A DNA stretch of 64,000 nucleotides from an uncultured Ignavibacteriales bacterium (GCA_964464605.1 CAYXJN010000004.1:124001-188000); one strand, 5' to 3'. Shown: positions 1-64,000, numbered from the stretch's first letter. Notes: generated by a model from the sequence alone, not told the origin. A program made the numbers and translations.

Positions 1-1
1 C

Positions 2-448
2 ATTCCCGCCGGGCCGGGGGTGCGGGTGGATGCCGGTGTCGTTATCTATAATGAAATTCCGATTTATTATGACCCGATGATCGCCAAGCTGATTGTCTGG
101 GGACATGACCGAAACGAAGCAATCGCCCGCACCAAACGAGCCCTTGAAGAGTTCCGCGTTTCCGGTTTGAAAACAACGATCAGTTTTCATCGCACGATTA
201 TGGATAACGCCAAATTTATTGCCGGCGATTTATCGACCCGATTTCTGGAAGAGGAATACCCGAACAATAGATATTATCATATCGATGAGGAAACTACAGA
301 AGCTGCTGCGCTGGCGGTAGCACTCGATAAATATGTCAAAGAGCGTAGGTTGCGGCTCGACACGCATGACGGCGGTACGCGGGAAGTTTCTAACTGGGCG
401 AAAACTCATCGCCGTACCGCAATGAATCCGCAAGAGGATACCAAATAA
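2..448 (+). CDS. Acyl-CoA (propionyl/acetyl-CoA) carboxylase biotin carboxylase subunit, C-terminal part (5' truncated by window edge)
   Basis: GPGVRVDAG..YYDPMIAKLIVWG.DR.EAI.R..RAL biotin carboxylase C-terminal motif; next to BCCP and mutase. Confidence 0.9.
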   Translation: MPAGPGVRVDAGVVIYNEIPIYYDPMIAKLIVWGHDRNEAIARTKRALEEFRVSGLKTTISFHRTIMDNAKFIAGDLSTRFLEEEYPNNRYYHIDEETTEAAALAVALDKYVKERRLRLDTHDGGTREVSNWAKTHRRTAMNPQEDTK

Positions 449-960
449 TGCGCCGGTATCTTGTCACGATAAACGAAAAAGAGTTTACGATCGATATCGA
501 CTATCGCTCGGAACGCTATTTCGCCACGATAAAAGGTAAACTTGTTGAAATCGATTTAACGATTTTGGGCGAAAGCCGTTCCTTAATGGTTGCCGATAAT
601 CATGCCTGGGAAGTCGATATCCAAAGCAGCGGCTACGACACGCAGCGCGTAGTCTTTATGCGCGGTATGGAAATTCCGGTTGAAGTTGAAGATTACGCAC
701 TTGCACAGTTGCGCAAGCATGCGGGAGTAAAATCCGGAGCGGTTGTTGCCAAAGTAGTCAAAGCCCCGATGCCGGGATTAGTGCTCAGTGTAAAAGTCCA
801 ACCTGGCGACAAAGTCGCCAAAGGTCAGCCGTTACTTGTCGTTGAAGCGATGAAAATGGAGAACATTATCAAGTCTCAGGCCGACGGTGTTATCAAATCA
901 GTCCATATCAAAAACGGACAGGCTGTTGAAAAGAATGATAAGTTGGTGGAGTTTCAGTAA
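448..960 (+). CDS. Biotin carboxyl carrier protein
   Basis: APMPG...EAMKMEN biotinylation motif. Confidence 0.93.
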
Positions 961-962
961 CC

Positions 963-2546
963 ATGCCGCCCAAGAAGGAACAAACAACTTCGGGCATCGA
1001 TGTTCCGGTCGTTCTGACTGAAAAAGATATCTCAACTGATCAAAACAGGCGTGGCCTGTTACCGGGACAATTTCCGTATACGCGCGGGATTTATCCCGAT
1101 ATGTATCGCGGACGACCCTGGACAATGCGCCAGTACGCCGGTTTCGGTACCGCCAGCGAAACAAACAAACGATTCAAGTATCTCTTACAAGCCGGGCAAA
1201 CCGGTTTATCGGTTGCCTTCGATTTAGCCACGCAGATCGGATATGATTCGGATCATGCGATGGCCAAAGGGGAAGTCGGCCGCACCGGTGTCGCGATTGA
1301 TTCTTTGAAAGATATGGAAACCCTCTTTGCGGGTATTAGTTTGGATAAGGTTTCGACTTCCATGACAATCAATTCCACCGCGGTAATTCTGCTGGCTATG
1401 TATATCGCAGTCGGAAAAAAACAGGGTGTGAAACCGGAACAGCTAATGGGGACGGTGCAAAATGATCTGCTGAAAGAGTTTATTGCGCGCGGAACCTATA
1501 TTTTGCCGCCACAACCGTCGATGCGCATCATCACTGATATTTTTGCATACGCGAATACCAACTTACCGAAATACAATACTATCTCGATTTCCGGGTACCA
1601 TATCCGTGAAGCCGGTGCGACTGCATCGCAGGAAGCCGCTTTTACGTTGTCCAATGCTATCGCCTATGTCGAAGCGGCATTGCAAGCGGGACTTGATATC
1701 GATGATTTCGCCCCCCGGTTATCGTTCTTTTTCGTCGCCTATAATGACTTGTTTGAAGAAGTTGCCAAGTTTCGGGCGGCGCGCCGTATTTGGGCCGATA
1801 TCGTAAAAACGCGGTTCAAAGCCAAAAGTGAAAAATCGATGCTGTTACGCTTTCACACCCAAACTGGCGGCTCTACCCTTACGGCACAGCAGCCGGAGAA
1901 CAATATTGTCCGGACGACGGTACAAGCATTGTCGGCGGTTTTGGGCGGAACACAGTCGCTGCATACTAATTCCTTCGACGAGGCCTTAGGTTTACCGACG
2001 GCGGAATCGGCGCAGATAGCGCTCCGCACCCAGCAGATTTTGGCTGAGGAATCCGGTGTCAGCCGGACAGCCGATCCGCTTGCCGGGTCATATTATGTAG
2101 AATACCTTACCGACGAGATCGAAAAGAAAATTCGGGATTTGATGGCGGAAATCGAAAAGCTTGGTGGCTCGATTGCCTGCGTGGAAACCGGCTGGTTTCG
2201 TGAACAGATTGCCAAATCCGCCTATGAATACCAGCAGCGAGTAGAACGCGGTGAACTAACCGTAGTCGGCGTGAACCGATATACCGCCCAGGAAGTAGAA
2301 CAGGTACCGGAGATATTAAAAGTTGATGCCGAGCTGGAACGGAAGCAAATTGTCGAACTGAAACAGCTGCGCAGTACCCGTGACGCCAAACGAGTCAGCG
2401 AATCGTTACAGCGGATCGAGGCTGCCTGTCGGACCAATGAAAATGTCGTACCGCCAGTTATTGCGGCGGTTGAAGTATACGCAACGTTAGGAGAAATTGC
2501 CGATGTCTTTCGAACTGTTTGGGGAGAGTATCATGCTCGCGCGTAA
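963..2546 (+). CDS. Methylmalonyl-CoA mutase, substrate-binding (large) subunit
   Basis: [40 protein letters not shown] motifs; no C-terminal DxHxxG B12-binding domain. Confidence 0.95.
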
Positions 2547-3078
2547 ATTACACGCCTTTGCCATACTTGCTTTGCTTGTCTTCGTGAGCTGTTCCGGCAA
2601 CAAAGAGTCGGCAAAACCGGATACAAAACCGGAAAATGCAAATCCGGTTTCATATAAAAGCCGGTTAGCAAAAATACCGGAAAACGGCACTCTTGAAGAT
2701 ACGTTGTCATTCTGGATTAATGAAGCGATGGAGCGCCTCAAATACGGTGACAAAACCGCTTTCTACGAAAATGAACTGCAGTATTACACCGATGAGCACA
2801 CGCTGGATGAATACCTGCGCATTCCTGAAATCAAACGGGTTCAGAACGATTCTTTGGACCACGTCGACGTGCTCGGTCTTATCCGGTTTCCGAAAGACTC
2901 TGTGTTCGTAGATGTCATGGTCTATTTTAACGGGAAAAAGGGACCGCGTGAACTGCGGGATACGATTCCGATGTATTACCACAACGGAAGATGGCGCCGC
3001 GCCTATGTATCCCGGTTCGGTTTTCAGGTCGAATATGATCAGTTGATCGAGCAGGCGAAAAAGGATGCCGGCAAATAG
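2533..3078 (+). CDS. Hypothetical lipoprotein
   Basis: ATG at 2533 overlaps mutase end; hydrophobic signal with lipobox FVSC. Confidence 0.7.
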
Positions 3079-3089
3079 AGTGTCTTACG

Positions 3090-3512
3090 ATGGCTGATTC
3101 TTTGCTGTCGCATATCGGTATAGCAGTCGCAGATCTGGAGGCGGCAATACCGGCATGGTCTTTCCTCACCGGAGATACCAATCCATTCATTGAAGAAGTC
3201 GCCGATCAGCACGTTCGAGTCGCAATATTCTCACGCAAAAACGGTGACGGCTCGAAATCGCACGGCAGGGTTGAATTAGTAGCGGCGACAGCGCCTGAAA
3301 GCCCGATCGCCAAGTACATTGCTCGTAAGGGAGAGGGGCTGCATCATATTTGCGTCTACGTCGATGATATCGATAAAAAAATCGCGGAACTGCGCGCGAA
3401 CGGCGTCAAGTTAATCGATGAAACCCCGCGAATCGGCGCCGAGGGAAAGCGGATTGCCTTTGTGCATCCGGTCAATGCGAATGGTGTATTGATTGAGTTA
3501 GAAGAACGGTAG
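3090..3512 (+). CDS. mce: Methylmalonyl-CoA epimerase
   Basis: HIGIAV, GEGLHHI, GAEGKRIAFVHP, GVLIELEE VOC-family motifs; mutase context. Confidence 0.93.
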   Translation: MADSLLSHIGIAVADLEAAIPAWSFLTGDTNPFIEEVADQHVRVAIFSRKNGDGSKSHGRVELVAATAPESPIAKYIARKGEGLHHICVYVDDIDKKIAELRANGVKLIDETPRIGAEGKRIAFVHPVNANGVLIELEER

Positions 3513-3520
3513 TAGCTTCG

Positions 3521-3865
3521 CTACTTTTTTGACGGGAAGTTTCGCTTTAGACATTCAGTTACAATTTCAATTCGTTCACTGACAAAAGCCTCTTTTGTAC
3601 TTACAGGACTGAAGACAAATTGACGGCTTTCCTTTTGTTTCGCCAATAATCCCTTAGAAGCAAGATTAGTGAGTATCGTGATGATGGTCGTATGTGCCCG
3701 TTGCGGTCCGTTTTCTAAAAATAGCTGAAGTCGTTTGGCGGTGAGTGGTCCCTTTTTCCAGAGAATTTCCATTACTTCGCTTTCAGTCGGTCCCAAAAAA
3801 ACCGCCAGTCCTTTGGCGGAGGGATCGAAGTAAAACCCGTTCCGCGTCTCTTTTAACTCAGCCAT
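3521..3865 (-). CDS. BlaI/MecI/CopY-family transcriptional regulator
   Basis: LGPTESEVMEILW...AHTTIITILTNLASKGLL winged-helix pattern. Confidence 0.85.
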   Translation of the reverse strand: MAELKETRNGFYFDPSAKGLAVFLGPTESEVMEILWKKGPLTAKRLQLFLENGPQRAHTTIITILTNLASKGLLAKQKESRQFVFSPVSTKEAFVSERIEIVTECLKRNFPSKK

Positions 3866-4013
3866 TTTTCCGTTTATTGCTCATGACCATGGAAGCGCCG
3901 ACAGCGATAATGATGATCGGCCAGAGATAGCCCCAGATACCGCCGCGAATGATTCCCATATGCTGTAAAAGCATCAGGACGCCGAACAGAATTAACCCGA
4001 TTCCAATCCACAT
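3858..4013 (-). CDS. Small membrane protein, DUF5668/LiaF-TM-like (51 aa, not in ORF track)
   Basis: Hand-translated MWIGIGLILFGVLMLLQHMGIIRGGIWGYLWPIIIIAVGASMVMSNKRKNG; GGAGG RBS upstream; stop overlaps the BlaI start. Confidence 0.75.
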   Translation of the reverse strand: MWIGIGLILFGVLMLLQHMGIIRGGIWGYLWPIIIIAVGASMVMSNKRKNG

Positions 4014-4088
4014 ATATCCATCTCCTCCAATATTGTCTTGTGAACTATAGAAAAGATACGATGAGGGGACAAGTTAGAAATGAACGAC

Positions 4089-4562
4089 TCAGTGCCGCCG
4101 GATAATGCGAAGCCGGTCGACGACGATACCGGCGATTGCTTCCAGCATCTCTTTGTCGGCCTGCTTGAAATGGGACGGCTGGTTGGAGTCGATATCGATT
4201 TCCCCCAGGACAGTTGCGCCGTCCATGAGCGGTACGACAATCTCCGAACGGGTCGATATTGAGCAAGCTAAAAAGCGGGGGTCGGCGTTGACATCATCGA
4301 CAATGATCGACTGTTGATCCCGCGCTGCCGCTCCGCATATACCTTTGGAGAGTTCGATACGCGTGTGCGGCGTTTCCGGTCCCACATAAGGGCCAACTTC
4401 AAGGTAGCCATCCTTCATCAAGTAAAAGCCGGTCCAGTTGAAATGCTCGGAAAATCCGTCAATCAGCTCCACTACTGTTTTTAAAACGGCAGTTTCGTTA
4501 CCGTTATTGGCGATAGCGATGCGGATATTATCGATCAGTTGTTTGCGGCGGTCATCAATCAT
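4089..4562 (-). CDS. GAF-domain protein, free methionine-R-sulfoxide reductase-like
   Basis: FNWTGFY, GICGAAA, LACS...SEIVVP, GEIDIDS motifs. Confidence 0.82.
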   Translation of the reverse strand: MIDDRRKQLIDNIRIAIANNGNETAVLKTVVELIDGFSEHFNWTGFYLMKDGYLEVGPYVGPETPHTRIELSKGICGAAARDQQSIIVDDVNADPRFLACSISTRSEIVVPLMDGATVLGEIDIDSNQPSHFKQADKEMLEAIAGIVVDRLRIIRRH

Positions 4563-5560
4563 AGTCGTTCTCGTAGGGCAAGCAGGTTCTCCAGTTTGGT
4601 TTTCGGGTCAATCGTACAACCCGGACCAAATATAAGTCGTTTTGACGAAAATCGCTCTTTTAATCGATCGACCTGATACTGAATTTCATCCGGCTCACTA
4701 TGCAGAAACCATCCCCTGTGATCCATCCCGCCGACAGCCACTTTTTTGCCGAGCATCGGTTCCGCCCGGTCGATCGGCAAATTCGTCGGCTCGCTGGCAT
4801 CCCAATTTACCAACTGGCACGGATACGGCTGTTCTAAAAGCTTTGCTAAAAACGTATCAGTGCCGCAAACATGGAAAAGGTTTAGTGCATCACTGCCGGT
4901 TGCATGGGCCACTTCCAAATCGAAAGGAAGGCCGAAGCGCTGATATGCTTCCCATGTCAGTACTGTTCGAGAAGCCCACGAAGTTGTCGCTAAAAATATC
5001 CCATCTGCTCCGGCATTGCGGAGTTCTTCCACATATTTTTTGTATGTATCAGTAATGACTCGAAGCGCACGCAGCAGCCGTTCCGGTTCCTTCTGTAGCT
5101 GTTCGACCAGTATCTGGTCATTTGGCACCATTCTTCCGGCTACACCGAGTGGAGTGAAGATGGTCATTAATACGGGGAGTTCTTTCCCGACTTCTTTTCG
5201 TATGCGGGAAACTGCGGTCAGGTGATCTCCCAGCACACCGCTCGTGACATTAAGCGGTTTGAGGCTGTCCCAATCGCTGATGCTATTTATAGGGAAAGCG
5301 GTTTTAGTGTGCCGCTCGAATTCGCTTTTGGAGTAGATTTGTTTGAGTCCCCAGTCTTCGACATGGTAGTCAGCGCGGGGGTTGATTTTCATGAAATCCC
5401 AGTCGCATCGCTTCTGGAAATGCACCATCGCTTCGACTAAGCCGTCGATAGTCGATTCCATATGAAAAAAATGTCGCCAGATCGATGCTGCGAATCGATC
5501 CGGCGTTTCACCGGCACAAATTGCCGTTATTCGTTCTCGATGTGAAAGTTTCTCGGCCAT
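4559..5560 (-). CDS. Uroporphyrinogen decarboxylase-family protein (UroD/MtaA-like)
   Basis: WRHF, TIFTP, AGADGIF, HVCG, VNWD, IFGPGC pattern. Confidence 0.75.
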   Translation of the reverse strand: MAEKLSHRERITAICAGETPDRFAASIWRHFFHMESTIDGLVEAMVHFQKRCDWDFMKINPRADYHVEDWGLKQIYSKSEFERHTKTAFPINSISDWDSLKPLNVTSGVLGDHLTAVSRIRKEVGKELPVLMTIFTPLGVAGRMVPNDQILVEQLQKEPERLLRALRVITDTYKKYVEELRNAGADGIFLATTSWASRTVLTWEAYQRFGLPFDLEVAHATGSDALNLFHVCGTDTFLAKLLEQPYPCQLVNWDASEPTNLPIDRAEPMLGKKVAVGGMDHRGWFLHSEPDEIQYQVDRLKERFSSKRLIFGPGCTIDPKTKLENLLALRERL

Positions 5561-5615
5561 ATCAGTACGCTGAATATAGCCGAGAAACAGAGTGTCGTCT
5601 AATCTTTATTGCCGC

Positions 5616-6491
5616 TTATTTTTCTTCAGAAGCTGTCAGGCTGCCGTCACCGACCAGCGGGAAATAACCGACTTTGGTGATCAATGCCTGTCCTTCCGGA
5701 GATAAGACATAATCAACGAAAGTCTTGACATCACCGGAGGGTTTGTTTCTGGTGTACCAGTTCAGATACCGCCAGATTGGATAGCTGCCGTCGGCAACCG
5801 TTGCAGCGCTTGGTTCAATTGCCGGGGCATTCGCATCCCGTTTGATTTTTGCGAACTTCACACCTTTTGCATAGGCCGCGCCCCCATAGCCGATACCGAA
5901 TTTATCATTCGCAACGGCGTTTACGACTGCAGCAGTTCCCGGTAAGGTTTGGGTTTCCGGTGCGAAATCTTTTCCTTTGAGCACATGATCCATGAAGAAA
6001 ACATAGGTACCGGAACTATTCTCACGACCGTACAGAATAATCCGCGCATCCGGTCCGCCAATTTCTTTCCAGTTCATGATCTTTCCGGTGTAAATCGCTT
6101 CAAGTTGCTGCATCGTTAATTCGGTTACCGGATTGTCGGCATGCAGGAAGACTGCAAGACCATCTTTCGCTACCTGAATTTCATAACCGAGCGTATTGAA
6201 ACGATCACGGAGTTTTTCTTTTTCCGACTGTTTCATCGGGCGTGATGCCTGCGCGATATCGGTCGTGCCGTTAATCAGCGCGGCCAGTCCGGTTCCGGTT
6301 CCGCCGCCGCTCATTTGAATGGCGATTTCCGGATTCTTTTTCATAAATTCTTCAGCCCAGCGCTGGCCGAGAATTACCATCGTATCTGAACCTTTGACGG
6401 TAATCGACTTTCTGCTCAGCGCTGCGCCGTTGTACATAACCAATAAGCCGAGCGCGAAAAGCCCCAGCGTGGTAATCAGTTTCCGTTTCAT
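5616..6491 (-). CDS. pstS: Phosphate ABC transporter substrate-binding protein
   Basis: KGSDT, GGGTGTG, DIAQASR, RENSSGT, YPIWRYL motifs. Confidence 0.92.
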   Translation of the reverse strand: MKRKLITTLGLFALGLLVMYNGAALSRKSITVKGSDTMVILGQRWAEEFMKKNPEIAIQMSGGGTGTGLAALINGTTDIAQASRPMKQSEKEKLRDRFNTLGYEIQVAKDGLAVFLHADNPVTELTMQQLEAIYTGKIMNWKEIGGPDARIILYGRENSSGTYVFFMDHVLKGKDFAPETQTLPGTAAVVNAVANDKFGIGYGGAAYAKGVKFAKIKRDANAPAIEPSAATVADGSYPIWRYLNWYTRNKPSGDVKTFVDYVLSPEGQALITKVGYFPLVGDGSLTASEEK

Positions 6492-6515
6492 TTTTATAGT
6501 CCTTATTGCAAACTT

Positions 6516-7763
6516 TTAGAATACAAACAAGCTTTGCAGTCGAATGGTGTTATCTTTTTTGTCTTTCGAGCCGTTGATGGTTTCATCCTTCGGCATGATA
6601 TATTCAAGTGAAAGACGGGTGTTGCTGTCCCAATAGTGATGGAACACGATCGAATGTTGATTCACTTTATCCCCTTTTTTAGCTTCAGCCGTATTCGGGT
6701 CCCAGCTGTCGAAGCGATACGCGAATCCGAACTTGGTGGTCAGCTGTTGTGACAGCCAAACATAGTATCCAAGAAAACGGGTGTCAGCAGTTCCGACGCC
6801 GAATCCCTGAAAATATTCTGCGCGAATAGCTGTTCCGCCGGCCGGAATCAGATCGAAGTATGCTTGGGCATCGACGCCTCGGCGCACTTTCTCGAAGATG
6901 TTTGAATTCTTAGCGCTGACGTAGCTCACTTCACCGGAATCGATAACGCCGTTTCTATTGCCGTCGGACCAGGTTGAACTGAAAGCAACCGGATCGACAT
7001 ATACCTCACCGCTGTAATAGGAAGCACCCACGTAATAGTTCTTCCAATTCACGCGTACGCGGCCGATAGCATCTTTCGGTTTGGTAAAATCCTGCCAATC
7101 GGTTGAGCCGGTGCCGTTGATGCCGCGACCCTGTAGCATTGCTGCGTTGAATTTTACTGAGAATTCATTTCTTGAAAAGTCGAAATTCAAATTTGCTCCA
7201 CGATCCCGTTCGCCGGGGAAAAGCGCCTGCTCGGCAAGGCTGCGCTCACCGAAATCACGTTTCGATGAGGAGTATTCAATTTCGTACCCGAACGGGACAT
7301 TGAATTGTCCGAAGGTCAAATCGGCAACTGCTGTACCATCCGATTTCAGTTTCTTGTATAACTGTCCGTACGCTTCCAGCACGGTTGGAAATCCGGAACG
7401 GCCGAAATTCAGATAGAATACATATTTGCTGGTTAACGGCGCCGGTTCATAGGCGATTTTTAAGCGGGCACGGCGCACATAAAAATTATTTCCGAATGAG
7501 GAAATAGCGGTGTTTTTCGATTCATTATCCAAAGCACTTCGTGACCGGTCGGAATAGTCATACCGAACCTGCATATACCCGGTCAGTTTGATCTTTTTCA
7601 GCCCGGTGACATCGGTCAACAGGGTCTGCAGCGGTTCTTTGATACCGTCCACTTCATCTTCAACCGCTTCAACTCGTTTCGACAGGGAATCCTCTTGTGC
7701 CTGAGTGACTTGTCCCAGGGTCAAGAAGATTGCGGCAAGCAATATTGCCGGTTTAATTCGCAT
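6516..7763 (-). CDS. Phosphate-selective porin (OprO/OprP-like)
   Basis: Signal peptide, FYVRRARLK, GQFNVPFG, C-terminal Phe; directly upstream of pstS. Confidence 0.75.
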   Translation of the reverse strand: MRIKPAILLAAIFLTLGQVTQAQEDSLSKRVEAVEDEVDGIKEPLQTLLTDVTGLKKIKLTGYMQVRYDYSDRSRSALDNESKNTAISSFGNNFYVRRARLKIAYEPAPLTSKYVFYLNFGRSGFPTVLEAYGQLYKKLKSDGTAVADLTFGQFNVPFGYEIEYSSSKRDFGERSLAEQALFPGERDRGANLNFDFSRNEFSVKFNAAMLQGRGINGTGSTDWQDFTKPKDAIGRVRVNWKNYYVGASYYSGEVYVDPVAFSSTWSDGNRNGVIDSGEVSYVSAKNSNIFEKVRRGVDAQAYFDLIPAGGTAIRAEYFQGFGVGTADTRFLGYYVWLSQQLTTKFGFAYRFDSWDPNTAEAKKGDKVNQHSIVFHHYWDSNTRLSLEYIMPKDETINGSKDKKDNTIRLQSLFVF

Positions 7764-7831
7764 GGTACTCCTTTACGTTAGGTCGTTATTGTCTGTCGCG
7801 GGTCAAGAATCGATTTGGAGTATTTTCCGAA

Positions 7832-7888
7832 CATGAAGGATTTGTTAGAAAATGGTTAATCTTTAGGGTTTGGTTCAGATTTGGTGAT
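7832..7888 (-). promoter_or_regulatory. Putative Pho-box-like 11-nt tandem repeats
   Basis: Minus strand ATCACCAAATC-TGAACCAAACC...TTAACCATTTT-CTAACAAATCC-TTCATG upstream of porin-pstS. Confidence 0.45.
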
Positions 7889-7981
7889 GACTATCCGGGG
7901 AACCGAAAACTGAACCTTCCGGCCTTTTCTGCCGACACTTTCTGTTAGAAAGGCGGAATTACCAACAACTTGCCCACGACC

Positions 7982-9361
7982 ATGTCATCCAAGATTCTGA
8001 TAATCGACGACGAAGATTCCATGCGCAACATGATGGAAATTATGTTAGCCAAAGAAGGGTATCAGGTCGAAACAACCAATTCCCCCAAAAACGGCATTTC
8101 ACTGTTACGGGAAAAGAATTATGACCTCGTTATCGCCGATTTGCAGATGCCGGAAATGACCGGAATCGAAGTTCTCAAAGAGGTCAAATCATTCAAGCGG
8201 GACCAACACTTTATTGTGATGACCGCCTACGGTACGGTTGAAACCGCAATCGAAGCGATGAAACAGGGCGCAGCCGACTATATCACCAAGCCGTTCCAAG
8301 TCGATGAACTGAAGCTTTTGGTGGGTAACACCATCAACCGAAAAAAACTGATCGAAGAAAACAGCAATCTCAAACGCCAGCTTCAGCAGGGTAGTTCGTT
8401 CGATAATTTTATAGGTAACTCCGAAGCGGTCGTACAACTGAAAGCATTTGCCCGTAAAATTGCCGCAACCGATTCGACCGTGTTGATTCGCGGAGAATCC
8501 GGTACCGGTAAAGATCTGATTGCCCGCGCCATTCATAATCAATCTCCCCGCAGCAACGGCCCGTTCATTACTATCAACTGCGGTGCATTGCCGGAAACGC
8601 TCTTGGAATCGGAATTGTTCGGCTACAAAAAGGGCGCTTTCACCGGTGCGATAAAAGACAAGGATGGCTTGTTTAAGGTCGCCGATGGTGGCACGTTCTT
8701 TCTTGATGAAGTCGGGACAACCTCGTTATCGATTCAAGTCAAACTGCTCCGTGTATTGGAAGATCGCCGTATTACCCCGGTTGGAGACACAAAGCCGATC
8801 GATGTCGATGTCCGTCTCATAGCCGCGACTAATTCTGATTTAGAAGATGACGTTAAAAACGGCCGTTTCCGTGCGGATCTGTTTTATCGTTTGAATGTTA
8901 TTCCGATTCATGTTCCGGCTCTCCGTGAGCGAATCGAAGATATTCCGTTACTTGTTTCCGCTTTTGTCGAGCGCTTCTGCCGTAAATCGAAGATGTCGGC
9001 AAAAAGAATCGCCTCTGATGTTTTACGCGTATTATCGCAATATCACTGGCCGGGGAATGTTCGTGAGCTGGAAAACATTATCGAGCGGGCAGTTTTGCTG
9101 AATAAGGGGGAAGTACTCGAATTAGCTGATTTTCCGGAAAAACTGCTGACGACCCCTTCCGATACGCCTGCATCTGCGACAGCAATCCCTGCTACGCCGA
9201 CGCTTGAATCGATTGAAAAAGCATATATCCATTTTGTTATGACCCAAGCTGGCGGGAAAAAGAGCGAAGCGGCCAAAGTTTTGGGAATTGACCCGTCTAC
9301 ATTATATCGTAAGATCGAACGGTACCAGCTTACCGAGTTTTTGACCTCGAAAGAGAAGTAA
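7982..9361 (+). CDS. Sigma54-dependent response regulator (NtrC family, PilR-like)
   Basis: Receiver domain, GESGTGKD Walker A, GAFTGA, WPGNVRELEN, C-terminal Fis HTH; upstream of a pilin. Confidence 0.92.
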   Translation: MSSKILIIDDEDSMRNMMEIMLAKEGYQVETTNSPKNGISLLREKNYDLVIADLQMPEMTGIEVLKEVKSFKRDQHFIVMTAYGTVETAIEAMKQGAADYITKPFQVDELKLLVGNTINRKKLIEENSNLKRQLQQGSSFDNFIGNSEAVVQLKAFARKIAATDSTVLIRGESGTGKDLIARAIHNQSPRSNGPFITINCGALPETLLESELFGYKKGAFTGAIKDKDGLFKVADGGTFFLDEVGTTSLSIQVKLLRVLEDRRITPVGDTKPIDVDVRLIAATNSDLEDDVKNGRFRADLFYRLNVIPIHVPALRERIEDIPLLVSAFVERFCRKSKMSAKRIASDVLRVLSQYHWPGNVRELENIIERAVLLNKGEVLELADFPEKLLTTPSDTPASATAIPATPTLESIEKAYIHFVMTQAGGKKSEAAKVLGIDPSTLYRKIERYQLTEFLTSKEK

Positions 9362-9395
9362 AAAATATGGGGGCGTTCCCACACGCAGTTCACGG

Positions 9396-9414
9396 TTGCA
9401 TTTTGCAGTTTGCA
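9396..9414. promoter_or_regulatory. Candidate enhancer (UAS) for the sigma54 activator
   Basis: TTGCA-tt-TTGCA-gt-TTGCA about 120-140 nt upstream of the -24 element. Confidence 0.35.
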
Positions 9415-9535
9415 AGACTTTCCGGCCGTCAAAGGCAGTCAAACGCTGTGCAAACTTAGCAGAGAGTTTTAAAAATCGAAGGGACTTGATTGACAGCTAT
9501 ACGGTTACCAAACAGTTCAATCCGCGCCGAAGCTG

Positions 9536-9551
9536 TGGCACGCAGGTTGTA
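9536..9551 (+). promoter_or_regulatory. Sigma54 (-24/-12) promoter of the pilin gene
   Basis: TGGCAC-GCAGG-TTGTA versus consensus TGGCAC-N5-TTGCW. Confidence 0.7.
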
Positions 9552-9618
9552 TATACAGTTTCGTATGAAAAACTCGATAATAACAAAGACACCAAATAAA
9601 CCTACGAGGAGGTTAAAC

Positions 9619-10041
9619 ATGTTTACACGCAAGAACAATAATAAGGGTTTCACCCTTATTGAATTGATGATCGTGGTGGTCATTATCGGTATTTTGGCCG
9701 CGTTGGCTATCCCGCGTTTCATGACCGCTTCAACCCGCTCCAAGCAGGCTGAATGTCAGCAGATTCTGAAGCAGATCTACACCATGCAGCACACCTATCG
9801 TCAGGCTAACGGTACATATGGTGACGATGCTATCACTGTTGCTGCCAATGCCGGTGGTAACTTCACCGAAATCGGTGTGGAAGTTCAGACCAACAACCGC
9901 TATGAATACGAAATTGTTGCCGCTCAGAACACGTTTACCGCAACGGCTACTGCTAACCTCGACGACGATGCGACCGATGACGTTTGGACGATCGACGAAA
10001 CAGGCGCCCTGGTTTGCACCAGCAACGACGCTACTTCCTGA
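9619..10041 (+). CDS. pilA: Type IV major pilin
   Basis: GAGGAGG RBS; prepilin site KG|FTLIELMIVVVIIGILAALAIP; sigma54 promoter and terminator. Confidence 0.9.
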   Translation: MFTRKNNNKGFTLIELMIVVVIIGILAALAIPRFMTASTRSKQAECQQILKQIYTMQHTYRQANGTYGDDAITVAANAGGNFTEIGVEVQTNNRYEYEIVAAQNTFTATATANLDDDATDDVWTIDETGALVCTSNDATS

Positions 10042-10062
10042 TCTGCGTCACACTTGACTTAC

Positions 10063-10092
10063 AAAGGCGCTCCTTCGGAGCGCCTTTTTTTT
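10063..10092 (+). terminator. Rho-independent terminator after pilin
   Basis: AAAGGCGCTCC-TTC-GGAGCGCCTTT followed by T tract. Confidence 0.9.
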
Positions 10093-10106
10093 GTTTGGTC
10101 TTTCTT

Positions 10107-10174
10107 GTAGGTCAGGACTCCTGTAGTCCTGACATCTTTAATTAGGAGTCAGGAGCGCAGGGCTCCTGACCTAC
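10107..10174. repeat. Inverted pair of REP elements (REPIN-like)
   Basis: GTAG-GTCAGGAC-N7-GTCCTGAC (10107-10133) and reverse copy GTCAGGAGC-N5-GCTCCTGAC-CTAC (10148-10174). Confidence 0.88.
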
Positions 10175-10242
10175 AAAAGCTGACATCTTTCTTTCGCGTT
10201 AAAGTGATAATGTATCCGAAATAGTATCATATATTGATACGC

Positions 10243-10746
10243 ATGTCGAAGTTACGTCGCTACTTTTCCGGGAATGAATTTGTCTTTCTGACTGTTGTTA
10301 CGCATAAACGGCAACCGATTCTTATTGATCACGTTGATCTTTTACATACGGCGATTACTACTGCTGGTGAACGTCTTTCTTTTACCCTTACCGCATGGGT
10401 TATTTTGCCAGACCATTTTCATGTAATAATAGAAGCAACATCTGCCAACCCATCTGATATCTTGCAGCGCATAAAGTTATCTTTTTCTGCTCACCTAAGA
10501 AAGCAAATGGGATTAGATTCCGGGCGAGTTTGGCAGCATAGGTTTTGGGATCATCATATCCGTAACCAGAGCGATTTCAGTACTCATATAGATTACATTC
10601 ATTACAATCCCGTGCGACATGGGTATTGCAGGAAACCGTTAGATTGGCTGTATTCTTCTTTGCATGAATATGTGGCTGATGGCTACTATTCTAAAGATTG
10701 GGGCAATAAAAAGCGAATCGAGTTTGCTGAAGATTTTGGCGAATAA
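10243..10746 (+). mobile_element. REP-associated tyrosine transposase (RAYT / TnpA-REP)
   Basis: FLTVVTHKR, LPDHFH (HUH), WQHRFWDHHIR, YIHYNPV motifs; AT-richer than neighbours; flanked by GTAG REPs. Confidence 0.92.
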
Positions 10747-10767
10747 TCTATCTTGTTGTTTTAAGAA

Positions 10768-10794
10768 GTCAGGAGCACAGGGCTCCTGACCTAC
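10768..10794 (-). repeat. REP element downstream of RAYT
   Basis: GTCAGGAGCACAGGGCTCCTGACCTAC, one mismatch from the 10148-10174 copy. Confidence 0.88.
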
Positions 10795-10846
10795 GCAAGA
10801 ATCTTTCTTGTTGATTCCCCCTTCGGCCTGCCGATACTTACCTCAT

Positions 10847-12796
10847 ATGCGGCCTATTTTTAGACTTTTTTTCATGCTGTTTTTGGGGACATGGGGAACC
10901 CTTTTTGCCCAGACCGACCCGGCTAAAACAGAGGCGTTTGGGATAGCTCATTTGACCGAATATCTCGGCCTGAGACCGACCGATTTCGGCTTTCGCTCCG
11001 ACTACACCGACCCGGACAGCTTACGGCTAAAGCAGGTCGCCCGGCTGATGCGCACCCCGCTCGGTATGCCGGAATACACCGAGTCACTCCGCCGTACGTA
11101 TGTCAAAGGGCAACCGGAAGTCGCTGCCCAATTACTCTTTGCAGATTTGGAATGGGAACACACCAAAGGACGCAGTCGTCCATATCAGGCGGATATGGCG
11201 GATATGCGCAGCAAGTGGACGCTTTACTTTACCAACAGCGAAATCAATCAACTGCTCATGCGTGCCGCGACGTATCTCGATGTTTCCTTCCCGCGTTCCG
11301 CTGAAATGACTTTTGCACCGCTCTCAGCCGAAGAACGCCGCTTTTTGCACACCGATGTCAAAGAGATGCTGATGACACATGAAGCCGAAGAGCAAATGAA
11401 CCCGGCGCAGTTGGATTCAATCGAAAAATATGATGAGCACACTGCCGAACTGCTCGCCGATCTCGCGCCCAAAATAGACCGTGACCCGATTGTCGGCGTC
11501 GGCATCGAAGCATTGCGGGAGCTAATGCAGGAAATTAATCTTTTCCGTGATCAAATTAAGTCCGGAAAAATCAGCCCGGAGAAAATCATCAAAGATGCGC
11601 TCTTCCTGCCGGATAACACCGACCTGAAGTCCTATCTCGGTAAACAACCGGGCTGGGCGGTAGGAGGTGTCGGAAACGACCGGTTTTCCGGTGATCTTTC
11701 GTTCGTGCTCGATTTAGGCGGCGATGATGTCTACGATCTTACGTATGATCCCGCCAAACCGCACGGCGTTATTATCATCGATCTCGGCGGTAATGATGTC
11801 TACCAATCAAATAGTGATTTCGGAATTGCTTCCGGCTGCTTATCAGTCGGAATGCTTTTGGATTTTGGCGGGGATGATATCTACCGTGCGAAATCATTCT
11901 CGCTCGGCTCCGGCTTTTTTGGATTCGGCGTTCTCTATGATGCCGCAGGCAACGATCAGTATTTCGGTGACACGCATATTCAGGGAGCGGCCACATTCGG
12001 GTTAGGTCTGCTCATCGATGAAAACGGACGGGATCAATACACCGCCGCCTTTTGCTCGCAGGGGTTCGGCGCTACCGGTGGTATCGGTGCGTTGTATGAT
12101 ATCAATGGCGTCGATCTTTACTCCGCAGGCGGCAAATACAAAGACTTTTTACGCTACAAAGACCATTACCTGTCGATGTCGCAGGGATTCGGTTACGGAA
12201 TTCGTCCGACTCTCTCCGGCGGAATCGGCGCATTGATCGATTTTCACGGGAATGATACCTACCTTTCCGATATTTTCGGACAAGGGACAAGCTATTGGTG
12301 GTCTTTGGGTGTGCTCTATGATTCCACCGGCAACGATATTTACACGTCGTATCAATATGCTCAGGGCGCGGCGACGCATATGACGCTCGGCATGCTTCTG
12401 GATGAGTCCGGTGATGATGCTTACACCGGCAAAGGGGTCATGCAGGGCTGTGGTCATGATTACGCCTGCGGATTGCTCTTTGACCGGGGTGGAAATGACA
12501 CCTATGTCGCGTACGATCTCTCGCAAGGCGCAGGCTCAGCCAACGGCGCCGGAATGCTTTTAGATATTTCCGGAGATGATCGCTACTTAGTAAAAAGCCG
12601 CGACAACACGCAAGGCTACGGTAATCCACGCCGGGATTATGGCTCAATCGGTCTGTTTATCGACTTAGGTGGTAAGGACTATTACGACGGCAACGGCCGT
12701 GACAGTTTCTATTGGATGACCAAATCCAAATGGGGCGGCGGGATGGATATCGAATTCCCCGTCAAACAGGATAGCGTACGGGCAGAAACCGAATGA
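10847..12796 (+). CDS. Secreted protein with many GxGxLxDxxGxDxY repeats (function unknown)
   Basis: Signal peptide; about a dozen D-x-x-G-x-D-x-Y repeats in the C-terminal half. Confidence 0.75.
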   Translation: MRPIFRLFFMLFLGTWGTLFAQTDPAKTEAFGIAHLTEYLGLRPTDFGFRSDYTDPDSLRLKQVARLMRTPLGMPEYTESLRRTYVKGQPEVAAQLLFADLEWEHTKGRSRPYQADMADMRSKWTLYFTNSEINQLLMRAATYLDVSFPRSAEMTFAPLSAEERRFLHTDVKEMLMTHEAEEQMNPAQLDSIEKYDEHTAELLADLAPKIDRDPIVGVGIEALRELMQEINLFRDQIKSGKISPEKIIKDALFLPDNTDLKSYLGKQPGWAVGGVGNDRFSGDLSFVLDLGGDDVYDLTYDPAKPHGVIIIDLGGNDVYQSNSDFGIASGCLSVGMLLDFGGDDIYRAKSFSLGSGFFGFGVLYDAAGNDQYFGDTHIQGAATFGLGLLIDENGRDQYTAAFCSQGFGATGGIGALYDINGVDLYSAGGKYKDFLRYKDHYLSMSQGFGYGIRPTLSGGIGALIDFHGNDTYLSDIFGQGTSYWWSLGVLYDSTGNDIYTSYQYAQGAATHMTLGMLLDESGDDAYTGKGVMQGCGHDYACGLLFDRGGNDTYVAYDLSQGAGSANGAGMLLDISGDDRYLVKSRDNTQGYGNPRRDYGSIGLFIDLGGKDYYDGNGRDSFYWMTKSKWGGGMDIEFPVKQDSVRAETE

Positions 12797-13725
12797 AAAA
12801 GCTCATTACCATATTTTTGCTTACTCTTTTCGTGACTGCCACCGGACATGCCGAAGATGCGGTCTTAAAAAAGAAGCTCGATTCACTATTTGTGATTGCC
12901 TCGTCGGGAGAAGTTGACCATCGTGATCAAAATGAACCGGCGATGGACTCGATTGCAAAGTATGGCACGGACGCTGTTCCGTACCTGGTTGATAAATTCA
13001 CCACTAAATCGGCCCGGGAGCGCTGGACTGTTATTTGGACCTTGCAGCGAATCGGCGCCAAAGCGGTGCCGTATTTGGTGCAGTCATTGAACCGTCAGGA
13101 TGGATTAGTCGTGGAACGTGTTTGTTTCGCTTTGGGTGAAATAAAAGATACCGGCGCGGTTCTGTCGCTTGTGAATATCGCTACTCACACCCGTTGGCAG
13201 GTGCGCAACGAAGCTATCGGCGCGCTCGGTAAAATAGGGGATAAGCGGGGTGGTCCTGCGGCAGTTGCGGCATTGCGGGATACGATCGATGAAGTTCGTA
13301 AATCCGGCGCCGTTTCCTGCGGCTCGATTAAACATACTGATGCGATTCCTTCACTTATTCAGCTTTTCGGCGACAGTTTTTATGGCGCCCGTATGTCGGC
13401 CAAAGAGGCGCTTACCAAACTCGACACTGTCCGTGTGCGGCAATTACTCGGAGGACTTATTCAGTCCGATACAACTGCACTTGGTGATTTAGCCTGCGAT
13501 GTCTACGCGCAAATCGCCGATATGAACTCCCTGCACGTGTTAGCCTCGCAATTACGCGCCGACCGGTTTGAACGCCGTGCTCATGCCGCGCTGGGAATCA
13601 TTACCGCCGATCCGGTAAACAACTGCGGTTTCCACGAGCAGTTTTCTGGTGAAGACTACGCCGACCAACTTACCCGTTTGAAAATCAAATCCGCTCTTGC
13701 CCTGCTTGCCGATGCGAAACAATAG
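12793..13725 (+). CDS. Secreted HEAT-repeat protein
   Basis: Signal peptide; repeated VR..A..ALG.I.D..AV..L motifs; ATGA overlap with upstream gene. Confidence 0.85.
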   Translation: MKKLITIFLLTLFVTATGHAEDAVLKKKLDSLFVIASSGEVDHRDQNEPAMDSIAKYGTDAVPYLVDKFTTKSARERWTVIWTLQRIGAKAVPYLVQSLNRQDGLVVERVCFALGEIKDTGAVLSLVNIATHTRWQVRNEAIGALGKIGDKRGGPAAVAALRDTIDEVRKSGAVSCGSIKHTDAIPSLIQLFGDSFYGARMSAKEALTKLDTVRVRQLLGGLIQSDTTALGDLACDVYAQIADMNSLHVLASQLRADRFERRAHAALGIITADPVNNCGFHEQFSGEDYADQLTRLKIKSALALLADAKQ

Positions 13726-14959
13726 TCTGCACAGCCGATTGTCGGGTCTGGGCAGCCAGTTATTCGGAACAAAAAAATCGAACCAAGCAGAAGAAACAGC
13801 TAACAAGCAGTTTCCTTCCCGTTATGCGAAATTAGCGAAAACCCTTTCCGGACACATTGTCCAGAGAGCCGCTGGTACGTTTTGTCAGGTCGATGCAGTC
13901 TATCCGAACAACTACGCGCATGGTTCCTTCGCGTTGCGGGAATTGCTGGCTTCTCCGGAAATTCCGGTTTCGAGTTTTACCAAAGATGCCACTGAAGGAA
14001 CAGTAACATTAGAACAACTTCGGTTTATTGATACGGAAACGACCGGATTAGGGGGGAGCGGCACTGTTCCATTTCTCATTGGTGTTGCCAAAATCGAAAA
14101 CGGCAGCGTGCAGATGCGGCAATTCTTTTTGCCGGATTACAATGATGAAGCGGGAATGCTTGAGGCATTCTGTGAAGAGCTTCCCGATGATTGCTCACTC
14201 GTTTCCTATAACGGTCTTTCATTCGACCAGCCAGCTTTACTGTCACGCTGTATCGTGAACCGAATAGCGACTAATCTTGATACCTTGCCGCATTATGATT
14301 TGCTGTTTCCGATGCGTCGTTTGTTCAAACGCCGTTTGAAAGACTGCAAACTGCAAAATATCGAAAAACAGATTCTTGGGTTCGAGCGCGTTGATGATAT
14401 CCCCGGATTTTTGATTCCGAGTTGCTATTTTGACTGGCTCTCCGAAGAAAAAACTGATTTGCTTAACCCGATCGTCGAGCATAACCGTCTTGATATTCTT
14501 TCTCTGGTTTTTCTCGCCGGATTTTTGCGGGATATTTTCGCCGAAGAAGGGGAGCCGCTTGAGGAAATAGATGATATCCATTCGCTTTCCCGTACCTACG
14601 CCGTTCGCAAAGCACATGACATTACTTACCGCTTGTTTCAGCGCATGGAATCTCTGAGTGCCGATTCACTCTCCGAAGATGTTCTCTTGTATCACGCCGC
14701 CAATTTACGCCGGATGGGGAAGCTGACTGAAGCTGTTGAACTCTGGATGCAGATAGCGGATATAGGATCAAAGCCGGGCGCATTGGCTGCAATCGAACTG
14801 GCCAAATACCATGAGCGGTATGAAGGAAACTTCGAAACTGCCTTACAATTCGCCAAACAGGCCAGCCGATCACCCCTGCTTACCAAAACGCATAAAACAG
14901 CCTTAGACAATCGGATAGCCCGGCTTCACCTGAAAATCAGAACTAACTCCGATCAGTAA
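13712..14959 (+). CDS. RNase H-like (YprB/MrfB-type) exonuclease with C-terminal TPRs
   Basis: FIDTETTGL, SYNGLSFD, HYDLL, EHNRLDI DEDD-type motifs plus helical repeats. Confidence 0.85.
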   Translation: MRNNSLHSRLSGLGSQLFGTKKSNQAEETANKQFPSRYAKLAKTLSGHIVQRAAGTFCQVDAVYPNNYAHGSFALRELLASPEIPVSSFTKDATEGTVTLEQLRFIDTETTGLGGSGTVPFLIGVAKIENGSVQMRQFFLPDYNDEAGMLEAFCEELPDDCSLVSYNGLSFDQPALLSRCIVNRIATNLDTLPHYDLLFPMRRLFKRRLKDCKLQNIEKQILGFERVDDIPGFLIPSCYFDWLSEEKTDLLNPIVEHNRLDILSLVFLAGFLRDIFAEEGEPLEEIDDIHSLSRTYAVRKAHDITYRLFQRMESLSADSLSEDVLLYHAANLRRMGKLTEAVELWMQIADIGSKPGALAAIELAKYHERYEGNFETALQFAKQASRSPLLTKTHKTALDNRIARLHLKIRTNSDQ

Positions 14960-14983
14960 ACTCTCCGGTCAATCCGCCGATAA
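14957..14983 (+). promoter_or_regulatory. Sigma28 (FliA-type) promoter
   Basis: TAAA-N15-GCCGATAA, perfect consensus, 10 nt before the HDOD start codon. Confidence 0.7.
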
Positions 14984-14993
14984 ACAGGGATAG

Positions 14994-16295
14994 ATGACTA
15001 CCGAACTGTTTACGCGTATTCTGAACGACCACAAAGAGCTGACCGCTTTGCCGCAGACGATGGCGGCGGTGCTGCGGATTGCGGCGGATGAAGAATCCTC
15101 TGCCCGTGAAATGTCGGATACGCTTTCCCGCGATCCCGCCTTAACCGCCAAACTCCTGCGCGTAGTCAATTCTCCGTTCTATGGCGTCGGCCGTGAAGTA
15201 TCCTCAGTCAAACAGGCCGTGATGACTGTCGGCAACCGGGCAGTGACGGCCTTGGTGCTGTCATCCTCGGTGTATGATTTAACCGGCAAATGGAAAACGA
15301 CGATCGACCGGAAACGCTTTTGGCGGCACTCGCTCGAAGTCGCCATTGCCAGCCGTTTGATTTCTGAAACGGTGAAATATCCGTTTCCGGATGAAGCCTT
15401 CGTCGCCGGATTACTGCACGATGTCGGTTTGCTTGTGCTTGAAAAGTCTTTTCCCGAGCAGTTCGCGAAAATCTGGCAGAACCGTCCGGTCGCGCAGCCG
15501 TTTTATGAGCTTGAGCATACTACTTGGGGAACCGACCACGCCAAAGCCGGACAGTTTTTATTCGAGCAGTGGAATTTGCCAACCGCTATTTGCACGGCCG
15601 TAGGGAAGCATCATAGTATTGCGCAATTGTCGAATGAACAGACATCATTGCTTCCCAAGATTGTTGCCCTTGCCAATATCATTTCACGGTTCAAGGTTAC
15701 ATCGACTTCACAAGCGCCGGAAACGGTGAATGACCGTCATGCCTTGTGCGAGCAGTTGGGGTTAACCGACAAATACCTGCATGAAATTGAAGGACAACTG
15801 TTGAACAAAGTTGTTGAAGAGGCTCGTTTTCTGGAAATGGAAATCGGGTCGATTGATGAAATTCTCACGGAAGCGAACAAGATGCTCTATGAGCAGTATC
15901 TGACCGTGGAAGCGTTGCTGCGGGAAAACCGACGGATGCAGGAGGAGATCGCCAAGGCAAAGGTCAAAAAAGCAGCCTTAGAAGCGCTCCAGACGATTAC
16001 TGCGACCTTCAACCATTATATCAATAACGCCTCTGCGACTATTCTGGGTCGGGCGCAGTTAGTCGAGATCAGTATTCAGCAGGGGAATATCGGCGATCCG
16101 CGAGGGACGGCTGCCATGTCGATGCAGGTGATTTCCAACAGCGTCAACACGATTTGCGCCGTGATGAACGAACTGAAATCACTGACTGAGTTTGAAACGA
16201 TCAGCTATCACGATACCGCATACATTCTCGATATCGAACAGCGTATCCAAAAACATCTTGAGCATCTCGAAGCAATCGCCCACGCTGAAAATTAA
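14994..16295 (+). CDS. HDOD-domain protein with C-terminal HisKA-like helix pair (no ATPase)
   Basis: DPALTAKLLRVVNS, FWRHS, AGLLHDVG; C-terminal ATFNHYINNASATILG. Confidence 0.85.
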   Translation: MTTELFTRILNDHKELTALPQTMAAVLRIAADEESSAREMSDTLSRDPALTAKLLRVVNSPFYGVGREVSSVKQAVMTVGNRAVTALVLSSSVYDLTGKWKTTIDRKRFWRHSLEVAIASRLISETVKYPFPDEAFVAGLLHDVGLLVLEKSFPEQFAKIWQNRPVAQPFYELEHTTWGTDHAKAGQFLFEQWNLPTAICTAVGKHHSIAQLSNEQTSLLPKIVALANIISRFKVTSTSQAPETVNDRHALCEQLGLTDKYLHEIEGQLLNKVVEEARFLEMEIGSIDEILTEANKMLYEQYLTVEALLRENRRMQEEIAKAKVKKAALEALQTITATFNHYINNASATILGRAQLVEISIQQGNIGDPRGTAAMSMQVISNSVNTICAVMNELKSLTEFETISYHDTAYILDIEQRIQKHLEHLEAIAHAEN

Positions 16296-16314
16296 CTGGT
16301 GAATTTAAAAAGAG

Positions 16315-18282
16315 TTATCGTTTCGCCGAAACGATAATCGTGCTGCCGTTACCGTCGATGGTCAATTTCTTGTTGCCGCTTCCGACTGCAATCGTCGCCA
16401 GCTTTGCTTCTCCTTTGGTGGTGACATCCGCCGGGATAGCTGTCTGAATCTGTCCGCCAACCGAACGTACCAAGAGATTGCCGTTACTTTCCTGCGGCAT
16501 GATGACCTGTACGCTGCCGAAGTTGGAGTTGATATTCGAGTTCCCATTGAAATCACGGCCAAGCAGTAGCATAACTGAGCCGCTTTCGTTGTGAATCGAA
16601 AATGGCCCTTGTAAAGTCTGGCCGCTGACGGAACCGAACCGGTTTTGGACATCGACCAAACCACGAATATTTTCAAGCGACAAACTGGTATTGTTATTTT
16701 CAACCGTTGCCGATCCGCTGATCATCCGCAATTCAGTTTGGCCGAACGTATTACTCGTTTCGACATTTCCCTGAACATTGGAAATCATGATGCTGCCGTT
16801 CTGATTCGTGGCGTTCACGTTGCCGATATGGTCGGTTACCATCACGTGGCCGGTCGCTTCGATAGTCGCATCCCCGCGGGATTTGGTCAGCTCGACATTG
16901 GCGAATGAGGTGGCGATATGCATCGGCCCGTTACCGCCCATAATCGAAACCGGCGCATGGCTGTTGACGATTTCCAGTTTGCCGGTAACGTTGACTAAGC
17001 TGACTTGGCCGAAACTGTTGCGAATTTCTGCGCCCCCGCTGCCGCCGCTGACGTCGACACGGGAATTGGAAGCGGTTATCTCTAATCCGCCATTTATATC
17101 GATCGCCTGAACGGTAGCAAACTGCGCTGAAAGTTCAACCGGATTCGTTGAAGGGACATAGACAATCATTTTGTGCTGGCTGAGCGTTACGCGTGAGTCG
17201 GTAAAGCGAGGGACATTCATTGTAACGTGAATGCCGTCGGTTGATGGCACTATCGTCAGCTTGGCGTCATTCGTTATTTCTTCCGCTACTTTTTTAGTTG
17301 GAACAGAAAAACGGATAGTCGATTGCACCTGCACCACATTTCGTTTCCATCCGGTGACAATCAAATCACCGATCGGGTTGGTGATAATAATTGGCAGTTT
17401 AGCAGATGACACCTTGGTGCTGTCGTAAAATTCTTTCGTTACCGAGCCGACACCTTCTTTTGAAAAGGCGATAACCTGTTTGTTGGTCGAAGAAAGATTT
17501 CCCGGCTTATCCAAAATAATAACACTCGGCGGGGTGGGTACAGTCGGAACCGGCGGAACAGGAGTGACCGGCGCTACCGGAGCGACAGGATCAACGGCAG
17601 CATGACCTGCCGCCACTGCATCTTCGTATGCCTTTGCCGCCTTTTCGTACTCTTTGTGCGCCGCTTCAATGTGGGCAAGTTCTGCATCGAGCGCAGACAT
17701 GTCACGGTGATATTCCTCAAGCCGTACGCTCAAGCTGTCCTGAACGGCGGCGGTAATACGGGCTTTGGTTTGTACTTTGCTTAAGCGAATGGCCAGATCA
17801 TTGGTCAATTGATCGGAGATAAGCTCTAATTCCTGCGCAAGTTGACGGGTGAGCTTATGCGCTTTCCGCTCCTGTGCGGAATGCCCTAATTTTTTTTCGA
17901 TGGCGAGCGCTTTGTCGCTGATCAGTTTCAACTTGTCGCTTAAAGCATTCGGGTCGTTGGTGATTCTGCTGGTAACAAGTATCTCTTCGATCATGCGCAG
18001 TTGATCGGTAAGGGAATAAAGCTCATCAAGCTGCAGTTCACTTAAATATCCGGTGAAATCGCTGACGGTTAAATGGAGTGATTCAAGCAGGTCGACATAA
18101 TCGCGTGCCAGTTCACGCTCATCGGCAGTCAAACGGGATTCCGCTTTTGGGCGTGGGGTATTCTCAATATCCGGGGGGAGTGGTGTTTGAGCGGTAATGG
18201 AACCGGCAAACAAGGCAATACTGAGCAATACCAGTCTGGATAATGATGCAAACCGGAAGTGTGTTTTACTGCCTGTTTTCAT
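16315..18282 (-). CDS. Secreted DUF4097/adhesin-like beta-repeat protein with coiled-coil N-terminus and Pro-rich linker
   Basis: Signal peptide; PVAPVAPVTPVPPVP linker; repeated NxFGxV beta motifs. Confidence 0.78.
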   Translation of the reverse strand: MKTGSKTHFRFASLSRLVLLSIALFAGSITAQTPLPPDIENTPRPKAESRLTADERELARDYVDLLESLHLTVSDFTGYLSELQLDELYSLTDQLRMIEEILVTSRITNDPNALSDKLKLISDKALAIEKKLGHSAQERKAHKLTRQLAQELELISDQLTNDLAIRLSKVQTKARITAAVQDSLSVRLEEYHRDMSALDAELAHIEAAHKEYEKAAKAYEDAVAAGHAAVDPVAPVAPVTPVPPVPTVPTPPSVIILDKPGNLSSTNKQVIAFSKEGVGSVTKEFYDSTKVSSAKLPIIITNPIGDLIVTGWKRNVVQVQSTIRFSVPTKKVAEEITNDAKLTIVPSTDGIHVTMNVPRFTDSRVTLSQHKMIVYVPSTNPVELSAQFATVQAIDINGGLEITASNSRVDVSGGSGGAEIRNSFGQVSLVNVTGKLEIVNSHAPVSIMGGNGPMHIATSFANVELTKSRGDATIEATGHVMVTDHIGNVNATNQNGSIMISNVQGNVETSNTFGQTELRMISGSATVENNNTSLSLENIRGLVDVQNRFGSVSGQTLQGPFSIHNESGSVMLLLGRDFNGNSNINSNFGSVQVIMPQESNGNLLVRSVGGQIQTAIPADVTTKGEAKLATIAVGSGNKKLTIDGNGSTIIVSAKR

Positions 18283-18395
18283 ATGGTATCATCCCAGGGA
18301 TGTTCGTAATCAAGATACTCCTGATTCTCGTTTCCTGATGTTAAATCCGGCCACGTATTCGGCGTGGGCTTGGTGTCGTTGCTAAGGCTATACAT
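18279..18395 (-). CDS. Possible 38-aa leader ORF coupled to the DUF4097 gene
   Basis: MYSLSNDTKPTPNTWPDLTSGNENQEYLDYEHPWDDTI; TGA overlaps the downstream ATG (ATGA). Confidence 0.3.
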   Translation of the reverse strand: MYSLSNDTKPTPNTWPDLTSGNENQEYLDYEHPWDDTI

Positions 18396-18444
18396 CCGTG
18401 TTTTCAGTTTCTTCCGTTTCGGTAAAAAATGCTCTCCCTATTTC

Positions 18445-18470
18445 TTACGAGTTTTTTCCCGACTTGTTCC
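18445..18470 (-). promoter_or_regulatory. ECF sigma-type promoter
   Basis: GGAAC-N16-CGTAA on the minus strand upstream of the DUF4097 gene. Confidence 0.55.
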
Positions 18471-18717
18471 TTCTTTGTGAGCCGCAAGTATATGTGGCAA
18501 AGGCAGTAACTGCCAGAAAGAACAGGTATAATTTTCGCAAAAAATGCGTTAAAAAAGGCTTAACTTGACAAACCGGGGTCTCTGGCTCATCTTATTGTGT
18601 CCCAATAGATTCTCGGCAGCCATTCGGCCATATGCATATCCGGTATTTTCGTGCCGATACTGTAAGGGCACAGTCAAAATGAAGATAGTATCTCTTAGCA
18701 ATAAAGGAATATAGCAG

Positions 18718-21462
18718 ATGCAGCGGCATACCCGTTTTCTCGCCATAATGCTTATAGCGCTCGGTTGCTTGTTAACCGCTTCAGCCTCCGGTTTTGACCG
18801 TAAGGCCGAGCATGCCCGCAAAGTCGGCGCATACGACCCGGTCAAACGGTCAATGACAGAGGGGAAAAAGAGCGTTCCGACCCTTTCTTTGTCGTTGCCG
18901 GATTATATGATCTCGCAGCCGGTCATTCCTTCCCGGTTTACACAGCAAAACGCCGATGTTGTTGTGCTGAAATCCGGTCAATGGCTGACTGTCTGGTGCG
19001 ACAACCGGAATGGCGCATACAAAATTTTCGCGCAAAAGCTAACTTCCACCGGCGTCAAGATCGGCAGTAACCAGCTGGTGGCCGGCTCAACTGACGGATC
19101 TCATTTTGTCGATCCGAAAATCGAGGTAGACACTGCGGGACACCTGTTTCTTTTTTATCGTAATGCGACCAAAGGGTTGATTCTTGGAACGCGGCTGGAT
19201 GAAAATTTGAACGTGACCGTCCCTGAATTTTTAGTCAATGACACAACTGCCGTATCCTACGCCGGTTTGTATGATGTAGCCGTTTATCCGGATGGACGGT
19301 TCGTTGCCGTGTGGGAGAACAGCACTATCAGCAGCATCGCCATTCAAATGCGAATTTTTGACGTTACGGGAGCATCTGTGCTGGGGCCGGTTGATGTCAG
19401 CGTCGATGGTGGGTCGAGTATTAAATGGGAGCCGAATGTCGCGGTTGAACCGAATAGCGGATTTCTCATTACTTGGGAAGATGACCGTACCGGCAACAGT
19501 GATATTTATGCCCGTCTGTATAATGGCGCCGGAACGGCGCTGGGTGCGGATTTTAATATCATCCCGCCCGGTTCTGCATCGTTTATGCAGTCCGCTCCCC
19601 GGGTCGCGTTTTCACCGCGTGATAAATATGTTATCGGTTGGATAGATCGGCGGGCGGGCTTAGGGGCGTATATACAGCGTTACGATGCAACTACCGGATT
19701 GGTCGGTGTCAACGAACGTATTTCGCAGGTTGATACCAGTATCTATTGCTGGGACCTTGATTTTTCAGTTAACGCCGCCGGTGATTTACGCGCGGTTTGG
19801 GAAACCAGACCGCTCAGCACGATTACGTTTCTTGCGTTTTCTACCGGCTATACGCCGAATGGTGGATTCAATACCGTCAATGAGAGTTCAGTCGGCGGAC
19901 GGTTCGAAGCAGCAATTGCCCATGATGCTACCGGAAATTTCTCAGTGGCGTGGCGTGAAGTCGGTAGTGATGAACCGGATATACATTTTATGACATTCAC
20001 GCCGCCAACGACTCGGGTGTTAGCGGATGAACTGAAATTGAATGATGATTTACGCGGTTCTCCGGTTGCCGATCCGGTTATCAAAGCGACAACTACCTGG
20101 ACCAATTTAGTAGCATTTTCTAGTGAGCGGCGGGATGAGGGGGATATTATCCTCGGAAATATCAATAACTCCGGATTCATTCAGCGAAGCAACGCGCAGG
20201 TAAATCAGGATGCACCCGGCTCACTACAATTTCAACCTGATATAGCCGTTTCGCCGAGTTCAGTTTTGACCGTCTGGGTGGATGGACGGGATGTGCTCGC
20301 CGTTCCCGGGCAGCGTATCTTTGGCCGCTATTCCGATGCCCAGGGAATTTTCAGCGGCAGTGAATTCATGATTTCTGATTCCGCGCAGCTCGGTTCCAAA
20401 TCCCGGCCAAAAGCAGCGATGAATGCTGCCGGGAAAGGATTAGTTGTCTGGCTTGATTCCCGATTCGGATTCGCGCAGGTCATGGGGCGCTGGCTTACTT
20501 CCGGCGGCGCATTGGATGGTGCTGAGTTTACCGTTTCATCAACGTCAGTCGATACCGTCTGCGCGTTTCCCTCATTGATGGTCGATACCACTGGACGCTT
20601 TTATGCTGTCTGGTTGGATAACGGCATCGATACGCCGATGGTGCGCGGGCATTGGTTCAACGCCGATGGCAGCGAGGGTGGAACATTCGAATGGCAGCCG
20701 AGTGATCCGGGAACCGCGTTACTTGAGCTTTCCGCCGATCTGTTTCCTGACGGTAATATTGCGCTTTTATGGAGTGCTATTGTTCCTTCCGGTGTTAGCC
20801 TGTACATGTCCGTTATCTCCAATACCGGAACAGAGATTATCACGCCGCGGGAAGTGCCGGATGTCGTGGATGTTTTCCCGACCCACCCGTCGGTATCTGT
20901 CAGTACGGTTAGTCAATATATCAGTTGTACCTGGGTAGATATGCGGGATGGGAAAGAGCAGGTCTATTTCCAAATGTACGATGGCTTCGGACTTTCCGTT
21001 GGACCGAACGAAGCGATAGCTTCTACATCAGTCGAGTATATGCGCACTCCCGCCACTGATAACAATTTCGGACGCGCCTGGTTTGTCTGGGTTGATCCGC
21101 GTCAATATGGAGATAATGTCTGGGGCGCGTTTACGATTTATCAACCGACTGATGCTGATGGAGAAGAAAAACCGAGTCTGCCGTCGAAGTTCACGCTCGG
21201 ACAGAATTATCCGAATCCGTTCAATCCGAAAACGGAAATCCCGTTCAGCCTGACTACCAAAACAGAGGTTACGTTGATTGTCTACAATGTGCTCGGACAG
21301 GAAGTACGCACGGTAATGAATGAAATCTTACCGGCCGGTGAGCATATAGCGGTATGGGATGGGCGTGACAACAGCGGCAACAGCGTTACGACGGGTGTCT
21401 ATTTCTACCGGTTACAAGCGGGAAGTATCGATCAGGTGAAAAAGATGGTGCTGCTGAAATAG
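18718..21462 (+). CDS. Large secreted beta-repeat protein with FlgD-Ig/T9SS-CTD-like C-terminus
   Basis: Signal peptide; repeated VW.D.R.G..DI units; LGQNYPNPFNP...WDGRD...GVYFYRL...KKMVLLK. Confidence 0.82.
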   Translation: MQRHTRFLAIMLIALGCLLTASASGFDRKAEHARKVGAYDPVKRSMTEGKKSVPTLSLSLPDYMISQPVIPSRFTQQNADVVVLKSGQWLTVWCDNRNGAYKIFAQKLTSTGVKIGSNQLVAGSTDGSHFVDPKIEVDTAGHLFLFYRNATKGLILGTRLDENLNVTVPEFLVNDTTAVSYAGLYDVAVYPDGRFVAVWENSTISSIAIQMRIFDVTGASVLGPVDVSVDGGSSIKWEPNVAVEPNSGFLITWEDDRTGNSDIYARLYNGAGTALGADFNIIPPGSASFMQSAPRVAFSPRDKYVIGWIDRRAGLGAYIQRYDATTGLVGVNERISQVDTSIYCWDLDFSVNAAGDLRAVWETRPLSTITFLAFSTGYTPNGGFNTVNESSVGGRFEAAIAHDATGNFSVAWREVGSDEPDIHFMTFTPPTTRVLADELKLNDDLRGSPVADPVIKATTTWTNLVAFSSERRDEGDIILGNINNSGFIQRSNAQVNQDAPGSLQFQPDIAVSPSSVLTVWVDGRDVLAVPGQRIFGRYSDAQGIFSGSEFMISDSAQLGSKSRPKAAMNAAGKGLVVWLDSRFGFAQVMGRWLTSGGALDGAEFTVSSTSVDTVCAFPSLMVDTTGRFYAVWLDNGIDTPMVRGHWFNADGSEGGTFEWQPSDPGTALLELSADLFPDGNIALLWSAIVPSGVSLYMSVISNTGTEIITPREVPDVVDVFPTHPSVSVSTVSQYISCTWVDMRDGKEQVYFQMYDGFGLSVGPNEAIASTSVEYMRTPATDNNFGRAWFVWVDPRQYGDNVWGAFTIYQPTDADGEEKPSLPSKFTLGQNYPNPFNPKTEIPFSLTTKTEVTLIVYNVLGQEVRTVMNEILPAGEHIAVWDGRDNSGNSVTTGVYFYRLQAGSIDQVKKMVLLK

Positions 21463-21472
21463 CAGCGCCGTT

Positions 21473-22243
21473 TTATTGTGGGATGAACAGCGCGCTGAAA
21501 TCCTGAAAGAAGTGCGCGATAATACAGGGCCACAACGAGCCGGTACGGATATACAAAAGTGAGAACATCAGTCCGTACGTGGTAATTACGATAAGCCCGG
21601 GAATTCCCTGATAGGAATGGCAAATCCCGAAGGCCAGCGACGACAAAATAGTTGGGACTACCCATGAGTTCAATCCGTGCAACATTCGCAGACGAGTCAT
21701 TAGATATCCGCGAAACGCAGTCTCTTCACAAACCCCGGCGGTAATCGCCACAAACACCCACAGAATTTTCCCATGTAAACTTTCCGGTATTAATAGCCCG
21801 ATCTCACCGGGCATCGGCAGGCCGACCTGCGCCAGTGTCCAGGCTAAGCCTGACAAAATGAGATTTGCCATCAATACAAACGCGATAGCCCACGCGATAT
21901 AGATTGGTCTGAACGAAGTAAAGCCGATTGCTCTGAGAGGTGTTTTCTCGCTCTGGGTCGTCCAAAGGACCAATAAGAACATTCCCCAAAGCATAATGAC
22001 CGTGGAATACAATAGCACAAGCCGCATCCCTTCGTTCAAACTGCGCAAAAGGGCGGGGGCGTCTTCACCGAAGATCAGTGCCTGAATCGGATAGAGAACT
22101 AACAGTACTGCCAGTGAAACCCATGTCCAGGGCGTAGAGGTAAACGAACTGTTGCCTGTTTGTTCCTTGAAATCCTGCTGCTGCGGGCTTTCGCTCCGAC
22201 GGGAAGCGTAGACTTCGTATCGTTCGATGTCATCTTGGTGCAT
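21473..22243 (-). CDS. CPBP (CAAX/Abi) intramembrane metalloprotease
   Basis: EETAFRGY, FGICHSYQ, IIAHFFQD motifs. Confidence 0.9.
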   Translation of the reverse strand: MHQDDIERYEVYASRRSESPQQQDFKEQTGNSSFTSTPWTWVSLAVLLVLYPIQALIFGEDAPALLRSLNEGMRLVLLYSTVIMLWGMFLLVLWTTQSEKTPLRAIGFTSFRPIYIAWAIAFVLMANLILSGLAWTLAQVGLPMPGEIGLLIPESLHGKILWVFVAITAGVCEETAFRGYLMTRLRMLHGLNSWVVPTILSSLAFGICHSYQGIPGLIVITTYGLMFSLLYIRTGSLWPCIIAHFFQDFSALFIPQ

Positions 22244-22352
22244 TTCTATTCATTCTACGCAATTCACTCGCCAAAAACAGGGGAAATTCACTACAAACTG
22301 CGGGTTTCATCCCTTAGTGTCTGTGCAAATACTGAACAACGGGAATACAGGG

Positions 22353-22423
22353 GTGATGTGACACTTGTGATATCACGTGAACGTAATCAGTTTCATGTGA
22401 TATGACGGCTATGTAATAGTCAC
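22353..22423. promoter_or_regulatory. Repeated GTGAT-like palindromic boxes
   Basis: GTGATGTGAC 22353, GTGATATCAC 22367 (perfect palindrome), GTGATATGAC 22397, GTAATAGTCAC 22413. Confidence 0.5.
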
Positions 22424-22474
22424 CCGTCATCGGGGCCGTGTATTATTCCCGCGAACGACAGGGCTAGGAGTGTT

Positions 22475-23077
22475 ATGAAAAGGGCTAAGATTGTCTACCA
22501 GGACTGGATTGTCCAATTGGGGCATGATCCGGATCTGTTTCCGGAGGAGCGTCTCATTCAGGCAGAAAGTGGAACCGAGGGGATTTCATTTTTTGCCTCA
22601 TCATCGCATGTTTCCGATGAAATTGAGCAGGCGGTTGCAAAGGGGATGCAAACGCTCACCGAAGATGAGCGGGAGTTTATCGCCCGGTTTCACTTCATGG
22701 GGGAGAGCTATCAGGAGATAGCCGAGAAATCCGGACGGATACCGCATAAATTAGAAGCGCTTCACCGCCGGGCGCTACGCAAACTGAAACTGACCCTCAC
22801 CGAGTTTGCAGTTAAGCGATACAATCTTGCAATCAACGATTCAGAATTGCGAGCGGCGCAATGTCCTCTCTGCCAATCGCCGTATTGTCTCGACATCAAT
22901 CAGCTCATCAATCAAAAACCTGCGCATGAAACGTGGCGGCCGATAATCCGCGTGCTTCGTGAGCAGTATGGAATAAGTATCCGTTCACCGCAGGTATTAA
23001 TCGGACATCAGAAATATCATCACGGAATGCAATCAACAGAAAGGACGATGTATGGAATCGACCATCACCAAAACTGA
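22475..23077 (+). CDS. Sigma70 region-4-like HTH protein with C-terminal CxxC...HxxxH putative Zn domain
   Basis: LTEDEREFI..FHFMGESYQEIAE...RALRKL; CPLC...GHQKYH; AGGAG RBS. Confidence 0.72.
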   Translation: MKRAKIVYQDWIVQLGHDPDLFPEERLIQAESGTEGISFFASSSHVSDEIEQAVAKGMQTLTEDEREFIARFHFMGESYQEIAEKSGRIPHKLEALHRRALRKLKLTLTEFAVKRYNLAINDSELRAAQCPLCQSPYCLDINQLINQKPAHETWRPIIRVLREQYGISIRSPQVLIGHQKYHHGMQSTERTMYGIDHHQN

Positions 23078-23330
23078 AACCGAACCGACTTCGGTAACCA
23101 AAACTCGGGGCGAGCACTGTTTAAATATCTTCGTTTCGCATGAACTCAAAAGCCGACTGCAGGGATTGAGCGATAAATATGATCGCACCCTTTCCGACAT
23201 GGTCCGCGCAGTGTTGCGAATCGGCATTCCGATGATGGAAGGGTTATCCGAAGCGGAAGAAACCATGGTGAAGGAATATATCAGCTTGTTTCGAAAGCTG
23301 CGTCAGGTGAAGAGTTTAAAGGAGATTTAA
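23052..23330 (+). CDS. Ribbon-helix-helix (CopG-like) DNA-binding protein
   Basis: LNIFVSHELKSRLQGLSDKYDRTLSDMVRAVL pattern; AAGGA RBS. Confidence 0.75.
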   Translation: MESTITKTETEPTSVTKTRGEHCLNIFVSHELKSRLQGLSDKYDRTLSDMVRAVLRIGIPMMEGLSEAEETMVKEYISLFRKLRQVKSLKEI

Positions 23331-23428
23331 AGCTTCGTAAGTCATGATTTCCATTATTGTTACTCGAAAAAGTGGGACTAAAAAAAGCTTGAGCATCCGC
23401 TATACCAGCGCGTATACTTAGGGCTATC

Positions 23429-24832
23429 ATGTACCTAAAGCAGCGGACAATTAAGCGGGATATTTCCCTCTCCGGAGTCGGCCTCCACACAGGGAACTCC
23501 TGCACGATGACCTTCAAACCGGCGCCGCCTGATCAGGGGATTCGGTTTGTTCGCGTCGATCTGCCCGACAAGCCGTTCGTGCAGGCCGATGTCGACCATG
23601 TTGTCGATATTTCCCGCGGCACAACGCTGCAAAAAGGGGAAGCGAAAGTTCACACGGTCGAGCATGTTCTCGCTGCTTTCGCCGGGTTGCAGCTTGATAA
23701 CATGGTGGTCGAGTTGGATAACAATGAGCCGCCGGTGTGCGATGGTTCAGCTATCGAGTACGTAAACAAAATTCTCGAAGCAGGTATTGTCGAGCAGGAT
23801 GCCGATAAATTCTATCTCGAAATCGATACGACAATGTCGTACAGCGAGCCTGATCGCGCGGTCGATCTGGTTGTGACGCCGTCTGATGATCTCCGTATTA
23901 CCTTTATGATCGATTACCAGAACCGCGCTCTCGGTACGCAGTACACGACGCTTATGAATCTGGAAAAAGAGTTCGTCAGCGATTATGCGCCGGCGCGGAC
24001 ATTTTGTTTCCTTTCTGAAGTTGAACAGCTTCGCAAATCCGGTTTGATTAAAGGCGGGACACTCTCGAGTGCGATCGTGATTTACGATTCTGAAAATGGA
24101 AAGATAGATCACAGCAAAGTCGACCATAACCGTATCAAAGCGGCGTTGAATATGAAAGATGAGGTTTTTGTCGGTGAAGACGGCATTATCAACAGCGTCA
24201 AGATGCGTTTCCCGAATGAACCGGTGCGGCATAAAACGCTCGATTTGCTCGGCGATCTCTTTTTAATCGGCGCGCCGTTTAAAGGGCATGTGCTGGCCGC
24301 GCGTTCCGGTCATAAAGCGAACGTCGCTTTAGCGCGCAAGATGCGGGAACTCTACAAAAAGAAAAAATTCGTCAGCCGTTTCTCGAACAAAAAAGGAAAC
24401 GCGCTTGATATCAATGCGATTTTGGAAATCATGCCGCATCGGTATCCGTTTTTAATGATCGATCGCGTGATCGACATGGAACCGGGGAAGCGGGTGGTGG
24501 CGATCAAAAATGTCACGATGAACGAAGAGTTTTTCCAGGGGCATTTCCCGGGTCATCCGATTATGCCGGGTGTGCTGATTTTGGAAGCGATGGCGCAGGC
24601 AGGAGGCTTTTTGCTTTTGAACAACATTCCTGATCCGAAAAAGAAGGTTGTCTATTTTCTCGGTGTCGATAACGCGCGGTTCCGTAAACCGGTTGTACCG
24701 GGGGACCAATTGCGCTTTGAAATGGAAATGCAATCGCTCCGCCGAAATACCTGTAAAATTACCGGCAAAGCCTATGTCGATGATACTGTCGTAGCGGACG
24801 CCGATTTGATGGCGATGATAATTGACCGATGA
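23429..24832 (+). CDS. lpxC: Bifunctional LpxC-FabZ
   Basis: TVEHVLAA and HKTLDLLGD LpxC motifs followed by PHRYPFL, FQGHFP, PGVLILEAMAQ FabZ motifs. Confidence 0.96.
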   Translation: MYLKQRTIKRDISLSGVGLHTGNSCTMTFKPAPPDQGIRFVRVDLPDKPFVQADVDHVVDISRGTTLQKGEAKVHTVEHVLAAFAGLQLDNMVVELDNNEPPVCDGSAIEYVNKILEAGIVEQDADKFYLEIDTTMSYSEPDRAVDLVVTPSDDLRITFMIDYQNRALGTQYTTLMNLEKEFVSDYAPARTFCFLSEVEQLRKSGLIKGGTLSSAIVIYDSENGKIDHSKVDHNRIKAALNMKDEVFVGEDGIINSVKMRFPNEPVRHKTLDLLGDLFLIGAPFKGHVLAARSGHKANVALARKMRELYKKKKFVSRFSNKKGNALDINAILEIMPHRYPFLMIDRVIDMEPGKRVVAIKNVTMNEEFFQGHFPGHPIMPGVLILEAMAQAGGFLLLNNIPDPKKKVVYFLGVDNARFRKPVVPGDQLRFEMEMQSLRRNTCKITGKAYVDDTVVADADLMAMIIDR

Positions 24833-25605
24833 ACAACACGATACACTCCACAGCAATCGTATCTCCCAAAGCTGAACTCGGCGGCAATGTCTCAGTTGGA
24901 CCGTACTCGATAATCGAGGACGGCGTTAAAATCGGCGCTGGTTCAATTATTGCATCGAATGTCCTGATTGCTGCCGGTGCAGAACTTGGACAGAACGTAA
25001 AAGTATCGCACGGCGCAGTGCTTGGTACGCAGCCGCAGGATTTGAAATTCGGCGGGGAGCCAACCAAGGCGATAATAGGAGATAACACCGTCATTCGTGA
25101 ATGCGTAACCATTAACCGAGGGACGAAAGCATCGGGAAAAACAGTCGTTGGTAAAAATTGCTTATTCATGGCCTACACGCATGTTGCCCATGACTGTATT
25201 CTCGGTGACAACGTTATTATGGCGAATTCGGTGAATCTCGGTGGTCATGTCGAAATCGGCAACTACGCGATTATCGGCGGGTTAGTGCCGGTGCATCAGT
25301 TCGTCAAAATCGGCGCCCATGTCATGATCGGCGGCGGTTTTCGCGCGGTGCAGGATATTGTTCCATTCGCTTTGTGCGGCGGTTATCCGTTAAAGGTGGT
25401 CGGAATGAATATGACCGGTTTGCGCCGGAGAGGATTCAAACCGGATGTACTCAAAACGCTTGAACATACGTTCAAGCTGCTCTTTTTCTCAGGATTGAAT
25501 ACTTCACAGGCGGTGGAACGAATTAACGCTGAGATTCCGTTGATTGCTGAAGTCAAGGAAGTGCTCAGTTTCTTGGGAAACTCAAATCGCGGCATTGTGA
25601 AATAA
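24829..25605 (+). CDS. lpxA: UDP-N-acetylglucosamine acyltransferase
   Basis: Hexapeptide repeats, PQDLKF, HVAHDC, VHQF, GLRRRGF. Confidence 0.96.
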   Translation: MNNTIHSTAIVSPKAELGGNVSVGPYSIIEDGVKIGAGSIIASNVLIAAGAELGQNVKVSHGAVLGTQPQDLKFGGEPTKAIIGDNTVIRECVTINRGTKASGKTVVGKNCLFMAYTHVAHDCILGDNVIMANSVNLGGHVEIGNYAIIGGLVPVHQFVKIGAHVMIGGGFRAVQDIVPFALCGGYPLKVVGMNMTGLRRRGFKPDVLKTLEHTFKLLFFSGLNTSQAVERINAEIPLIAEVKEVLSFLGNSNRGIVK

Positions 25606-25626
25606 GCGCCCGCGAGGTATCCGGGT

Positions 25627-26145
25627 ATGAAAAAAACAATCCTCTATATCTGGCTTTTTACGTTAGTCTGCGTACTTGCGCAGCCGGCAATGTATTACAA
25701 CGAATTGCCTGATCAGCTCGCAACCTCATTTGATTTACAAAACAATCCGGACGGGTACAGCAGCAAAGAACAGTTTCTGATTCTATGGGTTGCACTGATT
25801 CTCTTTATAAATGGCATTATGCATTTTATTACGTCGGTTGTTTGGCGTATCGCACCGACACGATTTAATGTGCCCAACCGGACATATTGGCTGTCGACAG
25901 AAGAAAATCGGAAGTTCGCGCGGGAAAAAGTTTCGATTGGAATGAAGCTGATCGCGACGACCTGTAATCTTTTGCTTATGTCGGTTTTTTATCTCATCTA
26001 TACGTTCAATGTACAGGGAAAAGCGCCGTTTGATTCGATGTTGGTAATGGGCGGATTTGTCCTCTTGATGTTGGCGATCGTTGCTTATTTTCTCAGTTCA
26101 TTTCGTCTGCCGCCGCAATCGAGCGGTAATCCCTACGCCCGGTAA
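25627..26145 (+). CDS. DUF1648-like membrane protein
   Basis: YNELPDQLATSF...PDGYSSK, NVPNRTYW; several TM segments. Confidence 0.7.
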   Translation: MKKTILYIWLFTLVCVLAQPAMYYNELPDQLATSFDLQNNPDGYSSKEQFLILWVALILFINGIMHFITSVVWRIAPTRFNVPNRTYWLSTEENRKFAREKVSIGMKLIATTCNLLLMSVFYLIYTFNVQGKAPFDSMLVMGGFVLLMLAIVAYFLSSFRLPPQSSGNPYAR

Positions 26146-26150
26146 TCAGT

Positions 26151-27140
26151 ATGAGCGAACGTAAAGTACGGACAGCGGCAATCGGTGTCGGGGCGTTGGG
26201 GAAACACCATTTGAAATGGCTTTCGCAATTACCGCAATCTGAGTTGGTCGGTTGTTATGATCTCGATACGGAAAAAGCAAAGACATTTGCACAGCAATAC
26301 AATTGTACAGCTTTCGGTTCCCTTGATGAATGTGCAGAAGCGGCAGAGGCGGTTTCAATCGTAGTAACGACCAAAGCGCACTTTGAAGTCGCCCGTTTTT
26401 TTATTGAGCGCGGTATTCATTGTTTAATCGAAAAACCAGTGACGGCGACATTGGAAGAAGCTTCAACATTACAACAACTCGCAATCACAAAAAAAGTTAA
26501 AGCGGCTGTCGGACATATAGAGCGTTGTAACCCGGCAGTTCGTGCAGCTATCAACGCGGGTATAGCACCCTCGTTTATCGAGGCACATCGGCTGGCGAGT
26601 TTCGATCCGCGCGGGGCTGATGTCGCCGTTATTTTGGATTTGATGATTCATGACATTGACTTGGCCTTACTCTTTATTAAGCACCCGGTCGTTGATATTC
26701 AGGCTTCGGCAGTGGCGGTGGTTTCCGATTCGGCGGATATTGCCAATGCCCGGCTAACCTTTGCAAACGGAGCCGTTGCAAACTTGACCGCCTCACGTAT
26801 CTCACTTAACGCAATGCGCAAACTTCGCCTGTTCCAGCATGCAGGTTATGTTTCGCTCGATTTAGCCAAAAAAGAGGCAGACACGTATCGACTCATTGCT
26901 TCGACTGATAAAGCGGAGGGGATGCGCCTGCCGCTCGGCAAATCCGGCCGGGATGTGTTATATCAAAAAAAGGCGGATGACGGTGTCGATATGCTCGGTG
27001 CTGAGTTGGGGCAGTTTTTAGATGCGATTATCCATGATACTCCGGTTGCGGTTTCGATTTCAGAAGGGGCGGAGGCATTGCGCATTGCCCTTGAAGTAGA
27101 GCGTATAGGGCATGCCTCGGTAGAACGTCTGCTTTCCTAA
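26151..27140 (+). CDS. Gfo/Idh/MocA oxidoreductase, GnnA-like
   Basis: IGVGALG, EKP, GHIER, DLMIHDID motifs; position between lpxA and lpxB. Confidence 0.85.
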   Translation: MSERKVRTAAIGVGALGKHHLKWLSQLPQSELVGCYDLDTEKAKTFAQQYNCTAFGSLDECAEAAEAVSIVVTTKAHFEVARFFIERGIHCLIEKPVTATLEEASTLQQLAITKKVKAAVGHIERCNPAVRAAINAGIAPSFIEAHRLASFDPRGADVAVILDLMIHDIDLALLFIKHPVVDIQASAVAVVSDSADIANARLTFANGAVANLTASRISLNAMRKLRLFQHAGYVSLDLAKKEADTYRLIASTDKAEGMRLPLGKSGRDVLYQKKADDGVDMLGAELGQFLDAIIHDTPVAVSISEGAEALRIALEVERIGHASVERLLS

Positions 27141-27144
27141 TCAG

Positions 27145-28260
27145 ATGAAATCTTCAACCATTTTCCTTTCGGCAGGAGACCACTCCGGAGATGTGGCGGC
27201 ATCATTGTTGGTCGATGCCTTACGTTCCCGCATCCCTGATATACAATTGTTCGGATTGGGCGGGGAGAAACTTCACACGCGAAATCAGGAACAGTTCGCG
27301 AGTGGAAATGATCTGGCAGTGATGGGATTTTGGGAAGTTGCCAAACGTTTTTTTTATTTTCAGTCGCTGCTCGACAAATGTGTTAAAGAAATCGAAACCC
27401 GCCGTCCCGAAACGGTCATTTTAGTCGATTACCCCGGCTTTAATCTGCGGTTAGCGAAGCGAATCAAAGAAACAGGTATTCCGGTTATTTATTATATCTC
27501 GCCGCAGGTCTGGGCATGGGGGAAAAAAAGGATTCCGGAAATGCGGGAACTGATTGATTTGTTTTTAGTGATTCTTCCGTTTGAAGCCCCTTTTTTTGCG
27601 AAACATCAGGTAGAAGCCAAGTTTGTCGGGCACTATTTGCTTGAAGAGATTCCGGAAAATATGATTTCCTCGCCGACTCCATCCAAAGGACACTTGGCGT
27701 TGTTACCTGGTTCGCGGGTGATAGAAATAAAACGACTGTTACCGCTGATGCTCGACGTTGCTCGTTCATGGCATGCACAAACCGGTGAACAATCAGTTGT
27801 AGCTGCCATTAAAGGGAAGTTCCCGTACGAAGAAGCGATTGCACCGTATCGTGATTGTGTTCGTATCGAATATGATAATGCGCGAGAAGTTATTTATAAG
27901 AGCAGTTCGGTCGTTGTTGCCTCCGGTACGGCGACTTTGGAATGTGGGATTATCGGGCGGCCGATGGTAATTGTTTACAAAACCGGACGAATTACCTGGG
28001 AAATCGCGAAACGATTAGTGATGGTAACTTCTGTCGGATTAGTCAATCTGACACTCGGCAAAAAAGTCGTGTCTGAACTGTTGCAGCATGATGCGACTAC
28101 AGAAAAAGTAGTGGCAGAGCTGTTGCGTATGAAAGCGGGGACAGCGGTTCGCCAGACTATGCTGGGTGAACTGCAATCGTTACCGCATTTGTTGGGAGAA
28201 AAAGGAGCATCCTTACGGGCAGCTGATGCTATTGTTGCGTTGCTCGACAAAAAAAGGTGA
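27145..28260 (+). CDS. lpxB: Lipid-A-disaccharide synthase
   Basis: AGDHSGD, DYPGFN, PQVWAW, LPFE, LLPGSR, SGTATLE. Confidence 0.95.
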   Translation: MKSSTIFLSAGDHSGDVAASLLVDALRSRIPDIQLFGLGGEKLHTRNQEQFASGNDLAVMGFWEVAKRFFYFQSLLDKCVKEIETRRPETVILVDYPGFNLRLAKRIKETGIPVIYYISPQVWAWGKKRIPEMRELIDLFLVILPFEAPFFAKHQVEAKFVGHYLLEEIPENMISSPTPSKGHLALLPGSRVIEIKRLLPLMLDVARSWHAQTGEQSVVAAIKGKFPYEEAIAPYRDCVRIEYDNAREVIYKSSSVVVASGTATLECGIIGRPMVIVYKTGRITWEIAKRLVMVTSVGLVNLTLGKKVVSELLQHDATTEKVVAELLRMKAGTAVRQTMLGELQSLPHLLGEKGASLRAADAIVALLDKKR

Positions 28261-28272
28261 TTCCAGCTTACT

Positions 28273-29517
28273 ATGTTTATCCTTCTTTTATACCGATTGA
28301 TATTTTGGATTATCTATGTAGTTGTCTATCCGTATGCCCGTATTCAGGCTGCATTCGGCAGTCGGTTATGGAAAGAGCGGTTGGGCGATGTTAGTGTAGA
28401 CAAGTCGGTCGAAATCTGGCTGCATGCCGCATCGGTCGGGGAAACAAAAGTTCTCAGCCATCTAATTCATTATCTCATCGCCAAGCGGCCAAGTACGCGG
28501 ATTCATGTTACGGTGGTAACAAAAGCGGGCTATGCTACCGCAGACCGTGAGTTTGGCAAGGTTGCATCTGTTTCCTTCGCGCCGATAGATTCCCACGTTC
28601 CTGTTTCACGATTTTACGATGTCTTACAGCCTCGTGTACTGGTGCTCGCCGAAACAGAAATCTGGCCGCAGATGATTTTAGATGGGGAAAGACGTGATAT
28701 TCCGATTCTCTTGGTCAACGCAAGGATGTCACAGCAGAGTTTCGGCTGGTATAAAAGTATTTCATCGTCAATGCGACTCCTGTTTGATAAGTATCGATAT
28801 TTCTTTTTCCGATCAGAAGAAGATGCTATCCGGTATCGTGCATTGGGTGTCGTTGAAAGCAAAGGAGTGGTTGCCGGAGATATGAAATTCGATGCTCCAG
28901 CGAAACCTATTAATGAAGCCGTGCTGCAAAGACATAAAGATGCGCTCGGTTTATCAACAGATGATTTTGTTTTTGTCGCCGGTTCAACCCGGGAAGGGGA
29001 GGAGAAGTTGCTGTTTGCAGTATTTTCTGCGATCTCCCAAACCAACCCGCATTTCAAGCTGGTTCTTGTCCCGCGTCATACCGACCGCGTTGATTCGATT
29101 CAACGGGAAGCGGAAGAAGCGGGAATCCAGATCGCCCGCTATGGCGCAGCGAAGGCAACAGACCGAGTTTTGTTGATCGACCGAATGGGCTTGCTACAGG
29201 AACTTTATGCGCTTGCCAATATCGCCTTTGTCGGCGGTACATTGGCGCCGATTGGTGGGCATAATCTTTTGGAGCCGGTCTGGGTCGGTACGCCGGTATT
29301 GTTCGGACCGCATACAGAGAATGTCACCGGCGCCGAGGAGTTTATCCTAACGCAAAATTACGGCAAAAAAATTAGTGGGGTAACAGAGTTGACGAACGCA
29401 CTGGAATCATATTATTTGCATCGGACAATGTTTGCCCGTTTCACTCCCGACTCGCCAGTAACCAATGCCACGTCCCGGTGCGGCGATTATCTGTTGAAAT
29501 TGCTCAATGCTACTTGA
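28273..29517 (+). CDS. waaA: Kdo transferase
   Basis: WLHAASVGE, ETEIWP, GSTREGEE, PRH, GGHNLLEP. Confidence 0.95.
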   Translation: MFILLLYRLIFWIIYVVVYPYARIQAAFGSRLWKERLGDVSVDKSVEIWLHAASVGETKVLSHLIHYLIAKRPSTRIHVTVVTKAGYATADREFGKVASVSFAPIDSHVPVSRFYDVLQPRVLVLAETEIWPQMILDGERRDIPILLVNARMSQQSFGWYKSISSSMRLLFDKYRYFFFRSEEDAIRYRALGVVESKGVVAGDMKFDAPAKPINEAVLQRHKDALGLSTDDFVFVAGSTREGEEKLLFAVFSAISQTNPHFKLVLVPRHTDRVDSIQREAEEAGIQIARYGAAKATDRVLLIDRMGLLQELYALANIAFVGGTLAPIGGHNLLEPVWVGTPVLFGPHTENVTGAEEFILTQNYGKKISGVTELTNALESYYLHRTMFARFTPDSPVTNATSRCGDYLLKLLNAT

Positions 29518-30598
29518 ACCGGTCTGGAAACGCTTTCTCCGGCGCAAGGGGCTTTCGCCGTGGGTTCTTTTAGTGCCGGTTATGTGGCTGGCCTCCCTTG
29601 TCTACCGCTCATTACTTGCCTACAAACGAAATCATACACCGCTTCGACCCAAACTCACCGTCCCGGTTGTATCTATTGGGAATATCGGTGTCGGCGGAAC
29701 CGGAAAAACGCCGATGGTGGAGTTTCTTTCCCGGTTTCTTTTAGCGGATGGTATCCGGGTGGGGGTTGTTTCTTCCGGATGGGGGAGAAACAGCGAAAGC
29801 AGTTTTGTCGAACCGGGCTACCGGGTGCAGGAAATGCCGGTCAGTGAAACCGGGGATGAAGTTTTGCTGTTAGCCGAATTGCTCCCCTCCGCGATTTTTT
29901 CTGTCGGGGCAGTCAAATGGGAAGCTGCCGAGCGGCTGGCTGTCTCCGGTCAGGTCGATTTGATAATCGTCGATGACGGGTTCCAGCATTGGGCTCTGCC
30001 GCGGGATTTCGATATCGTTACCTTCGATGCCGCTGTTAAACGGAAGCAGTGGCAGCTCTTTCCGTTGGGGCGTCTCCGTGAACCGTTTACGGCGTTGCGC
30101 CGCGCCAATGTCGTCATTATCACTCGTGCGAATTTTTCAGATGATGTTTCCGTGCTCAAGCGGATGCTGCAGCAGTACAGCCCGAAATCTGAACTCTATC
30201 GCGCCGGATTTTCTTTGACTGAATTAGTGGGTCGGGAAGAACGCCGTCCGATTAAGTTTCTGGAAGATAAATCGGTCACGTTGTTCGCGGGAATCGGGAA
30301 TTTCCGTTCTTTTCGCAAGCAGGTTGCCTCATTGTCGGCGAGTATCGACGCGACGATTGAATTGTCGGATCATCAACAGTACACTGAACCGTTATTAGAA
30401 CGAATCAAGCAGACCGCCGAGAAACATAATTCCGATATTCTTGTTACTACCGGTAAGGATTGGGTTAAATTGGGGAATTTTGATTTCGGCCGGGATATCT
30501 ACTATCTTGCGCAATCGATCGATCTTGACCCCGGCGAAGAAAAACTGGTACGACAGATCAAAACCAAACTTGGCTTGAAAGCGGCAAAACAGCGATGA
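29507..30598 (+). CDS. lpxK: Tetraacyldisaccharide 4'-kinase
   Basis: GNIGVGGTGKTP, GDE, DDGFQH, GRLREP. Confidence 0.95.
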   Translation: MLLEPVWKRFLRRKGLSPWVLLVPVMWLASLVYRSLLAYKRNHTPLRPKLTVPVVSIGNIGVGGTGKTPMVEFLSRFLLADGIRVGVVSSGWGRNSESSFVEPGYRVQEMPVSETGDEVLLLAELLPSAIFSVGAVKWEAAERLAVSGQVDLIIVDDGFQHWALPRDFDIVTFDAAVKRKQWQLFPLGRLREPFTALRRANVVIITRANFSDDVSVLKRMLQQYSPKSELYRAGFSLTELVGREERRPIKFLEDKSVTLFAGIGNFRSFRKQVASLSASIDATIELSDHQQYTEPLLERIKQTAEKHNSDILVTTGKDWVKLGNFDFGRDIYYLAQSIDLDPGEEKLVRQIKTKLGLKAAKQR

Positions 30599-32202
30599 AA
30601 CAACACACGGATTTTCTGATTATCGGAAGCGGAATCGCCGGGTTGTTTTATGCCTTGAAAGTCGCAGAGAGAAATCCCGGCGCGCAGATTGTGTTGATAA
30701 CGAAAAAGGGTGAGCGGGATACCAATACCAACAAAGCGCAGGGCGGGATAGCGGCGGTGTTGTCCGGTACGGATTCTTTTGAAGCCCATGTACAGGATAC
30801 GGTAACCTCCGGTGCGGGATTATGCCATATCGGTGTGGTCGAAAAAATTATCGAAGCCGGTCCCAGTGCTGTCGAAGAACTGATTCGTTACGGCGTTCAG
30901 TTTACGCAAGGAGATTCCGGATACGATTTAGGACGTGAAGGTGGCCATTCCGCCAAACGGGTGCTGCATGCCGCCGATTTCACCGGTCAGGAAATAGAAC
31001 GGGCGTTGTTGGAAACCTGCCGTCAGACCAAGCAGGTAACCATTTTACGGGATCATATCGCCCTTGATTTGCTGGTCAGCCAACGGGACGGTGCCGATGT
31101 CTGTTCCGGTGCATTAATTCTTTCCTCCGGTGAAATGAAAGTACGATCCGTTTCCGCGACCGTGACATTATTAGCTACTGGCGGACTTGGACAAATCTAT
31201 CTGCATACAACCAATCCGCGTATTGCCACCGGCGACGGGGTGGCGATTGCCTATCGCGCCGGTGTACCGGTTGCGAATTTGGAGTTTATCCAATTTCATC
31301 CGACCGTTTTGTACAATCCGGGACGCTGGCCGTTTTTGATTTCCGAGGCAGTACGGGGTGAAGGGGCGCGATTGAAATCAGTCGACGACCGCTTTTTTAT
31401 GGAACAGGCCCATCCGCTTAAAGAGCTCGCACCGCGGGATATAGTTGCCCGTGCAATCGATAAGGAGATGAAAACGAGTGGTGAAGATTATGTCATGCTC
31501 GATATCTCGCATCAACCGGCTGAGTTTATCAAAGAGCGCTTCCCCGGCATTTACCGCACCTGCTTGGAACGCGGATTTGATATCACCAAACGTCCTATTC
31601 CGGTTGTACCGGCAGCACATTATTCCTGCGGCGGTGTGGTGGCAACTGTCAAAGGGGAAACGACATTGCCCGGTTTATATGTCGCCGGAGAAGTTGCCAT
31701 GACCGGTATGCACGGAGCCAACAGACTTGCATCCAATTCATTGTTGGAGGCGGTGGTGATGGCTTCCTTGGCCGCCAGTTCCTCGACCGGGTATTACGCG
31801 AAAGCATCCGCATGGATTCCGGCCAATATCGATGCGCCGCAGCCGAGCGGGATACGGAACACGCCGGAAAAGTTAATGCTCACCCATGAACGGAACGAAC
31901 TGAATCGAGTGATGTCCGACTTTGTCGGCATTGTACGCCAGCAAAAACGATTGCAGCTTGCGCTTGAAAAGATTATAGACATCAAACAGGAAGTAGAAGA
32001 ATACTGTGAACGATCTGAACCGACCTATGGAGCGGCAGAAGTGAGAAATATGACGTTAGTAGCGAAATTAATAATCGAATGCGCCCTCTCCCGTACGGAA
32101 TCACGCGGGCTGCACTATAATGAAGATTTTCCGAGCACCGATCCGGCGCAGGTGCATGACACGATTTTGCAGCCGCCGATGAATCAGGCGGTGATGCAAT
32201 GA
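30595..32202 (+). CDS. nadB: L-aspartate oxidase
   Basis: [41 protein letters not shown]. Confidence 0.95.
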
Positions 32203-33743
32203 AGCATATCAACCATGACATGGTGCTGATTCTCGATTTCGGCTCACAGTTTACGCAACTGATTGCCCGCCGCGTTCGGGAAGCACATGTCTATTGCGAG
32301 ATCGTTCCGTTCAATGCAGATCTTTCTGTCTATCCGAAAGACAAAGTGAAAGGATACATTCTTTCCGGCGGGCCATCCTCGCTTCATGATGATGATGCTC
32401 CCCGCTTATCTTCTTCATTTTACGAAACCGATAAGCCGATTCTGGGCATTTGCTACGGTATGCAGTTGTTGGCCGACCAGTTTGGCGGGCGGTTGGTTCG
32501 CTCGGAACACCGGGAATATGGCCGCGCACATTTTACTATCAATGATAACTCACAATTGTTCTCAGGATTGCCGAGTCGCAGCCAGGTCTGGATGTCGCAC
32601 GGGGATTCCATCGTTGATTTGCCGAAAGGCTTTTCCGTCGTTGGGGAAACCGAGTCGCTGGCAGTCGCGGCGATTGTCGATACTGAACGACGCCGTTTCG
32701 GGGTGCAGTTTCATCCGGAAGTGCATCACACCGAAGAAGGGCGAGCGATATTGCATAATTTCCTTTACGATATTTGCGGTGTCAAAGCAGATTGGACACC
32801 GCAAACATTCGTTGAGGAGTCTGTTGAGAAAATCCGCGCGACAGTCGGCAATGGCAAAGTTATTCTTGGTATTTCAGGCGGTGTCGATTCAACCGTAACG
32901 GCAGTGCTATTGTGGAAAGCGCTCGGAGACCGGGTGCATCCGATTTTTGTCGATAACGGCGTGTTACGCAAAAATGAATTTCAGGATGTGTTGAAGTTAT
33001 TGGGAGGGCTTGGTATCGGGGTGCATGGGGTCGATGCCGCCGACCGTTTTCTTGCCAAGTTAAAAGGTGTTACCGAACCGGAGCAGAAACGGAAAATTAT
33101 CGGGAATCTGTTCGTCGATATTTTCGAAGAGGAAGCGGCCCGTATAGGCGGCGCGGAATTTTTAGGGCAGGGGACGCTCTATCCTGATGTTATCGAGTCG
33201 GTCTCGTTTAAAGGACCATCGGTTACGATTAAAACGCATCACAATGTCGGCGGCTTAAAAGAGCGGATGAAGCTCAAGCTCGTTGAACCGCTGCGTGAAT
33301 TGTTCAAAGATGAAGTCCGCGAACTCGGTAAACTGCTCGGTTTACCGGAACAGTATTTACAACGCCATCCGTTTCCCGGTCCCGGCCTCGCAGTTCGTAT
33401 TATCGGCGAAGTTACCAAAGAGCGCTGTGATTTATTGCGCGAGGTTGATGCCCTCTTTATAGGTGAATTGCACAAGCAAGGCTTGTACAGTTCGGTCTGG
33501 CAGGCATTCGCCGTACTCTTGCCGATCAAATCGGTTGGGGTGATGGGGGATGAGCGGACGTATGAAAACGTTGTCGCCCTTCGGGCGGTGACTTCGGTCG
33601 ACGGCATGACCGCCGACTGGTTTCACTTCGACCATGAGTTTTTAGCCCATGTTTCCAATCGGATCATCCGTGAAATCCGCGGGGTTAACCGGGTTACTTA
33701 TGATATTTCCTCCAAACCGCCAGCCACGATTGAGTGGGAATAG
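32199..33743 (+). CDS. guaA: GMP synthase (glutamine-hydrolysing)
   Basis: [30 protein letters not shown]. Confidence 0.98.
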
Positions 33744-33780
33744 GGGACTGCCGGACATTCGGTTAGGGAAAACCTCCGGC

Positions 33781-33825
33781 TTGTGAAATGATTCATTTGA
33801 CAAGCACAGGCGGCGTAAATACCTT
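33781..33825 (+). promoter_or_regulatory. Sigma70 promoter with an overlapping Rex-like box
   Basis: TTGACA-N17-TACCTT (33797-33825); TTGTGAA-ATGA-TTCATTT at 33781-33798. Confidence 0.45.
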
Positions 33826-33855
33826 CGTTTTCGTGATGACAGGGAAGCCAAAACA

Positions 33856-34842
33856 ATGTTGTTAGATAAAGCCAAAATGCTCGAATACGCCAGTCCGGTT
33901 CAGAAGGACTTGGAAGAGTTCGACCGGAAACTGGCTGATTTTCTTAAAGGGGATTCTCCGCTTATCACCTCAATCGCGCGTCATCTGCTCAAATCCAAAG
34001 GAAAACGGATGCGCCCGGTCTTTGTCTTTTTGTCCTCCCGCGCGGCCGACAATTTTACCGAGTTTACGGTCGATGCCTCAGTCGCTATCGAACTGATTCA
34101 TACCGCAACGCTTTTACATGATGATGTGGTCGATGATTCCAAAGTCCGCCGCGGCATGACTACGGTCAACGCCCGCTGGACGAATTTGATTTCGGTTCTA
34201 ATGGGAGATTATTTGTTTGCCAAAGCGTTCCGCGTGATGGTAGCATCGAACTCTATCGATTTGATCCAGGCGATTTCCTATGCGACCGAGCGGGTTTCTA
34301 TTGGTGAACTGCGCCAGGTAGAAGAGACCGGCAATTATGATTTGTCAGAAGCGGAGTATCTGAACATTGTCGCGGATAAGACCGCTTCGCTCTTTACGGT
34401 ATCATGTGAAGCTGGCCCGATTCTGAACAACTGTTCGAAGAAAGAGCGTCAGCGTTTTGCCACCTTTGGTGAAAAAATCGGTACCGCCTTTCAGATTGCC
34501 GATGATTTGTTGGATTTTGTCGGCGATGAAGAACTCACCGGCAAAGTACCCGGCAATGATGTTATGACCGGTAAGGTTACCCTGCCGCTTATCTATTCAC
34601 TGAGCAAAGCGGGTAAAGCAGGTAAGGCGGAGATTGTCGAATTGTTAAAGACTGAACGGGGAGCGGATGAGTTCGAACGCGTTCGCGCCTTTGTGGTCGA
34701 GCAGGGTGGAATCGATTACGCGCATCGCCGTGCCGATATGCTTTGCCAGCAGGCGATGGATGAGCTCAGCGCACTGGCGCCGTCAGTCTACATGGAATCG
34801 CTGGTCAGTATGGTAGAATACACGACCGCGCGGGTGGCCTAA
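33856..34842 (+). CDS. Polyprenyl diphosphate synthase
   Basis: GKRMRP, LLHDDVVD..RRG, FQIADDLLD. Confidence 0.93.
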   Translation: MLLDKAKMLEYASPVQKDLEEFDRKLADFLKGDSPLITSIARHLLKSKGKRMRPVFVFLSSRAADNFTEFTVDASVAIELIHTATLLHDDVVDDSKVRRGMTTVNARWTNLISVLMGDYLFAKAFRVMVASNSIDLIQAISYATERVSIGELRQVEETGNYDLSEAEYLNIVADKTASLFTVSCEAGPILNNCSKKERQRFATFGEKIGTAFQIADDLLDFVGDEELTGKVPGNDVMTGKVTLPLIYSLSKAGKAGKAEIVELLKTERGADEFERVRAFVVEQGGIDYAHRRADMLCQQAMDELSALAPSVYMESLVSMVEYTTARVA

Positions 34843-34912
34843 TTCTGTCTTTTTCCCTCTCTTTTCCGTATCATTTACCTGTCCGTTTGTCACTTTCATG
34901 GTATAACGAAAT

Positions 34913-37069
34913 ATGTTCGGCATAACCAACGTAACCATAGAAACACTTACCTCGCAAACCGTGCTGGTTTCACTGGCGGTTATTGCACTTTTGGGTGTTG
35001 CCTATCTGCTCTACCGGCACACTAACCCGCCGATTTCTTCGTTCCCCCGGTATTTGTTATTTGGTTTACGTGTGCTTGCTTTGTGCACTCTGGCGCTGGC
35101 GTTGTATGAAACGGTCGTTGGGTATGGCCGCGAATATGAGCGCAAGCCGCAGGTTGCCCTGATTATCGACCGCTCGCAAAGTATGGAGAAACAGGAAGGA
35201 GATTTGACCCGCAAGGCGCGGCTCGATTCGTTGTTATCTTCCTCTGCCTTTTCCGAACTCAGCAAACAGGCCTCAGTTTCGACTTTCTACTTTTCCGGAA
35301 AATTATCAGATGAACAAACCGATTTGGAATTTGACCGGACTTCGGTCGGTGATGCACTCGAGGAGCTCCGCACCCGTGAGTTAGGAGCGGCATCGGATTA
35401 TTGGTTGCTGTTAAGTGATGGTCGTTCCAACAGCGGGCGTGACCCGCTTGCACTAACCTCATCGCTGCGAACTCCGGTTGTCAGCGTCAATCTCTCTGTA
35501 AAGGGAGAATCGGTCGATGTCGGTATCGATAAAATTCATTACAACCCGGTTGTCTATACCGGAAAACCGACCGAAGTAAAAGTTGTGCTATCCGCCCAGC
35601 GGATGGCGGCCCGTTCCTTGACCGTTGAATTGGTTGATAACAAAGAGGTGCTCGCCACCAAACAGGTGCAGTTGACGCAGGAAGATGGCCGTGCGGAAGT
35701 CGCGCTGACCTACACGCCGCGTGAACCGGGCGCGACTATTTTGCGCGTTCGTGTTCCGGAGCAATCGGGTGAAGAAAACAACGCGAATAACCAATCATCA
35801 TTTTCGGTTAATGTTTTAAAAAGCAAGCTGCAGGTGCTGATGCTCTCGCAGCATCCCGATTACGAATTCGGATTTTTGCGACATGAACTGAGCAAATCAA
35901 ATAAGTATGATATCACCGTCCAGGTCCCCGGCGGCAAAGCGGGGAATTTAAGCGGAGCCTTTCCGCGCACTGTCGCCGAATGGAACCGCTTCGATTTAGT
36001 TATTCTGCATGATATTCCGGCGAACGCGCTGACCTCATATGAGTCCGCACTGCAATCATACCTCGGTGAACGGGGCGGCAGTATCTGGTGGATGATGGGC
36101 GTATCATTCGGTGCATCGATAACCGAAAGCTGGGCGCGGCAGCTTCTGCCGTTTTATCCAACCCGGGCATCGACGCCAGTATACGGTGAAATTCATGGTG
36201 AACCGGTGGAAGGAAATCTGTTTCATCCGGCTGTCCGGTTAGGGGATGATCAGGCGAATATTCGTCAGCGTTGGAGTGAACTGCCGCCGTTTAAAATGGT
36301 CATCAATTGCGACAGTACCCGTTCCGATGCTACGATATTGCTTACCGCTTCACCAACCGCGCAACCACTGATGGGTTTCCGTCGCGTGGGTGCCGGAAAA
36401 CTGTTTGCGACATCGGTTCAACCGTTTTGGAATTGGGGCTTTTTACAGGCCGGTTACGGTGAACAGACCGACTCGTATGCTCGTTTTATCGATGGAACAA
36501 TCAGTTGGTTAACGACTCGTGAAGATTTAGAGCCAGTGCGAATTGCTCCGGAACGAAATGTCTATAAGCGAGGGGAAGCGGTTCGCTTTGCCGGAACAGC
36601 CTTTGATTTAGGTTTCCGCCCGTTATCCGGCGTCAGCGGAACAGTCGGCGTACAAAAAGTGGGTGAAACCTCGCCGCGTGAGCAGGATTTACTTCCAGCC
36701 GGTGAAGGATTATATGCTTCCGAGTTTGCGAATCTACCTCCCGGTCGATACCAATACTCCGCAAAATTTCAAAAAGATGGTCAACTGCTCAAACAGGCGC
36801 AGGGGACAATTGAAGTCGAGGCGTTTTCACTTGAAGAGCAGGATATGGGAGACGGTGTAGCGACACTGCAAGGCATCGCCTCGAAAACCGGCGGGTCATA
36901 TTACTTTTGGAGTGATTTCGATAAGGCAGTCGGTTCGATACAAGGAGGGCCGATTGTCGAGCGTACCTCTGCCGAAATCCCGATCTGGAATAGCCGATGG
37001 CTCTTGATTTTCTTTGTGGCGCTGTTATCGATTGAGTGGGGGTTACGAAAGGCGAAGGGGCTTTTGTAA
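34913..37069 (+). CDS. Membrane-anchored vWA / Ig-like / GATase-like-domain protein
   Basis: N-terminal TMs, DRSQSM and LSDG MIDAS-like motifs, C-terminal EWGLRK..GL. Confidence 0.72.
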   Translation: MFGITNVTIETLTSQTVLVSLAVIALLGVAYLLYRHTNPPISSFPRYLLFGLRVLALCTLALALYETVVGYGREYERKPQVALIIDRSQSMEKQEGDLTRKARLDSLLSSSAFSELSKQASVSTFYFSGKLSDEQTDLEFDRTSVGDALEELRTRELGAASDYWLLLSDGRSNSGRDPLALTSSLRTPVVSVNLSVKGESVDVGIDKIHYNPVVYTGKPTEVKVVLSAQRMAARSLTVELVDNKEVLATKQVQLTQEDGRAEVALTYTPREPGATILRVRVPEQSGEENNANNQSSFSVNVLKSKLQVLMLSQHPDYEFGFLRHELSKSNKYDITVQVPGGKAGNLSGAFPRTVAEWNRFDLVILHDIPANALTSYESALQSYLGERGGSIWWMMGVSFGASITESWARQLLPFYPTRASTPVYGEIHGEPVEGNLFHPAVRLGDDQANIRQRWSELPPFKMVINCDSTRSDATILLTASPTAQPLMGFRRVGAGKLFATSVQPFWNWGFLQAGYGEQTDSYARFIDGTISWLTTREDLEPVRIAPERNVYKRGEAVRFAGTAFDLGFRPLSGVSGTVGVQKVGETSPREQDLLPAGEGLYASEFANLPPGRYQYSAKFQKDGQLLKQAQGTIEVEAFSLEEQDMGDGVATLQGIASKTGGSYYFWSDFDKAVGSIQGGPIVERTSAEIPIWNSRWLLIFFVALLSIEWGLRKAKGLL

Positions 37070-37075
37070 AATCGA

Positions 37076-37375
37076 TTACTTGGTCGGCTCGACAAAGCCG
37101 CGTAAATCGACGTGTTTGCCAAGCTGCATTTTTGCTTCAACCATCCATTCGACCGTTTGCTTAATCCGTTCAGAAGCTTTCATGATTTCCTGCAAATACT
37201 GACGGTCTTCCGGTGTCAGATGCTTACTGGACATAAGCAGGCATTCGGTATAACCCATGATTCCGGTTAGGGGATTATTCAGCGTATGATTTAACTCCAT
37301 ACACCGTTTCAGGAATTCTTTCAGGGCTGCTTCTGCTTCTTTGGAAAGCCCGTCGATGACTATCGGGGATGACAT
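37076..37375 (-). CDS. Stand-alone HisKA (DHp) phosphoacceptor protein
   Basis: ELNHTLNNPLTGIMGY H-box; 99 aa from ATG at 37375, no ATPase or sensor domain. Confidence 0.75.
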   Translation of the reverse strand: MSSPIVIDGLSKEAEAALKEFLKRCMELNHTLNNPLTGIMGYTECLLMSSKHLTPEDRQYLQEIMKASERIKQTVEWMVEAKMQLGKHVDLRGFVEPTK

Positions 37376-37382
37376 ATATTGT

Positions 37383-37409
37383 CTATCGGTTTTCCCCTCT
37401 AAATATTTA
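37383..37409 (-). promoter_or_regulatory. Sigma28-type promoter
   Basis: TAAA-N15-ACCGATAG on the minus strand, 7 nt before the ATG. Confidence 0.55.
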
Positions 37410-37489
37410 CCCGCACAAAACCGGGCTTGGACTTCACCTTGCTCCCCTTTTGCCATATATTGCCTGCCTATGAACAAGGAGAAATACGC

Positions 37490-38632
37490 GTGAAATTTGC
37501 AGTCTTAGGCGCAGGGCTTATGGGACGCGCCGCCGTTTATGATTTATCCCGCATATCGGGAACTACCCAAGTAGCAGTCTATGATATTGATCCTGCCTTG
37601 GCCGATCAGGTAGCAAAAACCTACGGCAACGGGATTACCGTTAGCGGTAAACTGGATGCCGGAGATGAGTCGGCCGTCAAGCAGGCACTCACCGGTTATA
37701 GCGCCGCCGTTTCTTGCGTGACCTACAAATACAATCCGGGCGTCACTCGCGCTGCGATTGCGACCGGATGTCATCTGGTTGATTTAGGCGGTAACAATGA
37801 TGTCGTCCGCGAGCAGTTACGCATGGATGCTCAGGCGAAAGGCGCGAATGTCATGATCGTTCCGGATTGCGGTCTTGCACCCGGCATGGTTGCGGTACTG
37901 GTAGAAGATGGCATCAACAAATGCGACACTGTTTCTTCGGTCAAAATTCGCGTGGGCGGACTGCCGCAAACGCCGCACAAGCCGCTGAACTATCAGATGG
38001 TCTTTTCCGCCGAGGGTCTTATCAACGAATACTGGGAACCGTGCGTGATTTTGAAGGATGGTAAGCCGATGACCGTCGCTCCGATGACCGCAATCGAATC
38101 ATTAAAATTTGACGGTATCGGCGATCTGGAAGCGTTTTATACTTCGGGTGGCACCTCGACATTGCCGGAAACGTATCTGGGTAAAGTTGATTTTCTTGAT
38201 TACAAAACGATTCGCTATCCCGGCCATTGCGAAATGTTCAGGCCTATGCTTGAAATTGGATTGGGTTCGCGCGAATTGATGTCGGTGCAAGGCCAACAGG
38301 TTGAACCGCGTGCCGTTTTCAAAGCAGTGCTCGATAAAAACCTTTCGTTCGGTGAACCGGATTTGGTCTTAGTTCGGGTGAATGTGGATGGGAAAAAGGA
38401 TGGTAAATCGAAATCGATAGTCTATGAAATTATCGACCGCTTCGATCCTGCCACAAAATTGACGGCGATGATGCGCACAACCGCATTTCCGGCTGTTATT
38501 GTCGCCTGGATGGCGGCGGCAGGAAAAATAACTGCGCGGGGCTGCAAACCGCAGGAAGTTGTTGTCGATCCGGCGGTGTTCATTCCGGAGTTGGCGAAAC
38601 GAAATATCAAACTCTCGATTGTTGAGCGATAA
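37490..38632 (+). CDS. Saccharopine dehydrogenase / lysine 6-dehydrogenase family
   Basis: GTG start with AGGAG RBS; GAGLMG, DCGLAPG, GGLP, KTIRYPGH, MMRTT. Confidence 0.88.
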   Translation: MKFAVLGAGLMGRAAVYDLSRISGTTQVAVYDIDPALADQVAKTYGNGITVSGKLDAGDESAVKQALTGYSAAVSCVTYKYNPGVTRAAIATGCHLVDLGGNNDVVREQLRMDAQAKGANVMIVPDCGLAPGMVAVLVEDGINKCDTVSSVKIRVGGLPQTPHKPLNYQMVFSAEGLINEYWEPCVILKDGKPMTVAPMTAIESLKFDGIGDLEAFYTSGGTSTLPETYLGKVDFLDYKTIRYPGHCEMFRPMLEIGLGSRELMSVQGQQVEPRAVFKAVLDKNLSFGEPDLVLVRVNVDGKKDGKSKSIVYEIIDRFDPATKLTAMMRTTAFPAVIVAWMAAAGKITARGCKPQEVVVDPAVFIPELAKRNIKLSIVER

Positions 38633-40101
38633 AGAAAAAACCGGATATCCAAAGTATCCGGTTTTTTATTGCCATAATTTTGCGGACACGCAGGTGGCTG
38701 ATTGCCGCCGTTGAACAAGTACTGCACTAAGTAAGTCAAGTCCGCGACGGTAATACCACCCAGACCATTCACGTTCGCTTCATCAAAACACCCCGGCGCT
38801 GCCCCACCGTTGAAAAGATACTGCACTAAGAAAGTCAAATCGGCGACGGTAATACCGCCAAGTCCGTTTACATTGCCGCGAACACCGGTGCAACAGCTGG
38901 TGGGTGGGCAGGTTTGAATCGGGTCGATAGCAGGCACGATTTTGTATACGACTCCTGCGAACAATTCCGCGACGTACATCTCACCCGATGCATCCTCACC
39001 GAATCCGGAAAGTTCTGCGCCTCCGACGCCGATTTGCGAAGAAACATCGAAAAATTCGGAAACGGAATCTCCGTCATGCTTAATCAGCCAGATGTCTCCT
39101 ACACAAAAATCACCGAACATGTAATAACCCTGCAGGCTTGGCATTCCGCATCCGCGATAAACATAGCCGCCCGTAATCGAGCAGAATCCACCGAGATGCT
39201 GGTATTCGGCGATGGGAAATCTGAGTCCGCTTGAATCGCAATTGCTGGAAGGGTTGTAGCAATGTCTTCCTTCAATAATCGGCCATCCAAAATTGACGCC
39301 CCCCGGATTAGAGGACGGTACGAAGCTGACTTCTTCCCAAGTGTCTTGTCCCACGTCAGCAATATATAGGTCACCGGTTTGCCGGTCGATGCTTGAGCGG
39401 TATGGGTTGCGTAGCCCCATCGCCCAGATTTCATCGAGCGCACTGGATGCGCCTGTATACGGATTGCCGGGTGGAATCGTGTAGGGGAGAGAGGTAACAT
39501 CGATACGGAGTATTTTCCCGCGCAAGCTGAGGGAATCCTGCGCGGATAAAAACGGATCGCCGCAACAGGTACCGTCACCGGTCGGAATGTATAGATAGCC
39601 GTTATTCGGGCCAAACATAAGCGAGCCGCCGTTATGATTCGGAGCATCCGGCTGATCGATAAACAGGACACTTTCTTCACTGGCGGTATCGGCTATATCA
39701 GGATTACCAAGAGAACGTGAAAAGCGGGATATTTGTAAATTGCAGTTGTTACTTTCATTGTACGAAACATAGAAATAGCCGTTGGTAGTGTAATTTGGAT
39801 CAAAGGCTAATCCTAAAAGACCGTTTTCAGCGATATCGCAGGTTAATTCCGTGATATCCAGAAACGGCTCAGTTTGCAATACACCATTTTTGACCAACCG
39901 AATTTTCCCCGGTAATTCAACAATGAACAATCGGGTGGTATCTCCTTTGGCTGCCGTGATGAAAATAGGAAAATCCAATCCTGATGCTATCGGTTGTTTG
40001 GTTAAGGTTGGAGGAGCGGCGAATAACAGTGAAGGGAGCAAGCAGAACAACAGCGCACCGATGCGTGTTATCTGTGTAGTCAAGCGAGCTGTTGCAAACA
40101 T
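38422..40101 (-). CDS. PQQ-dependent glucose/sorbosone dehydrogenase-family protein with C-terminal dockerin-like repeats (natural end probably about 38680)
   Basis: ATG 40101 with GGAG RBS; ENGLLGLAF, NHNGG, GKILRID, GLRNP, DVGQ..WEE, NFGWP; two ADLTxLVQYLFNGG repeats. Confidence 0.87.
   Translation of the reverse strand: MFATARLTTQITRIGALLFCLLPSLLFAAPPTLTKQPIASGLDFPIFITAAKGDTTRLFIVELPGKIRLVKNGVLQTEPFLDITELTCDIAENGLLGLAFDPNYTTNGYFYVSYNESNNCNLQISRFSRSLGNPDIADTASEESVLFIDQPDAPNHNGGSLMFGPNNGYLYIPTGDGTCCGDPFLSAQDSLSLRGKILRIDVTSLPYTIPPGNPYTGASSALDEIWAMGLRNPYRSSIDRQTGDLYIADVGQDTWEEVSFVPSSNPGGVNFGWPIIEGRHCYNPSSNCDSSGLRFPIAEYQHLGGFCSITGGYVYRGCGMPSLQGYYMFGDFCVGDIWLIKHDGDSVSEFFDVSSQIGVGGAELSGFGEDASGEMYVAELFAGVVYKIVPAIDPIQTCPPTSCCTGVRGNVNGLGGITVADLTFLVQYLFNGGAAPGCFDEANVNGLGGITVADLTYLVQYLFNGGNQPPACPQNYGNKKPDTLDIRFFLYRSTIESLIFRFANSGMNTAGSTTTSCGLQPRAVIFPAAAIQATITAGNAVVRIIAVNFVAGSKRSIIS
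38635..38667. terminator. Bidirectional intrinsic terminator
   Basis: A6-CCGGATA-N7-TATCCGG-T6 between convergent genes. Confidence 0.88.
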
Positions 40102-40329
40102 GGTCTGTTCTCCGAACGGTGATTGCCGGAATCGATACGGCTGGTTTGTTGGCGTTAAGCGCCTGCTTAGAATACCTAAAGTTCCGGAATTTGCAAGGCA
40201 ATATCGGAGGGAGGTTTGTCGGTCAGCCGGAAGGAATATAGTTGACAAGCGGCTGCTCATTCCTACCTTACGGAGATTCCTGATTTACCGTCTGGCAAGC
40301 CGTAGACAGGGTGATAGTAGAAAGAGCTT

Positions 40330-40902
40330 ATGTCGCAGTTGACGATGATACATACAGCAGCTACTAAGAACGAGTCGACAACCTTAGTGAATCGAAATGT
40401 TCTGATGCTCAATCAGAATTACGAGCCGATCACCATCTGTTCGGCCCGGCGGGCGATTGTTCTCATGTTTCAAGGCAAAGCTGAATTAATAGAACGGGCG
40501 GATGGCTTTTCGCTTCGTACTGTTACCTCGGCGTATGACATGCCCTCGGTGGTGCGTCTGGCACAGTACCGCAAGGTCCCCTACAAACAGATCATGCTGA
40601 CCAGAAAGAATATTCTGATTCGGGATGGGCACCGTTGCCAGTACTGCGGTACCAACCGTGGTGCAATGACCGTCGACCATATCCATCCGAAAAATATGGG
40701 TGGGGTTGATACCTGGGAAAACCTGGTGTGCGCTTGCCCCCGCTGCAATAACATGAAAGGGGACAGAACCCCGGAACAAGCAGGAATGAAGCTGATGAAG
40801 CGACCGGTACGGCCGTCATTCATCGGCTTTATCCAACGTCATGTCACCGTCTCGAATCAATGGCGACCATACCTGTTTATGGACCCGATATCGCCGAATT
40901 GA
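40330..40902 (+). CDS. HNH endonuclease-domain protein
   Basis: VLMLNQNYEP, RDGHRCQYC, TVDHIHP..GG..WENLVCAC..CN..K. Confidence 0.9.
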   Translation: MSQLTMIHTAATKNESTTLVNRNVLMLNQNYEPITICSARRAIVLMFQGKAELIERADGFSLRTVTSAYDMPSVVRLAQYRKVPYKQIMLTRKNILIRDGHRCQYCGTNRGAMTVDHIHPKNMGGVDTWENLVCACPRCNNMKGDRTPEQAGMKLMKRPVRPSFIGFIQRHVTVSNQWRPYLFMDPISPN

Positions 40903-40910
40903 GCACATCA

Positions 40911-40935
40911 GCCGGGAGTAACTCCTGGCGTTTTT
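40911..40935 (+). terminator. Intrinsic terminator
   Basis: GCCGGGAGT-A-ACTCCTGGC hairpin followed by GTTTTT. Confidence 0.65.
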
Positions 40936-41040
40936 GTATCTACTCCACGGAACTTCACAACAATCGGAACCGGATAGATTTTGTTTGATTTGTCCGTTCG
41001 CGCAACGTACCATCTGGTATGACGTTATCCATAATTACCC

Positions 41041-42060
41041 ATGACTGAAACCTCACCCGTCACACCCTCCCAACCCAAGAAGGAAACGATTCTCTCCGGC
41101 ATGCAGCCTTCAGGCGCTTTGCACGTCGGTAATTTAGAAGGGGCGTTACGCAATTGGGTGCGATTGCAGGATCAGTATTGGATGTATCTCTGCATCGTCG
41201 ACTGGCATGCTCTGACTGCTGCCTACGACGATACCAAGAAGCTCAAAGAGAATATCTTTCAGATGGCGGTTGACTTTTTGGCGGCCGGGCTCAACCCGGA
41301 AAACTGCGCTATATTCATTCAGTCGGATGTCAAAGAACATGCCGAGTTGCATCTGATCTTCTCGATGCTGATTACTGTTCCGACGTTGACCCGTTTGCCT
41401 ACCTATCAGGAGAAGAAAGACCATCTCGATTCGTACGGCTTTTTGGGGTACCCGGTCTTACAGGCCGCCGATATCTGCCTCTACAACGCGAACAAAGTGC
41501 CGGTGGGGAAGGATCAGGAGAAGCATATCTGGCTGGCGAAGGACTTGGCGCAGCGTTTCAATTCGGCCTACAAAAAGACCTTCACCGAGCCTGAGGCGTT
41601 GTTCACCGAAATCCCGCTGATTTTGGGCGCAGATAACCGGAAGATGTCCAAGTCATACGACAACCATATCCCGATTGAATACGATGAACGTCAGACCGAA
41701 AAACGGATAGCTACTTTCTACACCGATCCGCAAAAAGTTCATCGCGGGGACAAAGGAAGGCCGGAAATATGTCCTGTTTATTTGTTGCATCGTATATATT
41801 CCCCCGAGCATGATACGGAGATTGCACCGGGCTGCCGCAGCGGCGTGTTGGATTGTGTCGATTGCAAGAAGCGATTGGCCAAAAACCTGAATAGCGCGTT
41901 GGCGCCGATTCGGGGAAAGCGGCTGGATTTGGTGAAACGACCGGATGTCGTGTGGGATGTGCTTCAGACCGGCGCGCAACGGGCGCGCCAGCGGGCGCAA
42001 AACGTAATGCAAAAAGTTCGATCCGCTATGAAGATCGACTATTGGGAGTCAAAGAAGTGA
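41041..42060 (+). CDS. trpS: Tryptophanyl-tRNA synthetase
   Basis: SGMQPSG.LHVGN, YPVLQAADI, VPVGKDQ, KMSKS. Confidence 0.96.
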   Translation: MTETSPVTPSQPKKETILSGMQPSGALHVGNLEGALRNWVRLQDQYWMYLCIVDWHALTAAYDDTKKLKENIFQMAVDFLAAGLNPENCAIFIQSDVKEHAELHLIFSMLITVPTLTRLPTYQEKKDHLDSYGFLGYPVLQAADICLYNANKVPVGKDQEKHIWLAKDLAQRFNSAYKKTFTEPEALFTEIPLILGADNRKMSKSYDNHIPIEYDERQTEKRIATFYTDPQKVHRGDKGRPEICPVYLLHRIYSPEHDTEIAPGCRSGVLDCVDCKKRLAKNLNSALAPIRGKRLDLVKRPDVVWDVLQTGAQRARQRAQNVMQKVRSAMKIDYWESKK

Positions 42061-42857
42061 GTCACCCGATTTTTACTGAGCAAACAGCCGATTACCGGAT
42101 AGATGTCGACGTTTTTCAGGGACCGTTGGATCTGTTGTTGTATCTGATCGATAAGGAAGAGATTGACATTTACGACATTCCAATAGCTAAAATCACCCGG
42201 CAGTATTTGAACTATATCGAAATGATGACCTCCTTGAATCTGGAAGTCGCCGGAGAGTTTATTCTTATGGCCGCTTCGCTCATTCGCATCAAAACCAGAA
42301 TGTTATTGCCGCGGGATGAGGAAAACCCGGAAGAAATAGATCCGCGCGAAGAGTTGGTGCTCGCCCTTATCGAATACCGGAAATTCAAAGAAGCAGGTCA
42401 GATTTTACGGGAAAAAGCGCTTTCGGAAGAACTCAATTACGTACCGCCGTCTCCGATTGCCCGCCCGGAAACACGGGTGGAAGTAAAATCATTTTCTACT
42501 TTGTTTGATTTGATATCGGCGTTTAAGGAAGTCACCACGCGAATCAAGAGCGAAACCTTCCATGATGTTGTCGCCGAAGAAGTGTCGATCCATGACCGGA
42601 TGACGATTATCGTGACCTATCTCCGTGACCGGGATATGGCGACGTTCGAAGAACTATTTGCCGATACGCCGCGTAAAATTATTGCGGTGGTTACCTTTAT
42701 CGCCCTTTTGGAAATGGTGCGCACACGACGTGTCGCATTGTTTCAATCATTTCCCTTCACTCAGATTCGGGTCTGTCGCGGCGAGCGGTTCGAGGCGCCG
42801 ATAGAGTCTGACGCAGAGGATGAGATCACCGCTTTAGTGACGAATACAGAGGAGTAA
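42057..42857 (+). CDS. scpA: Segregation and condensation protein A
   Basis: GTG start overlapping the trpS stop; FQGPLDLLLYLI, TFIALLE. Confidence 0.93.
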   Translation: MSHPIFTEQTADYRIDVDVFQGPLDLLLYLIDKEEIDIYDIPIAKITRQYLNYIEMMTSLNLEVAGEFILMAASLIRIKTRMLLPRDEENPEEIDPREELVLALIEYRKFKEAGQILREKALSEELNYVPPSPIARPETRVEVKSFSTLFDLISAFKEVTTRIKSETFHDVVAEEVSIHDRMTIIVTYLRDRDMATFEELFADTPRKIIAVVTFIALLEMVRTRRVALFQSFPFTQIRVCRGERFEAPIESDAEDEITALVTNTEE

Positions 42858-42861
42858 TCAT

Positions 42862-43569
42862 ATGGAACATGCATCACACATTCCCATCGTGGAATCGTTA
42901 ATACTTGCTTCAACCGAACCGTTGCCTGCCTCAAAAATACTCGAAGTGTTACAGGAAGGTTCGGCCGGTGATATTGAAACGATTGTCGAAGAATTGAATA
43001 AGAAATATGAATCAGTCGGCGCTTCATTCCGGATTCGTCCGATAGCGGGTGGTTACCAGTTTCATATCAAACCGGAATATACCGGCTATGTCGAAGAGCT
43101 GTTTACCCGCCGTCGCCGTATGCGCATGACGCAGGCAGCGCTGGAGACTTTGGCAATTGTCGCCTACCGCCAGCCGGTAACCAAAACCGAAATCGAGCAT
43201 ATTCGCGGCGTCGCCTCCGACGGCGTTTTGCACACCCTTTTGGAAAAAGATCTGATTGCCATTAAAGGCCGTGCCAAAGCAGTCGGCAAACCGCTGCAAT
43301 ACGGCACTACCGATGAGTTTTTGAAATTCTTCGGCTTAAATACGATTGTCGACCTGCCAAAGATGTCGGAAATCGAAGAACTGATTACCGCATCCCGCTC
43401 CGACAAGCAGACGGAGCTGAATCTCGATGACGGAATACCGGCCTCAGTTCGGGAAAAATTGAATGTGGCGGACGGCACCTTTGATCCGCGACGCATTTAT
43501 GGTCATAGCGAAGAAACAATGACTGCCGTGAATGAATCAGAAACCCGGGAAGATTTTTCAGAGAATTAA
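42862..43569 (+). CDS. scpB: Segregation and condensation protein B
   Basis: AALETLAIVAYRQPVT..IE.IRGV, YGTTDEFL..FGL. Confidence 0.95.
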   Translation: MEHASHIPIVESLILASTEPLPASKILEVLQEGSAGDIETIVEELNKKYESVGASFRIRPIAGGYQFHIKPEYTGYVEELFTRRRRMRMTQAALETLAIVAYRQPVTKTEIEHIRGVASDGVLHTLLEKDLIAIKGRAKAVGKPLQYGTTDEFLKFFGLNTIVDLPKMSEIEELITASRSDKQTELNLDDGIPASVREKLNVADGTFDPRRIYGHSEETMTAVNESETREDFSEN

Positions 43570-43646
43570 TGGGAATTTCATAACGACTATGTGACGTTAT
43601 TCGTGATAGTTTTGTATTACCGCAGTTTCCTGAGAGGGGTACCGGG

Positions 43647-44477
43647 ATGAAACATTCCGGCAAACGAAAAAGGACGCCTGCACGCAACACGATCCCAGAC
43701 GCAAGAGAGCAAGCGATGATCAGACTTAATAAATTTCTTTCCTTATGCGGCGTTACTTCCCGGCGCGGTGCCGAAATACTTATGGCCGAAGAGCGGGTAA
43801 CCATAAACGGGGAAATTGTTACCAAAGTCGGAACGATTATCGATGAAACCAAAGATGTCATTACCGTCGACGGCGCGGTCGTAAAACCGGTTCAGAAAAA
43901 AGTCTATGTAGCCATGAACAAACCGCGCATGGTTATGACGACCTTAAGCGATCCGTTCCGCCGCAAAACGATTCTGCATCTGCTCAAAGGAGTTTCCGAG
44001 CGTGTTTACCCGATTGGGCGGCTTGATTACGACTCAGAAGGTATTTTGTTACTGACCAACGACGGGGAAATGGCCTATCGTCTGGCCCACCCCCGGTACG
44101 GCGTTCGCAAGGTATATGAAGTCCGGGTGAGCGGAGAGTTTGGACCTGCACAGGCAAAGAGAATCCAGCAGGGAATACAGCTTGAGGACGGGGCGATCGG
44201 CAAGGCCCAGCAGGTGACCATTTTGTCCGCTACCGACGGGGAAACAAAAGTCCGTTTGACCTTGACCGAAGGGAGAAAGCGGGAAGTGAAGCAGCTCTGT
44301 AAGGCGGTTGGTACCCCGGTCAAACATCTCAAGCGTATAGAGTTTGCCGGGATTACCCAGCGGGATTTGGCGCCCGGTAAATGGCGCTATTTGACCCCGG
44401 TTGAGATAGAGTTTCTCATTAGAAAAGTTGGCTTAGATAAAGAGAATCATCAGGAATCTGCCCCCAAAGAAGGGTGA
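43647..44477 (+). CDS. rluB: rRNA pseudouridine synthase (RluB/RsuA family)
   Basis: S4 domain RLNKFL..G..SRR; GRLDYDSEG catalytic motif; follows scpB. Confidence 0.88.
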   Translation: MKHSGKRKRTPARNTIPDAREQAMIRLNKFLSLCGVTSRRGAEILMAEERVTINGEIVTKVGTIIDETKDVITVDGAVVKPVQKKVYVAMNKPRMVMTTLSDPFRRKTILHLLKGVSERVYPIGRLDYDSEGILLLTNDGEMAYRLAHPRYGVRKVYEVRVSGEFGPAQAKRIQQGIQLEDGAIGKAQQVTILSATDGETKVRLTLTEGRKREVKQLCKAVGTPVKHLKRIEFAGITQRDLAPGKWRYLTPVEIEFLIRKVGLDKENHQESAPKEG

Positions 44478-44482
44478 CCCTC

Positions 44483-44590
44483 TTGACAGGTTTCGGGGGA
44501 TGGAATATGTTGGCACCCTGCAATAACAATTGCACCACTGGGTTTAGCTTCTCTCTTGCTGCTACAATTGCGAAGTTAAGCCCGTTTTTA
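44483..44590 (+). ncRNA. Candidate ~70-nt small RNA with its own promoter and terminator
   Basis: TTGACA-N17-TATGTT (44483-44511); 12-bp stem GGGTTTAGCTTC/GAAGTTAAGCCC plus T tract; no ORF. Confidence 0.5.
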
Positions 44591-44608
44591 TTTCCCGAAA
44601 AATTAAGT

Positions 44609-44765
44609 AAAACAAAACCCCGGTGATGTTACAACATCCCGGGGTCGGTAATCTGTTGGGATTGAACTAATCTCCCCAACCAATTTTTTCGGAGGAGGAA
44701 ACTAGAACTCAGTCACCTCACAATAGTCTGTCATTTTACTCAGGACCACCTCCTTTCTTGTGTAC
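44609..44765 (-). ncRNA. Candidate ~155-nt RNA with extended anti-SD complement and micro-ORF
   Basis: TTGGAA-N16-TATACT promoter (44770-44797); AGAAAGGAGGTGGTCC; ORF MTDYCEVTEF (44702-44734); two hairpins, the last with a U tract. Confidence 0.55.
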
Positions 44766-44851
44766 CGCCAGTATATCTGTTTTAAGCCGTTTTCCAAATA
44801 AAAAGCGGACCCGGGGCGAAATTTCCGAAAATCACCACTTTTCGGCTTTTG

Positions 44852-44880
44852 TTGACCGCTTGGGAACCGCACTCTATATT
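44852..44880 (+). promoter_or_regulatory. Sigma70 promoter of the cyclophilin gene
   Basis: TTGACC-N17-TATATT. Confidence 0.55.
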
Positions 44881-44927
44881 CTTGGTATCACTGAAAAACT
44901 ACCATATGGAATAAGGATAGTAACCCC

Positions 44928-45605
44928 ATGAAAAACATTATGTTGTTTACCGCGCTTTTGTTTGTTTGTACCGCCTGCAGCCAGGCTGATTCAACCAAGC
45001 AGACAACCCAAACGAAAACTGCACAAACAGGAGCAAACATGACTGAGAAAGCCACTGCCGGAGCCGATTCACTCGCTGCAAAACGATTTCCGGTTCGAAA
45101 CAAAGAAAACAAAATCGTGACGTTGGTCACCGATTTCGGAAATATGACGCTTGAATTGTACCATGACGTTGCCCCTGCCCACGCCGATTCGTTTGTTGCA
45201 TTGACGAACAAGAAATTTTATGACGGTACGATCTTTCATCGCGTTCTCAAAGGTTTCGTGATTCAGGGTGGCGACCCGCTCGGCACCGGTATGGGTAATG
45301 CCGGCTATATGCTGAAAGCGGAATTTAACCCCCTGCCGCATGAATTCGGTACGCTTTCGATGGCCCGTTCGAATGACCCGAACTCTGCATCCAGCCAGTT
45401 CTTTATCTGTCTTGGTCGCGTCGCGAGTTTAGATAATAACTACACCGTATTCGGACATCTGCTCAAAGGTTTCGATGTGTTAAATGCTATCGGTAGCACT
45501 CCGGTAGTGCCGGCTCCGCACGGTGAGGTTTCAAAACCGGCGAAGGAAGTCTATCTCCGCGAAGCCTATTTGTCGGATGCCGAAGGGAACAAGCTGAAAA
45601 AGTAA
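44928..45605 (+). CDS. Cyclophilin-type peptidyl-prolyl isomerase, lipoprotein
   Basis: Lipobox CTAC; FYDG..FHRV...FVIQGGDP, SMAR, SQFFI. Confidence 0.92.
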   Translation: MKNIMLFTALLFVCTACSQADSTKQTTQTKTAQTGANMTEKATAGADSLAAKRFPVRNKENKIVTLVTDFGNMTLELYHDVAPAHADSFVALTNKKFYDGTIFHRVLKGFVIQGGDPLGTGMGNAGYMLKAEFNPLPHEFGTLSMARSNDPNSASSQFFICLGRVASLDNNYTVFGHLLKGFDVLNAIGSTPVVPAPHGEVSKPAKEVYLREAYLSDAEGNKLKK

Positions 45606-45653
45606 GTGACGGGTTTCTGGAAACAGAAACCGGTTACCTGTTGTTTCACGAAT

Positions 45654-46823
45654 ATGGCCAAGCGAAGCATCGCATTATTTGGCGCTACCGGTTCAATCGG
45701 GACGGCGGTGCTTGATGTTGTACGGGCGCACCCGGAAGCGCTTCATGTTGTCGCATTGACGGCGCACGGCAGTACCGAGCTTTTGGCGAAACAGGCAAGA
45801 GAATTTCGCCCTGCCTATATCGGGATTGCCGATCCGGCTAAAGCCACTGAATTACAAAGTGTCGCGAAGGAAATCAACGCGATACTTGTTGTCGGTACAA
45901 ACGACCTGATCGCGCTTGCTCGGCTTTCCGAGGTCGATATGGTGGTTAATGCCATCGTCGGCGCGGCCGGTTTGGAAGCCTCTTTGGCGGCAGTAAAAGC
46001 GGGGAAGAAGCTTGCCGTAGCGAACAAAGAGTCTCTCGTTTCCGGCGGCCCCCTTTTTCCGGCGTTACTCAAAAAACATAACGCCGCGATTTTGCCGATC
46101 GATTCGGAACATTCCGCTATCTGGCAGGCGCTGGCCTGCGGTCAACCGAACGAAGTAAAACGTCTGATCATTACGGCCTCCGGCGGTCCGTTTCGCACGT
46201 TGCCGAAGGAAGAATTCGAACATATTACCGTCGATCGTGCCTTAGCGCATCCGACCTGGCAAATGGGGAAGAAAATTACGATTGATTCGGCTACTCTGGT
46301 GAACAAGGGGCTCGAAGTTATCGAAGCAGGAGTGCTCTTCTCGTTGCCGGTTGAAAAAATTACGGTGCTGGTGCATCCGCAGTCGATCATCCATTCGATG
46401 GTAGAATTCGTCGACTCATCGATTATGGCGCAACTCTCAGCGCCCGATATGCGTTTACCTATTCAGTATGCGCTTTTCTGGCCTGAGCGGAAACCGTCGC
46501 TGCATGGAAAACTCGATCTGATGACGTTGCGTTCATTGACCTTTGAACAACCCGATTATGAACGATTTCCCGGTTTAGCTTTGGCGTTTGAAGTGGCGAA
46601 AGCATCGGGTACGGCGCCGGCCGTGTATAATGCCGCCAATGAAGTCGCAGTTGCCGCTTTTTTGAATAAGGCGATTTCGTTTACGAGAATTGCCGATATA
46701 ATTCGTGAAACCGTTGAATCGATTCCGGTGAATACGCATCCGGAATTTGCAGATATTATCGATGCCGACCGCCGAGCGCGCGGTTTAGCACAACAGAAGA
46801 CAGGAATGCAACCGGTATGCTGA
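45654..46823 (+). CDS. dxr: 1-deoxy-D-xylulose 5-phosphate reductoisomerase
   Basis: GATGSIG, ANKESLV, DSEHSA, TASGGPF, NKGLE. Confidence 0.97.
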   Translation: MAKRSIALFGATGSIGTAVLDVVRAHPEALHVVALTAHGSTELLAKQAREFRPAYIGIADPAKATELQSVAKEINAILVVGTNDLIALARLSEVDMVVNAIVGAAGLEASLAAVKAGKKLAVANKESLVSGGPLFPALLKKHNAAILPIDSEHSAIWQALACGQPNEVKRLIITASGGPFRTLPKEEFEHITVDRALAHPTWQMGKKITIDSATLVNKGLEVIEAGVLFSLPVEKITVLVHPQSIIHSMVEFVDSSIMAQLSAPDMRLPIQYALFWPERKPSLHGKLDLMTLRSLTFEQPDYERFPGLALAFEVAKASGTAPAVYNAANEVAVAAFLNKAISFTRIADIIRETVESIPVNTHPEFADIIDADRRARGLAQQKTGMQPVC

Positions 46824-47884
46824 CGATTTTAGCTTTTGTTTTTGTACTTGGAATACTCGTGTTTATCCATGAACTGGGACACTTTCTGGTCGCCAAAAAG
46901 GTCGGCGTCAAAGTCGAAAAGTTCTCACTCGGGTTTCCACCCAATATTTTCTCCAAAACAGTCGGTGAAACGACCTACTGTATCGGCCTGATTCCCCTCG
47001 GCGGATTCGTGAAGATGATGGGGGAAAATCCGGATGAAGAAACGACTGGCAGTGAACGGGAGTTTATGTCCAAAACTGTCGGACAGCGGGCAGCGGTTAT
47101 TTTCGCCGGACCGTTCATGAATTACATTCTCGCCATTCTCATTCTCATCGGTGTCTTTCTGATTGGCGGTCGCCCGATTTTCGATGATACCCGGATTCTT
47201 GTCGGCCAGGTCAGCAAGGATGGCCCGGCGATAACGGCTGGGTTAAAAGATGGTGATCAGATCATCGCGCTAAACGGCGTTTCCTATACCAGCTTTGATT
47301 CATTGCGAACGGCAATCAACAAACAGGTGCGTCAAACGATAAACGTAACCTGGATTTCCGGCACTGATACGATAACGAAGCAGATGGTCACTACCGCAAG
47401 TCCAATGCCCCGCGAAGATGGCGGTATCGACACCGTGGGTGTTATTGGCTTCACGCAAAAAGCGGTGCGGTATGAACACTACGGCGTGTGGGAGTCGATT
47501 TCACGCGGATTTGTCGCCACGCATGTGATTGTGTATGAAACGGTCAATTTCGTCATTAAGCTTGTTACCGGTAAGGTTTCGGCTAAAATGGTCGGCGGGC
47601 CGTTGTTTATCGCCCAGCAATCCGGCAGAGAGGCGGAAAAAGGGGCCGGAAATCTCTTTTTCTTCATGGCCCTATTATCGGTAAATCTGGCCGTCTTAAA
47701 TGTCCTGCCGATTCCGGTGCTCGATGGCGGTCATCTGCTCTTTTTGGCTATTGAGGCGATGCGAGGCAAACCGCTTTCGGCCAAAGCTCGTGGGATCGCA
47801 CAGCAGGTCGGTATTGTCGCTTTGCTTGGGTTGATCGTTTTTGTAACGTATAACGATATTCTCCGGGCGTTCCGGGGCTTATAA
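46817..47884 (+). CDS. rseP: RIP metalloprotease RseP
   Basis: HELGH, PDZ domain, NVLPIPVLDGGH; follows dxr. Confidence 0.95.
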   Translation: MLTILAFVFVLGILVFIHELGHFLVAKKVGVKVEKFSLGFPPNIFSKTVGETTYCIGLIPLGGFVKMMGENPDEETTGSEREFMSKTVGQRAAVIFAGPFMNYILAILILIGVFLIGGRPIFDDTRILVGQVSKDGPAITAGLKDGDQIIALNGVSYTSFDSLRTAINKQVRQTINVTWISGTDTITKQMVTTASPMPREDGGIDTVGVIGFTQKAVRYEHYGVWESISRGFVATHVIVYETVNFVIKLVTGKVSAKMVGGPLFIAQQSGREAEKGAGNLFFFMALLSVNLAVLNVLPIPVLDGGHLLFLAIEAMRGKPLSAKARGIAQQVGIVALLGLIVFVTYNDILRAFRGL

Positions 47885-47968
47885 CAAGAACTCGATTTAT
47901 TTTGTGATAAACCAGCAGATTTCGGTATAATAGACTAAACCGATAGTTACAGGAGCAGTAAGAGTCAC

Positions 47969-48736
47969 GTGGCACAAACAAGTTCGCAATCGAGCGCCGA
48001 AACGAGTCGTTCCGAAAAACCGAAATACAAAGATTCGGTTTGGGACAATTTCAAACAGATCATGGCCGCTGTCCTTCTGGCTATTTTTATCAAGACCTCA
48101 ATCGTCGAAGCATACAAAATCCCTTCCCAGTCGATGGAAGATACCCTTTTGGTCGGTGATTTCCTGTTGGCGAATAAATTCATTTATGGCGCCCGGCTTC
48201 CTTTGGTAGACTGGCGACTTCCGTCGATTCGTGACCCGAAGCAGGGGGATGTCGTTATTTTCATTTTCCCGCGTGACGGCGTAACCAAATACATTAAGCG
48301 CTGTGTGGCAGTAGCTGGAGATACGGTATTGATTGCCGACAAGCAGTTGTTCGTAAACGGGAAACCGTTTGTGAATCCACCGGATGCCAAATTCATCGAC
48401 ACCACCAATTCCGGTAAGCAGAACATCCAGCCCCGGTTACCCGGAGGGCTTGACAGTCGGGATAATTTTGGCCCCTACGTCGTCCCGCAAAACAGCTATT
48501 TCATGATGGGGGATAACAGGGATAATTCCTATGACTCCCGTTATTGGGGAGTAGTCAGCAAGGACTTAATATTAGGGGAGGCAATGGCGATACATTGGTC
48601 ATGGGATGATGAAGCAGCTCCTTCGCCGCCGGTGACGCTCGACGACCCGATGTCGGTCCCTAAGTTATTCGTGTTCAATATGGTGCACTTTTTTGAGAAA
48701 GTGCGCTGGAACCGGCTGGCATCGGTGATTTCCTGA
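47969..48736 (+). CDS. lepB: Signal peptidase I
   Basis: IPSQSM, YIKRC, MMGDNRDNS.DSRYWG. Confidence 0.95.
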   Translation: MAQTSSQSSAETSRSEKPKYKDSVWDNFKQIMAAVLLAIFIKTSIVEAYKIPSQSMEDTLLVGDFLLANKFIYGARLPLVDWRLPSIRDPKQGDVVIFIFPRDGVTKYIKRCVAVAGDTVLIADKQLFVNGKPFVNPPDAKFIDTTNSGKQNIQPRLPGGLDSRDNFGPYVVPQNSYFMMGDNRDNSYDSRYWGVVSKDLILGEAMAIHWSWDDEAAPSPPVTLDDPMSVPKLFVFNMVHFFEKVRWNRLASVIS

Positions 48737-48821
48737 ACCTGAAGTGCGGTTTTGGGTATAACTGGTTCAGGACAAATTCGATAGTAAGAGTATAGTCGAT
48801 ACACTAAGGAGAAAAGAGAAC

Positions 48822-49583
48822 ATGCAGGCACGTAGTAAGGCAGTTGTCGCACTTGCGGCAGTCGTGCTGGCGGCGCAATCTGTGCTGGCTATCCCGCAGA
48901 TAAAGCTGTCAGAAACTGAATTCAATTTCGGTAAGTTCTACCAGAATTCAAAAGTCTCCCACACCTTCTGGATCAAGTCAACCGGCAGCGACACGCTGAA
49001 AATCGTACAGGTTGTGCCGGGTTGCGGCTGTACGCAGATGCCGCTTAAGGATTCGACACTGGCTCCCGGTGACAGCACCGAACTGGAAATCGTGTTCTCA
49101 TCCCGCTCTATGCGCGGCAATATCACCAAAGCCCCGTATATCAAGACCAACGTTGGTGATGAAATGACCTACTTGAAAATTTACTCGGAAGTGTTCGCGG
49201 AAGATCTTCCGGATTCACTTCTGGGGGTAACACCGGTTCGTCTTGATGTGTCACAATTCGGTGAAGCCCCGGTTCGCAAAAAAGCGAGCTTTACGCTTGA
49301 AAACAAACAAGCCAAAGAAGTGAACCTCGAAATGGTCGCTTATCCGAAAGACCTGTTCAAAGTCAACCTGCCCAAGAAACTCGCCGCCGGCGCTAAGGTG
49401 CAGGTAGATGTCGAAATTATCGACTCGGCTATCAAGAAAGAATTCGAAAAGTGCGTTACCTTTGAAGTGGTCAGCGCCGATGGTCGTGCGCGTTATAGCG
49501 TACCGGTCCGTCGTATGTACCGTGCCAATGAGGATGCCGCCCATGCCGCCTCAGGCACCGAAAAGACCGGTGACGGCCACTAA
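48822..49583 (+). CDS. Secreted DUF1573 (Ig-like) protein
   Basis: FNFG...LKI..V.PGCGCT...LAPG motif; signal peptide. Confidence 0.82.
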   Translation: MQARSKAVVALAAVVLAAQSVLAIPQIKLSETEFNFGKFYQNSKVSHTFWIKSTGSDTLKIVQVVPGCGCTQMPLKDSTLAPGDSTELEIVFSSRSMRGNITKAPYIKTNVGDEMTYLKIYSEVFAEDLPDSLLGVTPVRLDVSQFGEAPVRKKASFTLENKQAKEVNLEMVAYPKDLFKVNLPKKLAAGAKVQVDVEIIDSAIKKEFEKCVTFEVVSADGRARYSVPVRRMYRANEDAAHAASGTEKTGDGH

Positions 49584-49607
49584 GCGATCACCGAAATTCT
49601 GATTTTT

Positions 49608-49647
49608 AAACCCGTCTCTTGCGGAAAAAAGAGACGGGTTTTCTTTT
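49608..49647 (+). terminator. Intrinsic terminator
   Basis: AAACCCGTCTCTT-loop-AAGAGACGGGTTT followed by T tract. Confidence 0.85.
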
Positions 49648-49687
49648 GATTGCAAAGCGATGGGGAATAGGCTACATATACGACCGT

Positions 49688-50305
49688 ATGTATCGACTAA
49701 CAGCCGGTAATATCACCAAGCGATTTGGCGCACGCACGGTTTTGAAAGATGTTTCACTGACACTCATGCAGGGGGAATCGGCAGCTATAGTCGGACCGAA
49801 CGGATCGGGCAAGAGTACGCTATTACTAACGCTTTTGCAGCAGTATCGCCCGGATAGCGGTACCGTTTCGTACTGGCAGCAAGAGACCGCTATCGACTCA
49901 GACACGTTTCGGCGGCATTCTGCGCTCGTTGCGCCGTACTTTCAAATGTACCGTGAACTCACTGCTGAAGAAAACGTGCAATTCTTTCTCTCTATCAGCG
50001 GCTGCGCTGCCACAGGGAAAGAAATCAGTGTCGCGTTTGAACGGGTTGGGCTGGCGGGCAGGGGAAATGACCAGATACGCACCTATTCCTCCGGAATGCT
50101 TCAGCGATTACGACTGGCACATGCCATTCTCAAAAAGCCGGTCTTTCTTTTTCTCGATGAACCCTTTGTTAATTTGGATGTCTCCGGAAAACAAATTGCG
50201 GCATCACTCATTACCGAGTGGAAACCGAATTCGGTCATCATAATTGCCACCAACGAAACAGAAGAGCAGGCGCTTGCCGAACGAACAATCGACATTATCC
50301 GCTAA
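49688..50305 (+). CDS. ccmA: Cytochrome c maturation ABC ATPase
   Basis: GPNGSGKS, YSSGM.QR, LDEP; ccmBCDE context. Confidence 0.88.
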   Translation: MYRLTAGNITKRFGARTVLKDVSLTLMQGESAAIVGPNGSGKSTLLLTLLQQYRPDSGTVSYWQQETAIDSDTFRRHSALVAPYFQMYRELTAEENVQFFLSISGCAATGKEISVAFERVGLAGRGNDQIRTYSSGMLQRLRLAHAILKKPVFLFLDEPFVNLDVSGKQIAASLITEWKPNSVIIIATNETEEQALAERTIDIIR

Positions 50306-50957
50306 ACTGTTTGCCATTGCGGCAAAAGATGTCAAGCTGGAGTTTCGCTCCCGTGTTGCCGTCAGTACGCTTTTCCTGTTTGGCGTAGCGACCGTCACGC
50401 TTGTCTCCTTTTCCATTGGCGGCGCGGAGCTTTCACCTGAGATTGCCGCAGCATTGTACTGGACCATCATCTTCTTTTCTGCGGTCACCAGTTTATCGCA
50501 TATTATGGTAAAGGAGCAGGAGAGCGGAACGCTTTTGGGATTGAAGGTTGCCGTTTCCGGAACGCCGGTCTATTTGGGAAAACTGATCGTTAATTTCCTT
50601 TTGTTATCATTGCTCATCCTGCTTTTGACGCCGCTCTTTTTTATCTTTCTTGATATTTCCGTTGAAGCGGTCGTCTTATTCGGTTTGCTGGTTTTGCTCG
50701 GTGATATGGCGTTGTGCACAGGGACAACACTGGTTGCGGCTATCATCGCTCATGCGACTTCGCGCGGTGCCCTGTTTGCTGTTTTATCATTTCCCATACT
50801 TATCCCGCCGCTTTTGGTGTTAGTCGTCGCGACAACGAAATTGTTTGCCGGCGACGGCTGGGCGGATGTTTCTTATGCCGTGCAGTTTTTGTTCTCGTAC
50901 GCAGTCGTGATGGGATACGGTTCGACATTGTTGTTCCGTTTCGTGTGGGAGGAATAG
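50274..50957 (+). CDS. ccmB: Heme exporter protein B (start approximate)
   Basis: KDVKLEFRSR, EQESGTL, VLSFPILIP; six TM segments. Confidence 0.88.
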   Translation: MPNEQSTLSAKLFAIAAKDVKLEFRSRVAVSTLFLFGVATVTLVSFSIGGAELSPEIAAALYWTIIFFSAVTSLSHIMVKEQESGTLLGLKVAVSGTPVYLGKLIVNFLLLSLLILLLTPLFFIFLDISVEAVVLFGLLVLLGDMALCTGTTLVAAIIAHATSRGALFAVLSFPILIPPLLVLVVATTKLFAGDGWADVSYAVQFLFSYAVVMGYGSTLLFRFVWEE

Positions 50958-51033
50958 CCGGTGTGTAAGAAATCGAAATTACTTGCGTTTTACCGGTTAG
51001 GGTCTATCTTATTTCGCAGGATTACGTAAGCGA

Positions 51034-51699
51034 ATGTGGTGGAAATTACTCCTGTTTATATTAATGTCTGGGATGATTGTTGCCAGTTTTCTTACTCCCG
51101 CGCCGCAGCAAATCATCGGTGAATCAAGCCGCATTTTCTATTATCATATTCCGCAGGCGTGGCTCTGTGTCGTCGCGTTTACTATGTCGATGGTCTTCTC
51201 TATTCGGTATTTGCGTTCCCGCGATCTTCGTGAAGATGACAAAGCGCTGGCCGCCGCCAAGCTCGGATTTCTTTTCTGCGTACTGGCAACCGTTACCGGT
51301 TCTATTTTCGCCCGTGTTGCCTGGGGATCATTCTGGAACTGGGATCCGCGGGAAACGTCGATATTCATTCTCCTGTTAATCTATGGCGCCTATTTAGCCC
51401 TGCGGGGAGCGGTGGAAGATGAACCGAAACGGGCAGCGTTGGCCGCGGTATACAGCATTTTCGCTTTTTTGACCGTACCGTTTCTGGTGTTTGTGGTGCC
51501 GCGGGTGCTGCCATCCCTGCATCCGGCAGACTCGGTGATCGATAAGGACTTAAAATTCACGATGTCACCGATAGTCCGTACGATTTTCTTCACTTCTTTG
51601 TTCTGTTATACCGTATTATTTATATGGCTGTTTTCACTGACGACACGCATCGACCGGATCCGGCGTGACCGTTTGCAGAAGGAGTATGCGCGCGTATGA
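51034..51699 (+). CDS. ccmC: Heme exporter protein C
   Basis: YYHIP, WGSFWNWDPRET WWD domain, SLHP. Confidence 0.92.
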   Translation: MWWKLLLFILMSGMIVASFLTPAPQQIIGESSRIFYYHIPQAWLCVVAFTMSMVFSIRYLRSRDLREDDKALAAAKLGFLFCVLATVTGSIFARVAWGSFWNWDPRETSIFILLLIYGAYLALRGAVEDEPKRAALAAVYSIFAFLTVPFLVFVVPRVLPSLHPADSVIDKDLKFTMSPIVRTIFFTSLFCYTVLFIWLFSLTTRIDRIRRDRLQKEYARV

Positions 51700-51809
51700 A
51701 CGGAAATTATGTCGCACTGGCTGTTGCATTGGCGATATGGATAGGGTTATTTTGGTATATGAAACGACTGGACAAAAAAGTCAGCGACCTTGAACGGAGA
51801 GACCGATGA
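51696..51809 (+). CDS. ccmD: CcmD small membrane protein (37 aa, not in ORF track)
   Basis: MNGNYVALAVALAIWIGLFWYMKRLDKKVSDLERRDR; ATGA overlaps with both ccmC and ccmE. Confidence 0.85.
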   Translation: MNGNYVALAVALAIWIGLFWYMKRLDKKVSDLERRDR

Positions 51810-52249
51810 ACGCAAAATATATTATCGGCGGTGCTATTGTCATTGCTTTCATGGCCTGGGGGGCGTCATCGTTTTTGGAAACCGCCGTTCGTTATGTTCC
51901 GATTGCCGAGGCAAAAGGGACAACCAGTCAGGTGCAGGTGATGGGTGAGATTGATTTTTCTTCTGTTGTATATGACACCTCCGGAAACAACCTCCGCTTC
52001 ACTATCCGTGAACTGCCGGAAGAAGGAAAACCAGTTTCACTGGAAGTGCTTCCTATTGTGTATCACGGCGTGGTGCCCGGTAATTTCGACCAGGCCAAGT
52101 CGGTTGTTGTACGCGGAAAATTCGATGGTGCTTCGTTTCATGCCGATAAAATGCTGGTAAAGTGTCCATCCAAATATCAGGGGAAGGATGGGGAATACCA
52201 GGATATGGAAAAGCATAACGAAGCTATCAAAGAGGCTGAAGGCGCCTGA
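51806..52249 (+). CDS. ccmE: Heme chaperone CcmE (CxxxY variant)
   Basis: Y.GVVPGNF, VVVRG, KCPSKY. Confidence 0.9.
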   Translation: MNAKYIIGGAIVIAFMAWGASSFLETAVRYVPIAEAKGTTSQVQVMGEIDFSSVVYDTSGNNLRFTIRELPEEGKPVSLEVLPIVYHGVVPGNFDQAKSVVVRGKFDGASFHADKMLVKCPSKYQGKDGEYQDMEKHNEAIKEAEGA

Positions 52250-52297
52250 TTTTCTCGTTCTGTTCTGTTTTGACGCTTTTCTGCCGATTACATCTGT

Positions 52298-53146
52298 ATG
52301 AACGTATTCAGCATTCGTTGTTCCTGTTTCCTGTTTCTTTTTTGTTTTCTCCCCAATTGCCTGTTTGCAGAACCGGTTTTGTTTGACCCGTCACGGGGAA
52401 TTGTAGAAGTGCCGGTAACGATAAACGGAGCGGTAACCGGGAAATTCGGTATCGACACCGGCGCCGACCGCCTGTACGTCGATAAAACCTTCGCCACTAA
52501 GAATAACTTACCGATTCGAAAACGGACTGAACGAGTTGTGGTCGGTATCGACGGTAAGAGTGAAACCTCGGCCATAGATTTACGCTCGTTCGAGTTCGCG
52601 GATAATTCCCTGCATGATATCACCGGCACCGTAATCGATATGGGCGCACTAATCAAAGACAAACGATTCGGGCATCCGGATGGGCTTATCGGCTACGAGC
52701 TTTTGCAACGCTGCTATGTGACCGTCGATTACCATAACAAGCTGCTTAATTTGCAGATGGAAGAGCCGGACTTTTTGGAAGAAAAATCGTTCGCGACGAT
52801 TCCTTTCGACATTCGCTACCATTTCATTTTAGTCAACGCGCTGCTGAATGATTCGGTCGAAGCACGTTTTATTTTGGATTATTGCGCATCGTTTACGACA
52901 ATCACGCAGGAAATCGCCGATGCACTCGGTCTTGATCCAAAAGCGCCAAATGGTAATGTTATCGAAACATTTTCTGTCGATGATAAACTGACCTCTTCGA
53001 ATGTCCGTGTGTTAGTCAGTGATTTGTCGAATCTCAAAAAGCGGGTTGGAGAAATCGATATCGACGGGATGCTCGGCGCCAACATGCTGTTTCGTCATAA
53101 GATAACCGTCGATTACAAACGGGAACGGCTTTACATTCATTTCTGA
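52298..53146 (+). CDS. Secreted two-domain retropepsin-like aspartyl protease
   Basis: FGIDTGA...DGLIG and FILDYCA...DGMLG repeats. Confidence 0.8.
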   Translation: MNVFSIRCSCFLFLFCFLPNCLFAEPVLFDPSRGIVEVPVTINGAVTGKFGIDTGADRLYVDKTFATKNNLPIRKRTERVVVGIDGKSETSAIDLRSFEFADNSLHDITGTVIDMGALIKDKRFGHPDGLIGYELLQRCYVTVDYHNKLLNLQMEEPDFLEEKSFATIPFDIRYHFILVNALLNDSVEARFILDYCASFTTITQEIADALGLDPKAPNGNVIETFSVDDKLTSSNVRVLVSDLSNLKKRVGEIDIDGMLGANMLFRHKITVDYKRERLYIHF

Positions 53147-53194
53147 TTTCTTTTTCTGTTGACAATTTTTCTGAAAATCATCAATCTTAGTTCA

Positions 53195-53355
53195 ACATTG
53201 TTGCGGTGCCGCTTGTGGTAAGCGGAGAATTGGGAAGTACGGTGCAAGTCCGTCGCAGCCCCGCTACTGTAACAGCTACTCGATACACAAAGGCCACCCG
53301 AACGGGGAAGGCGTGTATCGGGGTCGGATGCTGAAGCCAGGAAACCAGCCGTGAC
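53195..53355 (+). ncRNA. Cobalamin riboswitch
   Basis: GGTGC...GGGAA..CGGTGCAAGTCCG..GC.GCCCCGCTACTGTAA...GCCAC...GGGAAGG...AAGCCAGGAAACC B12-box pattern; upstream of a TonB receptor; TTGACA at 53159. Confidence 0.92.
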
Positions 53356-53429
53356 CGAATCGTTTTCAGGTGCCGTCAGCGTGGGCTGATTGTGTAAAGA
53401 GTTACGCCGATGGCCTAAGGAGTTTTGCC

Positions 53430-55778
53430 ATGTGGCGTTTTTTATTGCGCCACGAGGCGTTACTTCTGTCGGACGCGCGGGTTGTTCGGCGAAAGTTCAC
53501 GCTTCTTTCGTTTGTCATCGTTTTATGCTGCGGATTTGCAGGCCATAGCTCCGCCCAAACAGTGCAGCAATTGCAGGGAGTGGTCGAGGATGCCGTCTCG
53601 CATCTCCCGATTGTTACTGCTTCCGTTCGCATTCTGAATACCTCCTATCAAACAGATGTTGACCAATTCGGCCGCTTCACGTTTGTGAATCTGCCGGTTG
53701 GTACGTATGACATAATTATTGCCGCATTCGGATACCGGCCGGATACGATCTCTGCCGTTACTATCACCGCCGACCAACCGGTCACGATCTCAATTTCTCT
53801 TGCTCCTGAACCATATGAACTCCCTGCTATCACGATTACCGATTCTGTTCCGTATCGGACTCCTGACGGCCGAACGATTTTGTCGAAGGAGTATATTCGT
53901 CAATCCAACGCAACGACATTGACGCAGCTTTTGACGACAGTGCCCGGCATATATGTACAGGAGGCCGGCCCGCAGCAGGTAACGGTAAGCATACGAGGCG
54001 GTGAAAAACGGCATGTTGTCGTGCTGCTTGACGGGCACAAGCTCAATACATCGGGAGATAACATCGCCAATCTATCAAACATTCCCCTTTCGCAGATTGA
54101 ACGAATCGAAATTGTACCTGGCGGCAGTTCCGCAGAATCCGGTTCCGGTGCGATTGCAGGGGTGATTAATATTATTACGCACCCGGATGTGCTTTCATCA
54201 ACCGGGAATCTTTCCTTCAAGCGGGGGTGGGGAAGTTGGGAGAAAGCATGGTATGAAGCGAATCTGCAGAACCCGGTCCTCCTTTCGAATATCTCCTATC
54301 ATTTCACGTATTCGCATCAGGGAAGTGTCGGGGATTTTCCGTTCAACTATCAGGTTGCTCCGCGACCGACGGTCTATTCCGGCTCACGAATTAACAACGG
54401 ATTGTTGGCTGATAACTATTTCCTCAATGCCGAAATGGCGCTTTCGAAAATGATAACCGCGCTATTGAGCGGCCAGTACTACGATGCCGAAAGCGGTTTA
54501 CCGGGACGAGCTTCAGCGCAAAACGATCAGGCAACCCGAATAGACAAACGGCGCATTTTCGGAGTGCAATTCACGACCACTTTCAATCAGCGCGTATTGT
54601 TGAATACTTCATTGAGCGGCTCACGACTTAAACAGCATTTTATAAATCGTGAAAATGGGTTAAGCGGATTTGAAACAAAATACATCAATGACCTCTATCG
54701 CGTTTCCTCGACGCTGCAATTTCGTCCTTTTTCCTATTCGCAATGGCAGTCGGGTATTGAAGCGCAGGGGGATGAAATCAACGGAGAGGATATTATGCGT
54801 CCCGCCTATGGTTTCGGCAAAGCCCATCGAACCGCCGTTGCCTGGTTTGTCTCCGCGCGACATGCTTTTCCGTTAGGGCTGTTCGCGCAGCTGCATCCGC
54901 TGACTGTCGATGCCGCCATCCGCTATGACCACGCGCAAACCGGCAACGGTGAATTGTTTTCATCCAACGATGGCGACAGCGCACATACGACAAGGCAGTG
55001 GTCGCCGAAAGTCGGCGCCGGAATCGGTGTCGGCTCAAAACTTTCTATGACGCTGTACGGCAGTTATGGCCGTTCATTCAGTTTGCCGGATTTGTATTCA
55101 CTGTTTTGGAAAGGGGATGTCCGCTCGCAGGGGAATCCGTACTTGCGGCCGGAAAAAGCGGAGCATTCCGAAGCGACACTTCGTGTCGGGTTCGAACACC
55201 ACTTGTTTACGACGAATGTCAGTTATTCCTATTTTCATTCTTCGATCGATGGTCTGATTTTGTGGGTGGCGGGATTTGCCGATGTCTGGCGGCCGGAGAA
55301 TATCGCCGGGGCACGAATTACCGGGACTGAAAAATCTGCGGAAATTCATCTGTATGATAATCTGCTGCAATTATCTGTTTCCAACACCGACATTCTGCCG
55401 CTCAACCGCACCCCCGGTCTGAACAGCTATAACAAAGATTTAACTTACCGTCCCCGTTCGATCACCAAAGCATCGGCTCGTATCAGTTGGTTTGGGTTGT
55501 ATGCTTCGTATGCGATCCGCTGGGTAGATAAAAGCTATGCCCTCCCCAGCAACACCCGCTGGTATGAGGCATATCGGATTGATGATTTAGGCTTGGGGGG
55601 AGAGAAGTTGATAGCGAAGCAGTGGGGTATCCGTGTCGATGCGCGGATCGATAATCTGCGCGACCAATCTTATGTGTTAGTGCAGCATTTTCCGATGCCC
55701 GGCAGGGAATGGCAAATCATGGTTGGTATCGACTATCTCATCAATCAACGGTCAACAAAGCAATCAACAAATAAGTAA
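53430..55778 (+). CDS. TonB-dependent receptor, BtuB-like, with N-terminal carboxypeptidase-regulatory-like domain (start approximate)
   Basis: Plug motif IERIEIV.G..S...GSGAIAGVINIIT, GNPYLRPE, PMPGR; under a B12 riboswitch. Confidence 0.88.
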   Translation: MWRFLLRHEALLLSDARVVRRKFTLLSFVIVLCCGFAGHSSAQTVQQLQGVVEDAVSHLPIVTASVRILNTSYQTDVDQFGRFTFVNLPVGTYDIIIAAFGYRPDTISAVTITADQPVTISISLAPEPYELPAITITDSVPYRTPDGRTILSKEYIRQSNATTLTQLLTTVPGIYVQEAGPQQVTVSIRGGEKRHVVVLLDGHKLNTSGDNIANLSNIPLSQIERIEIVPGGSSAESGSGAIAGVINIITHPDVLSSTGNLSFKRGWGSWEKAWYEANLQNPVLLSNISYHFTYSHQGSVGDFPFNYQVAPRPTVYSGSRINNGLLADNYFLNAEMALSKMITALLSGQYYDAESGLPGRASAQNDQATRIDKRRIFGVQFTTTFNQRVLLNTSLSGSRLKQHFINRENGLSGFETKYINDLYRVSSTLQFRPFSYSQWQSGIEAQGDEINGEDIMRPAYGFGKAHRTAVAWFVSARHAFPLGLFAQLHPLTVDAAIRYDHAQTGNGELFSSNDGDSAHTTRQWSPKVGAGIGVGSKLSMTLYGSYGRSFSLPDLYSLFWKGDVRSQGNPYLRPEKAEHSEATLRVGFEHHLFTTNVSYSYFHSSIDGLILWVAGFADVWRPENIAGARITGTEKSAEIHLYDNLLQLSVSNTDILPLNRTPGLNSYNKDLTYRPRSITKASARISWFGLYASYAIRWVDKSYALPSNTRWYEAYRIDDLGLGGEKLIAKQWGIRVDARIDNLRDQSYVLVQHFPMPGREWQIMVGIDYLINQRSTKQSTNK

Positions 55779-55801
55779 TTCATACCGCTCAGGAGTAACC
55801 T

Positions 55802-57022
55802 ATGAAAAAAACAGTAACCATTCGCTTAGCAATGCTGTTGCTGCTATTGTCAGTACAGCATGTAGCAGCCGTTCCCTATGCTTATGTGGCAAACTCTTCA
55901 GGAGAAACGCTTTCGAAAATCAATCTGCAAACGAATGCGGTTACCAATAACATTCTGCCGCTCGGCTCGGACATTCAGTCGTATGCCAATCAGATTGCGG
56001 TTGTCGATACGATGGCGTATGTCGTCTGTTCCGGTACGAATGAAGTGCAGGTAATCAATTTGAAAACGGAAACGACGGTCGGTTTTATTCCATTCCCGCT
56101 TGGGAGCAACCCCTACTACATGACCGTCTACAACCGTCAGTATGCGTTCGTGACTAATTTAGTCGGCAACAGCATTGCGACCTTGGATTTAACCACCAAC
56201 ACGATAGCCGATGTCGACTCGGTTGGCGTAGCGCCGTCTGGGCTGGCGATTCACAATCATAAAGTCTGGGTAGTACTCAGCAATTATGATTTCAATACGT
56301 TCTCAACCCAAGATGGATTTGTTGCCGTCTGCTCACCGCTAAACGATACTAATTATACTGTTATTCCAGTCGGTCACAATCCGCAGTTTATCGCAATCGA
56401 TAAGTACAACGTTGCACATGTTGTCTGTACCGGAGACTACGGCGCGATTACCGGGATGGTCTATCGTATCAACGCGCTTACCTACACCGTTATCGACTCG
56501 ATTCCGGTCGGCGGTGCGCCGGGAAGTATTGCGATTTCAACCGATGGTATCGCCTATATTGCCGGTGGGGGATGGGTTACGAGCGGGTATGTTTACAGCT
56601 ATAATGCGATTAGTGGAACGGTGTACCATGACGATTCCAATCCGCTCGCGGTTGCAATAGGCGCGACTGCGTTGATGCCGTATCATGACAGCACTGTGTT
56701 CATGGTGAGTTTCAACGATGTTATCGACCGGATCGATTCCTCCGGTGCCTTGATTCAGGGGTATGGCGTCGGTGATGGGCCGATTGGGCTTGATATTAAT
56801 TATATGCCCGGCGATGTGAACGGGGATTTTGCCGTTTCGATTGCCGATTTGACGTACATGGTAAGTTGGTTGTTCAATGCAGGACCGATCCCGGTCTATC
56901 CGAAATGGCGCGCTAATGTCACCGGAGATTACACGACAACCATCGCCGATCTCACGTATATAGTGCAATACCTGTTTAACGGTGGACCGAAACCAAAATT
57001 TGGCGCACCCTGGGTGCAGTAG
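55802..57022 (+). CDS. YncE/BtuG-like beta-propeller with C-terminal dockerin-like repeats
   Basis: AYVANS..TLSKI, IPVG.NP repeats; GDVNGD..SIADLTYMVSWLF and ADLTYIVQYLFNGG. Confidence 0.8.
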   Translation: MKKTVTIRLAMLLLLLSVQHVAAVPYAYVANSSGETLSKINLQTNAVTNNILPLGSDIQSYANQIAVVDTMAYVVCSGTNEVQVINLKTETTVGFIPFPLGSNPYYMTVYNRQYAFVTNLVGNSIATLDLTTNTIADVDSVGVAPSGLAIHNHKVWVVLSNYDFNTFSTQDGFVAVCSPLNDTNYTVIPVGHNPQFIAIDKYNVAHVVCTGDYGAITGMVYRINALTYTVIDSIPVGGAPGSIAISTDGIAYIAGGGWVTSGYVYSYNAISGTVYHDDSNPLAVAIGATALMPYHDSTVFMVSFNDVIDRIDSSGALIQGYGVGDGPIGLDINYMPGDVNGDFAVSIADLTYMVSWLFNAGPIPVYPKWRANVTGDYTTTIADLTYIVQYLFNGGPKPKFGAPWVQ

Positions 57023-57027
57023 AAAAG

Positions 57028-59043
57028 TTATTTCAAATACCGGTCAAACCACTTTTTAATCCATTGCAAACGCACAATGCGGCGATCGGGACGGCCATGA
57101 CGTGATAACCCGTGCGGTTCCTGCGGGAACCGCACCATCTCAACCGTTTTCTTCAGCACTTTCAATTTCACGAACATCTGTTCGGCCTGCTCGATATGAC
57201 AGCGAAGATCCTCTTCGTTGTGCAGAATCAGCACCGGTGTTTTCACTTTATGAAAGTACGTGATCGGGGAACGCTTTTCGTAGTTTTCCGGATTCGTCCA
57301 GGGATATCCGGCAAACTCACGGGCAAGTGACCAGCCGATATCCGATGATCCCACGAATGATTTCAAATCGCAGAGTGAGCGCATGGTGATTGCAGCTGCA
57401 AACCGGTTCGTATGACCGATTATCCAGTTGGTCATGTAACCGCCGTATGAGCCGCCGCCGACACCCATCTTTTTAGCATTCACATATGGCTGCTTTTCAA
57501 GCCAGTCGGCTGCCGCCATCACGTCGGCGTAATCGATATCCCCCCAGCCACCGGCGATAGCATCAGCCCATGTTTCCCCACGTCCATGTCCACCGCGCGG
57601 GTTGGTGTAGAAAACAACATAGCCGTTTGCCGCAAGATATTGCATTTCATGGAAGAAACTATGTGCATACTGAGCGCGTGGGCCACCATGAATCTGCAGA
57701 ATCGCAGGATACTTTTTGTTTCTGTTGAAATGCGGCGGTGTGACCAGCCAGCCTTGTATTTCTGTGCCGTCATAGCCTTTGAAACGAATATCACGGGTTC
57801 GTCCAAGTCGTTTTTCGGTTTTTAAGAATCGACTAAGCTGTGTATGCTGAACATATCGTTTCTCTCCACCGAATTCAGCAGGGAATGACATGATTTCACC
57901 CGGATTGGTTAAATCAGCATGCATCACCGCTGCAACTTTCCCTTTACCGGTTATGGAAAATAATTTGATGTGGCAGTCAGCTTTGAACACCCGAGTCGGT
58001 TTCCCGCCGCCGACGGGGATATAGTACAGATTGGTTGCGCCCGTATCTGACGAGATAAAGAAAATACGTTTGCTGTCGCCTGACCAATAGACCAGACCGG
58101 AATCACCGACCGATGCCGTATCGGTAATGGAACCGTCATATGCCATCCGGTCAAACTTCGGCATCAGGTCTTTCGCTTTCCCCTTGCCATCAGCCGAAAC
58201 TTTCCAGACATGGATATTGGTTACACCCCAGGCATCGTCTGGATTGGCGTGCCCTAAATACGCGATCAGTTTCCCGTTCGGTGAAAAGGCTGGAGCAGAA
58301 ACCGGGCCGGGAGGAGTCGGTATACGGCGCTCTTTACCACCCTTGAACGGAATGATAAACAGATCATCGAGCAAGGCATCGATATCCTGATCTTTCGCCC
58401 GGTTGGAATGGTATGCGATGTATTTACCATCCGGCGAAAGAGTCGCGCCAAGATTATCCCGTTTACCGGAAGTTATTTTGCGCAGTTTGGCTGTGGTTAA
58501 ATCAAGCGCATACACTTGAAACACATCTTTCGGTAAAAACCCGGCGCCATCTAAACGGTAGAATAAACGGGTAACGTGGCGATACACCGGCGGCTGTTTC
58601 TTTTTCGTTTCATCTTCGATGTAGTGCGAATCATTGTAGCGCATGCAGAACACCAGCTGCTTCCCATCCGGGGTCCATTGCAGATTGCTGACCGATGCTT
58701 CCAGTTCGGTAACTTTTTCTTCCGCGCCGCCGGAGGCAGAAATAATGTAAATGGCGAACCGTTTTTCACGTGCAGAACAAAATGCTATGCGCTTTCCGTC
58801 GGGTGACCAGATCGGCGAGGCATCATGTATTTTCCCGAACGTATACTGCTTCTGTTCACTGGTCGCGCGGTCGATAATCCACAGGTGGGCGTAGTAGCAG
58901 TTGTCCGTTTCATCCATCTGCTCACAGGTATAAGCAATCCGCCGTTCGTCGGGGGAGAGGGCTAACGCAGTCGGTAACCGAAACTTGAAAAGGTCATTTT
59001 CGACGATATACGGGCTTTTGCTTTGCTTCGATCGGGACTTCAT
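57028..59043 (-). CDS. S9-family (acylaminoacyl/dipeptidyl) peptidase
   Basis: PD40-like SPDG repeats, IHGGP, GGSYGG nucleophile, ED.RC, EPHG. Confidence 0.93.
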   Translation of the reverse strand: MKSRSKQSKSPYIVENDLFKFRLPTALALSPDERRIAYTCEQMDETDNCYYAHLWIIDRATSEQKQYTFGKIHDASPIWSPDGKRIAFCSAREKRFAIYIISASGGAEEKVTELEASVSNLQWTPDGKQLVFCMRYNDSHYIEDETKKKQPPVYRHVTRLFYRLDGAGFLPKDVFQVYALDLTTAKLRKITSGKRDNLGATLSPDGKYIAYHSNRAKDQDIDALLDDLFIIPFKGGKERRIPTPPGPVSAPAFSPNGKLIAYLGHANPDDAWGVTNIHVWKVSADGKGKAKDLMPKFDRMAYDGSITDTASVGDSGLVYWSGDSKRIFFISSDTGATNLYYIPVGGGKPTRVFKADCHIKLFSITGKGKVAAVMHADLTNPGEIMSFPAEFGGEKRYVQHTQLSRFLKTEKRLGRTRDIRFKGYDGTEIQGWLVTPPHFNRNKKYPAILQIHGGPRAQYAHSFFHEMQYLAANGYVVFYTNPRGGHGRGETWADAIAGGWGDIDYADVMAAADWLEKQPYVNAKKMGVGGGSYGGYMTNWIIGHTNRFAAAITMRSLCDLKSFVGSSDIGWSLAREFAGYPWTNPENYEKRSPITYFHKVKTPVLILHNEEDLRCHIEQAEQMFVKLKVLKKTVEMVRFPQEPHGLSRHGRPDRRIVRLQWIKKWFDRYLK

Positions 59044-59308
59044 GTCGACCTCGTCTCCATTAGTTCAAGTGATGAATGGAGAATAAGTTACGGAGCCGCC
59101 CCCCATTCAGGCAAGCGGGAAGATTTTCCGACTAACTGAATCAAAACATGGGATGAAATGTGATACGATAGGAACTTGTAGATTTCCATTGCCTTTTTAA
59201 AGAAAAACAATACTTTTCTGGAGCTTTTTTTGCCGGGGTATGCCATTTGGTTTTTCCGGCTAACTGATTGTGATGTAGTTTTATAATAATCATAAAGGAG
59301 TTACAAGC

Positions 59309-61603
59309 GTGGAAGTACTTGCATTGATTGACAAGGTTCGGAATTTCGACGGGAAGGTGGGAGCCAAGCCGAAAGATAACGAGCAACTTGCTGCTTATTC
59401 CGGCAAAACCCCGGCTGAATTGCGGAAGATGTTCCGTACCATGCTGTTGGCACGTCGTATCGAGCGGGAAGAAAAACTGCTGCTTCGTAAGGGATACAAC
59501 CGATTCTTCATCGGCTGCGGCGGTAAAGAAATGATAGACGTCTGCTTGTCAGACAATCTGAAAGTTACTGATCCGTTTATCGGCTACTATCGCAATAAAG
59601 CATTCGATCTGCATCGCGGCGCACCGATTTGGGATAAGATGCAGGAAGCGATCGGCGACAGAAATTCCCGCACCGGCGGTATGTCGATTCCGGCGCACCC
59701 GTCTTATCCGGAACTGTCTATTACTCCGCAAGCTTCGCCGACAGGAAGCCACGCTCTTGAAGCTGCCGGTTTAGCAGAGGCGATTAAGAATCGTACGGCT
59801 GTTTCCAAGCTGTCTCATTTCCCGGGTGGTGCGCATCCGGCTGATGCCATTACGCTCTGCTGTATCGGCGAAGGTTCAACCTCATCCACCGAATTTGGCC
59901 GTGCGGTGTTTTATACTGCGATGAGCCAGACCAGAAGTATCTGGGCGATTTACAACTGCGGCTGGGCTATTTCTACCTCGGTCGAAGAGCAGTATCCGTG
60001 CGGTGATCCGACGACCTTGTTTGAAGGATTTCAGAAGTTTGGTCTGAAAATTATTCAGGGTGACGGCACCGATATCAAAGACAGTCTGGCCAAAGTGAAA
60101 GAAGCAGTCGATTACACCCGTGCCGGTAAAGGCCCGGTCGTAATGAACATGAAAACCACCCGCGAAGGTTCACACTCCGGTTCAGATGATCAGTCATTCT
60201 ACATGGATCCGGTGGAACAGGATTGGCATACGTACAACGACTGTATTCTGAAAACAGCGAATACCTTCATTGCCGACGGTATCATGACGCCGAAGCAGAT
60301 CGGTGATTTGTGGGATGAATTGGACAAAGAAGTGTCCGAACAGTCGGCCAAAGCGGTTGCAGCGTTTACGCCCAAGGATCGTGCCTTTATCGAAGGTAAA
60401 GTCTACACCTACGACTTCGATAAAATTCAGGAAAAGTGGAAAGCATACCGCAGTCTGAACAAAGTCAATCGCGCCAACAAATACAAAGAATGGCATGAGA
60501 AGGGTTACTTCACCACTGCCGATCTTCCGGAAAATGCCGGCCCGATGACCATGCGTTTCGCGCTCAACTACACCTTGATGGATCTGTTTTTGTTAAGTGA
60601 AGATGTGCTGTTGTTCGGTGAAGACGTCGCCGATTTCTCCGGCCATATGATTCATGAAAAGGAAAAACAGGCGCACCTTAAGGGTAAAGGCGGCGTGTTC
60701 CTTGTCTCAAAAAACCTCCAGCGTGAGTTCGGTCCGACCCGCTGTTACAACACAGCGCTTGATGAAGCCGGTATTCTTGGCCGCGCGATCGGTCACTGCT
60801 ATCAGGGTCGTCGCCCGATACCTGAAATTCAGTTCCTTGACTATATGTCACCCGCCTACCAAGGCTTGAAGGATCGTATTGCTACCACCTACCAGCGCTC
60901 TAACGGTCAGTATCCGATGCCGATGGTCGTTCGCACGACATTCGGCGGTTACAAACAGGGTGCAGGCGCGTTCTGGCATTCGGAAAGCAATATGGGAACT
61001 TGGTTGAACATCCCCGGTCTTTTAGTGGTAACCCCGTCTAATGCGTGGGATGCCGCCGGTCTTTTGAAGACTGCCTGGGCCTGCGATGACCCGGTGCTTT
61101 TCTGTGAATCGGTTGCTCTGTACAATCGTCGTGACTGGGATGGCGTTCCAATGGAAACCGCAGTTCCGGATATCGATGAATTGATTCCGTTCGGTGTCGC
61201 AAAAGTATACGACGAGCAGAATACCGATGTCGCTATTATTACTTATGCCGCAACCGTGCAGATGTCCCGCAAAGCGTCCGAAGCCCTGAAGGAAAAAGGA
61301 ATCAACGTTCGTATCGTTGACCTGCGTACCTTGAAGCCGATGGATGAAGAAGCGATTCTCAAGTGCGCCAAGGAATGCGGTAAAGTGCTTGTTGTTACCG
61401 AAGATCGCTTCCCGGGCGGTGTGGCTGCGACTATCGCATCCGTTATCACCCGCGGCAAAGGATTGTTCGATCTTGAAGCGCCGGTCAGCCTGCTTACCGC
61501 TATTGACGCCCGCGTGGCGTACGGTATGGACGGTGACGCCGCCTGCATCCCGACCGTCGACAAGATTGTCGCCGCAGTGGAAGAACTGCACAACAACTAC
61601 TAA
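59309..61603 (+). CDS. Fused E1 alpha/beta 2-oxoacid dehydrogenase (branched-chain/pyruvate type)
   Basis: GTG start with AAGGAG RBS; GEG..N TPP motif, HSGSDD, FGEDV, EIQFLDY, DLRTLKP. Confidence 0.88.
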   Translation: MEVLALIDKVRNFDGKVGAKPKDNEQLAAYSGKTPAELRKMFRTMLLARRIEREEKLLLRKGYNRFFIGCGGKEMIDVCLSDNLKVTDPFIGYYRNKAFDLHRGAPIWDKMQEAIGDRNSRTGGMSIPAHPSYPELSITPQASPTGSHALEAAGLAEAIKNRTAVSKLSHFPGGAHPADAITLCCIGEGSTSSTEFGRAVFYTAMSQTRSIWAIYNCGWAISTSVEEQYPCGDPTTLFEGFQKFGLKIIQGDGTDIKDSLAKVKEAVDYTRAGKGPVVMNMKTTREGSHSGSDDQSFYMDPVEQDWHTYNDCILKTANTFIADGIMTPKQIGDLWDELDKEVSEQSAKAVAAFTPKDRAFIEGKVYTYDFDKIQEKWKAYRSLNKVNRANKYKEWHEKGYFTTADLPENAGPMTMRFALNYTLMDLFLLSEDVLLFGEDVADFSGHMIHEKEKQAHLKGKGGVFLVSKNLQREFGPTRCYNTALDEAGILGRAIGHCYQGRRPIPEIQFLDYMSPAYQGLKDRIATTYQRSNGQYPMPMVVRTTFGGYKQGAGAFWHSESNMGTWLNIPGLLVVTPSNAWDAAGLLKTAWACDDPVLFCESVALYNRRDWDGVPMETAVPDIDELIPFGVAKVYDEQNTDVAIITYAATVQMSRKASEALKEKGINVRIVDLRTLKPMDEEAILKCAKECGKVLVVTEDRFPGGVAATIASVITRGKGLFDLEAPVSLLTAIDARVAYGMDGDAACIPTVDKIVAAVEELHNNY

Positions 61604-61623
61604 GCCATTATCCGATATTCTGC

Positions 61624-61654
61624 AAAGACGCCGCCTAAAAGCGGCGTTTTTTTT
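61624..61654 (+). terminator. Intrinsic terminator
   Basis: ACGCCGC-CTAAAA-GCGGCGT followed by T tract. Confidence 0.85.
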
Positions 61655-61691
61655 CTGTGATTTTTTTGCGCTAGTGTGTAAAATGATTAGC

Positions 61692-62816
61692 ATGATTCAC
61701 CACCGGTTGTCGCGCACACTTACACTGTGCTCCGTTGTTTTGTTGTTTGTTTCATTCGGCTCAGCATTTGCGGACCGTCCGTCGCAGTATGGGTTGTCGC
61801 TTGCTTACCCGCGGCAGTTACTTGAAATAACGGATCAGGAAGGGTTTCCTCCGGTTTTATGTGAGAAAAATTTTCGTGTACAAATTACCGTCGATAAAAA
61901 AGGGAAGACAAAATCGGTACGTGCAGACAATCCCGCGGATTCAGGATATGCCGTAGCGATACGAAAGCATCTTGCCTCAATTCAATTTGAACCGGGGCTT
62001 GCGAATGGCAAACCGGTTGAGTGCGATCTGATTTTACATGTGCGCATCATACCGAATAACTTCCGGGTTGTGCTGAATGCACCGGTTAATGCCGACCTGT
62101 CGATAACAAGACAAACATTGTATTTTCAGAGCATCGAACTTAATGACATTACTCTCCCGCGTCTGGTGTCATTCCCGTCATATTGGTGCAACCTTACCAT
62201 GTCTGACAGTACCGACATTCAAAAGTTCATTCTGTTGGAAGTATCGGCAGGGAAAACGGGAGTGATAGAAAACATACAGGTCGTGCGATCCAATTATCCT
62301 GCATTCGAATCACAAGTGGTTGCGGCAGCTACCCGGGCAGTAATAACCCCGGCTTTAGTGAAAGGAAAACCGATCGCCGCTCATTTTTTTCTTTGCCTGA
62401 CCTTCTATCCCGGGAATAACTACCCGACGTTACCATTTACAGATCAAACCTTCGCCGCATTGCCGCTTCGTGAGCGCATACAGCTGCTCTGTCTTGCAGA
62501 TACTATTGGTTTGTTGTCCGGACCTATTCCAAAGTTCAATCCGGCGGAATCAGTTACGGGGGGAGATGAAGTGAAATGGCTGAACAACGATACCGTTGCG
62601 GTATACTTGGCTGTTAGCGCTACGGGTAAGGGGGGAGCGCTTCGGCATGATGAAATTTCGCCGAAAATGTCTGACTGGATTAGGAAAACTGCATCATGGA
62701 TGAGATTCTATCCGGCGCTGAACTACTCAGGTGAACAGTCGGCATTTGCCGAAACTGTCTATTTCATTTTTTCGGACAGTACAGCGGTACGAATTGTTTA
62801 CCCCTGGCTTCAGTAA
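61692..62816 (+). CDS. Secreted protein with repeated degenerate TonB C-terminal-like domains
   Basis: Signal peptide; FEPGLANGKPV, ITPALVKGKPI, FYPALNYSGE repeats. Confidence 0.6.
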   Translation: MIHHRLSRTLTLCSVVLLFVSFGSAFADRPSQYGLSLAYPRQLLEITDQEGFPPVLCEKNFRVQITVDKKGKTKSVRADNPADSGYAVAIRKHLASIQFEPGLANGKPVECDLILHVRIIPNNFRVVLNAPVNADLSITRQTLYFQSIELNDITLPRLVSFPSYWCNLTMSDSTDIQKFILLEVSAGKTGVIENIQVVRSNYPAFESQVVAAATRAVITPALVKGKPIAAHFFLCLTFYPGNNYPTLPFTDQTFAALPLRERIQLLCLADTIGLLSGPIPKFNPAESVTGGDEVKWLNNDTVAVYLAVSATGKGGALRHDEISPKMSDWIRKTASWMRFYPALNYSGEQSAFAETVYFIFSDSTAVRIVYPWLQ

Positions 62817-63084
62817 AGCTGTGAGTCAGCAGCCATGCTTAACTATCTATAAATCAATACATTACATCACGTCTTCATAGTCATTCTTTTTCGTGTCGCA
62901 TAAAGTGCGTTAGGATTCTGTCTGTACTATGAGGCTGCTTTTCGGGCAGTCTCGTATCTCCTTGTGGTTCAATAACAAATGAATTAACACCAGGCAGGGG
63001 AGTTTTGGCATGCGGTATGTCCCTACATTAACCCAGAAGTAGCCATGATCGGCTCAAGAGGGCCGACGAAGGACGGGAAGAAAG

Positions 63085-63384
63085 ATGCAGTACCAACGGT
63101 ATAACAAAGTAGAGCATCGGTTACGGCGCAGTGCCCGCGTGTTAGATAAGCTGGCCGTGTCGTTGCTGCTCGGCACCGGTTGGTATGTGTGGTTTGTGTT
63201 TGACTCACTCATAACCAATGCAACCGGGCTCGTGGTACTTATTGGTTGCAGTCTTTGTTTTGCCGGAACCTGTTTCGGAAAAGGAGTGAACATTCAGTTA
63301 TGGCTACGCATGTACACAGAGAGAACGACAGCCCTTCGGGCAATTTATCGCTTGACTTCACCGGGACGCCGGAACTTACTTTAG
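63085..63384 (+). CDS. Possible small membrane protein
   Basis: 99-aa ORF with two hydrophobic segments; no recognisable family. Confidence 0.3.
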   Translation: MQYQRYNKVEHRLRRSARVLDKLAVSLLLGTGWYVWFVFDSLITNATGLVVLIGCSLCFAGTCFGKGVNIQLWLRMYTERTTALRAIYRLTSPGRRNLL

Positions 63385-63410
63385 TTTTTACTAATTTTGG
63401 AACATCGTAC

Positions 63411-64000
63411 ATGAAAGAAGTTGTCAAAAGCGGTGACATCAAGGCACAGATTTGTGTCTTTTTACTGATATTTACTTCGTTTTTCATTGTCTGGAGTTCA
63501 TCTGCTCAAGCCGATGAACTAAAACCGGAAATTCAATCATTGCTCACCGGCGGTGATACGGCCAGAGCAATCCAGATGCTTAATAATGACATTTCAGTCG
63601 ACAAGTCCTATTACCTCAATTATTACACCCTCGGCCGGATTTATTATCAGCGTGAAGAATACACCAAAGCAAAAGAACAGTTCGCTCAGGCGGTGGCGCA
63701 TAAAGGAAAAGACTGGTCATCGCAGTATTACCTCGGTTTGTCTTATTTAAAACTGAATCAGCTCGATAGCGCCGCGGCGGTCATGGATGAAGGCCGTAAA
63801 AAAGCCAAAGGGGACAGCCACATTTTTGAAAACGGCTATGGCTTAGTTATGATGGCGAAAAAAGATTACGGCGAAGCCGACCGTGCGTTTCGTAAGGCGC
63901 TGTTAACCGAGCCGAAGAATATCGAATATCGTCTTAATTTAGGTGACGCGAATTTCTATCAGGGGGTTCCGTCATTGGCTATTGCCGAGTATGAACAGGC
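63411..64000 (+). CDS. Secreted TPR protein (3' truncated by window edge)
   Basis: Hand-translated MKEVVKSG...SSAQADELK...YYTLGRIYY..EEYTKAKEQF...YYLGLSY...LNLGDANF; in-frame alternative ATG at 63300. Confidence 0.85.
   Translation, partial: MKEVVKSGDIKAQICVFLLIFTSFFIVWSSSAQADELKPEIQSLLTGGDTARAIQMLNNDISVDKSYYLNYYTLGRIYYQREEYTKAKEQFAQAVAHKGKDWSSQYYLGLSYLKLNQLDSAAAVMDEGRKKAKGDSHIFENGYGLVMMAKKDYGEADRAFRKALLTEPKNIEYRLNLGDANFYQGVPSLAIAEYEQ

Follow-up and report, generated by a model that had tools for sequence, protein, structure and literature searches.

What does a bacterial RNA do when it carries a 16-nt complement of the 16S rRNA tail ahead of a reading frame of ten codons? The question is raised by the minus strand of a 450-nt gap in the window (the 64,000-nucleotide stretch of DNA analysed here), which is flanked by an rluB-type pseudouridine synthase gene and a cyclophilin gene. 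A first-pass annotation of this DNA had listed there a promoter, the 16S complement (SD1), an ORF, an internal GAGGUGA, a tract just after the stop, a hairpin and a terminator, and all of these lie on the minus strand where it had placed them. It had offered two explanations: a small RNA that traps or titrates 30S subunits, or a micropeptide mRNA whose SD is folded back by a CCUCC tract.

The locus and its transcription unit

The unit runs from promoter to terminator over window positions 44609-44764 (minus strand, about 155 nt), and no gene lies downstream of it on its own strand (Table 1). The TTGGAA and TATACT elements are separated by a 16-nt spacer. A simple consensus scan of the minus strand misses the intrinsic terminator.

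Table 1. Features of the transcription unit and its surroundings, in window numbering.
Feature	Positions	Strand	Details
rluB-type pseudouridine synthase gene	43647-44477	+	neighbour; downstream of the RNA and convergent to it
Cyclophilin gene	44928-45605	+	neighbour
Promoter	44770-44804	-	T-tract 44804-44800; -35 TTGGAA 44797-44792; -10 TATACT 44775-44770; from a consensus scan
Putative transcript, about 155 nt	44609-44764	-	UACAC to terminator U-run; ends inferred from promoter and terminator
P1 5' strand CACA	44759-44762	-	partner UGUG 44722-44719
SD1, AGAAAGGAGGUGGUCC (DNA form AGAAAGGAGGTGGTCC)	44743-44758	-	16-nt complement to the whole 16S 3' tail
In-frame CUG	44743-44741	-	upstream of the mini-ORF AUG
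Mini-ORF, AUG...UAG	44702-44734	-	10 sense codons, MTDYCEVTEF; ATG 44734-44732, TAG 44704-44702
P1 3' strand UGUG	44719-44722	-	spans the Cys codon and the first base of GAG
SD2, GAGGUGACUG	44710-44719	-	second SD-like motif; also P3 5' strand
GAGGUGA within SD2	44719-44713	-	
P4 5' strand CUAGU (stop-codon helix), then tract UUUCCUCCUCC	44691-44705	-	
CCUCC-containing tract UUUCCUCCUCC (DNA form TTTCCTCCTCC)	44701-44691	-	directly after the stop
GUUGGGG and P4 3' strand AUUAG	44667-44680	-	GUUGGGG 44680-44674; AUUAG 44671-44667
Conserved junction AAUCCCAAC, then P3 3' strand CAG..ACC	44647-44663	-	junction 44663-44655; CAG..ACC 44655-44647
Intrinsic terminator	44609-44646	-	GC-rich hairpin, then UUUUGUUUU

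From these signals the RNA appears to be a stand-alone gene with its own promoter and terminator, presumably transcribed in the host. In 43 distinct upstream sequences of relatives the promoter layout TTTTTTnTTG ... TAT stands at a fixed distance from TACAC, and the transcript start is therefore placed at about UACAC. At the other end, 9 of the 12 pairs of the terminator stem change on both sides in relatives. The surroundings are not conserved in the same way. Across 20 Zixibacteria loci there was no conserved neighbourhood, a cyclophilin gene being adjacent in three (42 of 76 ORFs examined). In other phyla, Pfam hits were few in the short sequences flanking 49 loci (98 of 212 fragments examined), and 8-kb regions in 15 genomes had synteny at the level of the lineage only (52 of 109 ORFs examined). 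The self-contained small transcription unit that had been proposed for this locus is thus upheld, its promoter and terminator being conserved while the neighbouring genes vary.

The neighbourhood also bears on whether the RNA could be a cis-acting leader or attenuator of a downstream gene. The arrangement expected of a leader is seen in a Latescibacterota chromosome, where rplM-rpsI comes immediately after the RNA in the same orientation, and in one Bryobacterales MAG, where an L31 gene follows it. In the window, however, the next gene (rluB) is convergent; elsewhere the downstream genes differ, and a terminator with a U-run ends all 21 aligned relatives. A cis-acting role is, in our estimate, extremely improbable.

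As to expression, one of the seven sequencing runs found is an RNA run, with a 0.07 share of words, and it gives no evidence either way. The sole RNA-library record is a 213-nt contig of a relative, less than 90% identical, which covers 44528-44737. That contig continues for 80 nt beyond the terminator, and carried-over DNA is a possible source. For the family to which, as argued below, the RNA belongs, the accessible parts of several papers hold more: a transcript of a member in S. lividans (PMC8079986), a member mapped as an sRNA unit in S. avermitilis (PMC8780764), and homologues with ribosome footprints in M. abscessus and M. smegmatis (PMC4974804). The M. smegmatis IGR-5 is named ncMSMEG15794c in the available part of PMC10454040, and the accessible supplement text of that paper has no entry for the RNA.

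Family membership and distribution

The first-pass annotation had recognised no named family, and on this point it was wrong. In a permissive Rfam scan RF02471 (Ms_IGR-5, "Actinobacteria sRNA") aligned to window 44609-44763 over model positions 1-184 of 184, with 38.6 bits and an E value of 1.5e-7; the score falls below the gathering cut-off of 45 bits. The same model matched 21 of 41 relatives, 13 of them above 45 bits and up to 64.3, which bears out the homologues that the annotation had looked to related genomes for; it had no match in 14 control genomes. The window copy is filed as a diverged member because the relatives above the cut-off align with it column for column. Judged by this chain of homology, the RNA is a new diverged member of a catalogued family and not a new family. 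That it is a real conserved RNA gene of the Ms_IGR-5 family we regard as nearly certain.

The likeness extends to the individual parts. The RF02471 consensus holds an ACAC-long-SD start and GUGAGGUGRCUG, both of which are found in the window copy. Where the family has its extended SD (5' ACAC and ACACAaGGAAGGAgGugGuCc), the window reads UACACAAGAAAGGAGGUGGUCC. The short ORF of the family (3' half GUGAGGUGRCUG, stop 15 nt after GAGGUG) is present at 44734-44702, and the long-range helix GGUGRCUG:CAG..ACC after AAUCC-N3 has its strands at 44717-44710 and 44655-44647. In Rfam's own first helix (gGugGu:gCugCc) cmscan flags non-standard pairs for the window copy; covariation favours a different 5' helix, P1 (CACN:N'GUG), considered below. 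No other Rfam family matched the window region at E up to 10, and none besides RF02471 matched the RNA in 17 loci of other phyla.

A second model (R1) was built from 21 aligned Zixibacteria copies. It finds the window copy at 44611-44764 (G000:C4:168611-168764) with 122 bits, and has 21 strong matches in the same 41 genomes. Weaker R1 matches in genomes G029 and G014 were rejected, being, once read, an ordinary SD plus terminator and a terminator alone. R1 also recognises 66 of 67 motif-selected copies from other phyla, which share 22 selected nucleotides with it by construction; the Leptospira copy is the one that it misses. RF02471 itself matches 7 of 17 non-actinobacterial or deep-branching loci at E up to 0.01.

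Within Zixibacteria the R1 search found the RNA in 54 of the 151 genomes sampled, always as one copy, and in 34 of 88 genera. It found none in the other 97, many of which are 95-100% complete; in five near-complete genomes of this kind a looser motif is also absent. Presence is uniform within the genera tallied by name (e.g., 3/3, 4/4, 0/2), the exceptions being g38 (4/5) and g5 (1/4). The RNA is therefore single-copy where present, and, since 97 of the 151 genomes of the phylum have no match, it is dispensable, which fits poorly with a core function of the ribosome. Two candidate correlates of its presence were examined and set aside. The protein bS21 is present in 40 of 41 relatives, with or without the RNA. 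As for a variant 16S tail, four of five RNA-less genomes checked have the identical tail, and no rDNA was found in the fifth.

The wider distribution came from a scan with the two core motifs, one genome per species, which returned at least 120 loci, 80 of them with titles. Among the matches listed, the same design occurs in at least nine phyla, the titled loci including Actinomycetota, Acidobacteriota, Planctomycetota, Latescibacterota, Eisenbacteria, Zixibacteriota, Leptospira, Heliobacteriaceae and Syntrophobacter. Exactly one motif match was found in each of 15 genomes checked from other phyla, and a Zixibacteriota MAG carries a near-identical RNA. Because copies occur in at least nine phyla, the taxonomic label of RF02471 is too narrow, and the window copy is not foreign to its host. 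Phage and plasmid collections held no match to the window copy; an actinobacterial copy matches one 'unverified' phage scaffold and one 2.66-Mb Nocardia replicon.

Pairing, frame and fold

The 16S rDNA of the host genome ends GGATCACCTCCTTTCT. All 16 nt of SD1 can pair with this tail, one of them as G-U, just as the first-pass annotation had claimed. The predicted energy of the duplex is -27.8 kcal/mol, whereas ordinary SD cores 5-9 nt long reach -8.7 to -14.0. Counting both strands, the genome has 2340 GGAGG sites, at 2178 of which the in-register run of pairing with the 16S tail is 5-8 nt long. A run of 16 nt is found at two of the 2340 only, SD1 and the antisense of the rDNA itself, the next-longest runs being 15 and 13 nt; the SD1 match for this reason exceeds chance. 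The motif AAGGAGGTGRTCC likewise occurs in the same two places and nowhere else, so that SD1 is its sole site outside rDNA, a search that the annotation had proposed.

The three nucleotides at the 5' end of SD1 (from P1 to AAGGAGG) lie outside every search pattern used to find relatives. Of 137 family members, 120 read R-G-R here and 135 have G in the middle, as needed for pairing with the last UCU of the tail. One of the two other cases is Leptospira, where this G is replaced and the organism's own 16S tail differs at exactly the partner base; in the second, an additional A displaces the register. The Leptospira change, seen in one lineage, is not compensatory.

In P1, nucleotides 3-6 of the RNA pair with the codon that immediately precedes GAGGUG, and in the 21 aligned relatives three of its four pairs change on both sides. 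At the anchored register it is fully paired in 108 of 137 sequences, all phyla included, while slid registers reach at most 16, and its N:N' pair is seen as A-U, G-C, C-G and U-A. This covariation supports the suggestion that P1 closes a loop that would display the ribosome-binding site. The 16S complementarity ends exactly at ...UUUCU and P1 begins at the next base; the SD1-16S duplex would thus lie flush against P1, leaving no base unpaired at the boundary.

So exact an ending invites another explanation, that the RNA serves the 16S 3' end as a guide or checkpoint, and marks, protects or tests the correct end of a new or idle 30S subunit. The loss of a near-invariant G in Leptospira, where the tail itself differs, would also fit. 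The value of that example is limited by its confinement to one lineage and by the want of compensation, and the distribution argues against it: the RNA is patchy even within a single bacterial family, and four of the five RNA-less genomes keep the same tail. A checkpoint would, moreover, leave the conserved ORF unexplained. We consider it quite unlikely.

How accessible SD1 would be in the free RNA is a separate matter. The predicted accessibility of the core GGAGG is moderate, with a median probability unpaired of 0.55, which counts against a ribosome-docking reading. After GGAGGUG, 20 of 21 relatives retain GGUC, though its internal partner is often absent. A helix inside the P1 loop (GUCC:GGAC) is found in 84 of 137 sequences and is common in Actinobacteria; it hardly covaries, and is weak in the Zixibacteria clade. 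The CAG..ACC strand near the terminator is predicted to prefer SD2 in 34 of 42 relatives. The window copy is an exception: the strand has 5.2 expected pairs to SD1, whose 3' half is predicted to be paired with it, at -31.9 kcal/mol versus -26.5 for the family fold. A gate that would admit one ribosome at a time, CAG..ACC switching from SD2 to SD1 for as long as SD2 is occupied by a ribosome, was tried as an idea and dropped: with the stop region masked, three or more such pairs form in 3 of 42 relatives only, and the scheme fails in 39.

The reading frame is the second conserved element. With a start required 3-16 nt after GGAGG in a frame open to the conserved stop, a canonical in-frame start is present in 117 of 135 distinct family members, the counts for the other two frames being 20 and 6. 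The stop follows the G of GAGGUG by exactly 15 nt in 128 of the 135, and is UAG in 112, UGA in 12 and UAA in 11; the ORF ranges from 10 to 19 codons with the frame kept. Starts were also tallied in the 43 R1-aligned sequences (41 from Zixibacteria, one from Eisenbacteria and one from Latescibacterota): UUG 24, AUG 11, GUG 3, and AUU 5, the last without a canonical in-frame start. The second codon is Lys in 23 of them. The window copy has the shortest frame, 10 codons, and its AUG sits at the position of its relatives' second codon. The frame passes through the P1 3' strand and the P3 5' strand and continues into P4.

The peptides, in contrast, vary freely (e.g., MTDYCEVTEF, LKTNLCEVAAT and MNILTEVTDT), only an -EV(A/T)xx end being kept; the nucleotides that encode this end do not vary at any of the three codon positions, and they make up strands of P3 and P4. 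As start, frame and stop are kept while the peptide is free to vary, selection seems to act on the RNA being translated and not on the peptide. The fixed position of the stop could be explained by RNA structure alone.

These observations bear on two further readings. The first is that of an ordinary small-protein gene with the 10-residue peptide as the relevant product. Its strong SD, start codon and open frame are what such a gene would have, and footprints are reported for family members in the accessible part of PMC4974804. Yet the peptides differ, their one kept end is accounted for by the nucleotides of P3 and P4, and in Planctomycetota copies, whose sequence was read directly, the frame over AGGUGGCUG is shifted by one. 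The functional micropeptide of the first-pass annotation is improbable on the same grounds, the conserved residues being only those encoded by structurally constrained nucleotides, and we rate the small-protein gene as very unlikely.

The second is that of a trans-acting base-pairing sRNA, whose G-rich motifs (AAGGAGGUGG and GAGGUGR) pair with C-rich RNAs, the ORF being incidental. The family was first recovered as an sRNA and carries the Rfam type 'Gene; sRNA', and the G-rich motifs are exposed in the consensus fold. Against this, an in-frame start retained by 117 of 135 members over lengths of 10-19 codons is not what an incidental ORF would show, and the complementarity follows the 16S tail to its last three nucleotides. 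Sites in the genome complementary to the conserved junction number two, both unremarkable. It seems to us unlikely that the RNA acts in this manner.

The proposed structure as a whole pairs 93% of cells in the 21-sequence alignment, as compared with 31-45% when the partners are slid, and 18 pairs change on both sides. Downstream of P1, the stop codon lies in a helix, P4, in which five of eight pairs change on both sides; in the window copy P4 is predicted to extend to 11 bp with 44677-44667. P3 (GGUGRCUG:CAG..ACC, just upstream of the terminator) is mostly invariant, with one covarying pair, and the SD2 sequence that supplies its 5' strand is invariant in relatives.

The tract after the stop requires a correction. 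The first-pass annotation took CCUCC to be an anti-SD that folds back on the SD. In relatives the tract is variable and reads NCUCRAC, forming a local hairpin with GUUGGGN, and in the window copy it is predicted to pair with GGGGAG, not the SD. The pairing of NCUCRAC with GUUGGGN is complete (7/7) in 21 of 38 relatives, with a mean run of 6.3 versus 5.4 in shuffles, and its outer N-N pair alternates between A-U and C-G. GUUGGG has an alternative partner in the invariant CCCAAC of the junction AAUCCCAAC, and the two pairings are mutually exclusive. The downstream one shows no covariation within the clade; two relatives with AUCCACAC at the junction carry a matching (G)UGGAU upstream. A likeness of GUUGGG...UAAGU...CCCAAC to a conserved 16S rRNA hairpin was considered and discarded, UAAGU being the strand of a covarying helix and the motif being absent from actinobacterial copies. 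The element AAUCC-N3-CAG is kept in the copies of every phylum that were read to that point (it is not visible in Planctomycetota and Leptospira copies), and is single-stranded in the consensus fold.

This architecture suggests yet another possibility, that the 3' domain (P3, P4, P5 and the AAUCC junction) binds a protein or another RNA, and that translation of the mini-ORF is a release switch linking the supply of free ribosomes to that partner. In its favour, AAUCC-N3-CAG is kept single-stranded in the copies of other phyla read to that point, P3 and P4 must open during translation, and the two exclusive partners of GUUGGGN have the layout of a switch. Weighing against it, no partner is known and no gene is consistently adjacent; bS21, the one candidate tested, occurs in relatives regardless of the RNA; and the downstream GUUGGG pairing does not covary within the clade. 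We think such a switch unlikely.

Proposed engagement of the ribosome, and related systems

The reading that we prefer is that of a stand-alone structured mini-mRNA, a diverged Ms_IGR-5 member, whose role lies in engaging the ribosome and not in making a useful peptide. We would give it an even chance of being correct. Its more general part, that ribosome docking and translation are central to the function, is probably true.

The steps may be pictured as follows. A strong sigma-70-type promoter would start the RNA at about UACAC. Nucleotides 3-6 would then pair with the codon preceding GAGGUG to form P1, closing a loop that holds the 16-nt 16S complement and the nearby start codon. A 30S subunit would dock by a very long SD-anti-SD duplex abutting P1, and initiation would follow, in most members at a weak start codon (UUG, AUU or GUG). 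The ribosome would read 10-12 codons, unzipping P1, next P3 and next the stop-codon helix P4. With the stop codon in the A site, GAGGUGR would lie 5 nt upstream of the P-site codon, the last sense codon, as read from the end of SD2 in the sequence. This is the canonical SD spacing, and so the anti-SD could hold the ribosome where the frame begins and again where it ends. Ribosomes leave the start more slowly when the SD is very long, non-AUG starts are disfavoured by IF3, and internal SD-like motifs can hold elongating ribosomes; on account of this behaviour we infer that the 30S subunit docks very tightly, initiates slowly and may be held again at the stop. The net effect would be that the RNA holds, titrates or reports on initiating ribosomes, each passage refolding the 3' domain.

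Selection on start, frame and stop implies that engagement of the ribosome matters, and because of this the 30S trap or titrator of the first-pass annotation stays a live reading. Parking or titration of ribosomes as the physiological role is possible, and we put it forward tentatively; titration would need high copy numbers of the RNA. Bolder still, and rather improbable in our opinion, is the idea of an ancient RNA, spread over at least nine phyla, that base-pairs along the complete 16S tail and clamps the ribosome at both ends of a frame one footprint long, as a device for 30S parking, hibernation or proofreading.

The papers searched name Ms_IGR-5 only in lists, and in them there is neither a functional study nor anything on the wide spread, the full-tail complementarity, P1 or the conserved frame. 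What the present analysis shows is that the family extends far beyond Actinobacteria, and that its core is a full-length complement of the 16S tail together with a mini-ORF whose translation would unfold the RNA. Translation control would gain a new participant, a widespread RNA whose apparent target is the ribosome itself.

The closest comparison is with the catalogued Ms_IGR-5 RNAs. The order of parts is the same: an ACAC 5' end, a long SD, a short ORF, GUGAGGUGRCUG, a helix-held stop codon, AAUCC-N3-CAG..ACC and a terminal hairpin. The window host, however, belongs to Zixibacteria and not Actinobacteria; its copy has a shorter middle domain (about 155 nt, the model having 184 positions), with a GUUGGGG hairpin where actinobacterial copies have a three-way junction.

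Dual-function sRNAs that bear an ORF (SgrS/SgrT, RNAIII/hld and SR1/SR1P) are also small stand-alone RNAs with their own promoter, terminator and short ORF, translated in those cases and predicted to be so here. Those systems make a conserved, active peptide, and their RNA pairs with mRNAs; here there is no conservation of the peptide, and 16S rRNA is the one pairing partner in evidence. The 30S subunit waits in a standby or entrapped complex on structured mRNAs such as rpsO with S15 and the thrS operator. The RNA resembles them in presenting an SD on a folded RNA, so that 30S binding need not bring the start codon into the P site. They are gene leaders controlled by proteins, whereas the present RNA is free-standing, with a 16-nt SD and no known protein partner. 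At the frameshift sites of prfB and dnaX internal SD-like sequences hold the elongating ribosome, and GAGGUGR too is SD-like and internal to an ORF, a short and constant distance ahead of the stop. The difference is in the spacing, which here is 5 nt to the P-site codon, relaxed and initiation-like, and in there being no slippery sequence and no downstream frame.

Finally, some proteins occupy the anti-SD: RMF in gammaproteobacteria, and bS21 in Flavobacteria, where rpsU is autoregulated in an SD-dependent manner. Their target is also the 16S 3' tail, and masking of the anti-SD could be a similar consequence here. The agent differs, being RNA and not protein, and bS21, which all but one of the 41 relatives have, shows no link to it. 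If the bolder reading above is true, this RNA would be doing what RMF, HPF or bS21 do with protein.

Other calls in the window and its genome

The Rfam scan returned a single match above its gathering score within the window, a cobalamin riboswitch. An ORF finder additionally called a 56-codon GTG ORF that spans the promoter of the Ms_IGR-5 RNA and continues into its mini-ORF; it is no gene but an artefact of the open frame. Elsewhere in the same genome, the next-longest complements of the 16S tail are 15 and 13 nt long. Each is the ribosome-binding site of a small ORF, and the products of both ORFs are cysteine-rich and signal-peptide-like. In one Zixibacteria genome (G083), the covariance model built from Zixibacteria copies (R1) found a second, weaker match in addition to the main copy.

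Coordinates of the features discussed
Feature	Location	Strand	Basis
Cobalamin riboswitch RF00174	window 53187-53367	+	Rfam, 102.4 bits
56-codon GTG ORF (rejected)	window 44702-44872	-	ORF finder
15-nt 16S-tail complement	G000:C6:176252	+	
13-nt 16S-tail complement	G000:C3:119308	-	
Second R1 match	G083:C4:86744-86840		43.3 bits
Latescibacterota rplM-rpsI locus	L210 4007-5178		
Full Ms_IGR-5 copy	L167 1501-1676 (MT835602.1)		RF02471, 76.9 bits

Gene neighbours in other lineages

On a Latescibacterota chromosome, rplM-rpsI lies directly downstream of the Ms_IGR-5 RNA on the same strand, and in a Bryobacterales MAG (L050) an L31 gene comes after it; at the other loci examined, the neighbours bear no relation to translation. 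Synteny is partial in Actinomycetota (loci L198, L202, L204 and L205). A THAP4-like heme-binding gene stands tail to tail with the RNA at three of ten actinobacterial loci, and class IV aminotransferase, DUF1416 and rhodanese genes, or a FUR-family regulator, are found nearby. FUR also adjoins the RNA in two MAG loci.

Divergent and perfect complements

In Leptospira jelokensis (L049, L194/L195), the 16S tail beyond CCUCCUUU departs from the usual ...CU. The Ms_IGR-5 copy of this species lacks the near-invariant G, and no P1 (the 5′ helix) is recognisable in it. A full copy is also present on MT835602.1, a high-GC scaffold of faecal-sample origin with the record title "UNVERIFIED: Bacteriophage sp."; the scaffold may be of bacterial rather than phage origin. 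The SD of this copy, GGAGGTGATCC, is a perfect complement, without the G-U.
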